Below are positions 1 to 64,000 of a stretch of 64,000 nt of DNA, piece after piece. The notes below the pieces were generated by a model. The model was not told the DNA's origin and ran no database searches. It saw only the letters and a program-made list of their open reading frames with translations. Within the stretch, counting starts at the first letter, position 1. Every line of letters starts with the position of its first letter. Origin of the DNA: Chiloscyllium plagiosum (lineage: Eukaryota); the NCBI RefSeq assembly GCF_004010195.1, contig NC_057713.1:13145940-13209939 (forward strand). The letters are read 5' to 3'. Both the position numbers and the translations under genes were made by a program.

Positions 1-554
1 TCCCAGGTACCAACCCACGCTGCATGTTCACCTACCTTATTTCGTATACTTCTTGCATTGAAGTATACACACTTCAAGCCACTTTCCTGTTTACAGGCAC
101 CCTCCTTTGAAATTGATGCCATGTTCCTAACCTCCCTACACTCCAGGTCCTGCACCCTAAAGCTACAGACAGAGTCCACCTCCATCTCCAACAGTCAGTG
201 CAGTATTAAAGGGAACACAGAGTGTCAATCTTGATTAAGACCAGAGGGAGGACTTCAATTTTGTGGTTCAGAGGTCAATGTTTGATAATGGAGGAGACAG
301 CAGAGAGAGGTTTCAGAAAGCAAGGGACAGGGCAGTAAAGCAGCTGGAGTTAATGCTGTATTCCAAGATGATCTGGACTATTGAGCAGTTTTTAGTCATC
401 TGCAGGTGAGTGTTTTAGCATTGTGTAAAACCACAAACCATCATATTTAGGACAAAAAATTGTTTTCATTTACTTCAGAAAATAAGAAATAGTTGCTAAC
501 ACCAAATAAACCAAAATTTTAGAAATGAATGATTTGGGCAGAGAAACAAAGTGC

Positions 555-2500
555 AACAACAAAAACAGAAATTGCTGGAAAAACTCTGCAGGTCTGGCAG
601 CATCTGTGGAGAGAAAGCAGAGTTAATGATTTGGGTCCAGTGACCATTCTTCAGAGCTCATTGGAGTTGAGAAAAGATTGGTTTACAGTATATGCTGAAG
701 ATGGGTAGTAGGAGTGGAAATTGGGGGAGGAGTGAAGGGTAGATGGAGATAGAGCTCAGAGAGAAAGAGAACAACAGTTGGACAGACAAAGGAGTGGGTA
801 AGAGTCAGCCTGGGAGAATGAATAGTTGCTAATGGGGATCATTACTGGCTGACAATGGTTGGCTGTGGTGACAGCCCATCTGATGACAAGTCTAGCGTGT
901 TGGGGTAAGGACATGGGAGAAGTTGCTTAGCCCTAAAATGATCAAACTTGACATTGGGTCGAGAAGGTTGTAGGGTTCCCAAGCAGAAAATGAAGTGCTG
1001 TTCTTCCAATTTGTGCTGAGCTTTGCAGCAAGCCTGAGACAGAGGTGTTGGCCAAGGAACATGCTGGTGTGTTAAAATGGCAGGTAATTGGAAGCACTGG
1101 ATCATTTTTGCTGACAGAACAGAGGTGTTCAGCAAAGCGGTTGCCCAGTCTGTGCTTCATTTCCCAAAACTGACTTATATTTTGAGCAGCGAATACAGGA
1201 GACTAGATTGAATGAAATTCAGGTAAATCACTGCTTCACCTGGAAGACGTCTAGTGCCTTGCATAGTGATGAGGGAGGAGGTAAATAGCCAGGCATTGTA
1301 CCTTCTGTGATCACAAAGGAATGTGGGACATGTTGGGCTTGTGAGGTGGAAGGGACCCAAGTGTCCTGGAGGGAACGGTCCCTGCAGGAGGCTGACAAGG
1401 GAGGGGAGGGGTTTATGTATCTGATGGAGGCATCCCGCAGGAAGTGGCGGAAGTGGTGGTTAATGATCCTCTGGATGTGGGGACTGGTGGGAATGGCAGG
1501 TGAGGATGAGATGAACCCTATCGCTGTTGTGGGAGGTAAGAGAGGGAGTGAGGTCCAAAATGTGGGATACCTAGCTGAGTGTTTGTCAACCACAGAGCTG
1601 GGAAATCTTCCATGAGGAAGAAGGTGACATTTTGGAGGCTCCCTTGTCGAAGTTGGTATGATGTGAACGAATATGATGGAAATGGAGGAACTGTGAAAAT
1701 GGAATGGGGTTACAGGAAGCCCAGTGCAAGGATAGATAGTCAAGGTAACTGTGGGAGTCAGTGGATTTATGGTGGAAATTGGTGTCCAGCCTATCCCCTG
1801 AAATGGAAACAAATGCTAAGGGAGGAGTGAGAGATGGACCAGGTGAAGGTGACAGAGGGATGGAAATTGGAACTGAAATGGATCAACATTTCCAATTCCG
1901 GATGAGAGTGGGAAGCAGCATCAATGGTATGATCGATATAATGGAGAAAGAATTATGGGTGGGGGCCGGAATAGGACCTGAACAAGAAATGTTCCATGTA
2001 CCCCACAAAGAGACAGACATAACTGGGGCACAAGTGGGTATCCATAGCCACCTGTTTGACCTGAAGAAAATGAGAGGAGTTAAAAGAGAAGTTATTCAGA
2101 GTGAGGATGAGCTCAGCCAGGCAGAGGAGGATGGTGATGGATGGGAACGGTTCAGGCCTTTCTTTCCCCAGGAAGAAATGGACAACCCCGAGTCCATCCT
2201 GATTGGGGACAGAGGTGTAAAGGGAGTGCACATCCATGGTGAAGAGGAACTGGCTGGAGCCTGCAAACTGGAAATTCTGAAGTGTAAGGCAGAAGAGGAA
2301 TTGTGGATGTACGTGGGCAGGGACTGGGCAAGGGGAGAAATGAAAAAGAGTTGAGGTAGCTACTATCCTAGCTACAATCAGCTGTGACAGAGGTGACTGG
2401 ACCCCAATGTTAATTTTGCTTTCTCTCCACAGATGGTGCCAGACCTGCAGAGTTTTACCATGATTTTTGATTTTGTTTCTGACTTCCAGAATCTGCTCTT
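555..2500 (-). mobile_element. Degenerate Penelope-like retroelement (Neptune-type): RT plus GIY-YIG remnants with inverted terminal pLTR segments
   Basis: MDVHSLYTSVP..DGL and LAELILTLNNFSFNSSHFLQVK..AM (PLE RT); RLGNRFAEHL and LEEQHFIFCLGTLQP (GIY-YIG). Segment 555-660 is inverted relative to 2385-2480. Confidence 0.88.
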
Positions 2501-4474
2501 TGCTTTTTTTGTTTGGAAATAAAATGCAGATGTTTTATTCAAATGTCACTCTTGAACTCCGAAGATCACTAATACATTATGGACACATATATACTACTGT
2601 GTATTCCTAATTCCACCCTTAAAAACAGTCTTGACAAATGGAATAAAAAGGACTTGCATTCATATAGTGCCTTTCACATCCTCAGGACATCCCAAAGCTG
2701 TTTATAGTCAGTCAGTCTTTAAAGGACTCATTGGGACAAATCATCTCCCGTGCCACAATTACACTCTATGGTGTAGTCACATGACAATATGTAAAAGGAG
2801 GAAACATGGTAAACCAATTTACAGTTAAGATTCCACAAACAACAAGGTGGCATTGACCAGACAATTTGTTTTTAGGTGCTGTTTGAGAGATAAAGAGAGA
2901 ACCTCAGATTAACATCTCATTGAAAAACAGCCAAACTCTCCAAAAGGTGCACCAGTACTAAACGGTCAACCTGAACTTGATGCCCAAATCCTTGGAGTGC
3001 CACCTGAACCCACACCTTCCAATTCCAAGGGGAAAGTACTACCCACTCAGCCTTGGCAGGTATTAGAGCTGCCAGGCATCACATTCCCTTTCCTTTTATA
3101 TCAAAACATGCTGCTTGACATTCTGAGAATGTCTAGTCCTCTGACCCAACACACACAACTTTGCAGTTCTAGTACAGAACAACGGTGGCCAAGTGGCCTC
3201 TTTATGTGCAGTAAATTTTCTGTTTCTATGTTGCCCCTTGAGATGGTTTATGCACTGTTTTTCTTTAGAGTTTTACTTCCTTGTCCCATTTTTAAAATCC
3301 TCTGAAAGATAATTCCACAATTCTGTGCTCCCAGACAGTAAACTACACTTGTAGGGAGAGGGGCAGAGAAAGACAAAATGCGAAAACTTTAGCCTTGATT
3401 TGTCAATCCTGTCACCATGAATGTGACACTCCACTTGGATCAATCTATAATTGATTCTTCACCCAATCCTTCTCATACAGCCATGACTGGCTCTGCTACA
3501 TTATTCAACTTTTATGTTGTGCCGTCTTCCACCAAGGCTTGAAAATGTATTTCAGTCTGATCTATGAACCTCTTCCATTCACATTTAATATGTCAGATCA
3601 ACACACAACCTTATTTCCCTCAGAATACGAGTGTCAAAAACAACCATCTCAATGCAGATCTATGATGAAGAATGTTGATCTTTACATTTGATGTAAGGAG
3701 GTGATGATGTAGTGGTAAACCACTGGACAAGTAATCCAGAACCCCAGGTAAAGGTTGGGTTACGTGGGATTAAATCACACCATGGCAAGTGTTACGATTT
3801 GAATTCAAAAATTAAAAACAAACTCTGGACTGAAAAGCTAGTTTAATAGCTATCATGTAACCACAATCAATTGTCATAAAAATCCCATCTGGTTCATTAA
3901 TGTACTTGAGGGAAGGAAATCTGTCATCCTTCCCTATATGTGACTCCAGGCCTATAGCAACGTGGATAGCTCTGAGCTTGAGGATAGCCGATAAATCCTG
4001 GCCCTAGCCAGCAACATCCCTAACCCATGGATGAATAAATGTAACTGGAGTCTAATTCTTCAGGGTCTAATAGATAAGGCTCCAACTCTCTTCAGACTTA
4101 GCCAAAATCACAGTCCAATTTCCTGAATATTTCACATTCCATAATCTGTGTCTGCTTTATTATCAAGTTACAAGCCTCAGTGTGTTGTCCTCGGAGGAGG
4201 AAACTACCTGCTCCACATTGTCATCCAATCAAGCCACAAAATGATTGGCTGGAAAATGTCCAATCAGATTTATCTATGATGGCCCGACTAATCAAATGAC
4301 CCTGTTCTCACCAATGGGGGTTGGTTATCTGGAACAGACTAGCACAGAGTTAATTTCTTAAGGAAGTGCTGGAAATTGGGGAGGGGAAGGCAACAGATGA
4401 AACTGTGATGTAATTCGATGCAAAATACAGGGTCGAAAGATAAGGCCAGTTTAATCATACATTTCTTTTTTTAC

Positions 4475-4520
4475 CTCTTTTTTGACAGAAAGTCCAATAG
4501 AAACTGCCACCACCGGTGTT
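4475..4520 (-). CDS. IMPA2: IMPA2 coding exon 4 (TPVVAVSIGLSVKKE); gene continues beyond window start
   Basis: 46 nt, polypyrimidine-AG acceptor, GAG|GTAA donor, phase 2/0. P.VAVSIG motif of IMPases. Confidence 0.92.
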
Positions 4521-4807
4521 CTAAAAAAGAGAAGTCAGTGTCACAATTCTGTTTGATTTAATAATGTCACTTTACAAAGTAAGAGAGAGACACACAATTG
4601 CTGGCCTAATGGGGAAACCTAACTGATATTCAGGTGGAAAAGTGACTGTTTCCTTGCTTTGCAGTTAAACTGCTATTAACACTGTTAGTTCACAAAAACA
4701 TGCAGCTTTCCAATACCCAAACTTGTTTCATAAGATGTTAACCTCATTAGAATTTAACACTCCCCCCGCCCCCCTTCATACTATATCAGCTGGGGCTCAG
4801 TTGATTA

Positions 4808-5160
4808 GAGACAAAAAAACCTGCAGATGCTGAATTCTGAGGTAGATAAGCAGGAGGCTGGAAGAACACAGCAAGTCAGGCAACATCAGGAGGTGAAGAC
4901 GTCAACGTTTCAGATTTAAAAATCACACAACACCAGGGTTATAATCCAACTGGTTTATTTGTTTATAGTCCAACACCAGGTTGGATAATAACCTGGTGTT
5001 GTGTGATTTTTAACTTTGTACACCCCAGTCCAACACCGGCATCTCCAAATCATAACATTTCAGATGTAACCCTTGGAAGGATCACGCCCGAAACATTGAC
5101 ATCTTCACCTCCTGATGCTGCCTGGCTTGCTGCGTTCTTTCAGCCTCCTGCTTGCCTACC
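4808..5160. mobile_element. Fold-back PLE pLTR element (family A-like) containing a nested family-B fold-back element (4916-5053)
   Basis: Inverted arms 4845-4910 and 5088-5160; inner element flanked by AAC(G/A)TTTCAGAT at 4904-4915 and 5054-5065. Confidence 0.8.
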
Positions 5161-5560
5161 ATGTCTCAGTTGGTAGCATTCTCGCTAGTAAGTTGTAGTT
5201 CAAGTCCCACTCGAGTACAGATTCTATTCTAGTATTCCAGCATAATATTCCAGCCACACTGTCTGAGACTCCATCTCTGGTGTGACATTAAGTGAAAACT
5301 AACTGCCCCTCTCATGCTGAAGATTCTGTGGCACTTCTTCAAGGAGCAGTTCTTTCTGGTATTCTGGATAATATTTACCCTTTAACTAGCACCACTATCT
5401 GCTTTACTATTCATGGGACTTCACTAATTACAAACTTGCTGACACATTTCATACATTACTATGGTAACTACAAAGTTCCAAAGTACCATGTTGGCTATAA
5501 GTGTGCGTTGGAATGTCCGGAGTTAATGAAAATGTGCTATATGATTGCAAGCACTTTTTC
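5161..5560 (+). mobile_element. Old tRNA-derived SINE with L2-like tail (Deu-SINE-like); related decayed copies near 2640-3060, 49430-49930, 52845-53075, 62365-62720
   Basis: CTCAGTTGGTAGC A box, GTTCAAGTCCC B box, tail ..GTGCTATATGATTGCAAG. Confidence 0.5.
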
Positions 5561-6052
5561 TTTGCCAACTCAGTGTTACAATTACATCTTCATAGCTTCT
5601 GTGGAATCAACTTCTTATATTTGACATTTGCATTCTTCCTGGTTTTGTATAAAATTCCACAAATAGTAAAGTGGTAATAATAATTCATCAATCTCCATGA
5701 CAGGCTAGGAATTAATTTAATGGTGAAGACAGCACCAACACATCTACACATCATTAACAACAAAGGACAGATACTTCCTTCTTTAAGAGTCCTCACATTC
5801 AACACAGAATAGGAAGAGCCTTCCTTAGAACTGTCCATACTGCCTCTCCCAATCTGAGATATTTTGCCACAGGGAAACTGGTATGGATGTTGCCCTATTC
5901 ACGAAGGGCTGCCTCCAAGTTTAGCAGTGGATTTAGTTTGTGGGTGCTCATTTTAAAAATACAAACCACCTGCCTAAAATGTTGCCAACATTTGTTGTTT
6001 AACACATTCGAAAGCAAACATTTCCTTCAGTTAATGAACATTAATTTTTCAC

Positions 6053-6276
6053 TTAGAGGGTGCTACGTGTATGGAATGAGCTGCCAGAGGATGTGGTGGA
6101 GGCTGGTACAATTGCAATATTTAAGAGGAATTTGGATGGATATATGAATAGGAAAGGTTTGGAGGGATATGGGCCGGGTGCTGGCAGGTGGGACTAGATT
6201 GGGTTGGGATGTCTGGTCGGCATGAACAGGTTGGGCCGAAGGGTCTGTTTCCATCCTGTACATCTCTGTGACTCTA
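6053..6276 (+). mobile_element. CR1 LINE 3' fragment
   Basis: Near-identical to 55847-56068. Confidence 0.85.
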
Positions 6277-6424
6277 AGATGACAGAGTGGAATTATGGTC
6301 ATTATGCAATGGCATAATATTCCTGTACAATATTTAAACATGGACACATAACACAGTTTGGTGTGTAAGACAACCTTTTTTTTTAAGAAACATTGGAAAT
6401 AATCTTTTGAAGCTCAGATTATAC

Positions 6425-6529
6425 CCATGTACAAAGTTACATGTTCCATCGATGGGGTCTATAATCCAAGTGGGGTCATCAGTCAGAATGCACTTTTCAC
6501 CAGCTGCAACAGATTCTTCGCCAATAAAT
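6425..6529 (-). CDS. IMPA2: IMPA2 coding exon 3 ([34 protein letters not shown])
   Basis: 105 nt, tgcag acceptor and GT donor, phase 2/2. Has the metal-binding GEE and WIIDPIDGT signature; TCNFVH is IMPA2-like rather than IMPA1 (TTNFVH). Confidence 0.96.
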
Positions 6530-6849
6530 CTGCAACAAGAAGCTGAATTCAATTAAAAATGGCAACAATGCATTGGGTTTGTCAATCCAACTGTATCTTA
6601 CATAATGACCAACTGTTTGTACTGGAGGTTTCTCAGTCAAATGGCTCAAAACGAAAACGAAGCAGTGCTTTGATCAGAAGGGATCTTTCATTCGATTTTC
6701 CTGCACCTTTCAAAAGGGCCACCAAAACTGAGAATTCAAGTTGTAACAAATTTGTTTTGTCACGTTATTACTTTCGTTTAATGTTATAAATGTTTATCCA
6801 GCTAACCGTAACTTTACTGTTAAATGATATGACTATTCAATATTGAAGT

Positions 6850-7040
6850 TGAGAGTGTGGTGCTGGAAAAGCACAGCAGGTCAGGCAGCATCCAAGGAGC
6901 AGGAGAATCAACGTTTCAGGTATAAGCTCTTCATCAGCCCAAAACATCGATTCTCCTGCTCCTCGGATGCTGCCCTGCTGTGCCTTTCCAGCACCACATT
7001 CTCAACTCTGATCTCCAGCATCTGCAGTCCTCACTTTCTC
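6850..7040. mobile_element. Fold-back PLE pLTR element, family A
   Basis: Inverted arms plus one-sided tail (CTGATCTCCAGCATCTGCAGTCCTCACTTTCTC); 17-bp TSD at 6833-6849 and 7041-7057 (1 mismatch). Confidence 0.85.
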
Positions 7041-7481
7041 CTATTCAATACTGAAGTCAGTTATATCGTTCTTTAAGTAAGAACAGAACACAAAAAATCT
7101 GCATAAAAACAGTCACGGCTGTCAGTCAGACTTGGTGAATAGAGGATATTATTACTTAGCTCAAAAGAAGAGCCACATTGACTCAAAACATTAACATGGC
7201 TTCTCTCTCTGCAAGTACCGTCAGAATTGTAGAGTTTCTTCAGCCTGTGCTTGTTTATGAATAACCCAGTTTCTTTGGTGTTTTTAAACAAGAATTAACA
7301 CAACAGTAATAAATTGAGAAAAACAAAATACTGTAGATGCTGGAAATCAGAAACAAACACAAATACAAAGAATGCTGTAGAAAATCACGTCAGGAAGCAC
7401 CTGTGAAGAGAGAAACAGAATTAACAGTTCAAGTCCCATATGACTCTTCTACATTTCAAAATTAAACTGAAAGCCTGTAGT

Positions 7482-8046
7482 AGGTAGAAGTGGGTACTGC
7501 AGATGCTGAAGATCAGAGCCAAGATTAGAGAGGTGCTGGAAAAGCACAGCAGGTCAGGCAGCGTCCGAGGAGCAGGGAAATCAATGTTTTGGGCAAAAAC
7601 CCTTCATCAGGAATGAGGCTGGGACCCTTGGGGTGGAGAGATAAACGGGAGGGGGGTGGGGTTGGGGAGAAGGTAGCTGACAGTGCAATATGTGGATGGA
7701 GGTGGGGTGAAGGTGATAGGTTTGAGAGGAGGGTGGAGTGGATTGGTGGGAAGGAAGATTGACAGGTGGGACAGGTCAGGAGGACAGTGCTGAGCTGGAA
7801 GGTTGGAACTGAGGTAAGGTAGGGGGAGAGGAAATAAGGAAACTGGTGAAGTCCACATTAATGCCATGAGGTTGGAGTGTCCCGAGGCGGAAGATGAGGC
7901 GTTCTTCCTCCAGGCATTGGGTGGTGAGGGAGTGGCAGTGAAGGAGGCCCAGGTCCTGCATGTCCTTGGCACTGTTGCAGGGGGAGTTGAAATGTTCGGC
8001 CACGGGGCAGTGGGGTTGATTGGTGCAGGTGTCCCGGAAATGTTCT
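7482..8046 (-). mobile_element. 5'-truncated Penelope-like element (GIY-YIG C-terminus plus pLTR with hammerhead core)
   Basis: AEHFNSP...LEEERLIFRLGTLQPHGINVDF; minus-strand CTGATGAAGGG..GCCC core near 7570-7610; TSD CTGAAAGCCTGTAGT at 7467-7481 and 8047-8061. Confidence 0.9.
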
Positions 8047-11000
8047 CTGAAAGCCTGTAGTGTCTAGCTACCATCTAAAGCTAATGTGATCCAGTTATAC
8101 TGAAAATAAAATAAATAATGAATTGCAAGGAAAGTAACCACATTGGGGTTGTGGTGATATGGTCAGTGTAACTTCAATACAAACAGCACAGGATTGATTA
8201 GTGACAAATTGCTCCCACTCTCTATGCTGAATCTTCCCTTGCCAAAACTCCCCAATGCCATGAAGTTGAGTTTTAAATATTTTCAAATCCAGCACTCTCA
8301 CTTTCCAAATATAATGAGGTTGTGTTTCTACTGGTTTGTACCAATAATTTCAGGGTAATTTCTGGTGCAAAATATTTCGGCATTTTTAAAGCAAGTGAAT
8401 TACACCCATATCCGCTTAAGTTTGTATCTTCCCACTTCCCCCTCGGTGATTAGTGACTTAATTTGCCACATCAGGCCCTGCCTACAAAATTGGTGCCTCC
8501 CCCCTTTCACCCCCAGACCCTCCCACGTAGACAAGAGTGTAGAATCACACATAGGTCAGTATGGACAAAGCAATAACTACCCTAAAGGTCATTAGTGATC
8601 CATATGATCTTGTATGACAATATTAATAGACAAAATAAGAGCAGAAGTAGACCATTCAGCCCCTCGAGCCTGCTGTTTCATTCAATAAGATCAGACTGAG
8701 CTGTTTGTGTTTCAAATTCCATATTTCCATCTACCCCAATACTCTTAGATTTTTGTTAGACTAGGGAATCAATCTACTTCTGCTTTACAAATACTTAATG
8801 ACCCAACCTCCAGTTACCTTCTGTGGTAAAAGTCACACAACACGAAGAGAAAAAGAAACACTAAACTCTGCCCTGAAAGGGTGACTCCTAATGTAAAACA
8901 GTGGCCTCCAGTTCTGGATTCCCTCACAAGAGGAAACTTCCTTTCCATGTCCACATTAAGACCATTGAGGGTCTTAAGCTTCAATCAAGTCACACCTCTC
9001 TCTTCTAAACTCCAATGCAAATATGTCCAGCCTTCCTACCTATCATCAGAAAAAACCCCATTCATTCTTGATATTAATCTTGCAAATCTCCTGTGAACTT
9101 CCTCCAATGCATTTTCATTCTTCAGTATTCAAGATGTGAACTCACTAATCCCCTGTATAACTGAAGAATAACATCCGCAGACTCAATATGATCATTGCTC
9201 ATCTGATATTCCTCAACTCTACTTCTTGACCTTTCCCCATAACCCTTAATTCCATTACTGTTTAAAAATCTGTCTTTTTCAGCCTTGAGTATACTAAATA
9301 ACACAGCCTCGACAGCCCTTAGTGGTAACTTGTTGGCCTTCTTGATTTTGTGCTGTATCGGTGTACTAACTTTCTGATTATGCAGCTAATATTCCTCATG
9401 TACCTCAAAATTCCAGAGAGTTGTTCATCATTTAAGTAATACTCTGGCAGTCTTCCTGCCAAAGTGAATAATTTTATATTTACCCTCAGTATAATTAATC
9501 TGCCAGATTCAACCCACCTCATGTGCAACTTCCTCATGTCTTTTACACAACATACTTTTCCACCTATATCTGTTGTCTGTTAGCTACCATACCTTCACTT
9601 CCCTTATCTAAGTCACTGATGCAAACGGTCAACAGTTGAGGTACCAGCAAAAACACCCTTTCTTTTAATTAGTTCACAGGACGTGGGCATTGCGGACTGG
9701 GCCAACATTTATTACCCATGGCTAATTGTCCAGAGGATAGTTAAGAATCAACCACATTGCTGAGAGTCTGGAGGCCAACGTAGGCCAAACCAGGAAAGGA
9801 TGGCAGATTTCCTTCCTTAAAAGACATTAGTGAACCTAAGGGAACTCTCCCTCATCATATCCTATCAATGAGACACAGAGAGACCTGGTTCTACCCCCTC
9901 TGTTTGCTGCCAGCCATCCAAACTTCTATATAAATATGTTACCTTCTGTATCATGAGCTTCTATTTTCCCCAATAACTTTGATGGGCATCTGATCAAATG
10001 CCTCCAGAAATCCAACCACACCATGTCTCTCTTTTGATTATGTGCCTTTATCCAAAATAGTGATTCTCCCACACCATATACTCTCCAGTTTATGAAGCAT
10101 TCAGTCTCTTCCTTAGGCTTGTTCAATTTGATAGTACAATCCCTACATCTCTTGGGGCATAAATCTGTGAAGTATTGCAACGGTGCCTCTGCCAAGGAAT
10201 CTTCTGAAGCTCCCTTTTGACGTAAGGTCAGGACATGTCTCTGAATTACACTGAAGCAACACACTTTTAAAGGTCCAACCCACCTATGGATATACATTAT
10301 GTAAATAATAAATATATGAGGGATGTTAGACTGTTTGGTCAATGCATACCTAACTCCACCACTTTATAATCTTCTCAAATACCTTTTATGGCTGCAAATA
10401 TATCAGTTTGATTGTGATGTGCAAGGATACTGCTTCACCGCACAGGTCATGGATGTAGCTGTAAGCTGTAAGCTGGTTTGCGGAGGGTGGAGAAGAAGTT
10501 TTTCTCCCTAATTATGATCATAAGCCCACTGCAATATTCAGCTGCAGAGTCGCAACATCACAGCCGTACATGTTTGTGCATGGAATGGAAGTGGGCAGAA
10601 AAAAATGGTTCCATGTCAGACAAAAGGAGCAAAATTCTCTCTCTTTTTCAAACTAAGGCTCAGAAATGCTACCAAGGCTGCAGGGAGTTTTCATAATAAA
10701 TAAAACTTCCTCATATTGCAAAACATTTACCAGTATGAAGGCAGCAATTTAAAATGGCATTAACAAAAGCAAATACTTAATGTAACATTTTCACATTAAA
10801 GATACTGGGGCAGAAAGGAAACTGGTTATTCAATGCAACTGCTTTGGTCAAGAGTTGTAAATTGTTAAGTTACTGTAGCATATGTGCAACATCAAACTGA
10901 AAGCTCATTTCCTCCCAAAAATGAAATAAACTTCATTTTTTTGGAATTTACAGAAACATGGTAATCCATTAATTATACTTTTTTTTGTCAGAATGCTCAT

Positions 11001-12010
11001 TTACGCTCAGAAATCATGTCAGCTCTGGTCAACCATTAACCAAACTGCACAACTTCCAACAAATATAGTCCATACAGTATTAAAATTTCTTAATTTTTAC
11101 AACGAACAAATTCAAACAATTTCACATACTGGTATGAGAGCAGGGACTTGAAACCATCAGCTATTGGCACAGGAATGGACTATCCAGCTTTCCCTGCCAT
11201 TCATGTTGGTCATTGCTCATCTGTACCTCAACATCATTTACCTGCTGTTGATCCATAAAGCATTAAACAAGTAATCCAGAGTACAAGAGTTCAAATCCCA
11301 TCAACGTTAGCTCATGAAAATTAACTCAATCTATCTGGTAGCTGTAAGCCAGAAATAGAATAGTTGAACAAGCTTTTTGATAAGGATCCACGTGCTACAC
11401 TGGTCAGGAACTTAATGGTCCATGGGGATTCAAAGAAAAGTTAGGTCCAAAATATCTCACAGCCAGGAACTAAATGGTTATGAACAATGAGTCATTTTGC
11501 AACTGAGAAAGACGGTTTCCAGTGAGGTTACATGAGGCTCAATTCTAAGTCTTTTAGTTATATATATGGAACAATTTAGAATTAAATGTAGGAGACATGA
11601 TCAAGAAGTTCACAGATGAAACAAAAGGCATGTGATTAATAGTGAAGAAGGAAATTATAGGCTGCAGAAATAGACTGGTCAGATAAATAGAAAAATAGCA
11701 AATGGAATTCATTCCAGAGAAGAGAGAGATTGGATATTTGGGAACAGAAAACAAGGCAAAGAAATACTCAATGAATATTAGAATACAGAAAAGGTTGGGA
11801 TAGCAGAGAAACCCGATAGATTCTTTGATAGGAGGTAACAGACCAAGTAAATAAAGTGAGTTTAAAATCATGCAAGATACTTTCCTTGATTAAAACAGGA
11901 ATAGAATATTGTATAACATTACATTTCCGAAAGGTTGATGTTGAAATTGATGATGTAATAGCCTTTTACTGGAGAATTGGGAAATTTTGCATTTAGATAC
12001 CAGCACATAT

Positions 12011-12449
12011 TTGAGCTATAGGGAGAGGTTGTATAGGCTGGGGCTGTTTTCCCTGCAGCGTCAGAGGCTGAGGGGTGACCTTAAAGAGGTTTATAAAATC
12101 ATGAAGGGCATGGATATGGTAAATAGACAAATTCCTTCCCTGGGGTGGGGGATTCCAGAACCACAAGGCATAGGATTAGGGTGAGAGGGGAAAGATATAA
12201 AAGAGACCGAAGGGGCAACCCTTTCACGTAGAGGGTGGTATGTGTATGGAATGAGCTGCCAGAGAAAGTAGTGAAGACTGATACAATTGCAACATTTAAA
12301 AGGCATCTGGATGGGTAAATGAATAGAAAGGGTTTGCAGGGATATGGGCCGGGTGCTGGCAAATGGGACTAGATTAGGCTGGGATATCTATTCAGCATAG
12401 ACGAGTTGGACTGAAGGGTCTGTTTCTGTGCTGTACATCTCTATGACTG
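12011..12449 (+). mobile_element. CR1 LINE 3' fragment
   Basis: LSYRERLYRLGLFSL..RLRGDL; family tail. Confidence 0.88.
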
Positions 12450-13290
12450 TGATTTTTGACTCCAGATAGGTGTAGTTATGCCTAATGGGTTAATATTAAT
12501 CATAACTACTGCAATTGTAAAAGACAACATTGTTTTCACTTATGAGACTATATTGCAAATTGAAGTGGAATGTGGAGTTCTATAAACTAGAATACAAGAA
12601 AGTTTTGCAAGTTAAAGGTGTTACATATTGTTGAACTGTGGAATAAAATGTTACTTTTTTTGAAGCGGTAAGGGAGAATGAGATGGAAAGACACTAAACA
12701 CTGATCGGTTAAATTGCAAAGAGTTAAAAAGCTGCAAATGTCAAGAGCAGCATGGCGGGGGATTGGGGAATATCAGAGGACACAAACTGAAATGGTCTAT
12801 CTCTTCCTCTCTCTATGTGGGAAAAGACAGTAAATCCAAGAAAGCTCATTAGGAAGAATTCATACAAGACCCAAGTTCACTTTCTCAACCATCATTGTTA
12901 CAAAAATGAAAAGTACCATGAAAAAAGGAATTTTCCACTTTGTTGATCTTTGGTTTACCATAAGTACATTCTTTTGCACCCATGGCATATGGTTAAAACA
13001 TTTATCTTTCGCCTGTGTTAATCATGATTAAGTGTAGTTGCAGTTTTGAAGGGGTAAAGTTTAAGTTGCATAAATTAGAAAAATGTTTGATTTACTGTTC
13101 CAGTTAAAGTTAAGAATATTACATTAAAGAAAGTTCTTTCCCTGTTACCAAAAATACCTGACGTGAATTTCTTTTGTCCTAAGGTAAATTATTCCTTTTG
13201 GTTATTGTACTTTTTTTGGGGTGACAGCTTGTGGAACAGTGCGGCATTCTTGTGTACTCTTTCCAGTGAAATTGTGACACTATCATGCAA

Positions 13291-13563
13291 TAAATGATTT
13301 GGAGATGCCAGTGTTTGACTGGGGTATACAAAGTTAAAAATCACACAACACCACGTTATAGTCCATCAGGTTTAATTGGAAGCACTAGCGTTCGGAGAGC
13401 TACTCCTTCATCAGGTGGTTGTGGAGTGTAAGATTGTAAGACACAAAATTTATAGCAAAATAAATCTTATACTCCACAACCACCTGATGAAGGAACAGTG
13501 CTCCGAAAGCTAGTGCTTCCAAGTAAACCTGTTGGACTTTAACCTGGTGTTGTGTGATTTTTA
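13291..13563. mobile_element. Fold-back PLE pLTR element, family B, with a hammerhead core on each strand
   Basis: Arms 13333-13440 and 13463-13563; CTGATGA-AGGAACAGTGCTCC-GAAA at 13484-13508; TSD ATCATGCAA at 13282-13290 and 13564-13572. Confidence 0.85.
13484..13520 (+). ncRNA. Hammerhead ribozyme core (family B pLTR)
   Basis: CTGATGA-A-GGAAC/AGT/GCTCC-GAAA-GC/TAGT/GC-TT. Confidence 0.62.
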
Positions 13564-14876
13564 ATCATGCAAAAAACTACACCTTATTATGAAAGACAAA
13601 TGCCTCTTCTTGTTAAGACTCTCTCAGTGACAATGAGAAAGAAGGATGGGTGGCAGCAAAATATGCTAATCACAAGCCACCAGTGGTTGTTACCCAGAAC
13701 CCAATATGATATGGTGATCATCGGTGGCTAACGTTGCTGAAGTACCTCATGATACAATAGTGGAGTGATTCCATGCTACTGGGGAAAATAAAATTCTGAA
13801 GGCAAATTAATTTACAGTTAATCAGGACACAGACGATTAGCAGCTGAAGCCTGTAAACCAACAGGCAATCAGCAGCACTCCAGAAGAAACCTTTACCTTG
13901 TAAGGGACAGAAGGAAAACAATGCGAGTAAGGAAGAAAGTAAATGCTAGCCACACTGGGAAGAGGCAGACTCCTTAAATAAAAAGGGTCTGAGAGAGTTA
14001 GAGATCCTCAAGGGCAAGGGAAAACTTCACAGTAAAGGAACAAAAGACGGAGTTGGGAAGGAAAGAAGGGAAAGGGAGCATTCACCCTTCAAAACCAAGT
14101 ACCACCGACATTTAAGCAGCAGGCTCAAAGCATATCAACAGTGTGCAGAGTAATGGACAGAAAATTACTTTATACCAACAGCATAGTGTCAGGAAAGTAG
14201 CATGTTTTCAAGTGACAACTTAAAACGACTGGGGAAAAAAAAGTGTTTAACAGAAGAAGGTAGTAAGAATTGCAAGGCTTTTAGAAGACTGGGACACACA
14301 ATCTAAACTGGGTTTTCAGTAGGAAAATCTATTAAGGCTCAGCCACGGAAATGTATTAAAAAGAAATTTGCAAGGAGAAGTGCTTTGGGCGTGAAAATTG
14401 AGAAAACATCAATTTTGCCCATGATGAAGGTGGGAAACTACTTTAGAAGGTGCTGAATCACCATTTTAATTGTTAAAGCAGGAAACCAAGACACAGCCTG
14501 GTCATTTAACACAGGCTAAACCTAGAATGAAGTAACAACAGTTTTTCTCGTTAATTTATTTAAGTTTAATGCTTTATTGGAAGAATTTCATATAGTGTTA
14601 TCAAAATACTGATTTTGAAAGTTTATAGGCAAAGAAAAGACATTATAAGAAAGTTTAAAAGTCTGAAGAAGCTTCAAGGCAACAGAATTTTGCCAGCATT
14701 GATTTAACATAGGGGTTCAAGATTTAAACCAATAGGTTAAAGTAGCATTAGAATACTGTACATTTAAAACAACTTTCAAAGGAATAGGAATAAACAAACA
14801 TATTAACAATAAATGAATGGATAAATAATACTTCTAAACCAAACAATGAATAAAGGTTGCTCAAATAAATCAGAAT

Positions 14877-15175
14877 GATTAGATTAGATTCCCTACAGTG
14901 TGGAAACAAGCCCTTCAGCCCAACAAGTCCACACTGACCCTCCAAAGAGTAACCAACCTCGACCTACTTCCCTCTGACTAATGCACATAACACAATGAGC
15001 AATATAGAATGGTCAATTCACCTAACTTGGACTGTGGGAGGAAACCGGAGCATCCGGAGGAAACGCACGCAGACACAGGGAGAACGTGCAGATAGTCGCC
15101 CGAGGCTGGAATCGAACCCGGGTCCCTGGTGCTGTGAGGCAGCAGTGCTAACCACTGACCCATCGTGCCGCCCCT
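14877..15175 (-). mobile_element. HE1-type V-SINE
   Basis: Reverse complement of the 16817-17129 family. Confidence 0.85.
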
Positions 15176-15918
15176 GACTGACTCCTTGGAACCCAGACCA
15201 ATGTCCACAATTTTGCGACTCAATCAAAAGAAAGCAAATGCCTAGTTTTAAAACCAGGACACTAAAAAAAAAATCTTCAAATAAAAAAAAGATCAAGAGG
15301 ACTAGAATACTACAAGGAAGAAAACATTTGTTCCAACTGTGCTATTGTCCTCAACGTTGGATAGTCATGAAATTAAAGCATCCCAAATCAATATTATGGA
15401 CAACTATCTAAATTAGCCGGGAAGAGTTCACCTGTGAAGGAAATTAGGAGATTAAGGGATCTCCACATAAAAGATAATACACCAAATACTGGGTTCAGCA
15501 GGAATGATATTCTCTACAAAAGGACATCTGAGAGATAAAACACTTCACTAATGCAGAAACGATTTACAGAAGAATGGTCCATGGTCCTTAAGTCAAAGAC
15601 CTCCCAATCCTTCAATTCAGAAGGGAATGTGCTTTGGAAGAACTGAGCAACATCCGGATATCCTGCGATTATGCAGCGGACACTTGTGGGCAGTTGTTTG
15701 GGGTGGGGGGGGGGGGGGGGGGTGTAACAGTAAATGGAAACTGTATAAATGTTGATAGTAAACAGCTTGGGGAGGGATGTTATATAAGATTATAGTTTTG
15801 AAAGTGTTAATGTTGAAGTTTCATTAGCTTTTCCCAGTCTGATGATATAACAGTCTTCTAGTGGAGAATCTGGCAATTTTGGTCCAGCTTCTAATGGAGA
15901 CTGACATGCCATTTATAG

Positions 15919-16422
15919 ATGTAAGTTTGCTCACTGAGCTGGAAGGTTTGTTTTCAGACATTTTGCCACCATACTACGTAACATCATCAGTGGGCCTCCG
16001 GTGAAGCGCTGGTGTTATGTTCCGCTTTCTATTTCTGTGTTTAGGTTTACTTGGGTTGATGTCATCATTTCCTGTGTTGGTGATGTCATTTCCTATTCTT
16101 CTTCTCAGAGGGTGGTAGATTGGGTCCAAATTGAGGAGTTTGTTGATTGATGGTATTCCAAACGGAACTCTATCAACAAACACATCGATTTGGACCCAAT
16201 CTACCACCCTCTGAGAAAAAGAACAAGAAATGACATCACCAACCCAAGGAAACCTAAACACATAAACAGAAAGAGGCACATAACACCAGTGTTTCACCAG
16301 ATGACCACTGATGATGTTACCTAGTATGGTGATGAAACGTCTGAAAATGAACCTTCCAGCTCAGCAAGCAAACTTACATCCAGAACATCAACCTGAGCTA
16401 CAAATCTTCTCAAAACTTGCTA
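15919..16422. mobile_element. Fold-back Penelope (Poseidon-type) 3'-end element, family C, with ~230-bp arms
   Basis: SINKHIDLDPIYHPLR remnant on both strands; CTGATGA..GAAACGTC at 16308-16341; TSD ATGCCATTTATAG at 15906-15918 and 16423-16435. Confidence 0.88.
16308..16341 (+). ncRNA. Minimal hammerhead ribozyme core (PLE type, palindromic ACGT in place of stem III)
   Basis: CTGATGA-T-GTTACC/TAGTAT/GGTGAT-GAAAC-GTC. Confidence 0.7.
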
Positions 16423-16816
16423 ATGCCATTTATAGTTCCTAATTGTTGTAATAATGCTGAAACATTCATGCCAATTGCACCTATTCCTATCATGCTTTCC
16501 TACATCTAGCTGTGAAAGATGGTATCTCTTCTCATTCGTGTTTGATTATTTGCCACTGATAATTAGACAGGACTTAGACTCAGCAGATTAACAGGTCCAG
16601 GCAGCAAGCTGTGGAGTGGGTCTCTGTGCCCAACTGCCTACCCTTCTTTGTGGTTACACCCGCACTTGAGTGTCTTATGTGAGGGAGCATGCCCACAGAC
16701 ACAATAGTGGCTTTTAAAGAACAATGGGCACTGCAGAGCCTGGCCATCATCACCCAGGCAACCATATTCTGATTTAGTAAGTTCCATTCATCAAAAGGAG
16801 AATGTTGCAGCGAATG

Positions 16817-17129
16817 ACGGCATGGTGGGACAGTGGTTAGCACTGCTGCCTCGCAGCGCCAGAGACCCGGGTTCAATTCCCGCCTCAGGCGACTGACTGT
16901 GTGGAGTTTGCACATTCTCCCAGTGTCTGCGTGGGTTTCCTCCGGGTGCTCCGGTTTCCTCCCACACTCCAAAGATGTGCAAGTCAGGTGAATTGGCCAT
17001 GCTAAATTGCCCGTAGTGTTAGGTAAAGGGGTAAATGTAGGGGTATGGGTGGGTTACGCTTCGGCGGGTCGGTGTGGACTTGTTGGGCCGAAGGGCCTGT
17101 TTCCACACTGTAAGTAATCTAATCTAATC
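16817..17129 (+). mobile_element. HE1-type V-SINE (tRNA-derived), full length
   Basis: A box TGGGACAGTGG, B box GGTTCAATTCC, V-domain GCGTGGGTTTCCTCCGGGTGCTCCGGTTTCCTCCCACA, (TAATC)n tail. Confidence 0.88.
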
Positions 17130-19906
17130 GAAATAAGCCACTCTTACAGGAGCCCAATAGGATATAGCATATTAAAACAGCGAGGTTATGAAGAACTATA
17201 CAATAAACCAGTTAGCCACACCTGGAGTATTGCACACAGCTCCAGTCACCACATTGCAGGAAGTGTGTAGTTTAGGCTGGCTCTTTTAGCCAACACATTC
17301 TAGGATTTCCATGTAACTAATCAGCATGAAAGCCGCCAGACTGCTGGGAAAAAAAAATTGACTAGTTTATTAATGAATTGATTCACCAATCATTGAATTT
17401 GATAATTCTATCAAAGTCTTAATTGGACAATCAGACTTTACTCAGTGATGCTCAGTGTGAAGTTTTATATATTTGCTGTTGGTATGTTGTTGGAACCTGT
17501 ACAGTTAAAATAATTTTACAAATGATTGGCTTTCAACAAGATAACCAAGATGCTGAGATTCAATTCCTGGTCTCAATTAGTGAGAGATGGGCACCGTAGG
17601 GCGGTGGAATGGTTTATCTCCAACCTCACTTGGATTTTGTTCCCTCCCTCACTTTGTCTGATGTCAGCATTGGCCTTAGGCTTTGCTTGTCAATGCACAT
17701 TTAGCCACGTGGGTGTTTTCCTGGTGGTGGAAAATAATAAAATCTATTCACAAAGGATTATCTTTTCTTTTCTTTATCTCACAATACGTAAAAAATACAC
17801 ACACATATATAAAAAACGCATGGGTGATCTGACAAAAGAGGAAACTAAAGGGCACTATTTGGCGCTATTAAAAAAAGAAAGAATAAAATAAAGCTCAAAT
17901 ATAAAAAGGAGTCTACAAATGGATATAAATTGAGTGAGAAGCAGTTCACCGAAGGCTCATTTGAATGATTCCTGGGATGAATTGATTATCATATGAAGAA
18001 AGGTTGGGCAGGTTGTGCCTGTACTCATTGGAATATAGGAAGCTGAGAGATGTTAGAAGTCCATAAGACATACGAGCAGAAATTAAGTCTGCTCCACTAT
18101 TCAATTATGGCTGATAAGTTTCTCAACCCCATCCTCCCGCTTTCTCCCTGTAACCCTTGATCCCCTTTGACAAACAAGAACCTGTCTGTCTCCATCTTAA
18201 ATGTACGGGATGATCTGGCCTCCACAGCCTTCTGTGGCAGTGAATTCCATAGATTGACCACTCTCTGGCTGAAGTACTTTCTCCTGATCTCCATTCTAGA
18301 AGATCTTTCCTTTACTTTAAGGCTGTGCCCTCGTGTCCTTATCTCTCCTACCATGGAAACACCTTCCCAACATTCATTCTGTCCAGGCCATTCAGTATGT
18401 TTCAATTAGATCCACCCTCACCGTTCTAAACCCCATCATGTCTACACCCAGAGTCCTCATATGTTAAGCTTTGCATCCCTGAGACCATTCTCTTGAACCT
18501 TGTCTTTACCCACTCCAGGGCCAGTACATCCTTCTGAAGATATGGGGCCCCAAAACTACGCACAATACTCCATATTTGGCCTGACCAGGGACTTATAGAG
18601 CCTCAGAAGTACATCCCTACTTTTATAATCTTTATTGAAATGTATATGATCCTGAGGGAACCTGACAACATGGATGCTGAAAATATGCTTCCCCTTATGG
18701 AAGAAACTCGCATTAGGGACCAGATTCAAAATGAGCAATCTCCTATTTAAAATGCAGAGAAGAAGAATTTTCTCTTTCAAAGCATGAGTCCGTGGTATTT
18801 TCTTCTCCAGAGAGCAGTGGAGGTTGGATCATTGAACATTTTTCAGGCTAAGTTAGACAGATTCTTGACTAACAATGGATTTCACTGACACAGGGAGAAG
18901 ACTGGCAAGTAAGGTTCAAGCTACAGACAAATCATCCATCATCTTATTAAATAGTGCAGCAGGCCTTTAGGGTGAATACCTTACTCCTGCTCCTAACTGT
19001 AATATTTGCTCATAATGTCCGCATCCAAACTATTTTGCACCAATCTGGGATTGGTCACTTCAATATTCATTTGCTGAACTCAATATCAAGCAACACCAAG
19101 TAAACAAAAGGCAATAAACTTTTGCACTGATGGCTTTTAAAATGTTGTGCATTATTGTAATGGTCTCTCTCTCTCTGTCATTCTCCCCTCAGGTTGATTG
19201 CTGTGACTAAAGCACTGTCCTATAAGAAGATTGAGTTGAATGTACTTATTGTCACCGGAATTTAGAAGAATGAGAGGCGATTATCTGGAAACAAAGATTC
19301 CAAAAGAACTGGATAGGGTGGGTGCAGTGACGTGGTTTCCCCCTGGCTGAAGGGCCTAGAAATAGGGATAACACACTCAGGATCAGGGCAGGTTATTTCG
19401 GACAGAGGAGGAGAAGAATTATTTTCACTCAAAGGAACAATTGTAGGCCATTCATCCCCTCAAGGCTGTTCCACTATTCAATGAGATCATGGCTCCATAT
19501 ACCTACTTTTGGCTCAAATCCCATAATACTTTTGCTTAAAAAGTCTTCAGACTAAAAATTAACAATTGATCCAGCATCCACTGTTGTTTGTGAAAGTGTG
19601 TTTCAAACCTGTACCACCTGTGTGTAGAAGTGTTTCCTAACATATCTGGCAAATGGGACTAGATTAATTTAGAATATCTGGGCGGCATGGATGAGTTGGA
19701 TCGAAGGCACCATTTCCATGCTGCACATCTCTATGACTCTATCTTCTGAATGGTCTGGCCATAATTCTCAGGCTCCACCCCCAAGTTGTAGAATCTCCAA
19801 CCAGCGGAAGTAATTTATCTTTATCTACCCTGTCTTTTCCTGTTAGTATTTTGAAGACTGCAATCAATTCATCCCTTAACCTTCTAAGTACTAGAGAAAA
19901 CAGATT

Positions 19907-20812
19907 TAGTCATAGAGATGTACAGCATGGAAACAGACCCTTCAGTCCAACTTGTCCATGCCAACCAAATATCCCAAACCAATCTAGTCCCACCTGCCAG
20001 CACCTGGCCCATATTCCTCCAAACCCTTCCTATTCATATACCCATCCAAATGCCCTTTAAATGTTGCAATTGTACCAGCCTCTACCACTTCCTCTGGCAG
20101 CTCATTCCATACACGTACCTGCGTGAAAAAGTTGCTCCTTAGGGGTCTTTAAATCTTTCCCTTCTCACCCTAAACCTATGCCCTCTAGTTCTGGACTCCC
20201 CCACCCCAGGGAAAAGATTTTGTCTATGTATGCTATCCATGCCCCTCATAATTTTGTAAACTCTATAAGGTTGCCACTCAGCCTCCGACGCTCCAGGGAA
20301 AACAGCCCCAGCCTGTTCAGCCTCTCCCTATAGCTCAAATCCTCCAACCCTGGCAACATCCTTGTAAATCGCTTCTGAACCCTTTCAAGTTTCACATCTT
20401 TCCAATAGGAAGGAGATCAGAACTGCACACAATATTCCAACAGTGGCCTAACCAATGTCCTGTACAGCCGCAACATGATCTCCCAACTCTTGTACTCAAT
20501 ACTCTGACCAATAAAGAAAAGCATACCAAACGCCTTCTTCACTATCTTACCTACATGCAACTCCACTTTTATGAACCTGCACTCCAAGGTCTCTTTTTTC
20601 AGCAACACTCCCTAGGACCTTACCATTAAGTGTATAAGTTCTGCTAAGATTTGCTTTCCCAAAATGCAGCACCTCACATTTATCTAAATTAAACTCCATA
20701 TGCTACTTCTCAGCCCATGGGCCCATCTGATCAAGATCCTGTTGTAATCTGAGGTAACCTTATTCGCTGTCATTTGCAAATTTACTAATTATACCTCTTA
20801 TACTCGCATCCA
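19907..20812 (-). mobile_element. CR1 LINE 3' fragment (same family as 54241-56068)
   Basis: LRLYRTLVRPLLEYCVQF; same 3' UTR and tail. Confidence 0.9.
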
Positions 20813-21431
20813 TTGTTTCCTAATTTGTATAATCTCTCCCCGTAGTCCAGGTATCCTTTTGGTTATAGTGGGTTATGGATCTTTGGAATTCCCTGCCCCA
20901 AAGGGCTGTAGGCACTCAAACAATGAGTATCCTTAAATTTCTGATCAACAGCTTTGTAAATTATATGGAATCAAAGGAATGGGATGGACAAGTGTACTTG
21001 AGGCGGAATAACAGTCATGACCTTATTGAATGGTACAGCAGGTTGGAAGAACTTTAGGAACATCACTAATTTCATTTTGCAGCTTCCACTGGTTTGAAGA
21101 GGTAAAGCTATCGAACCGGAGAATAGTTTTTTTTATAAAAAACATAGTTTTCCCTATTACCTGAATTAAGTGAGTTAAGCAATTGAACAATTCTGGTCAG
21201 TGAATATTGCATTTGCCAATTGCTTGCAAACATACAATGCAAAAAAGACTTAAACTGCAATCCCTTCCAATAACTTGTTTCCACCAATGCTGTCATTGAA
21301 ATGATAACCATAGAAAGGAGGCTGAAAATTTAGACATTAGTAAATATTACAACAATTTTGAAATTCACCAAGCACTTGTTTCAATGAGTAAAGATTGGTC
21401 TGTTGGTCAGCCAAAGCTTCATTTTCTTTGG

Positions 21432-21640
21432 CGAGAGTGTGATGCTGGAAAGACACACCTGGTCAGGCAGCATCTGAGGAGCAGGAGAATCAGCGTTTTA
21501 GGCACTAGCCCTTCATCAGGAAGGGCTTATGCCCAAAACGTCGACTCTCCTGCTCCTCGGATGCTGCCTGACTGCCTGTGCCTTTCCAGCAGCACACTCT
21601 CGACTCTGATCTCCAGCATCTGCAGTCCTCACTTTCTCCA
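21432..21640. mobile_element. Fold-back PLE pLTR element, family A, about 100 bp into IMPA2 intron 2
   Basis: Inverted arms meeting at CTTCATCAGG|AAGGGCTTATGCCC; tail present; TTCTTTGG on both flanks. Confidence 0.82.
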
Positions 21641-21743
21641 GCTTCTTTGGTAATACTATTGAATCTGCATCAAATTTGGGGAAAGGACAAAAACAGAGTT
21701 ACACCATTTTTGGGACCTAAAACTGTCAGTGAAAACCACATAC

Positions 21744-21877
21744 CTGTGTGAAGGAAACTTGTTGCTTAGCGTTGAGATGATAAGATTTTCAACAAGCTGG
21801 TCTGTTTCAGTTACGAGGTCTGCTGCTGAGGACTTAGTCTGCACTCGCTTTTCACTTGTTAATGCTTCCCTAATTAT
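21744..21877 (-). CDS. IMPA2: IMPA2 coding exon 2 (IIREALTSEKRVQTKSSAADLVTETDQLVENLIISTLSNKFPSHR)
   Basis: 134 nt, AG acceptor and GT donor, phase 0/2. Contains the IMPase K..xDLVTETD motif. Confidence 0.95.
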
Positions 21878-23884
21878 CTTTGAACAAAGATAAGGACATT
21901 ATAACAGTAACTTGCTTTTACTGTTAGATTAAATTACATTTAGTACTCTCCTCCTACACTGCACTTCCACACCTCAGGAAATTCTTATTTTGAATATGTA
22001 TACATATTTTTAAAAACAGGCAGACACTCAACATTCGGCTATCAGCCAAGACAAGTCTTTTCCTTGAGCAAGTTTGTTCCAAAGCCAAACTTGGCTGAAT
22101 TACTCAATCTGTTCAAATGACTCTGTTCACTCTGGAACATGGCATTTTCTCCATCTGAAAAAAAAATCCATTGCAGAAAGAGGGAAAGAGCTATGAAGTG
22201 GCAGATCTGCATGAAGATGCCGCATAAAACCATGACTCATATTTAGTTGGCGAAATAAGGCTAATGGCATTTGACCACAAGAAGAAGGAAGAGGTGTAGG
22301 CCATTTGGCCCCTCAAACCTACTCCACTATTCATGGCTGATCTGACATTTCTCACGGCCAGTTTCCTGCCCATTCCCCATATGCTTGATTCTCCTACTGA
22401 TTAAGAATTGATGTATCTATCTATCTCAGCTTTTGACACAGACTCTGCCCCGCAGCTCTCTGTGGCAAACAGTTCCAAAGTTTCTCTCTCATCATCTCAA
22501 TCTTAAATTCACACCCATTAATTTTGAGACAATGCCCTCTGGTCCTAGATTCCCTTACGAGGGAAAACATCCTCTCAGCAGCTACTCTGTCAATCCCTCA
22601 AGAATCCTATATATCTCAATCAGATCACACCTCAGCCTTCTAAGTTCCAATGAGGAGAATCCCAACCTGTTTAACCTTTGGTCATAAGACAATCCTTCCA
22701 TATCTGAATGAACATTCTCCGAACTGTTGCCAGTGAATCAAATACTTTCCTTAAGTAAGGGGACCAAAACTGCTCACAGCGTTCCAGCAGTGGTCTCACC
22801 CGGACCTTGTACAGTTAAAGTGAGATTTCCCTACTCTTATACTCCAATCCCCTCGAATTAAGGGCCAGCATTCCACGAACCTTCGTGATTACCTGTTGTC
22901 GGTGTGCTAGCCTTCTGTGTTTTGTGCACAAGTGACCCTAAGCCCATGATGCAACTTTTCTCCATTTAAAGTAATACTGTTCTTCATTACAAAATTAACA
23001 GCTTTGCATCCCCCCCCCCCCCATTATACTCCATTTGCTAACTTTATTGCTCACTTTTACCTAACCTTTCGATATCTCTTTTTAAACTATTCGTATCCCT
23101 CTCAGAACTTATTTCTGCAACATCTGCACATTTGGCTACAATACATTTTACTTCCTTCCCCCAAGTCATTAATATATATTGTAAACAGTTGTTTGCTGTT
23201 ACTCATGGCGAAAATTATAGTGGCACGGATAAAGACAGATTCAGTTCACCAAAAACATTGTCTGAAATACACCCGTCTGCTATTCGTGTCACGAAAATAT
23301 CTCACTCTCTGAAGGAGTGATACTGGGCTCAAAATACTAACTCACTGCACAGACGTTGCAAGACTTGTCAAGTTTCTCTAACTCTTTCTGTTTTCAACTC
23401 ACTATCTGGCTTCAACTTGAGAGGCAATGAACAGGATAATATTGCTGTATGTGTAGGTAGATGAACAACTCGCTTCCCAATGTTGAAGCCTTAGGCTAAA
23501 ATGAACAACTACAATTTTAATGGTATGATAACTTAATTATTACCAGTCAACCCCCCGTGAATTTAAAGAGCTATTATAAGTGTGGAATATCTTACGTTTT
23601 CATTGTTATTGGGTTTCTTTAAATGTAACCCTAAACATTAATTAAGAATGACCTTTTCTCTCTATTACATGCCTCCTGCATTAATAGAATTGTTATTCCT
23701 CCCTTTGTCTCTGGCTCATCCTGATTTGATACTGAATACAACAATTCTAGTTTTCTGAGGAAGGGTCACTGAAGCCGAAACATTAACTCTGATTCCCCTC
23801 CGCAGATGCTGCCAGACCTGCTGAGTTTTTCCAGCAATTTCTGTTTTTGATTTCCAGATTCCGCCGTCCTTTCCTTTTTTGGTA

Positions 23885-24215
23885 CACATTGATGGGATGT
23901 GGGCTATGCTGGTATTTAATGTCCATCCCTAATTGCCCAGAGGACAGTTGAAAGTCAATCACATTGCTGTGGGTCAGGAGTCACGTGTAGGCCAGACCGA
24001 GGACAGCGGTTTCCTAAAGGACATTAGTGTACCAGATGGGTTTTCCAACAATCTGGCGATGGATTCATGGTCATCATTAGACTCTTAATTCCAAATTTTT
24101 TACTGAATTCAAATTCCACCCTCTACCACACAGGGATTCGAATCTAGATATCCAGAACATTAGCTGAGTTTCTGGATTAACAATCCAGCGATAATACCAC
24201 TGGGCTGTCGCTTCC
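23885..24215 (-). mobile_element. Second tRNA-derived SINE family (other copies near 3700-4040, 9660-9840, 33420-33710, 34870-35270, 37345-38065, 60310-60570)
   Basis: Shared core AAGGAAATCTG.C.TCCTTACCTGGTCTGGCCTACATGTGACTCCAG and a pol III-like head. Confidence 0.7.
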
Positions 24216-25293
24216 CCACTTCCATTTGCTGAAAAGATCAGGCTGATGAGATGGCCATAAAACACACTGGGAATCTGGGGCCTGAGAGTACAGGGCGGAG
24301 CAATGGTACCCCTCCCTCACCAAGTAGATGAAGAGATTGCTAAATAAACCGCACAAGAATACAGGAGGAAGTGGAAATGAGAAGGGGCAAATTCATTTTT
24401 AAATCAATTCCAGAAGCCCTGTTTCAAACTGTCAGCTGCACTCTCTCTGGATCATATACATTACATCGGCCACTCCTTGTGTTAGATTATAGCCGCTCCC
24501 ATTAATTCCCAGAGAACTGAAAGGTTACCACCTTTTATCTCTAACAGCATTTCCACCTGAGGAAGCATTGGCCTGCTTAGCGAACCCCAAAACATGAAAA
24601 AGGACGCCCCTTAACCTTATGGGAAAAGGCGAGGCTGACCTTTCTAGCCTCAGTCGTCCTCGTAATTTCTCCTCCTCCACACTCTTCATGGAGACGGAGA
24701 ATCCCACCGGGTGGTGGGGTGGCCGAACCCCCCCTCTCCTCCTCCTCCATGCTGGTGTGAAGAGGTTGAAATGTGGAACATGAACTATAGGGGACTGCAG
24801 TTTAATCTCAAGGTCTCTCTGACATTCAGTCGGACTCTGGGGATTTCTCAGGACTGACCGGTGGCGGAAGCAGTCTGCTCTGTGTTTTGTTTCTGGATTT
24901 AAACCAAAGAGGTTGTACCTCCTTAACGTTTTAAAACATTTGAAACGTGTTCCCACCACATTCCCACACTGGCTGACAATCCGTGCAGGCATGACTTAGA
25001 GAAGAAACGTTAATCCTGGTCTCCCACCTGAATTGGAAATGTCACTGGTATAACAATTCCATTTTCTTTCTCTTATAACACCCCCTCCCCCCCCATTTCC
25101 TTGGCCTATCAGTTGGTTACACAACACTAGACCTTGTTTCACGGGGTTAAAAATCAATTTCCTACTTCAAATTAAACTATCAGACCCACTTTTGTTTTAA
25201 AAAACAGCAGCGGCCTCTCAGGATATAAAGTGTCATTATAAAGACATCTCCTGCCTGGATCCGCTCCGGTTACTTCCCCCAGCCTCTGTGTAC

Positions 25294-25380
25294 CTGGCCG
25301 GCTTCCAGGGCCACCTGTACCGCTGCCTTCAGATACTCTTCCAGCAGCTCCTCTCTGCTTCTCTCCCCCGAACCGGCCAT
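25294..25380 (-). CDS. IMPA2: Inositol monophosphatase 2, coding exon 1 (MAGSGERSREELLEEYLKAAVQVALEAGQ)
   Basis: ATG at 25380-25378, 29 codons, CAG|GTAC donor (phase 0). Matches the IMPase N-terminal helix (..AVQ.AL.AGQ) and joins exon 2 in frame. Confidence 0.88.
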
Positions 25381-25661
25381 TGCCTTCCCCTTCGCTCGGG
25401 CAGCTTGCAGAACAGCGAACCCCCCCCTCTCTACAGATATATCATACACACCAGTCCCTCTCTGCTGCTCTCTAGTGTGAATCACTGCAATGAACAATTC
25501 TCTCCGTATAGCTCACACCAATTTCTCTGTCGCTCTCCAGTGACTATTGCAACTGTAAACCTGCTCACTCAGAGATATCGACAGCCCATCGAATCTGCAT
25601 AGCTCCTGTTTAAAACCCTTTTCCCAGCACTTGTTCCATAGTCTTACATGCCCAGCATATG

Positions 25662-25930
25662 GGAATCGATTCCCTACAGTCTGGAAACAGGCCCTTCGGC
25701 CCCAACAAGTCCACACCAACCCTCTAAAGAGTAACTCACCCAGATCCATTCCCCTACATTTAACCCTGACTAACGTATTAACACTATGGGCAATTTATCA
25801 CAGTCAATTCACCTGACCTGCACATCTTTGGACTGTGGGAGGAAACCAGAGCAAACACACACAGACACGGGGAGAATGTGCAAACTCCGCGCACACAGTC
25901 ACCCGAGGCAGGAATCGAACCCCAGTCCCT
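25662..25930 (-). mobile_element. HE1-type V-SINE just upstream of IMPA2 exon 1
   Basis: Same family, 5'-truncated. Confidence 0.8.
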
Positions 25931-26368
25931 TATGAAGGTGGGAAGTTCCAGATTCTAACCACCCTTTGGTTGAAAAAATCCTTTTATCCCCTTTAAACTG
26001 CCTACCCCTTACACTCAGTCACAACTAACAATTATCTGCCAATGCAGTCTCACCCTCTCTCTGCTTTCTAGGTGTATTCCATAACAATCTGCTCAGTCAC
26101 AATTGACAATTGTGACTCTCCCAATATTTCTCACACCCATCTGTTTGGTTGTCTCTCTCTGCTGCTCTCTAGCACGTATCCCAGATGGCAGCGTAATCAC
26201 CCACTGAGTCAGGAATAGCAATCGATCCCTTCTCTGTCTCACACACACTGGTTGGTCTACCTCTCTCTCTCTCTCTGTTGCTCTCTAGTATGTCTCCCAG
26301 ATGGCAGTCTGCCTACTCACTCAGGATTTGGAGATGCCGGTGTTGGACTGGGGTGTACAAAATTAAAA

Positions 26369-26868
26369 NNNNNNNNNNNNNNNNNNNNNNNNNNNNNNNN
26401 NNNNNNNNNNNNNNNNNNNNNNNNNNNNNNNNNNNNNNNNNNNNNNNNNNNNNNNNNNNNNNNNNNNNNNNNNNNNNNNNNNNNNNNNNNNNNNNNNNNN
26501 NNNNNNNNNNNNNNNNNNNNNNNNNNNNNNNNNNNNNNNNNNNNNNNNNNNNNNNNNNNNNNNNNNNNNNNNNNNNNNNNNNNNNNNNNNNNNNNNNNNN
26601 NNNNNNNNNNNNNNNNNNNNNNNNNNNNNNNNNNNNNNNNNNNNNNNNNNNNNNNNNNNNNNNNNNNNNNNNNNNNNNNNNNNNNNNNNNNNNNNNNNNN
26701 NNNNNNNNNNNNNNNNNNNNNNNNNNNNNNNNNNNNNNNNNNNNNNNNNNNNNNNNNNNNNNNNNNNNNNNNNNNNNNNNNNNNNNNNNNNNNNNNNNNN
26801 NNNNNNNNNNNNNNNNNNNNNNNNNNNNNNNNNNNNNNNNNNNNNNNNNNNNNNNNNNNNNNNNNNNN
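26369..26868. other. Assembly gap (500 N)
   Basis: Run of N. Confidence 1.
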
Positions 26869-27385
26869 TGTTGCTATGATCCAGTGTCACTTTGAACAGT
26901 TTAAGAATATTAAAAACATAAAAAAAGGCTTCTACAGGTAGAGAGTCCGTAACCCTTCCACAACTGCTTCTCTGCTGCCAGCACCAGACCCAACCAATGT
27001 CAAAGTCACCGCTCCTCAGGCTCCATCTTTGACTGTCACCTCTGCCAATGTAGCAGCCGATGTTGGGTCCCATGCTTACCCCTCTGCCAGCTGTCCCCTC
27101 GCCATCATTCGCCAGGGTTCCACTCCGTATGCCTCCATATCCCAGGCCCCAAGGTAGCTGCCTTCCTACTGCCTTCCTTGTCGATACTGTCGCCACGGAT
27201 ACCGCCATGACTGAGCTCTCCCCAGGAGGTAAGTAGAAGCAAAAACTAAAAGGAAAAAAAGACAAGAAGGAAAAAACAGGTAAGTGAGCTGAGTGGGTGA
27301 GCCTGGGGCTCAGGAGCCTGGTTACTGCCTTCGCAGCCACCATCTTGAATATGGAGCAGCAGAAGTAGGCCATTCAGCCTATCAA

Positions 27386-27631
27386 TTCAGCCTGAAGAAG
27401 GCTTATGCCCGAAACGTCGATTCTCCTGTTCCTTGGATGCTGCCTGACCTGCTGCGCTTTTCCAGCAACACATTTTCAGCCCCGCATTCAGCCTATCAAG
27501 GAGGAGAAAGTGAGGACTACAGATGCTGGAGATCAGAGTCGAGCGTGTGCCTAGGGCTTATGCCCTAAACATCGATCTTCCCACTCCTTGGATGCTGCCT
27601 GATCTGTTGTGCTTTTCTAGCACCACACTCA
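27386..27631. mobile_element. Two adjacent family-A PLE pLTR fragments in one target
   Basis: CATTCAGCC(T/C)ATCAA occurs three times (27371, 27485, 27632), separating the two fragments. Confidence 0.75.
27392..27424 (+). ncRNA. Hammerhead ribozyme core (family A pLTR)
   Basis: CTGAAGA-A-GGC/TTAT/GCC-C-GAAACGTCGA; one G shorter in stem II than sister copies. Confidence 0.55.
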
Positions 27632-27689
27632 CATTCAGCCCATCAAGTCTGTTTCATTATTCAGTTATAACAAAGTTATGTTCATTTAG

Positions 27690-28110
27690 TTGATTTGATT
27701 TGATTTATTATTGTCACATGTACCGAGATACTGTGAAAAGTATTGTTCTGCATGCTAACCAGACAAATTGTATCTTAAATAAGTACGTCATGGTAATAGA
27801 ACAGAATGCAGACACTGTTGCAGCCACAGAGAAGGTGCAGAGAAAGATCAACTCTAATTATGAGAGGCCCATTCCTAAGTCTGATAACAGCGGGGAAGAA
27901 GCTGCTCTTAAATCTGTTGGTATGTGTTTTCAATCTTTTGATTCTTCTGCCCGATGCAAGAGAGTATAACCACAGTGGGGGAGGGTTTATTATGTTGGTT
28001 GCTATCCAAGACAGTGGGATGTAAAGACAGAGTTAATGGATAGGAGGTTAGTTTGCGTGATGGACTGGCCGCGTTCACAACTCTTGTAATTTCTTGCACT
28101 CTTGGGCAGA
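27690..28110 (-). mobile_element. LINE 3' end with (AATCA)n tail (Rex/Babar-like)
   Basis: TTGATTTGATTTGATTTATTATTGTCACATGTACC; a related short copy lies near 53530-53580. Confidence 0.45.
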
Positions 28111-29514
28111 GCATTCCAAATTATGAAGACAGACTGGAATAGATGGTGTTGTTTTCCTTGGAGCATGGGGGACTGAGTGAGGGACATGATTGTGATGTAT
28201 AAAAGTATGATAGCGTAGGCAGGGAGGAAGTGTTTCCTTTGGTAGAATCATCAATGACTGGTGGCATAAATTTAAGGTAAGTGGCAGGAAATTTAGAGAG
28301 GATGTGAGGTTGTTTTCCTCACCCAGGGAGTGATGGGAATCTGGAATTCATAGCCTGGAAGGCTGGTAGATGCACCTTGTCACCAGCTTCTCCAGGGTGA
28401 TTAGGGATGGGCAATAAATACTGCTCCAGCTAGCAACATCGACATCACAGCAGTGAATTGTCAAAGACACATTAAGGGAATGGAGGAAGTGCTATCATGA
28501 GAATTAATAACAGAGTTTGACCAGTAGTTACGGCATACGGCAGACCCTTGACAAGCCAGCATGCCTCCTTCTCTGATATAATGGTGGTGGGAGAACCTGT
28601 TGATAAAGGAGGTTGTCAGTAACAAATTTTGTTTGACTCTAAGTCCTCCACAATCCTGACTAGAACCCCCATGATGCTGCAGTCTAACCCAGCCGAGAAT
28701 CTGTCAAAAGTTCAAAACACCATCAAGTCTTGCCTAAAGCAAGATGTCCTTTATAGACTTCAGACATTCAAATTAAATAGGATTGAGAAAGGAACTAAAA
28801 CGTTTGGATGCTCAAACACTAAAGTTACCAATCTTTAAGCATGCATTATAATCTAGATTGGATTATCCCATTGCAGAGTGATCACACCCAAAGGCCGATT
28901 GGCCATTGGTGACCCAATGGAGCAGCTCTATAACAAAATCAAAATAATGCAGGCGTTGGAAACCTGAGAGAAAAAAAACAGTAAATGATAGCAAAGAGTG
29001 GGCCTGATTAGACATTGAAAAGGAAATTTACACACGGAGGTAGAGGTGTTAAATTAATACTTACAAAACAGGAGGGTGCTGCCCAGACCATAGTGTTAAA
29101 GAAGAAAACTCTGTCATTAAAAGAGTACAAAATTAAGAAGGATAAATTCTTGGATAAGTTATTAGCATTTCCAGTCGACAAAGCGCTGAGGCCAGATGAG
29201 ATGCATCCAAGGATTTTGAAGGGAGTAAGGATGAAAATTACTCTGGCCATAATCTTTCAGTCTTCCCTGCAGTAGGGGGAGGTGCCAGAAGATTAGAGAA
29301 TTGCAAACATCACAGCTTTGTTCAGGAAAGGTTAGAAGGATTAACCCAGCATTTCCAGAGAGTTAGCTTAAACTCAATAGTGGAGAAAGTTTTGGGAACA
29401 TTTATTCGAGATAGAATTATTTACCACATGAGAAAGATGGGATGCTTAATAAAAGTCAGTACAGGAGAAAACATGTTTAACAAACTTGCTGAATTTTTTG
29501 AGAGGTAACATTAA

Positions 29515-29957
29515 CGTTAATCATCAACTCTACCTGGAAGACCATCAGCTTGGTGAAAGACGCTTTTTGGTCTGCCTGAAACTTGTTGGTCTTTCAGTGC
29601 AAAGAGGTGACCTTGGCTTAGTGTTGCAGACTGGCACATTCCAAGCTCCAAGACTACGTGTGAGGGCTGCACTAAAGCTTGGGATGGCTGGCACCAAGGT
29701 GTATTGGGGAAAGACCACCATCGGAGGTTTTTCTGCTGAAGCACAATGGGAATCTGTTCAGTTATCACACCCTCTTGGAGCCTCAAATGTATGTAAATAT
29801 TGTTCTGCTTAAGTAAGAAATAACTTGGTGTTTTACTTTTGAAACTGCAGCCAAATTCCAACGCTTGTTCTTCATGTGAAAAGACTGTACAGAACTGCTT
29901 CTGTAACTGTGTACATAATTTTTTTATGAATGAAGTATATTTTTGTAATACAAAAAA
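29515..29957 (+). mobile_element. L1/Tx1-like LINE 3' fragment
   Basis: Decayed VKDAFWSA.NLLVFQ..CRLAHSKLQDYV..ALKLG, ending in an A-rich tail. Confidence 0.55.
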
Positions 29958-30442
29958 GGAAGCAGCAATGACAGTAACATTGTTGTTTGGTGTACATGGA
30001 TTGATACAATGCCAGACTTGAGAAAAAGTATAAAATGGATAGTAGCAATGTGGATACAAAATTGGCTGAGTGATAAATAACAGAGAGCAATGGTCAATGG
30101 ATATTTTTCATGCTGGAGGAGGTTTGTAGTGGAGTCCTTCAAAGATTGGTATTGGGACGCTTGCTTTCCCTGATATATATATTAATGATCTGGATCTTGG
30201 TGTGCAGGGGATAACTTCAAAGTATGCAAATGACACTAAACTTGGAAAAATAGCAAACTGTGAGGATTATGGAACTCTGAAAGGTCATTGACAAGTTATT
30301 GAAATTGACGAATAGGTGGCAGCTGAGGTTAATTCAAAAAAGTGTTCGGTGATGCTGTTTGGTTGAAAAAACTTTGAAAGATAACAGAAAATAGGAGGTA
30401 CAATTCTAAGGGTTTGCAGGAGTGGAGGGTCCTGAGTATAAG

Positions 30443-31966
30443 TAGAACATAGAACGTAGAACATAGAACATTACAGCGCAGTACAGGCCCTTCGGCCCTC
30501 GATGTTGCACTGAACTGTGAAACCAATCTGAAGCCCATCTAACCTACACTATTCCATTTTTGTCCATATGCCAATCCAATGACCATTTAAATGCCCTTAA
30601 AGTTGGCGAGTCTACTACTGTTGCAGGTGCCCTTAAAGTTGGCGAGTCTACTACTGTTGCAGGCAGTGTGTTCCATGCCCCTGCTACTCTTTGAGTAAAG
30701 AAACTATCTCTGACATCTGTCCTATATCTATCACCCCTCAATTTAAAGCTATGTCCCCTCGTGCTAGCCAGCACCATCCAAGGAAAAAGGCTCTCATTGT
30801 CCACCCTATCTAACCCTCTGATTATCTTACATGTCTCGATTAAGTCAGCTCTCAACCTTCTTCTCTCCAATAAAAACAGCCTCAAGTCCCTCAGCGGTTG
30901 CTCATAAGACTTCCCTCCATACCAGGCAACATCCTAGTAAACCTCCTCTGAACCCTTTCCAAAGTTTCCACATCCTTCCTACAATGTAGTGACCAGAACT
31001 GTACGCAGTACTCCAGATGCGGCTGCACCTGAGTCTTGTACAGTTGCAGCATGACTCATGGTTCCGAAACTCAATCCGTCTAATAAAAACCTATTAGCAC
31101 AACCTATCCTTCGCAAAACTGTGTTGACTATCCCTAACCAACTTGTTCCTTTCTAGATGATTATAAATCATACCTCTTATAACCTTATCCACAACCAAAG
31201 TAAGGCTCACAGGTCTTGATCAAGACGACAACATTTGCTATCTTCCAATCTTTTGGCATTATTCCTGTAGACAATAATGACATAAAGATCAAAACCAAAG
31301 GCTCTGCAATCTCCTCCCTGGCTTCCCAGAGAATCCTAGGATAAAAACCATCTGGCCCGGGGGACTTAACTATTTTTACACTTTCCAGAATTGTTAACAA
31401 CTCCTCCTTGTGAACCTCAATCCCATCTAGTCTAGTAGCCTCTTTCCCAGTTTTCTCCTCAACAATATTGTCTTTTTCTAGTGTGAATACTGACGAAAAG
31501 TTTCATTTAGCACTTCCTCTATCTCCTCTGACTCCACGCACAACTTCCCGCTACTATCCTTTATTGACCCTAATCTTACTTTAGCCATTCTTTTATTCCT
31601 GATACACTTATAGAAAGTCTTAAGAGTTTCCTTGATCCTATCCACCAGCAACTTTTCATGTCCCCTCCTGGCTCTTCTTAACTCTTTCTTTAGGTCTTTC
31701 TTGGCTAACCTGTAACTCTCAAGAATCCTAACTGAGCCTTCATGTCTCATTCTAACATAAACCTTCTTCTTCCTCTTGACAAGAGATTCAACTTCCTTAG
31801 TAAACCATGACTCCTACACCCAACAACTTCCTCCCTGCCTGACAGGTACATACTTATCAAGGACACCCAGTAGCTGTTCCTTGCATAAGCTCTACATTTC
31901 AATTGTGCCCATCCCCTGCAGTTTCCTTCCCCATCTTATGCATCCTAAATCTTGCTTAATCGCATA
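30443..31966 (-). mobile_element. CR1 LINE (second subfamily, (TTCTA/TGTTCTA)n tail), internally deleted and nested in an older plus-strand CR1
   Basis: KSPGPDGFYPRILWEAREEI, ERRRLRADLIE, FFTQRV; tail AGAACATAGAAC. Confidence 0.88.
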
Positions 31967-32219
31967 GTTCACATATCATTGCAGATGGCTGGTCAAGTGA
32001 AGAAAGCATTTACTAAACCATAGAGCCTTTGGCTTTAGTAACAAGGGCATAGAGTACAAAAGCAAGAAGGTTATGTTAAACTTGCACAGATCACTTAGAT
32101 GGTGCATTATGTACAGTTGTGGATGCCATATTTTAGGAAAGATGTGAAAGCATTGGAGACAGTACAGAAGCAGTTGACAAGAATGGTTTCAGAAATTAGG
32201 AACTTCAGTTACGAGAATA

Positions 32220-32545
32220 GATTAGAATTAGAATCCCTATAGTATGGAAACAGGGGCTTTGGCCCAACAAGTCCACACCAACCCTCCAAAGAGTAACCCA
32301 CCCAGAATCATTCCCATACCTTATATTTAGCCCTGACTAATGCACCTAATACTATGGGTGACTTAGCATGGCCAATTCACCTGACCAGCACATCTTTGGA
32401 TTGTGGGAGGAAACCGGAGCACCTGGAGGAAACCCATGCAGACATGGGGAAAATGTGCAAACTCCACACAGATAGTCGTCCAAGGTGGGAATCAAACCTG
32501 GGTCCCGGGCGCTGTGTGGCAGCAGTGCTTACCACTGAGCCACCT
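32220..32545 (-). mobile_element. HE1-type V-SINE
   Basis: Same family. Confidence 0.83.
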
Positions 32546-32627
32546 TGTTCTCGTTGGAAAGAAGGCTAAAAGGAGATTTGATTGGCGTTTTCAAAATCTC
32601 TAGCAGGAGGGGCATAGACAGTTAGAA

Positions 32628-33092
32628 GCTCTACTCAGTCTTCCTGGTGACAGGGGACTCTGCTCAGTCCTCCCACTGACAAGGGGGCGCTGTTTTGTCC
32701 TCCCTCTTAGGGGGAATGGAGGGAATGGAATGTTTGGTCCTCCCGCGGAGAGAGGGCGCTGTTTAATCTTCCCAGTGACAAGGGGCTCTGTGGGTCCTCC
32801 CACTGACAGGGGGAGTTGCTCGGTCCTCCTGCTGACAGGGGGCGCTGCTCAGACCTCCCGGTAACACGGGGCGCTGCTCGGTCCTCCCGGTGACAGAGGG
32901 AGCTGCTCGGACCTCCCACTGACAAGGGGCGCTGCTCGGACCTCCCGGTGACGTGGGAGCTGATCGGACCTCCCGCTGACAGGGAGAGCTGCTCGGACCT
33001 CCCGGTGACGTGGGAGCTGATCGGTCCTGAATTGCTCGTCTCCCGCTGACAGGGGGAGCTGCTCGGACCTCCCGGTGACAGGGGGCGCTCGA
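32628..33092. repeat. GC-rich minisatellite, ~29-bp unit (GCTGCTCGGACCTCCCGGTGACAGGGGGC), roughly 14-15 degenerate copies
   Basis: Tandem units directly visible; they explain the repetitive minus-strand ORFs at 32707-33206. Confidence 0.92.
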
Positions 33093-33360
33093 TGTCTGCC
33101 AACGGCGGCATTCATCTTTGAGCTTGATGATTGAGTAAGATCCGCATCTCATTGAGAGTAACGGACGGCAGTTATGGACATGCCGCCTGTACACAGGTGC
33201 ATGCAAGTGAGTGAAGTCCGGGGAGTTTCCTAAACGGACAGCCGGGTCTCCGTGCCTCCCCCCCCCGGCGGTATGACTCTGTATTGGCCGAGGCCTGAGA
33301 TCCGCTGAGTGGCCCAGGGCTATACTCCCGAAAAGGGGCCACTTGGCCTAGACCTGATGG
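32740..33360 (+). promoter_or_regulatory. CpG-island-like promoter / exon 1 region of the CEP290-like gene
   Basis: High CpG density relative to the CpG-depleted background; overlaps the predicted first exon. Confidence 0.55.
33174..33206 (+). CDS. Unnamed coiled-coil / CEP290-C-terminus-like gene, probable coding exon 1 (MDMPPVHRCMQ)
   Basis: ATG in strong Kozak context (GTTATGG), in-frame TAA upstream at 33159, CAA|GTGAGT donor, phase 0 matching exon 2. Lies in the most CpG-rich part of the window. Confidence 0.6.
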
Positions 33361-34544
33361 CAACTACTGTGGAATTTTATTTTTAAAATAACGTCTTTAT
33401 AAAAGTCACAGTAAGGATGTCCTAATGGCATTATCGTTTAATTATAAATCTAGAGCCCTGTTAATATTCTGGGGGGACAGTGGTTCATATCCCTCAATCT
33501 CAAATAGTGGAATTTCATTCAATAAATATCAGGAATTCCCATGAAACCAATGTCGGAAACTCCAACTACTTTGTTAATGTCCTTCAGGGAGGGCTTCGGA
33601 CCCCTAGCAATGTGATTGACAGTTAACTGCCGGCTGGGTAGTTAGGGATGGCTAATAAGTACTGGCTTGGCCAGTGATGTTGACATCCTGTGAACGGATT
33701 TTACAAAAATCGGTGTGTTTTAAAAGAACTGCGGACGCTGGAAGTTAGAGACAAACACAGAAACTGCTGGAAAATTCTCAGCAGGTCTGGCAGCATCTGT
33801 GGAGAGATATCAGAGTTAACGTTTGGGTCATGTTCTGAAGAAGGATCGCTGGACCGAAAATGTTAACTTATGCTTATCAGTATATTCTTGGATTCAAAGT
33901 GGTGGACAGTACCTCAATAATTACTGCAGTTTGTTTTCTCCAGCTCCTTCTACTGTTTGTACTTGGTGTCCACATCTGCTGGAGGTGCTCAGAATAGTTG
34001 CAGATCTTTCTGTGGTTTATGTGTTCTTAGGCAGGACAGTGCTGCCTGTCTGTGGGATTATTACATTATTTTCCCAGAGTTTTCATTTGTAAATTTTAAA
34101 ACTGAACCTTTTTATCTTTAGGCTTGATTAAGTGGCAGAATGTTAAAACATTACTGTTGAGAAATGGTGGTGGAGAAAGACAAAATATAAATCTTGTTGA
34201 TCACTGCTGAATTGTCAACTGTAGAAGGCTTGGAAAAGTTGAGGTGTCACAGGAGCACTGCAACACATTTCCAATGTGTTGGCTCCAGGTCTCATTGATG
34301 GAGGGAGGCTAAAGATTAGACTTGTCTGTGATCTCAGAGTCAGGATGTAGCTTGGGAACAAATGTAGGTTAAGAAATAAAATAGGGTTTCATATCACCAA
34401 ACAAGAAATTTGTAAGCGTATTGTTGGCAAACTCAGATTCCTTTCCCAAGTAATAGATGGGACGTTACAAAGACATCATTCAAAGGAGGTTTTAGCTGTG
34501 CTGTATGTGATTTGTACTAACCCTATTTCCATGTTTTCCTGTAG

Positions 34545-34684
34545 CTTTTTGCTGAAAACGAGCATATACAAAGAAAGTTGAAGAAACTTCGGCTGAAAAA
34601 TGAACAATTGGAACGCGAGCTTTCAGAAGTCCAGGGAAAGCTGCAAATGCAACAGCTGATGAGGGACTTTGTAACTACCAGAGA
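34545..34684 (+). CDS. CEP290-like gene exon 2 (LFAENEHIQRKLKKLRLKNEQLERELSEVQGKLQMQQLMRDFVTTR..)
   Basis: Branch point TACTAAC plus ttttcctgtag acceptor, GA|GTAATT donor, 140 nt. Heptad-rich helix. Confidence 0.85.
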
Positions 34685-35729
34685 GTAATTAGCTTTTATT
34701 GCATACTGTAGGAGTCCTTAAGCACTGCTACATTATTATATCTATCTGTGTATAAAACAACTCACAAATATTACAACAGCAAAATTCCATTCGGAGAAAG
34801 AAAGAAAATTGAAGCCTGCTGGACAAGATGCTGGCCATATTCTAAAACTCACAATTACCAAACTTGGGTGTGTGGTAGCATGATGATTATGTTACTGGAC
34901 TAGTGATTCAGAGACTGGCTAATGAGCTGGGAACTTAACTTCAAATCCAACCAGTGTAGCTTCGGAATTTAAATTCAATTAATTAAATATATTTGGGAAT
35001 AAAATGTGCTACCAGTAATGGTGACCAATTAAAGTTCATCTGACTCACTTATGTCTTTTAAGGAAGGAAATCTGTCATCCTGTCTGGCCTGTCCATGTGA
35101 GACTTCAGGACCATAGTACTGTAATACGGCAGACTTGTAACTGCTTTGTGAAATTGTCAATCAGATCATTCGGTTGTATTCAGCAAGGTGGCCTCTCTCC
35201 ACCATGCTGTCAAGAGTAGTTTTGTTGTACATGTTGGCTTTGCCAGTGTGTCCATAGCCACTGAATAAATTTTTACAACCTCTTGAGTTGTTTGTTGGCT
35301 CGATTAACCAGCTTTTTTAATTGTATCCCATGCTTTCAAAACCTTGGTTTGTTTAAATGACATTTTGTTGACATCATCTCTAATCTAAAAGTTAAAATAA
35401 TTCTATTGTTTGCAATTAATGTTGTGCAGCAACTGCCTTTTAAAATGGTTTCAACCATTTTGTGAAATTGACAAGTAGTGAAATAAAGAGTCTGCTCTCA
35501 GCATTTTATTTGCCCGATATAATAGGAATAGACTAGGAATTAATATCTGTGCAGGAATTGGAGGATATACCACTGAAGTCTGCATCTGTGCATGAGCTGT
35601 TCTTTATTTACAAAGTGTTAATGCAAAAAAGCTGCGAACATATTAGTTCTAACCCTTGTTGGATTTAATTGGAATGATGTAGAAGATACTACAAAACAAA
35701 TACTAACCATCACCGTTGTGTTTTCCAAG

Positions 35730-35813
35730 TGCTCAAATACAAACAGAACCACAACCATGGCACAAAGGAGGTGTTAAAGAAGGCAGTGTTTCAAAGGCAG
35801 ATGAAAGGAGCAA
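35730..35813 (+). CDS. CEP290-like gene exon 3 (DAQIQTEPQPWHKGGVKEGSVSKADERSN)
   Basis: TACTAAC at 35701, ttttccaag acceptor, AA|GTAAGT donor, 84 nt, phase 2/2, open in frame. Confidence 0.78.
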
Positions 35814-36689
35814 GTAAGTATCTTCATTGCCGTTTTCAAAAATATTTGTGTATTGAGCAGAACGAGGCAACCAAACCTTGCCTTAATTTAGAGTGAATGA
35901 AGGATAAGTGATCTAAGAGGCCAGAAATAGTTTTTGCTTTAAAGAAGATAGATGCATACAGGGTTATAATAATTATTCAGGCCAGCATTTCCTTTACTTG
36001 CCCCCACCAGAACCGTTACTTTGTCCCCAGCAACCTTGGAAGAAATAGTATAAATTAAATATTTGTGTAAAATACAGTGATAATTTGTTCTGCACTGGTC
36101 TGCAAGAGACTTTTGAGGCAGACGCCAAACCTTGGAGGAATTAAAGTTGATTGTCACAAAATAAATGCAAATAATCTCGATCCATATGAAGTCCACAGTG
36201 AGTAGGTACTTAGTTTCATACAAATAGTAATTAAGAAAGGCGATGGTTACATTTAATATCTGCATAAATGTAAAGCAGGCAACATATTGGTTGGGTACTG
36301 AAAGTGAGTTGCATTTATCAAGACTGTTTGTGGATTTGGGTGTCTGAAGTCAACATTTTCTACAAATTGAAAAGTCTTCTTTAGAAATGTTTCGACAATG
36401 ATGTGCAATATAATTTATGTTATAGCTTGCTAATGCAGTTTCTATGCCTTGTCAAAAATTGTCAAATAAATATGCAATCATAATCAGAGAAATTGTTGGT
36501 TAGATCTCGGAGTTATGTCTTTGAACTCAGTTCGAATATTTTTCCACCAACAAGTAAATTCTTAAGAATTCTATATGTAACCTGGCTTTTAATCTCATTT
36601 TTAAATCCAACAAGGTCACATCGGAATGGAACCTGGAAGCTCCTAGTTTCCGGTCTGTAATTCCCCCCCCCAAACCAGTGTCTGCCCTG

Positions 36690-37005
36690 CCATCGTCCTG
36701 GTATTGNNCTGTCACCCCACCCCCCCCCGATATCCGCCATCCCCTCAGTGTCCACCCCGTCAGACTCCCCAGGATCCACCCTGTAATTTCCCTCTCCCCC
36801 ATGACTGTCCATCATTCTCCTAGTATCTGTTCCATGATCTGCCTGGTACCCGCCCAATGCTGCAATCACCCTGGTATCCACCCTTTCCTTCCCCCCAGTG
36901 TCCGCTCCATCATCCTCCTGGCCCCCCACCCCCCAGTATCCACCCTGTCATCCCAATGGTTATTCACCCTGTCATCCACCCGGTTTCTGCCCTGTCATCC
37001 CCCAG
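36690..37005. repeat. C-rich degenerate tandem repeat (ATCCACCCTGTC motif)
   Basis: Repeated (G/A)TCCACCC(T/C)GT units. Confidence 0.55.
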
Positions 37006-37664
37006 GATGAAGGGTTACTCCAGTAACCTTTGCATGAAACACCAATCAACCTTTTGCTTTCCTAATTCCTTGCTATACCTACATATAACTTTGTGATTCA
37101 TGTACCAAGATCCCCAGATGTCCCTGACCCACAAGGTTTGCAAAATCTCTTTTGATTTCAGTCGTATTTTGCTTTTGTATGTTTTGTGCAAAATGGAGCA
37201 GCTCATATATTCCCATATGATTCACCATCTGTATTTTCTCCCCCACTGACTTAATCTGTCTATATCTGTTTGCAGACTCTCTACCTCCTCTGGGCTACCT
37301 ATCTTGGTATTGTTGTCAAAGATACACCTTTTGGTCTGCTTTTTTTTATTCATTCACGTGATGACGGTGTTGTTGGCTAGGCCAACATTTAGTGCCCCAT
37401 TCCTAACTGGCCCACATGTAGGCCAGACCAGATAAGGACAGCAGATTTCCTTCCTTAAAGGACATTAATGATTCAGATGGGTTTTTCCAGCAATCAACAA
37501 TGGATTCATGGTCATAGAGATGTACAGCATGCAATCAAACCTGTTGGTCCAACTTGTCCATGCTGATCAGATATCCTAAACTAATCTAGTCCCATTTGGC
37601 CCATATCCCTCTAACCTTTCCGATTCATATACCGATCCAGATTTCTTTCACATATTGTAATTGT

Positions 37665-37858
37665 CAAAAGGTGTGGTGCTGGAAAAGCACAGCCGGTCAG
37701 GCAGCATCCAAGGAGCAGGTGAGTCGATGTTTTGAGCACAGTTTATGCTCAAAACATCAACTCTCCTGCTGCTTGGATGCTGCCTGACCGCCTGTGCTTT
37801 TCCAGCACCACACGTTTCGACTCTGATCTCCAGCATCTGCATTCCTCACTTTCTCCCA
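37665..37858. mobile_element. Fold-back PLE pLTR element, family A, nested in a CR1 tail
   Basis: Arms meet at TTTTGAGCA-cagttta-TGCTCAAAA; tail present. Confidence 0.8.
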
Positions 37859-38821
37859 CAAGTTATAATTGTACCAACCTGCACCACTTCCTCCACGTGA
37901 AAGAGTTGTTCTCATCATTTGACTCTTAATTCCAGATTTTAAAAAAAATTGAATTCAAGTTTCACCATCTACTGTGGCAGGATTTGAACCCAGGTCCCTA
38001 GACATTACCTAGCTCTGTGGATTAACAGTCCAGTGATAATACCACTAGGCCATTGCCACTCCTAATCCAAGACATTGATATTGGTTGAAAGTTGTTGATA
38101 CTCCATTGATCTTTATGGCATTCCATTAGTTACAGCTTGCAAAGTGAAAAAGGAAATTTCCCTCTACCGTCTGCTTCCTTTTAGCTAACCAGTCTTTGAT
38201 CCATGGTGATGTCTTAGCCATTACACCATGTGATGTTGCACCTTAGCAAATACCATTTTAACATCCAAATGCACCACCTTTTCTGGTTATGTGCCTTGCT
38301 GGCTACTTTCTTAGCCACGTTTATGTTATGCCCCGATGTTTTTTCAAGTTGACTTTTTATTTTAAGCATTTTAGTATGCAGAAGTAAATTGTACTGTGTA
38401 GTCTCTAATTATTGTCCTATATATAACTGCCTTGAAGAGCACTGACTTCTTTAGGGAACTACAGCAGCAACCGTTCTATGCCATGGGCATTTCAAAAGCA
38501 GCAGCAAGGTGTCGGATGAATGATTTGTTTTTTCTCCTGATGATTGAGCACGGTAGGTCAGGGTGGCCAGTAAGTTACTAACTGTATCAATGTGTCACAG
38601 CACCTTTAGGATGTCCCAAACTACGGGAGCACTCATGGTCGATTTAAATTTGTAAAATCTTTCAGTTTGTTGGGTATTCACTTCTCTCCTGTTACTCCAA
38701 TCCTGTGTAACCTGTATGTGACATCAGTTTCATTTTACATGGTTCAATCTTAATGCCTCGAGGAATGTGTTATTTCAGAAATAACGATACTGGACTAAAT
38801 ATCATGTCTTTGTTTAAAAAG

Positions 38822-38915
38822 TCGACTGCTACAGATGTATAACGCTCTACAGAAACGCTATGAAAAAGAAATTAAAACCAACAAGGAGCAGAGTGAAATC
38901 ATCTCTAATCTCACT
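38822..38915 (+). CDS. CEP290-like gene exon 4 (RLLQMYNALQKRYEKEIKTNKEQSEIISNLT)
   Basis: AG acceptor at 38820-38821 (weak, aaaaag), ACT|GTGAGT donor, 94 nt, phase 2/0. Confidence 0.8.
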
Positions 38916-39859
38916 GTGAGTTCTGCATTTTTGTATCACAACTGCATCATGTTTCATTCATTATCAAGTGGCTATCTGTACCTGAAATATTGACAGCTTG
39001 GGATGATATGGAATTGACAAGCCTTTACCTGTGAGAATGTTGAAGACATGCTGAATTTCACAGAATCTTAGAAGTATTATGGCATAGAATGAGACCATTG
39101 CGTCTGCACCAGCTCTTCAAATGAGCATAATTTCCTATTGCCAATCTCCTGCTTTTCCCTGCATATTCTTGCATGTTATTTCTCTCCAAGTAATCATCCC
39201 GAATCCTCTTGAATGTCTCAGCTGACCTAATTTGATGTAAAATGAAACTGGAAGCTTGTTTATGTCAGCCATGTTTTATTTTAACCATACATAAAAAAGT
39301 AGTTCTGTTCAAGGAAATGTTTGCCCATTAGCCTGAATTTGGAGATATTTATTTTTCTTTATACGGTTAATGGGAGTCACATGGAAGAAGAATGGGTGGA
39401 AATCATAATTACCAAACATTTATTTGTTTACTTTGTGAGACAACATGATGGTTTATATCCATGATATATGTAAACAACAATAACAACAGCTTTCATTTCT
39501 ATGCCACCTTTAACATAGTAAGATGTCCCAATGTGCTTTACACAAGTAGTATTGAACAAAGTTTGACATTGAGCCACATATGGATGGATTAGGATGATCA
39601 AAGATGTCATTTTAAGGAGTGAGTTAAACACTCGCTGTCACATCTGCTTGTTTAACTCACTCTCAGTATGATTCCTTGAATAAATTCTGCTCCTCTCTGC
39701 GACAGGATTTCCATTCTGACCTTCTTGTTCTCTGTTGTTACTTTGGTTTTCTCTCCTGGCACTTGACATAGTTTTAAAGAATGTCTTACTGGAAGAAAGT
39801 GAGCAGCAGAGGGTTAGGGCAGGGATGTGTGAACTGAGTGTCTGTTAAAGTAAATTATA

Positions 39860-41840
39860 AAGGATATAATAGCAGTGCATTTAAAAATACAGAATATGAT
39901 CAAGCAAAGTCAGCGTGGCCTTTTGAAAGGAAATTCATACCTGACATTTACTAGAGTTCTTTGAGGGGATAATGGGAAAGGAATGGAAGTACTACATTAG
40001 GAATTTGATAAGGTGACACACTAGCCTACTTAATAACAGGAGCCCATGGTGTTGGACAAAATATATTAACATAGAGGACTGGCTAACTACAGAAGACAGA
40101 GAGTTGAGTTAAGGGGAGCATTTTCAGGATGGCAACATGTAACTGATGGTGAGCCACAGATATCAGTGTTGCAGCCACAATTATTTACAGGATATATTAA
40201 TGACTTGGATGAGAAATGAGAATGTACTATAGCCAGATTTGCAAATGACAGAAAAATAGGTGGGATGACAGTTGGTGAAGGTGCCATAATGGGTAAAGCA
40301 GACAGGTTAAGTGAGTGGGCAAGATCTTGGCAGATGGAATATAATATGGGGAAAAGTGAAGTTATGTACTTTAACAGGAGGATTAGAGGAACTGAATATT
40401 AGTTAAATAGAGAAAGACTAGAGAATGCTACAGAAAGGGATTTGGGAGTTCTCATCCATGAAACACAAAAAACTGTCATTCAAGTTCAATGGATAATAGG
40501 GAAGGCAAATGGAAAGTTAGAGTCATGGAGATGTACAGCACGGAAACAGACCTTTCGGTCCATCTCGTCCATGCCAACATGATACCCTACATTTGCCAGC
40601 ATTTGGTCCATATCCCTCTTAAACCCTTCCTATTCATATACCCATCCAGATGCCTTTTAAATGCTGTAATTGAACCAGTCTCCATTACTTTTTCTGACAG
40701 CTCATTCCATATACACGACGCTCTGCGTGAAAAAGTTGCCCCTTAGGTCCCTTTCAAATCTTTCCCCTCTCACCTCAAATCTATGCCATCTAGTTCTGGA
40801 CTCCCCCATCCCAAAGAAAAGATTTTGTCTATTTACTCTATCCATGCCCCTCATGATGTTATAAACCTGCGTAAGGTCACTCTTCAGCCTGCGACGTTCC
40901 AGGGAAAACAGCCTCAGCCTATTCAGGCTCTCCTCACTGTCTCTCCTCCAGGGAATAACTGTGGTTGGGGTATTGTTTTCCCATATACTCTCTTTGTTGC
41001 ACTCCCTAACTATATATCCTTCCTCAAACAGTGAATCACCGATGAGATGGAAGAGGAGTGAGATTGACTATCTCATTGCTCCTGCTGCTGTTCCATGTAT
41101 TCCGACAGGGCATTCACTTTGCAGCGCAGTTGGTCTTAAATGTTCAAATTTAGATGGAATGAAAGCATTAATTACCCGGACCGTGGCCAAGATCGAAGTC
41201 TAAGGCGAGCACAGATCAGCAGCCGGTTGACACGGGGATCTGGGCGTTGACCTTTCTTTCAAAGGGAATGGAGTACAGAAGTTGGGATGTTTTGCTAAAA
41301 CTATTCAAGGCACTGGTTAGATCCCAGTTGGAATACTGTGAACAACTTGAGAACCCTTATCCGTGGAAACATTTACTGGCATTGGGGCAGTCCAGAGTAG
41401 GTTCACTTGGCTAGTACGGAAGGAATGTCTGATGAGGAGAGATTGAATAGATTGGACCAGTACTCAATGGAATGTAGAAGACTGTGAGGCGATCTTATAG
41501 AAATGTACATTTCTTGGGAGACTTCACAGACTAGGTGCGGAAAGGTTGTCTCCCCTTCTGGTAGCGTCTAGGACCAGAGGGCAACAGCCCAGAAGAAGGG
41601 GCTGCACATTTAAGATAGAAATGAGGAATTTCTTTTCTCAGAGGATCGTGAACTTGCGGAATTCTTTACTGCAAAGGAGTGTTGAAGCTGGGGCATTAAT
41701 TATTTTCAAGGTTGAGAGAGACAGATAGTTAATCAGTAAGGGAATAAAGGGTTAAAGGTATGAAAGTGGCATTGAGGATTGTTAGATCAGCCATGAACTT
41801 GATTGGCTGAATAGCATACATCTGGTCCTACATTTTGTGG
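39860..41840. mobile_element. Old plus-strand CR1 with a nested minus-strand young CR1 tail (40519-40935)
   Basis: RT remnants on the plus strand; reverse-complement family tail at 40519. Confidence 0.7.
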
Positions 41841-43732
41841 CCTTTTAATGGTCTAATAATTAAGCATCTCAGCAGGTGAGGGTACGGTCACTTATATTGC
41901 TGCAATGAGAAAGAGGCCGGAGTTGGAAGGCCGCTGACAGCCCGAGAGGCCTGGTGCAGTACATTAAAAAGTGATAATGGAGTTTGAGGGCAATGAGAAT
42001 TATAAAATGGAGACATTGGCAGGCTGGGAGCCAGTATTGATCAGGGAGCACAGAAGTGATAGGCAGTGTTCCCTGTAAGCTGTGTGTGTGGCTGCACATC
42101 ATTTGAAATCCTCGTGCACGCTCCTGTCATCCTCCACTGTGTGACTTCCACTCTCTTTTAAATATATTGCGCACACTGTAAGGACGTCTGCGCAGGAACA
42201 ACAAAAATTAGAGAAAACCTTAGTGCTGGGACTTATTGCAATCTAGAATATCGGCAGCAAAGTTTAGGATAACTTGGCTGGAAGAAGAGAGGTGAGTCAG
42301 GATTGCAACAGAGTCAAATCTAGACCGAACAAAAATGTGAGTGAAAATTTCAGTAGCATATAAACTAAGGCAGAGGTGAAGCTGAGAATGTTATGGAATT
42401 GGAAGAGAGTGGTAAAAATAGTCAAGCATGACACCAAGCTGTGCACGATCTAGTTCAGCCTCGGGCAGTTGCCAAAGGTGGCTTTGCTGGCAAGATAAGA
42501 GTTTGTAGTGGACACTGAAGGCAATATTTCCTTTGCTATAATCTTTCTTGTCCAAACATATAGCATGAGCAGAGATTTTCTTTAATAGATATTAGGAAGA
42601 CTGATTTTGATATTTGCTGCGCATGTTCCTGTTGGTTAGTGAGTTTTTACAGTTGTTTCTTTTGCTGCCAACTCAGCTAATTGTTCATTTTAAGTTTTTC
42701 CAAACCTTTAGGCATCTTTGAACAATGTTGTTTACTACCTTCTTTTACAACCTGTAACTTCTGGAATAACGTTTAGATTGTAAGTGATATTCTATCCTGA
42801 CCTTTGCTTATACCACGGTTAGTTGTTCGTGTTGAAATACTATATTTAGATTCAGCAACAGATCATTTCAGTCAGCTCTCAATTAATAACAACTTCAGAA
42901 AGTTTACACTGTGATACTTGGTAGGAAAGGTCACCAAAAGCTTTATCTAAAGAGATAAGTTTTAAGGAGTATCACTAAATAAGAGAGAGAGACGTAGGAG
43001 AAGCAAAAAGGTTTAGGAAGGGAATTACATAGTTTATGGCCAAAAAATTGAATCTAAGCTAAATTAACATTGTTATCAATAATTGCCAAGAAGATAAATC
43101 TCTGGACAGTTGAACATTAACTCGATAAGTTAACTGTCAATGATAAATAATGGCACATATTTTCAATCTTCCATGCAGAGATATGAAAAACCATTCTCTA
43201 GCTCTCGGTCTAAACTGTTAACAAAATCTCAGTCTCTGACTAAACCTGTGGTTTTATTGCAGACTGCACCACAGTGTCCTTGGTGAACTCTCAGTAATTT
43301 CAGAATAACTGTGATCACCTCAGACTATTGAAGTCCTTTTAAGATAAAAAGGATTTTTTATTTAAAGGGATCTGTGATTTCAAACATGGTTGCTAACCAG
43401 GCATATATTGGAAAATGCACAAAAGATGTTTATATATAAATTTAATGTGAATGTTTATGTAAAAACTTATGAAAGCAATAGGACAGGTAAATGTATACTA
43501 TGTTACGATTTGTGTATGGACGTGACATTATCTGAACCTGGAAATAGTTTCCATTTATTAACCTGCATGATTTTCTTTTCTTGTGATTTTGATTCAGAAT
43601 GTGCTGCAACCCCAGAAAGATTGTATGATACACAATAGACAAACACTTCTCTTTCATTGCTATTATTGTTTCACTTATTCTTGGAGTTTGCACAGTGTAA
43701 GATGTTTGGTTCCTCACTCTTGCATCTTCCAG

Positions 43733-43907
43733 ATGAACATTCATGAGTTAGAATTGCAGCTTGTGACATCAAAACAAAGAATTCAGCAGCTGGAACACCC
43801 TCCAACAGTGAGGAGACGAAAGACACCAACACCAGAGCACGGCATTACATCTCCTAAACACCAGTCTGATGGCAAGAGATGCTGCTCACCTGACTGTATC
43901 CACACTG
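43733..43907 (+). CDS. CEP290-like gene exon 5 (MNIHELELQLVTSKQRIQQLEHPPTVRRRKTPTPEHGITSPKHQSDGKRCCSPDCIHT)
   Basis: catcttccag acceptor, G|GTGAGG donor, 175 nt, phase 0/1. Confidence 0.83.
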
Positions 43908-46822
43908 GTGAGGCTTTAACTGATATTTCTTTCTTCTTGTGGATGTTAACTTATATAGACATCTAGTTTCTCATACACTGGCTCAAGTGGCCTTTCATCA
44001 TCTATGAGTGGACTACTGGAGAATGTTTTAACTGTGAGGGGCAGGAAGTATCATAGACAGGGCTCTCTTGCCAACTTTGTCCTAATGACATCCCTACTTT
44101 CTAGCAGACATCATTTGATAGGTAATAGGGAATGGGAATAATATCTGGGAATTGCACCTCTCCCACCCGCCCATCCAGTCTTTTGCGGCAGTGAGGTCAT
44201 TTGTGACAACCCATTATTACTCAGCTTGAGATCTGCAATCTCAGTATAGAGCACAGATTGAGCCCTTAACCACTTTGAGTTATACAGTTTGGAAACAGAC
44301 CAGTCAGTTCAACCCGTCCGTGCCGATTAGACATTCCAATCTGGCCTCGTCCCATTTGCCAGCACTTAGCCCAAATCCTTCTGAACCCTTCCTATTCATA
44401 TACCCATCCAGATGCCTTTTAAATGTTGTAACTATATCCGCCTTCACCACTTGCGCTGGCAGCTCATTCCATATGTGCACCATGCTCTGTGCAGGAAAGG
44501 TTACCCTCTGGAGCACATTACTTTCCTGAACTAGCGTGAACCTTATAAAGGCACACTGTGCAATTTGTGCAGCCTTGCAGTTTAATTTACATTCAGTAAT
44601 TGTAATTGTTTAGCCCATCTAGCCCAATCCTCAGAACATAATCATTGAGATCTACAGCACAGAATAAAGCTCTTTTGATACATTGAGTCTGGACCAGCCA
44701 GAGACAATAACCTTACTATTCTAATCCCTTTTTCCAGCACTTGGCCCATAGCTTTGTAAGCCTTAACATTGTAAATGTGTTCCTAAGTACTACTAAAATG
44801 TGATAAGCGTTTCTGCCTCTACCACTCTTACAGGTAGTGAGTTCCACACTCCTAGCACCTTCTGGGTGAAAGAAAATCTTCCCTCGCATCCCTCTAATCC
44901 TCCTGCCCCATACCTTAAACCTATGGCCTCTTGTCATTATTCCCTCGTGTCTACTGTATCTATGCCCCTCATAATTTTATACATCTTAATCAAATCTCAC
45001 CTCAGTCTCCTCTGCTCCAAGGAAAACAACCTCAGTCTATCTAATGTCGCCTTTATAAATAAAACTGTCCAGCCAAACAGCATCCTGAGAAATCTTTGCA
45101 CCCTCTGCAATACTGTCACGTCCATGCTGTAATGTGTATTATAATACAGCCCACATTAATCTAGCTGTAGCCCAACCAACATTTTATATGGTTTCCGCAT
45201 AACTTTCCTGCTCTTAAACTCTAAACTTCAGTGAGTAAAAGGCAACTATTCCATATGCTTTTTTTAACCACTTTATCTCCCTGTCCAACCACATTGAGGA
45301 TGAAGGGACCAACGCACATGCACACCAAGGTCCCTCTGATCCCTGGTGCTCCCAAGGTACTATACTGTTCTTCATGCATTCCCATGCCTTGTTTGTCCTG
45401 TCCAAGTGTACCAGAGAGAAAAGTGAAAACTATTGCCATCTCCCCTGCCATTACCTCCCTTGCCCCATTCAACAGCCTCAGACACATTTAATCGGGCCCT
45501 GGATATCTGGCTATTTTATGCCTGCCAGACCACTGAGCATGGAATAAGGTGAGGATATTTGACAGGGGAGTTTACTGAGGGATGTTCAGTTCATTCTGTC
45601 TTTACCAGCTCTCCGAATGATTGTTTAGATTTAAGTAATTATCTACCACTGTAGGAGCAGCAGTAGGCCATTCAGTCCATCAAGTCTCCTCCACCATTCA
45701 GTGAGATCATGACTGACCTGGTAATCCTCAACCTTTCAACCTTTTCCCATAACCCTTGATTTCTTTGATGATTAAAAATCTGTCTCTCTCAGCTTTGCAA
45801 ATGAACCAGCCTCTAAATCCCTCTGTGTGAAAGAATTCCATATATTTATTACCCTCAGAGAAGGAATTATTCCTTGAATGCCTTGATTAGGCCTGTCTCC
45901 ACTATACTTCCTGGCTGTTTGTTGCAGACTCTATTTGCTGCACAAAACAATGTTTTCTCAAGTCATGTTTGCTTCTTTTGCAAATGTCCTTATATCTGTG
46001 TCCACTCATCTTCAGTCTGTTCATGAACAGGAATAATCTTTGCTTATGTACTCTATCTAGCCCCTAACTTCTTCAATCTTCGTAACTGAAGTGTATCATC
46101 CCTGGAATCACTGTAGGAAACCTCTTCTCCACACTCTGCAACATGCTCACATCCTCCTTAAGGTGAGGCACCCAGAATGTTTTTTTTTAATGTGTTCATG
46201 GGATGTGTCCGTCTCTGGCTAGGCCAGCATTTATTGCCCATCCCTAATTACCCAGAGGTCAGTTCAGGGCCATTGTCTATGCCAGGTCCACAGCAGTGCT
46301 TCAGTTGTGATCTAAATGGTTTCTTATACAGGTTCAGCATAAAGAGTACTCTATCATTTCTCACTTACCAAGCAGCTTACAAAATTCCCGAATACATATC
46401 CATTAGTATGTGTTCTTGTTTTACTTTTGAGTGGAGCATTCTATTAAAATAATGTCCACATCTCTCTGATATTAAAATTGCATTCTATCTTACAATAATC
46501 TGATAATCTTTACCTTTCATAAAAACAGTTTAGAAATTAATATGGAATACAAATGTACATTTATTTCTGATCTGAACTAAATTTGTCCAAGCAGAGGGTC
46601 AAGGTGGTCAGATTCTGATATTCAGACAAATTACCTGAGGGAGGCTTGCTTGGGTGACACTCTTGTATTTCATAACATCAGTTCAAAGGAAATCCTGTGA
46701 AACCAATGAAATTTGAGCAAAACTATTAAAAGAGGGACTATAAAAACAGACTAATTTAACAAGTTTTACTCCCCATGTTTGCAATCCTATCATTTCCTTT
46801 TAATATTTGTGGTTTTCTGTAG

Positions 46823-46917
46823 AGTTGTTGCTGGAGATAGAAAGACTGCAAAAGGATAAGAACAAACTGATAAAAGAGAGACGTAATCTGAAAAATGAGC
46901 TAGCTGGACTAGACAAG
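46823..46917 (+). CDS. CEP290-like gene exon 6 (ELLLEIERLQKDKNKLIKERRNLKNELAGLDK)
   Basis: ttttctgtag acceptor, AAG|GTATTG donor, 95 nt, phase 1/0. Coiled-coil. Confidence 0.88.
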
Positions 46918-47778
46918 GTATTGTTTTGCTCATGATTTGTTGTAAGCTTTATTTAGTTGAGCAGTCCTCTTCAACTGGTTAAGTTATTTCATTGACATCT
47001 TGTCTGATGTGGCCATCACCACATTACTTCATGGGTATACGCTATGAGGGGTTCTTGTGGCGCAGTGGTAGGGACACTACTGAGCCAGGAGCCCTGCATT
47101 CAAATCCTCCCTGCTCCGAAGGATTGTCATGACATGTCAGAGCAATCTGATTGGAAAATATCTAGATATGTTATAAGGTTCTCTTGTGGTATAGTGCTAG
47201 TGTCCCTCCCTGCTCCAGAGATGACATCTCTGAAGAGGTTAATGAAGAAAATACCTAACCTGAGGAGCTCCTGCAGTGAGACCGTTGGCTTTGAACAACC
47301 ATAACCATCTTCTGCAGTAAATCAGAAATTGTTGAGCTGGTGATGATTTCACCCCAACACTCTTAAAACAAAAAATTGTCAAGAGGTATCCCTACCCCTG
47401 AGCCAAAGGCTGGTTACAAGTGCCACCTGCTCCAGGGTATGTAATACTAGCACTGGTTAAATTGTCAGAATGTCATTGCATTCAGTGGATGATATTTAGT
47501 ATGGCATAAGAATATGTGCCCTAACCATTTACTGTGTAATTTATGATCAAATTCCAATGCGCAGTGATCCCAATGCTTTTTAACTTGTTTTAGAACAAAG
47601 GTTGTGTGGCTTCAACATACAGTTCAATTGAATGTTCAAAACTGAATTAGCTAGTATCAGAGGGGCTTTATTGTCACTTCAAGTTAAGTGTAATAAACAT
47701 GTTAAGAATATATTTTAAATGTGACTTCTGAATTTTTACGTTGCTTAGACTAATTTGATTATTCTTTGTGTAATGCAG

Positions 47779-47925
47779 GGTTTCTTTGAGGAAATTGAAG
47801 ATTTAAAATATGCTTTGCAAGAATCTGCTAAACTGAATAAAGAGTATGAAAAATGTCTACGGGCCATGTGTGAAAAATGTGGCCTTCCATTTCCAGAAAC
47901 ATTATGTCCAGTTACCACAAAATGA
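47779..47925 (+). CDS. CEP290-like gene last coding exon (GFFEEIEDLKYALQESAKLNKEYEKCLRAMCEKCGLPFPETLCPVTTK*)
   Basis: tgcag acceptor, phase 0, TGA at 47923-47925. FFEEIEDLKY matches the CEP290 C-terminal motif as I recall it. Confidence 0.88.
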   Translation, partial: GFFEEIEDLKYALQESAKLNKEYEKCLRAMCEKCGLPFPETLCPVTTK

Positions 47926-49210
47926 AAAAAGTAATGAATGAGACCAATCCTTTTTCCTTATGTACAAAAATTGTCATACTTTTAGAATGTGTCATTTTTT
48001 TTTTAAAAACAAGGACCTGGAGTTGCTGTTCTCTTGCACTGTTTCCTTTTCACTCAACCGATGCATAACCCAGTGCAAAAGGTCATGAAATGTTAAGCAT
48101 GAGCTGTGATCAGAAGCCAGTCCCGTTCAGAAATCTAGCAGTGCTCTTGATGAGTAAATTATCAGTGGGACTTTCCACAACTTGCACTTGTTCATAGACA
48201 TTTGGGGAGATTCCAGAATTTAAGATGGCTCTTTTAGGCACAATCATTATAAATAAGTGTGTTTTAAAAATTTTAGGTTTTTAAAAACCAAATTGCTAAT
48301 GAACTCATTGCCCCAATCTAACAAGGTTATTTTTTTAAAATGCGTTCATTATTTTAAGATTGAGCTATTCATGATGGTGAGCAATTTAATAATGGTAATT
48401 AATCCATGCAACTTAATTAATTCTACCTTAAGATTTTTCTTGTGATAAGCCAATATTTCAGCTGAACTAATCAAACCATACCTACTTACCATTCTTAAAA
48501 TCAGCAAGGGATATATAATAATTTAAAACCCTGCCCAAATACACTGATTGGTTCATGGTGAGTTTTGCATTCAGCAATACTCAAATTAATTTGAGAAGGA
48601 ACTGGGCACTATTTACCCTAGAATAAGTATTTGTGTCTAAAGTGGAGACCATTCCATAGTATTTAAGCAGCACACCATATTGTTATTTTGGGTATGTTAC
48701 TTAGTATAGTGACAGTAAAACGATTTCTACCAATGGGAGTCTATTTCTTTAATCTGGGCTGCAAATGAGCTTCAAAAAAAACAAAATCTCTTTTCCACAC
48801 TGGAGGGAGGAAATATTAAATGGACTATTCACCATGTTGTGGCTGGGTTCCTCTTGGAAACGTTTTCAAAAGCCCCATGACCTTTCCACCCTCTTGCAGG
48901 GAAATATGTGGAGGATCCATCCAGTGTCTATTTTATAGAAAACTACTTATTTACTTAGCAACAAAAAATCAGTACAATCCACAGTAAAATGATGACCAAA
49001 ACTGCAGCAGACTTAAATGGATTATTCCAACAACAAAATGCAGAGAGTGGAGAATAGTTACATAATACTGATGGTTTGTGATCCCAAACATTTGTGCAGG
49101 GCAAGCTCCGAGAGTGATTGACTGGTAAACTACCCAATCATCCTCATTCTGAGCAGCTACTTGTCCCTATATTCAGTCCAAAGGAAATGTTTGAAAAAGT
49201 TACATTTTTT

Positions 49211-49216
49211 AATAAA
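49211..49216 (+). terminator. Candidate polyadenylation signal of the CEP290-like gene
   Basis: AATAAA about 1.3 kb after the stop codon, at the end of a repeat-free stretch, with T/GT-rich sequence downstream. Confidence 0.3.
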
Positions 49217-51072
49217 ATGGTTAAGTAATTATTTGTTAAGCAATTTTAAGTTTTGTTAGAAACACATTATTTCATCTGTTTCTGTGCAAACAGTAGTTGG
49301 AATAATCAAGTTCATACTGCAGTGTCCTCACATTCTAAGCCCAGTTTCAAAATTTTTGAAAATGGCAAACATGTCAGAATGGCCAGGGCTGTCACCTGTT
49401 AACAGGGCTTTCCTCCTTTCTATGAACAGGACAACATTTGAATTTTTATAGCACCTTCACAACCTCAGGATGTCTATTTTGAAGTATGGTCATTGTTGTA
49501 AAATGGAGAAAACTGCAACCAATCTGTGCAACAGGATGACTGGCGTTATATAACCTAAATAAGACCTCAGTAAGAAAACTTAACAGTTCTGAAGATTTTG
49601 AAACATTAATTCTCTTTCTGTCTCCACAGATGCTACCAGATCCTGCCGAATTTCTCCGGCATTGTCTGTATAACTGACCTAATGATCTGTTTTAATATTG
49701 TGAACCTAAGAGAAGAATGTGAGTTGGAAAAGCTCCCTGCTGTACTTTGAATTGTGCTACAGGAGCATTTATGTTCACGGGAGAGGAGAGAATAGACAAT
49801 AACTCAGTTAATGCCTTAAAACAATGCAATACTTACTCCAATCTGCACTGGTATAGCATGCTAGATTATATACAAATTCATCTAGTATGGGATTGAACCC
49901 ACAGTCTTCTGATTCAAAGTTAAGAGTGCTCCAATAATATCTTAGTGCAATATTATCTCCAGCACTTGGCTCTCATTTCCCTTTGAAACAATCTTGTGGT
50001 TGAGTTTGACATTTTTAACCAACCTGTTTGAGGGTGTGATGACCCTTGTCTCGACCAGGTGGACTTCAACCTGCACCTCCTGGCTCAGAGGGAGGGGCAC
50101 AGCCACTGCATCTCAAGAGCCTCTGGCTAAGATTGATAGATATTCTCTAAGCAACCTGTTAGTGATGTTATTATGCATCTCTGGAGCAGGTGGGACTTTA
50201 ACCCAGGCCTCCTGGCCTAGAGACAGGGACTTTGTCCGTGTGCCACAAGAACCTGTGGCTAAGATTGATCACTCAAAAGAATAGAAAGTCAAACGTGCTG
50301 GCTGTCAGCCTTTGTGGTTAAACCTAGTTGTTCCAACACATCAGGTGATTTAAATGAGATTAATGAGAATTGTGTTTTTTTTTCAGAAGAAATAGTGGTA
50401 TGGATTGGGAAGTTGTTTCACTTGTGTAAATAGAAAATGATTCTTAGCAGTGAGGGTTCAAAATAAGTTCTGGTAAAAGAAAACATTCTTTAGCTGTGAG
50501 TTTGTGGCTTTGTTTATTAATTTGATTCCATAACCGGTAGATATAGTGCGTTTGGATATTCAGAAGGCACCCGATAAGATGCCACGTCAAAGATTACAAG
50601 ATGAAAGTTCATGGTATTCGGGTTAATGTTTGGTGAGATGTTAAACCAAGAACGTGTCTACTATCTCAGGTGGATGTAAGAAATTCCATTACTCTATTGA
50701 AGAATAGCTGCAGATTTCTCTGTGTACCATGGCCAGGATTTATCCTTCAACTAATACCTGTTTTTTTCATTGTAATCTGGCTGCTATTTCTACACTTTGT
50801 TAAGCACTTAATGAGGTGCGAAGTGTGTGTTGTGACATTGTAAATTAATGTAAGTTTAGCAAAAGGAATTCTAGAATGGTGTTTTCATAGTTGCCCATGA
50901 AAGGGAAATCATGTTTAACCAATTTATTAGTGTTTTTTATAGATTAAGAAGCAAGGTGCATTAGTAGATGCTAGTATCTGCAATGTATTTGAACTTCCAA
51001 AGGGCATTTGAGAGGTGCCATACATACAAAAGGTTACTGCACAAGATTTGAGCTCAGGATTTTGGAGTAATA

Positions 51073-51683
51073 CAGAGGAACCTCGATTGTCGAAATGAGA
51101 TGGATGGGCACTATTTTGTTTGGATAATTGATTATTCGGTTAATTGATACAATTCCTCTCCTCTGGGGCTCAGTTTTCTGAAGTTTCCTTTTTCCTCGCT
51201 CTGCCTGTCTTGCTTCCCCTCTCTGTCTCAGGGTTGTTTCTGAGCAGACACACACTTGTGTGTAAGGGACCTGCAGCATTGCTGAACAATCCCCCCCCCC
51301 CCCACGAAAAGAAATCAGTTCAATGGGATTGACACAGCGAGCACTTGCTAAGTCCACTCCCCATTCACACAGGACAATGTTGGAGAGATTATCTGGGGAA
51401 GGGGGGGTTTAGGGTACATCCCTGGGTAGAACTACAGGGAAAGTATGGGAGAGAGAGAGGCAGGCGGTCAGTCATTTTGGAGGCGGTGCCTGGGCTCCCA
51501 TCAATGTCCAGGACTGTTCTCGGCAGCATTTCAGGAAGCTGGGTTCATTTTTAATCATTGTAGACAAAAGGCGTGATCAATGTTGGAAATGCCTCTTTGA
51601 TGTAATGTTTCTATTGGGACCTCAAGATCTTCGGATAATCCAGAATTCGGATAATTAATGTTCGGATAATCGAGGTTCCTCTG
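51073..51683. mobile_element. Non-autonomous Tc1/mariner (pogo/Tigger-like) DNA transposon
   Basis: TIRs CAGAGGAACCTCGATT.. / ..AATCGAGGTTCCTCTG, TA on both sides, subterminal TCGGATAAT repeats; inserted in an old CR1 (about 50900-52800). Confidence 0.88.
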
Positions 51684-52332
51684 TATGTTAACATGGTGAG
51701 AGAATTGATCAACTAACAGGAAATAAAGGTTATGGATAATTGGATCATGTTAGGTCAGCAAGCTGTTAACTATAGCAGAGGCAAGTGGTGAGTCTTCAAA
51801 TATTTTCTATCTATATTAATGGCCAACTGCATTGTTAAATTTGCTAAGAATACAAGAGGTAGGGAAACAAGTTTTAAGTCATCACAAAGAGAGACTGCAA
51901 AGGGATATAAACAAGTTTAAGTGAGTGGGCAAAATTTTGGCAGATGGTATGTGATGTGAGAAAAGTGAGATTGCCCACTTTGGCAGCAAGAATAGAAAAG
52001 CAGTATATTATTTAAATGGCAAGAAATCTGGGTATCCTTTACATGATTCACAAGACATTAGCATGCAGGAACTGCAAATATTTTGGAAGCTAAAATGGAA
52101 TGGTAGCCTTTATTGCAAGCAGGAATGGAGCATAAAAGTAGGGAGTATTGTTATAACAGTTTAGGAAATTAGTGAGACTGCACTGAGAGTATGCTATACA
52201 GGTTTGGTCTGCTGAAGGGACATATTTGCATTATAGACAGTTCTCAGAAGGTTTGGTAGGTATGTCCTGGGACAGTGGGGGATGCCTTAGAGAAGATAAT
52301 AAAGAGAGTGAGCCTGTACTCATGGGTGTATT

Positions 52333-52432
52333 TCCTAATGAAGGGCTCTTGACTGAAATGTTGATTCTCCTGCTCCTCGGATGCTGCCAGACCTACTGTG
52401 CTTTTCCAGCACCACACTGTCCAGGACTGTCG
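52333..52432 (+). mobile_element. Single-arm family-A PLE pLTR fragment inserted in an old CR1
   Basis: Decayed core CTAATGAAGGGCTCTTGACTGAAA; TSD ACTCATGGGTGTATT at 52318-52332 and 52433-52447. Confidence 0.78.
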
Positions 52433-54240
52433 ACTCATGGGTGTATTGTAGAGTGAAAGTGATCTCATTAAAACAGAAAAACATTCTGACAGGTTTCCAC
52501 CAGAGAGTCGCTGAGAGAATGATTCCTTTTACATGTGAGCCCAGAACCAGGCAGCACTATTTCAGAACAGGGATCTCCCTTTTAATATGGAGATGAAGTG
52601 GAATTTCTTCTGAGGGCTGTTAAACTTTGTAATTCTCTACTCCAAAGAACAGTGGTGGCTGGTCATGTTTAAGACTCAGACAGAATTTTAGTCTACAAAG
52701 GAGTCGGGGTCTGGGGCAGGCAGGAAGTGCTGTTGAGGCTACAATCAGATCAGCCATGAACTTGGGTGAAGCAGATTTGAAAGACCAAATAGTTTACATC
52801 TTCCATTTATTATGTTCTTCGTTTTGATGTAATTTTTGAAAAAAGACATGCACTTTTATAGAATGTTTCATGCCCACATCTCAAAGTGCGTTACAGCCAG
52901 TAAATTCCTTGTGAAGTGTAATCACTTCTAATGTAGATAATGTGTCCAAATTGTGCACAGCAAGATACCTCAAGCAGCATGTTATAATCAAATACAGTAA
53001 TCTGTTTTTGTGATGTTGATTGAGGAATGAACTAGCCAAGACACTGAGGATAACCCCCTTGCTCTTCAGAATACTGCTGCAGGATAAGATCATAACAAGT
53101 AGGAACAGGAGGAGGCTGTTGGGCCATTCAATAGGAACATGGCTGATCCGACACTCATAGCTTCCACTTTTCTGCCTTTTCCCCAGAATCCTTGATTCCA
53201 CAACTGAGCAAGAATCTATTTATCCTAACCTTAAAGAGACACAAGGATGCCTCCCACCCAAGCTCTCTGGCAAGAATAAATTCCTCCTTATCATTTTTAA
53301 ATTGGCATTACTATTCTGAGGCTATACCCTCTGGTCTTCTCACCCAGGAGGGGAAACATCGTCTCAGCATTCATCCTGTCAAGCCCCTTAACAATCCTAC
53401 ATATCTCAGTGAGATCACCTCTCATTCTTCTAAACTCCAATGAGTAGAGTCCAACCTGATTTAGCTTTGCTCATAAGACAGTCCATCCATACCAGGGATC
53501 ATCTATTATCTTTCAGATAGATCTAACAAAGCTTTTCACTGTGTCCCAGTACACGTGACAATAAATTCAACTCAATTCATAGAGTCCTAGAACTATACAG
53601 CATGGATGAAAGGTCACCATGTAGAGCCTCTTCAGTACTGCATTGGAGCATCAGATTTGATTTTTTCATTCCAGAGCTGGACCACAACGTAAATCCAGAA
53701 TCTCGTGATATAGGGCAGGAGTGCTACTAACGGAGCCACAGCTGACAATCACTACTTTCACGATTCTTAATTTTGTTCATCTTTGATCTAGTGAGCAAAA
53801 TGTGAAGCTCATACAACAGGGACTGCTTGCGAATGTGCCATTTTTATAATATTGCTGACTGGAAGTCATGGAATATAGTGCTTTATTGTTAAATTACATA
53901 CCCCGGTGTAATCCGATAAAGTAGAGGTGTGAGTGCTTAATACAGAAACTGATGCAGGGTGCTGGCACGTGTAGAACCAGTGTAACGTTCTAGCAAATTA
54001 TTCAGACTACCTGTGTGCTTCCACCCAAAATAAAATTAGCTACCCATTTTAATCCAATTTTCTAGCACCTGGTCCATAGCCTTGCAGGTTACAACACTTC
54101 ATCTTCAGATTCAGGTGCCTTTTCCATGAGTGAAGGGCTTCTGACTCGGCAACCAAATGGTGCAGAGATTCTCTTGTGTTTTGAAAGTGACAGGGAATAC
54201 AGGCTGTGGCAGCATTGGGGTGCAAGGCATGGAGTATCAA

Positions 54241-56068
54241 GAGGAGAATCCAAAGGGTGATTACAAATAAAGTAAGGACAAAAGGGTAACTAGGGAGAGA
54301 ATAGGGCCCCTCAAAGATCAGCAAGGCAGCCTTTGTGTGGAGCCACAGAAAATGGGGGAGATAATAAATGAATATTTTGCATCAGTATTTACTATGGAAA
54401 AGGATATGGAAGATAGAGACTGTAGGGAAATAGATGGTGACATCTTGCAAAATGTCCAGATTACAGAGGAGGAAGTGCTGGATGTATTGAACAGTTAAAA
54501 GTGGATAAATCCCCAGGACCTGATCAGGTGTACCCGAGAACTCTGTGGGAAGCTAGAGTAGGGATTGCTGGGCCTCTTGCTGAGATATTTGTATCATCGA
54601 TAGTCACAGGTGAAGTGTCGGAAGACTGGAGGTTGGGAAACATGGTGCCAATGTTTAAGAAGGGCGGTAAAGACAAACCAGGGAACTATAGACCAGTCAG
54701 CCGGACGTCGGTGGTGGGCAAGTTGTTGGAGGGAATCCTGAGGGACAGGATGTACATGTATTTGGAAAGGCAAGGACTGATTAGGGATAGTCAGCATGGC
54801 TTTGTGCGTGGGAAATCATGTCTCACAAACTTGATTGAGTTTTTTGAAGAAGTAACAAAGAAGATTGATGAGGGCAGAGCAGTAGAAGTGATCTATATGG
54901 ACTTCAGCAAGGCATTCGACAAGGTTCCCCATGGGAGACTGATTAGCAAGGTTAGATCTCATGGAATACAAGGAGAACTAGCCATTTGGATGCAGAACTG
55001 GCTCAAAGTAGAAGACAAAGTAGGTGGTGGTGGAGGGTGGTTTTTCAGACTGGAGGCCTGTGACCAGTGGAGTGCCACAAGGATCGGTGCTGGGCTCTCT
55101 ACTTTTTGTCATTTGCATAAATGATTTGGATGCGAGCATAAGTACAGTTAGTAAGTTTGCAGATGACACCAAAATTGGAGGTGTAGTGGACAGCGAAGAG
55201 GGTTACCTCAGATTACAACAGGATCTGGACCAGATGGGCCAATGGGCTGAGAAGTGGCAGATGGAGTTTAATTCAGATAAATGTGAGGTTCTGCATTTTG
55301 GGAAAGCCAATCTTAGCAGGACTTATACACTTAATGGTAAGGTCCTAGGGAGTGTTGCTGAACAAAGAGACCTTGGAGTGCAGGTTCATACCTCCTTGAA
55401 AGTGGAGTCGCAGGTAGATAGTATAGTGAAGGCAGCATTTTGTATGCTTTCCTTTATTGCTCAGAGTATTGAGTACAGGAGTTGGGAGGTCATGTTGCGG
55501 CTGTACAGGACATTGGTTAGGCCACTGTTGGAATATTGCACGCAATTCTGGTCTTCCTATTAGAAAGATGTTGTGAAACCTGAAAGGATTCAGAAGCGAT
55601 TTACAAGGATGTTGCCAGTGTTGGAGGATCTGAGCTACAGGGAGAGGCTGAACAGGCTGGGACTGTTTTCCCTGGAGCGTCGGAAACTGAGGGGTGACCT
55701 TATAGAGGTTTACAAAATTATGAGGGACATGGATAAGATAAATAGACAAAGTCTTTTCCTAGGGTTGGGGAGTCCAGAACTAGAGGGCACAGGTTTAGGG
55801 TGAGGGGAAAGATATAAAAGAGACCTAAGGGGCAACTTTTTCACGCAGAGGGTGGTACGTGTATGGAATGAGCTACCAGAGGATGTGGTGGAGGCTGGTA
55901 CAATTGCAACATTTAAGAGGCATTTGGATGGGTATATGAATAGGAAGGGTTTGGAGGGATATGGGCCGGGTGCTGGCAGGTGGGACTAGATTGGGTTGGG
56001 ATATCTGGTCAGCATGGACGAGTTGGACCAAAGGGTCTGTTTCCATGCTGTACATCTTTATGACTCTA
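54241..56068 (+). mobile_element. 5'-truncated CR1 LINE, relatively young, with frameshifted RT
   Basis: KSPGPD, GNYRPVS, SQHGF, YMDFSKAFDKVPH, SGVPQGSVLG, FADDTK, LVRPLLEYC; 3' end ...TATGACTCTA. Confidence 0.95.
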
Positions 56069-56958
56069 CGTGGAGGAAGGTGTTTGAAGCAGAGGGAGTT
56101 GGTGAAGGGTTGGATTCTGGCAGCAGGGATTTGGCGGGAGATGGTGAGTCGTGGGGACAGAGGGTTTATTGAGTCCCAGTGGCAAGTGAGTGGGGTGATG
56201 TGGGAATGGGGCAGCATGTGTCTTTGGGGATGGGGGTGTGACAAGTGGAGAGAGGAGGGATATTGGATCTCAGGGAAGGTGAAGGTATCTAGGCTTGGGA
56301 CAAAGGGGAGATGATTGTCTCTTTCCAGGGGAAGAAGGGTGTTTGAGCAGCTGGTGTGATTTAGTTGGTTAGTTGTGGGATAGGTTGGAGGCTCTTTGCT
56401 GGGCAATTCCCTCAATGTTTGCTATGACTAGGAGTCCTGCAGTGTCCCACAGCACAAATCCGATCTGTGTTACAGAAATGATGATATAGCCATTTAAAAG
56501 CCTGTGCTCATGTGTCTCCCAACTCCTGTCAATTGGTGTCCACTTTTTCCACTGGGACCATAGATTCTTTTCTGATAGAGAGTTCTTCATTGATTGGTAC
56601 AGATAATACATGCACGAATGAGGTGCCAGTGGGCCACACGGACCAGCAATTAGACATTCCTTCTCAAAAATGTGATAGTGACTGAATAGTGATAGACAAT
56701 CTGCACTGACTGTGCCACTTCTTTTGTACATTGATGTTTCCATAGAACAGCTCATGTTGAGTCAGAGCTTGTGCTACTGTAATAGTGTGGGAGTTGCTGG
56801 GAGATCATGGTTCTACCCAAGTACAGTGAGTATTTGATTGCTTTCTGTAAAATAAATGGGCAGTTTGCAAATAAGCAGTTCATAGGGGACAAATAAGTCT
56901 GTTTTATAAACAGTAAGTGTAGAAATCACTTAGGTGTAATTGTTACCTCCTTCAGCTA

Positions 56959-57156
56959 AGTTAAAAATCGCACACCAGGTTATAGTCCAATAGGTTTATT
57001 TGGAAGTACAGGCTTTCAAAGTACAGCTCCTTAGTCAGGTAGCTACACTACAAAAGCCTGTACTTCCAAATAAACCTGTTGGACTATAACCTGGTGTTGT
57101 GCGATTTTTAACTTTATCCATCCCATTCCAACACCAGCACCTCAACATCATGGCTG
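56959..57156. mobile_element. Fold-back PLE pLTR element, family B
   Basis: Inverted AAAAATCGCAC..CCAGGTTATAGTCCAA arms plus tail; CTTCAGCTA on both flanks. Confidence 0.8.
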
Positions 57157-58399
57157 CTTCAGCTAGCACAGTGATACCTCTGCAAATAATATTAACTCAA
57201 ATCCCAGATATTGCAGAGAGCTAAAGTCCTCAAGTTACTGAAAGTACAGAAATGTAACACTATTTCTGAACAATTTTCATCTTTTTTTTGTAAAAGATAT
57301 CAAATTGGATTGTCTTACAGACTGTAAAGAGATGTTTCTTACAGCAGCCGCCAAAGCTGTATTTGGTCTCTGTCATGTCAAGGAGACTGCAATGCTAAAT
57401 ATTGTGACTGAAAGAAGTACAAATGGTTTGCTGTTTCATCTAAATGGAATATTTTGGGCCACGGAGGGTGAAGGTAAAAGAGCAGATGTTTAACCTGCAC
57501 TTGCCTGTTGAGGTGATTGAGAAATGGACCAGGGAATTCAGAGGGAACAGTCCTTTCAGAATACTTAAAGAGCAAGGAACGTGAAGGTGTGTTCGCAAGA
57601 AAATGATCCACCGAACAGGAGGCTAGTGGACTTGAAGATGAAAACAAAGGGAGCCCTGTTATAGATCTGAATGGGGAGAGGGGGCTGTGTTGAGAGTGGA
57701 AGTGCAGGAAATGGAACAGTCATGACACTGTCAGTCTCAGTGGAAGAAAGACTGGTTGAAGAAAAAAAGAATGAATATCAAAAGCAATTGTAATGGAAGC
57801 AAGCGAAGCTCCCCAAATCCTGAAAGACTTGAACCCAGAGATTGTGATGCAGATGTACAGATGTTCCATTGTGCCGTGATGTTCAGGCAGTGATAGGAGC
57901 ACTGTCTGGCACCAATGCCAATGCTTTTGCATCTCAGTATTGATGCTTATCACCCTTCTCCTCCATTAAAGTATGAGCATAATCAGCAAAGCTGGTTTCT
58001 GACCTTACCCTCTGGAGAATTGGCACATAAATCCTGCTTTCTTCTTGGCTTGTCTGCTGCCCAGTAATGCCCAATGGCCGAACATGTTAATGGGTACCCT
58101 ATGCAACTCGTTAAAGTTTATGTGGCACAGTATCTGAGCTAATGACTGAGTTTGCCAAGTAAAGTGATAGTGTGTGTTTATTCATGCATTCTCCATGGCT
58201 GAGCAGGCCCTGTACTTGGCTATCTGAGAGTAGAAAATGCGAAGGGAAAGGCTCATTTGAAGGAAATGGATGAGTTGGAAAACAAGAGGTCATCTGCAGG
58301 TTTCCAGAAAGCTGGATGAAATGGGAGTTGAGATGGTGTACACTGTCATCCAAAATGTTCCTGCTGATGCTGGAAACAATTGATTCTGTTACTGCTGAA

Positions 58400-58900
58400 G
58401 ACATAACATGGAGTGCCATCTCTTTGACAGGGCTCAGCGATTGTAGGTTCGCCTGTTCCCTAGTGTTTCTGTTTAAAGATACTCTCCCTGATCTTGACCA
58501 CCTGTATAAGCTTATTGAAACTGTTGTGGTGCTGTTGGCATGTCCTTGGTACCAGCTCCTTGAAATGACCTCCTCCTGCAATTTGCTCGCATTCCCTTTG
58601 GAGGTCGTTCATTGAGGGCTTCCTGACACCCCTTCCTCCTGCATCTTTTCCTCCCAGTGCCGTGCATTTCTAAAAACCCTGGTGTTTCCTTTTACTGGGC
58701 GCCCTCATGTCTGCCCTACAGCTCAATCTCCTTTATTTACAATTGCTTTCTCTCATTCCACTCGGCAGCAACTTGCTCTGAGTCAGTGTAGCTCCCCTTT
58801 AAGAGAGGTAGGATATATCCTCGAGAAGTGGATCCCTGCATTCCCCTCGCTTTCTATGAGCCTCGCTGTTGATTCTCACTGAATGGCTGCAATCAAGGGG
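58400..58900 (-). mobile_element. Possible decayed PIF/Harbinger Myb/SANT-protein gene
   Basis: Frameshifted EQIA.EV.SR.LVPRTCQQ...FNKL reads like a Harbinger Myb/SANT helix. Confidence 0.35.
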
Positions 58901-59409
58901 GAGGTGGGTGTGAAGTTTGTGAACAGTCTGCCCGGATTGGAGCACATATTAGGGGAGGGGGGTGGGGGCGAGATTGTGGGAAAACGTGTGCAGATCAATG
59001 TTCAGACCAGAGTCCGTGAGTTCGGAGAAATAAACCAAGCGTAAAGGAAATGCAGTTTCATTCTTACACCAGCCAAAATCCCTAAACGCCAAATGAACGA
59101 AAGGAGGTGACAAAATAAATCGACTGTGACTGTGAGTCTTTTGTAATATATTGGGGGTTTCTTTGCACACCGAATCTGGACGGATCACCCCAAACCTCTT
59201 CAAGTTCATTTCGTCTTTGCTTTGCTTTGCATTTTAGCAAACTTGATTCTTATCCCGTTGCAAGGGATTTGCTTTAATCCGTGTGATTTAATTTGAATTG
59301 AATGGTGCGTGGGAGAGAGAGAGAAGGGGGCGAGGAAGGCAGGCAGAGAGCGGAGCCAGCGCCGGCCTTGCTGGGTGCTCTGTCCCAGAGTGGAGTTGGT
59401 CACCGAGTG

Positions 59410-59681
59410 ATGTTCGGGCTGTCTATCCATCCCATATGGACTCGGACATTGGTGAGGAGGTGGCTGCACCAGGAGGTGCTGCTGTGGCCCTTCCTCAAGC
59501 TGCTGGCTCTGGGGACCGTGGTGGCCTTGTTCTGTGAGCTGGGCATTTACTATGCAGTGATCCTGAGATGTGACTGGCCTCCGCTTCGAGGATCATCCGC
59601 ACCAGTGCTGAAGGCTTTGTTTCTGGCTGACACACATCTCCTGGGAGCTCTGAGAGGACACTGGTTCGACAAACTGAGGAG
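59410..59681 (+). CDS. MPPE1: Metallophosphoesterase 1 (PGAP5), first coding exon; gene continues beyond window end
   Basis: TM segment followed by [12 protein letters not shown] and [23 protein letters not shown], then AG|GTGAGG donor (phase 2). Head-to-head neighbour of IMPA2, as in human 18p11.21. Confidence 0.93.
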
Positions 59682-59852
59682 GTGAGGCGCACACACACGC
59701 AGTGAAATCAAACGTGCCAAATTTCAATTTTATATCAAAGGCTGGCCAGAGAGGATCAAAAAGTTCAGACCTTGAGTTTGAACCCCCTTTGCTGAAGTTG
59801 TGCGTTCCAATGGTCGGAAATGTGCCTGGCTTCAATCTTGATTAACAAGCTT

Positions 59853-60081
59853 TGTTGCCAGGGTTGGGGGATTTGAGCTATAGGGAGAGGCTGAACAGGC
59901 TGGGGCTGTTTTCCCTGGAGCGTCGGGGGCTGAGGGGTGACCTTATAGAGGTTTACAAAATTATGAGGGGCATTGATAGGATAAATAGACAAAGTCTTTT
60001 CCCTGGGGTGGGGGAGTCCAGAACTAGAGGGCATAGGTTTAGGGTGAGAGGGGAAAGATATAAAAGGGACCTAAGGGGCAA
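59853..60081 (+). mobile_element. CR1 3' fragment running into an assembly gap
   Basis: LPGLGDLSYRERLNRLGLFSLERR. Confidence 0.88.
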
Positions 60082-60187
60082 NNNNNNNNNNNNNNNNNNN
60101 NNNNNNNNNNNNNNNNNNNNNNNNNNNNNNNNNNNNNNNNNNNNNNNNNNNNNNNNNNNNNNNNNNNNNNNNNNNNNNNNNNNNNNN
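60082..60187. other. Assembly gap (106 N)
   Basis: Run of N. Confidence 1.
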
Positions 60188-61559
60188 AAGAAGGGCTTAT
60201 GCCCAAAACGTCGATTCTCCTGTTCCTTGGATGCTGCCTGACCTGCTGCGCTTTTCCAGCAACACATTTTCAGCTCTGATCTCCAGCATCTGCAGTCCTC
60301 ACTTTCTCCTTCAAATCCTCACCCCCCCCACCACTACAGATGGTGAAATTTGAATTCAGTTTAAAAGGGAATAAGTAGCTCATCTAATTGCCATGTTCAT
60401 TGGAGTAAAGAAAAAGACATTAGTTCATTACTAGAGAAGGAAATCTGCCAACCTTACCTGGTCTGGTCAGGTCTGCATGTGACTCCAGACCCACAGCAAC
60501 GTCTCTTAGTTGCCCTGAAGAGAGGCAATAAATACTGGCCTAGTTAGTGACATCCACATCGCATACACAAATCAAAAAGGTCAGAAGTCACACAACACCA
60601 GGTTATAGCCCAACAGTTTCGTTTGAAATCACAAAGGTTTTGGAATGCTGTTCCTTTATCAAGTGACTTTGTCCACCCCAGTCAACACCAGCACCTCCAC
60701 ATCATGAACGAAAAAAAAAATTGTTAAGAAGAAACAGCAAGGGTCAGATGCTGCACAGAAAAGGTATGGAAATGAGAAGCAGATTGCTGTTCCTGCATTA
60801 AATACAGATGGAGATGTTTTAATTTATGTAGACTGTTGGAGCTAAGGAATGTCATGTCAGCCATAGGAAAGAGCCAATGAGTGGCGAACTCAGAAGATAT
60901 TATTAAACTGGAGTTTACTGGTGGAAATGAACCTGCAAACTGACATGAACATATTGATTGTTGATCACAGTGTATTCCCTCACAGCAGGTGGTGTGGGGG
61001 TGGGGTTAGGGTTTCCATTAGTAACATAAATGCATTTTGGTCAGAGTCAGGAAACTTTTAATGGAAGTTTACACCCAAAACTATTTGCTGCCTGGTTTCT
61101 ACCATTTGACAGAACTGGTCATATTCTCAGGCTCACTTTGTGGATTTACCCTAGTTCAAATTGTGATCATTTCCTGAGACACACAGGAAGTAGTCAGCAC
61201 ATTTTGGAATTCATTTCATTCCCCCAAAAAAGAAACTGACTCTAAAGGAGCACTGTTTTCTCCCTCTATAACGTTGCTCAACTTTGCCTCCGTCTCAGCT
61301 CATCTGCTTCAGAAACCCTCATTGATGCCTTCAGACTTAACCGCTGGCTGGTTCACTTCATGCTTTCATTCCATAATGTATGCTGCATAACCTTGAGGTC
61401 ATCCAAAACTCTGCCAATGTCCAAACTCCCAGCAAGCTCCATTTCCTTGCCATTCATGCTAATTAAGTGCTGACCTATACTGGCTCCTGATCAACAAGTC
61501 CTTTGATTTTGAAAATCTCATTTTGTTTTTGAAAAGATTTGTAATCATATAACCATTCT

Positions 61560-61805
61560 AGTACAGGCTAAACAGAGACCCGTGTGAGAATTCCTTGAAG
61601 CCTGGTACTCTGCACCTTGAACTGGACCCCATATACAAACCACTCAGATACAGAACAGGAAGTACCCAAAACAGAGGTGCATAAATAGCAGGCGGGGGCA
61701 GACCACCAACACCGTATCGAAGACGCACTGATGATACCACCTAGCGAGGCGATGAAATGTCTGCAGAAAACCACACCAGCTCGGCAAACAAATCTACAAC
61801 CTAAT
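61560..61805 (+). mobile_element. Penelope (Poseidon-type) 3' fragment with decayed hammerhead core
   Basis: QAKQR..EFLEAWYS and LDPIYKPLR remnants; CTGATGA at 61728-61734 followed by GAAATGTC. Confidence 0.72.
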
Positions 61806-63321
61806 CTCATCTTGTTTGAACGATCTATGTTAACAATGCCAGCAACCACCCCCACCCTCAACCGAGGTTAATGGGGGAATAATCATACCTTGTTTCGCTA
61901 ACGTGGTCATTGTTGGGCATGGATAAGGCATCTCATATCACATTCATTGATTCAGGGTTTAGCAGGTTTGATGTCTGCACCCAGAGGGCATTGCTGACAG
62001 AGATCACTGTTTGCCAGCCCATTATAGAAACAGAGTGCTATAGGCAGCTGGTGCTTCTCCACAGTGATGATTCCATAGCTCACACAGTGTGGATCTCGAC
62101 ACAAATCAGTCATTTAAATGCATTACTGATATTTCTTGACTATCCTATCGCTATAAATAGTTGCATGGGGTAACTTATTTAGAAAGATCCCTCTGTTTTA
62201 GAGAAAAGCTAATGTACTTTGACCAGGTACTGGACAAGATTTGAAACCCAGTTAATAGCACTCGCAGGCAAAGACCTTCTTCCAGTGTCGCTGGTGTCAT
62301 GCTTTGAAAAGCAACTTACATAATAAGAAATGGCTGCATTTTGACAGTTAGCTCAGAGAGAAAGCCTTGCATTTGTAAAGTGCCTTTCACAGCCTCAGTG
62401 CGCAAGCACTATATCGCTGATTAATTACTTCTGAAGTGCAGTAGCTATTGTAACGTAGGAAGCATGGTAACCAATTTGCACATAGCAAACGGCCACTAAC
62501 AGTAATCTGATAATGGCTGGATAATCTGTTTTTTATAATGACATTGACTTAAGGATAAATATTGGCTGGAATACTTATGCTATTGTGCAAATACCCCACC
62601 ATGGGACTTCTTTTACATACAACTGAGAGAGCAGAAGGGATTTGTGATGCATTCCCTCGGTACTCCACAGGAGAGTGTTATGCTGAGGGGAGTGAATGTT
62701 TAAACCTTTTAATTTAATACAATCCTGCAGACAGAATCTATCAGCCCACTTCATGTTTCCCACTGTTCTGTAGGCACGCCAGTGTGCGACACTGTTGGAG
62801 CTGCTGCTAAGGTTACTAACACAATCATGTTTAAATGTAGCAAACTACAGGGTCCAGTGTGCTGCGGAAGACCACTTCTAAAGAAGGGAAGAATCTCCCA
62901 AATCTCCTGTATTTAACAAAACCTATTGTATTCTTAACAGTTAATTACAGCCTACATTAGATATTGTACCAGAGACCTCCGGCGGGCTCACCCCTTTGTG
63001 ATCCTGAAATATTCTGCCCACAAATCCATACAACATCACCATCGTGGGTGGAACTTAAGGCAGTCCTCAGTATTAGACCCTTTCAGACACATACAACATC
63101 AGACCCTTAGTCCCAGCTGTTTGGAAGCTGCTAACTCTCCATTTTATTGCTGGTTTGCAGAATAATGTTTACCTTTTTAATTATTGACCTATTTTTCTAA
63201 TGAACCTGTTCAGACATGTTATTATACACCTCTGGAGCCGGTGGGACTTGAACCCAGACTTCTAGGTGCAGGGGTAGGGACACTTCCACTAAGCCACAAG
63301 AGGTCCCCTCATATTTACATC

Positions 63322-63989
63322 GAGTCACAAAGATGTACAGCCCGGAAACAGACCCTTCGGTCCAACTCATCCATGCCAACCAGATACCCTAATCTAATCT
63401 AGTCCAATTTGCCAGCGGTTGGCCCATATCCATCTAACCCCTTCCTATTCATAAACCCATCCAGATGTGTGCAATTCTGGTTTCCCTCCTATCGGAAAGA
63501 TGTTGTAAAACTTGAAAGGGTTCAGAAAAGATTTACAAGGATGTTGCCAGGGTTGGAGGATTTGAGCTATAAGAGAGACTGAATAGGCTGGGGCTGTTTT
63601 CCCTGGAGCATCAGAGGCTGAAGGGTGACCTTATAGAGGTTTATAAAATAATGAAGGGCATGGATAGGGTAAATAGACAAAGTCTTTTCCCAAGGTGGGG
63701 GAGTCCAGAACTAGAGGGCACATGTTCAGGGTGAGAGGGGAAAGATATCAAAGGGACCTAAGGGACAACTTTTCACACAGAGGGTGGTATGTGTATGGAA
63801 TGAGCTGCCAGAGGAAGTGGTGGAGGCTGGTACAATTACAGCATTTAAAAAGCATCTGAATGGGTATATGAATAGGAAGGATTTGGAGGGATATGGGCTG
63901 GGTGCTGGCAAGTGGGACTAGATTGGGTTGGGATATCTGGTTGGCATGGACGAGTTGGACCGAAGGGTCTGTACATCTCTATGACTCTA
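63322..63989. mobile_element. Back-to-back CR1 3' ends (minus 63322-63467, plus 63468-63989)
   Basis: Family tail at both outer ends. Confidence 0.85.
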
Positions 63990-64000
63990 AATTTTGTAAT

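Follow-up and report, generated by a model that had tools for sequence, protein, structure and literature searches.

We analyzed a 64,000-nt stretch of the genome of the shark Chiloscyllium plagiosum (contig NC_057713.1), hereafter the window, which contains a small gene on the plus strand. Its seven coding exons, of 33, 140, 84, 94, 175, 95, and 147 nt, join to 768 nt without an internal stop and encode 255 amino acids followed by TGA. Six of six introns have GT..AG ends, and the phases are compatible. The predicted product is identical at 255 of 255 residues to RefSeq XP_043543681.1/XP_043543682.1 (P0006). The exon chain proposed by a sequence-only reading of this DNA was thus exact, and the gene that it called hidden is already annotated in RefSeq.

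Coding exon 1 (33174..33206, +) specifies residues 1–11 and a conserved P-x-x-H-x-C start. Exon 2 (34545..34684, +; residues 12–58) carries coiled-coil helix 1 and the first residues of an LC8-type motif, the core of which, Q62-T63, is encoded with disordered linker 1 by exon 3 (35730..35813, +; residues 58–86). Helix 2 is encoded by exon 4 (38822..38915, +; residues 86–117) and ends in exon 5 (43733..43907, +; residues 118–176), which also encodes the variable, basic, disordered linker 2. Helix 3 and the start of a CEP290-type module fall in exon 6 (46823..46917, +; residues 176–207), and the core of that module falls in exon 7 (47779..47925, +; residues 208–255 and the stop codon). Exon 7 matches its own genome once, no retrocopy of it was seen, and we treat the gene as single-copy.

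A GC-rich, CpG-enriched region at 32736..33206 (+), head to head with IMPA2, is the likely promoter; it includes 10 copies of a 29-bp tandem repeat at 32736–33028, immediately 5′ of exon 1. Judged by its second exon (21743–21877, −), for which the best match is IMPA2 at 57 bits vs 40 for IMPA1, the left neighbor is IMPA2, placed head to head with the small gene about 8 kb away; its third exon (6424–6531) puts IMPA1 slightly ahead, at 61.8 vs 56 bits. The right neighbor we take to be MPPE1; its first exon (59410–59682) had no match in Pfam or PDB. Two songbird members of the small family carry names as MPPE1 isoforms, a hint on gene order elsewhere.

Transcripts and polyadenylation

Among 15 joints examined in public runs, GT..AG joints were seen for five of the six introns, namely introns 1, 3, 4, 5, and 6. 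Intron 1 is joined in two raw RNA reads (X18) and in contigs of X1 and X16, intron 3 in an X16 contig, and intron 4 in contigs of X1 and X16. Intron 5 is covered by four raw RNA reads (X18) and contigs of X1 and X16, and intron 6 by nine raw RNA reads (X18) and contigs of X3 and X16; these raw-read counts of 2, 4, and 9 were obtained with about 2% of run X18. No joint for intron 2 was present among the 15 joints shown of 21. Indirect support for this intron comes from a 616-nt X2 contig, in which exon 5 occupies record positions 319–492 after 318 letters, the length of exons 2, 3, and 4 together. X16, taken as a DNA control, shows spliced joints of its own as well as a poly(A) end. The tissue of the runs with spliced reads is unstated.

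Two polyadenylation sites stand out among the transcript ends listed. A polyadenylation site within intron 2 (35264..35286, +) has AATAAA at 35264, and 30 poly(A)-tailed X18 reads, along with one tailed X16 contig, end at 35282–35286, 13–17 nt past the signal, where there is no genomic A-run. The distal site (49211..49229, +), with AATAAA at 49211 and tails at 49229, gives a 1.3-kb 3′ UTR and has 3 tailed X18 reads vs 30 at intron 2, with tail counts from this one run only. The intron 2 form could yield a 58-aa product that keeps helix 1 and lacks the QT anchor and the tail. Furthermore, joints in X18 and X16 mark a 102-nt cassette exon that is used alternatively and contains in-frame stops (46061..46162, +), a poison exon.

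Three predicted helices and an LC8-type motif

The AlphaFold model has helices at residues 5–61, 77–138, and 170–241, with pLDDT under 50 at 60–77 and 142–169. Across 57 aligned family members, conservation is 0.45 in helix 1, 0.55 at residues 57–64, 0.22 in linker 1, 0.47 in helix 2, and 0.17 in linker 2, and it reaches the family maximum of 0.70 in the module at residues 200–231. No Pfam family was found above cut-off for five exon peptides or for 20 members. A sequence search of the PDB gave no solved relative, with generic leucine zippers at best (E 0.028). Foldseek returned 0 matches, which is uninformative because the query model has a pTM of 0.25, and the ESM Atlas returned generic coiled-coil clusters only, with at most 139 of 256 features in common.

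Residues 57–64, RDAQIQTE, form a conserved island after the first coiled coil and have the form of a binding site for LC8, the dynein light chain. The sequence-only reading had overlooked this motif, which offers the best way into the mechanism. We examined 264 proteins, of which 157 span the region and 57 remained after redundancy removal (<70% identity). Within the linker window, 46 of these 57 contain Q[TV], and the strict pattern [TVISAC]QT[DE] occurs in 43, vs a mean of 0.56 and a maximum of 3 in 200 shuffles. Q62 is kept in 47 of 57 rows and T63 in 46, while the linker that follows averages 0.22. Counted over the 46 members with the motif, the columns are R at −5 (33); D (23), S (8), or N (5) at −4; V (24), T (11), or I (5) at −1; T at +1 (all 46); and E (25) or D (13) at +2. 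The choanoflagellate member P0222 carries the motif. An exact DNA pattern for the motif picked out only the small gene. LC8 genes are present in the shark genome.

As set out in the available part of PMC6607443, LC8 sites favor a polar residue at −4, branched residues at −1 and +1, and D, E, or P at +2, and lie in disorder. The column make-up of the family fits these rules at five positions, in animals and one choanoflagellate. The likeness to known LC8/DYNLL partners that have a QT motif next to a coiled coil extends to the same eight-residue pattern at a helix-disorder border (PMC6607443, in part), with D at −4, a branched residue at −1, Q at 0, T at +1, and E at +2 in common, making this a candidate site. 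The family differs from these clients in its anchor: the shark has IQT rather than TQT, and most members have Val or Ile rather than Thr at −1. It is also not a known partner in the part of PMC6607443 that was available. In LC8 partners, position −3 is expected to be large or basic. PMC6607443, again in part, describes a small Ala at −3 as less favorable and Tyr at −2 as unfavorable; position −3 is Ala in the shark (Val in 18, Ser in 7, and Ala in 6 of 46 members), and Tyr occurs at −2 in 5 of 46. The AlphaFold helix that reaches residue 61 covers the first half of the motif. The motif is missing in 11 of 57 members, 9 of them in one unnamed branch beside corals, and is therefore not essential everywhere. 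An apparent second subfamily (P0194, P0208, and others) kept the same start and QT motifs, and its sequences were treated as divergent members.

The C-terminal module shared with CEP290

The true shark CEP290 is a separate locus on contig C19 with its own last exon, and in this assembly the locus contains an inverted block between gaps. When the family profile was run on 320 kb around CEP290, it scored 44 bits on the last exon, while all others of 13,984 six-frame peptides scored 9 bits or less. This contrast puts the match far above generic coiled-coil similarity, and the earlier proposal of a stand-alone small gene with a CEP290 C-terminal module is supported. The tail is identical to the shark CEP290 last exon at 22 of 59 positions (37% over 59 aa) and scores 42–54 bits on six CEP290-type tails. 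In a profile-profile comparison with a chytrid CEP290 of 2,285 aa, only residues 177–245 align, to 2200–2268, with a probability of 97.8. As judged from these alignments, the likeness to CEP290 is specific and limited to the last ~55 residues (194–246).

Outside this module, the resemblance ends. A profile of residues 1–140 reached no more than 13.1 bits on the shark CEP290 locus and no more than 12.1 on six CEP290-type proteins, so the idea that the whole protein is a miniature CEP290 was not supported. One hmmsearch span had suggested that the whole protein equals the last 240 aa of CEP290; the same 1–140 profile and the profile-profile comparison ruled this out. CEP209_CC5 (PF16574) is found in 0 of 20 small-family members and is present in P0250 and on contig C19. 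In a scan of five CEP290-type proteins, long or partial, no QT motif lay in the matching place. The shark CEP290 last exon begins 15 codons upstream of the start of the small gene’s last exon, and the acceptor position of the small gene coincides with the start of 27 of 70 short database records, indirect evidence on its last intron.

CEP290 (NPHP6/LCA10), a transition-zone scaffold, carries the same helical, acidic-aromatic module of ~55 residues at the end of its chain. Its orthologues are ~2,000–2,500 aa long, whereas the small protein, with its own stop and poly(A) site, is 255 aa, one tenth the length. After the shared acidic core, the second halves of the module diverge in family-specific ways (ALQ.S.KLN..YE vs NY...V..N..LE). 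On these comparisons, the small gene falls outside the CEP290 orthologues and is a variant assembled from parts already known. We found no Pfam family and no solved structure for the CEP290 tail module.

A module tree with 63 rows groups 18 of 21 CEP290-type rows with the shark CEP290 tail (support 90/75), the CEP290-type class being our own assignment, with most rows unnamed fragments. AU tests on 25 rows and 67 columns reject a grouping of the shark gene with shark CEP290 (p 8e-5) and of the vertebrate small genes with two vertebrate-type CEP290 tails (p 4e-4). By these tests, a vertebrate-age duplication of the CEP290 tail is rejected. The split between small and CEP290 types reaches 66/88 support only in the 25-row tree; the module trees are unrooted, and 67 columns leave their deep order unresolved. 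It is the choanoflagellate members, not the trees, that point to an origin before animals.

Family range and apparent losses

A protein search with the last exon found 36 proteins, the family profile 162 (best 120 of 162 listed), and a bony-vertebrate profile 170 (best 120 of 170 listed); an unindexed search found 491 at E up to 0.001 (best 150 of 491 listed). Named members of 230–300 aa come from a ctenophore, corals, molluscs, echinoderms, hemichordates, amphioxus, sharks and rays, bichir, sturgeon, paddlefish, coelacanth, lungfish, caecilians, turtles, a crocodile, squamates, and birds. Twenty matches that were looked up included three complete choanoflagellate ORFs (262–270 aa), one flatworm, one acoel, and one chytrid CEP290. 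With a tail-less profile (residues 1–140), Salpingoeca scored 35 bits, Didymoeca 19, and Diaphanoeca 3; by this measure, choanoflagellate membership appears firm for one protein (Salpingoeca) and weak for a second (Didymoeca). In a whole-length tree of the 57 non-redundant members, the 13 vertebrate rows form one branch, as would be expected of one orthologous gene. The RefSeq records of this gene and its orthologues (XP_043543681.1, XP_014343967.1, XP_043923299.1, and XP_039610685.1) are automatic predictions of 230–300 aa. Such records are named by similarity only, and some wrongly bear the name of CEP290 or of an MPPE1 isoform.

No mammal, teleost, frog, or salamander name appeared among the matches listed in the last-exon, family-profile, and bony-vertebrate-profile searches; these are absences from lists rather than from genomes, with 42 and 50 weaker matches beyond the best 120 and with candidates needing shared words. 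Sharks and bichir passed the cut-off of the bony-vertebrate search (E 3.8e-73). Five unnamed rows of that search share 79–92% identity with turtle, bird, or lizard members; another unnamed record (P0180) has 52% identity to sturgeon and is unplaced. On this distribution, loss is likely in mammals and less sure in teleosts and frogs. The sequence-only reading had raised loss in mammals as a possibility, and its picture of retention in cartilaginous fish gives way to a range from choanoflagellates to birds. All organisms with the small gene have cilia; mammals are ciliated too, yet no mammalian member is among the matches listed.

Proposed function

Overall, we read the protein as an LC8-clamped dimeric adaptor at the ciliary base with a CEP290-type tail, a view that we hold tentatively and with a little less than even confidence. 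Its three predicted helices and two disordered linkers would form a parallel coiled-coil dimer, which LC8 would clamp behind helix 1 at RDAQIQTE. LC8 is described as a dimerization hub in the part of PMC6607443 available, and it probably binds residues 57–64 here, zipping helix 1 and its neighbors into a dimer. That the protein acts at the basal body or transition zone seems to us slightly the better bet. The C-terminal module would dock at the ciliary base like the C-terminal part of CEP290 in the fly, which, in the available parts of PMC10914257 and PMC7793253, sits near the axoneme through Cep131-Cep162; the localization fragment in these same partial sources is about 590 aa, not the last 55. 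The tail might share a kind of docking site with the CEP290 tail near the axoneme, so that the protein would be a short LC8-stabilized adaptor beside CEP290 and not a copy of it; we regard this step as possible rather than probable. The intron 2 poly(A) site and the poison exon would serve as off-switches, the former removing the LC8 anchor and tail alike. No expression, localization, or interaction data on the family were found.

A less likely alternative, and one to be taken seriously, is that the protein is an LC8-clamped scaffold outside cilia, at the centrosome or spindle, on dynein cargo, or in germ cells, with the tail as a self-association coil left from an old duplication. LC8 partners occur throughout the cell (PMC6607443, in part), the present data show no sign of a ciliary location, and no tissue is stated for the runs that gave spliced reads. 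However, the acidic-aromatic core of the tail is the most conserved part of the protein, beyond what is usual for plain dimer coils, and among the long proteins looked up, this tail was met in CEP290-type ones.

We consider it unlikely that the protein regulates CEP290 by mimicking its tail, the mimicry or competition suggested by the sequence-only reading, in which a hetero-coiled coil with the CEP290 tail or competition for its partner would tune CEP290 loading or opening. The module is common specifically to CEP290 and lies at the extreme C-terminus of both, and a closed-to-open change of Cep290 has been proposed in the available part of PMC10914257. The divergent module halves and separate tree groups instead suggest distinct partners, and mimicry would leave the conserved helices 1 and 2 and the LC8-type motif unexplained. 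Even less probable is that the QT motif is another short binding or modification site in a structural coiled-coil part of the cilium: the anchor and the −3 residue are non-canonical and a helix is partly predicted over the motif, but five positions are conserved in the LC8 manner in animals and in one choanoflagellate. Finally, we give almost no credence to an artefact (a pseudogene, a CEP290 fragment put in the wrong place by assembly, or exons chained by chance), despite the inverted block between gaps at the true CEP290 locus, as the last exon of CEP290 itself is on contig C19, the small gene has spliced joints, the searches returned 162 and 170 relatives in the full-length range, and close sharks differ mainly within linker 2.

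The LC8-clamped adaptor can be extended into a bolder account, speculative and improbable when taken whole. A pre-animal duplication would have given CEP290 a small partner, an LC8-clamped dimer with a second copy of the tail. From choanoflagellates to birds, this partner would control CEP290 docking at the transition zone, with intronic polyadenylation as its off-switch, and it would have been lost in mammals and probably in teleosts and frogs.

Significance

Databases already contain the gene model. Our search of open-access main texts turned up no study of the family, and nothing on how old it is, on its LC8-type motif, or on its apparent loss in mammals. A “290 kDa-like” protein appears in lists in the available parts of PMC7935066 and PMC7006924 and may or may not belong to it. 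The database labels can be corrected, since what they call CEP290 or MPPE1 isoforms is neither.

In human CEP290, pathogenic loss-of-function variants have been reported in the last exon (PMC13679261, in part), so the module matters in CEP290. A natural 255-aa protein with the same module offers a workable way to learn what the CEP290 tail binds. Since the family is seemingly missing from mammals, it may be a basal-body component that studies in human, mouse, and perhaps zebrafish could not find. If the bolder account of a pre-animal partner were true, the losses would explain how the family escaped notice in cilia research on standard models, the function of the disease-relevant CEP290 last exon would be defined, and LC8 would be tied to transition-zone assembly.

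Alternative transcript ends and exons of the small gene

The seven-exon gene on the forward strand (33174-47925), which encodes the 255-aa coiled-coil protein P0006 with its CEP290-type tail, has a poly(A) site within intron 2 at window positions 35264-35286. In RNA run X18, this site is represented by 30 tailed reads, versus 3 at the distal site (49229). Transcripts ending in intron 2 would encode a 58-aa single-helix product. Further downstream, a cassette exon carrying in-frame stops, that is, a poison exon, is spliced in between exons 5 and 6 (46061-46162). An alternative last exon is also placed at 49630-49677 on the basis of the Chiloscyllium punctatum model P0135, which drops the CEP290-type core through it, and three turtle models (P0159, P0161, and P0199) have the same end point. 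No splice joint to this last exon was found among the joints listed for the public runs.

Upstream region and gene neighborhood

The CpG-rich stretch directly 5' of exon 1 contains a GC-rich tandem repeat with about 10 copies of a 29-bp unit (32736-33028). An assembly gap of 500 N (26369-26868) separates exon 1 of the left neighbor, IMPA2, from the small gene, and a second gap of 106 N lies at 60082-60187. In songbirds, the family sequence appears in P0062 and P0306 under the name "metallophosphoesterase 1 isoform," hinting at the same neighborhood or at read-through in birds.

The contig carrying true CEP290

On contig C19 of the Chiloscyllium plagiosum genome (G000), the middle exons of CEP290 at ~52.353-52.415 Mb (loci L026, L025, and L005-L009) lie on the strand opposite to the remaining exons. 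This block is flanked by N gaps and is likely an assembly inversion. The same contig also holds a diverged, intronless reading frame of the dynein-light-chain family (L040:1444-1758; G000:C19:63498776-63499009), probably a processed copy and presumably DNAL4-like.

Conserved start motif and a branch without the QT motif

Residues 4-16 of P0006 form a start motif, P-x-x-H-x-C...E-N, in which the His is present in 47, the Cys in 50, and the Asn in 54 of the 57 non-redundant family members. If the protein dimerizes as predicted, its His/Cys pairs might coordinate a metal or become disulfide-linked. P0121, P0122, P0164, P0166, P0171, P0178, P0182, P0209, and P0197 form one branch adjoining the coral members; this branch has lost the LC8-type QT motif (RDAQIQTE, residues 57-64 of P0006) and retains the start motif and the tail. 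These proteins thus constitute a natural test set for the predicted LC8 binding.
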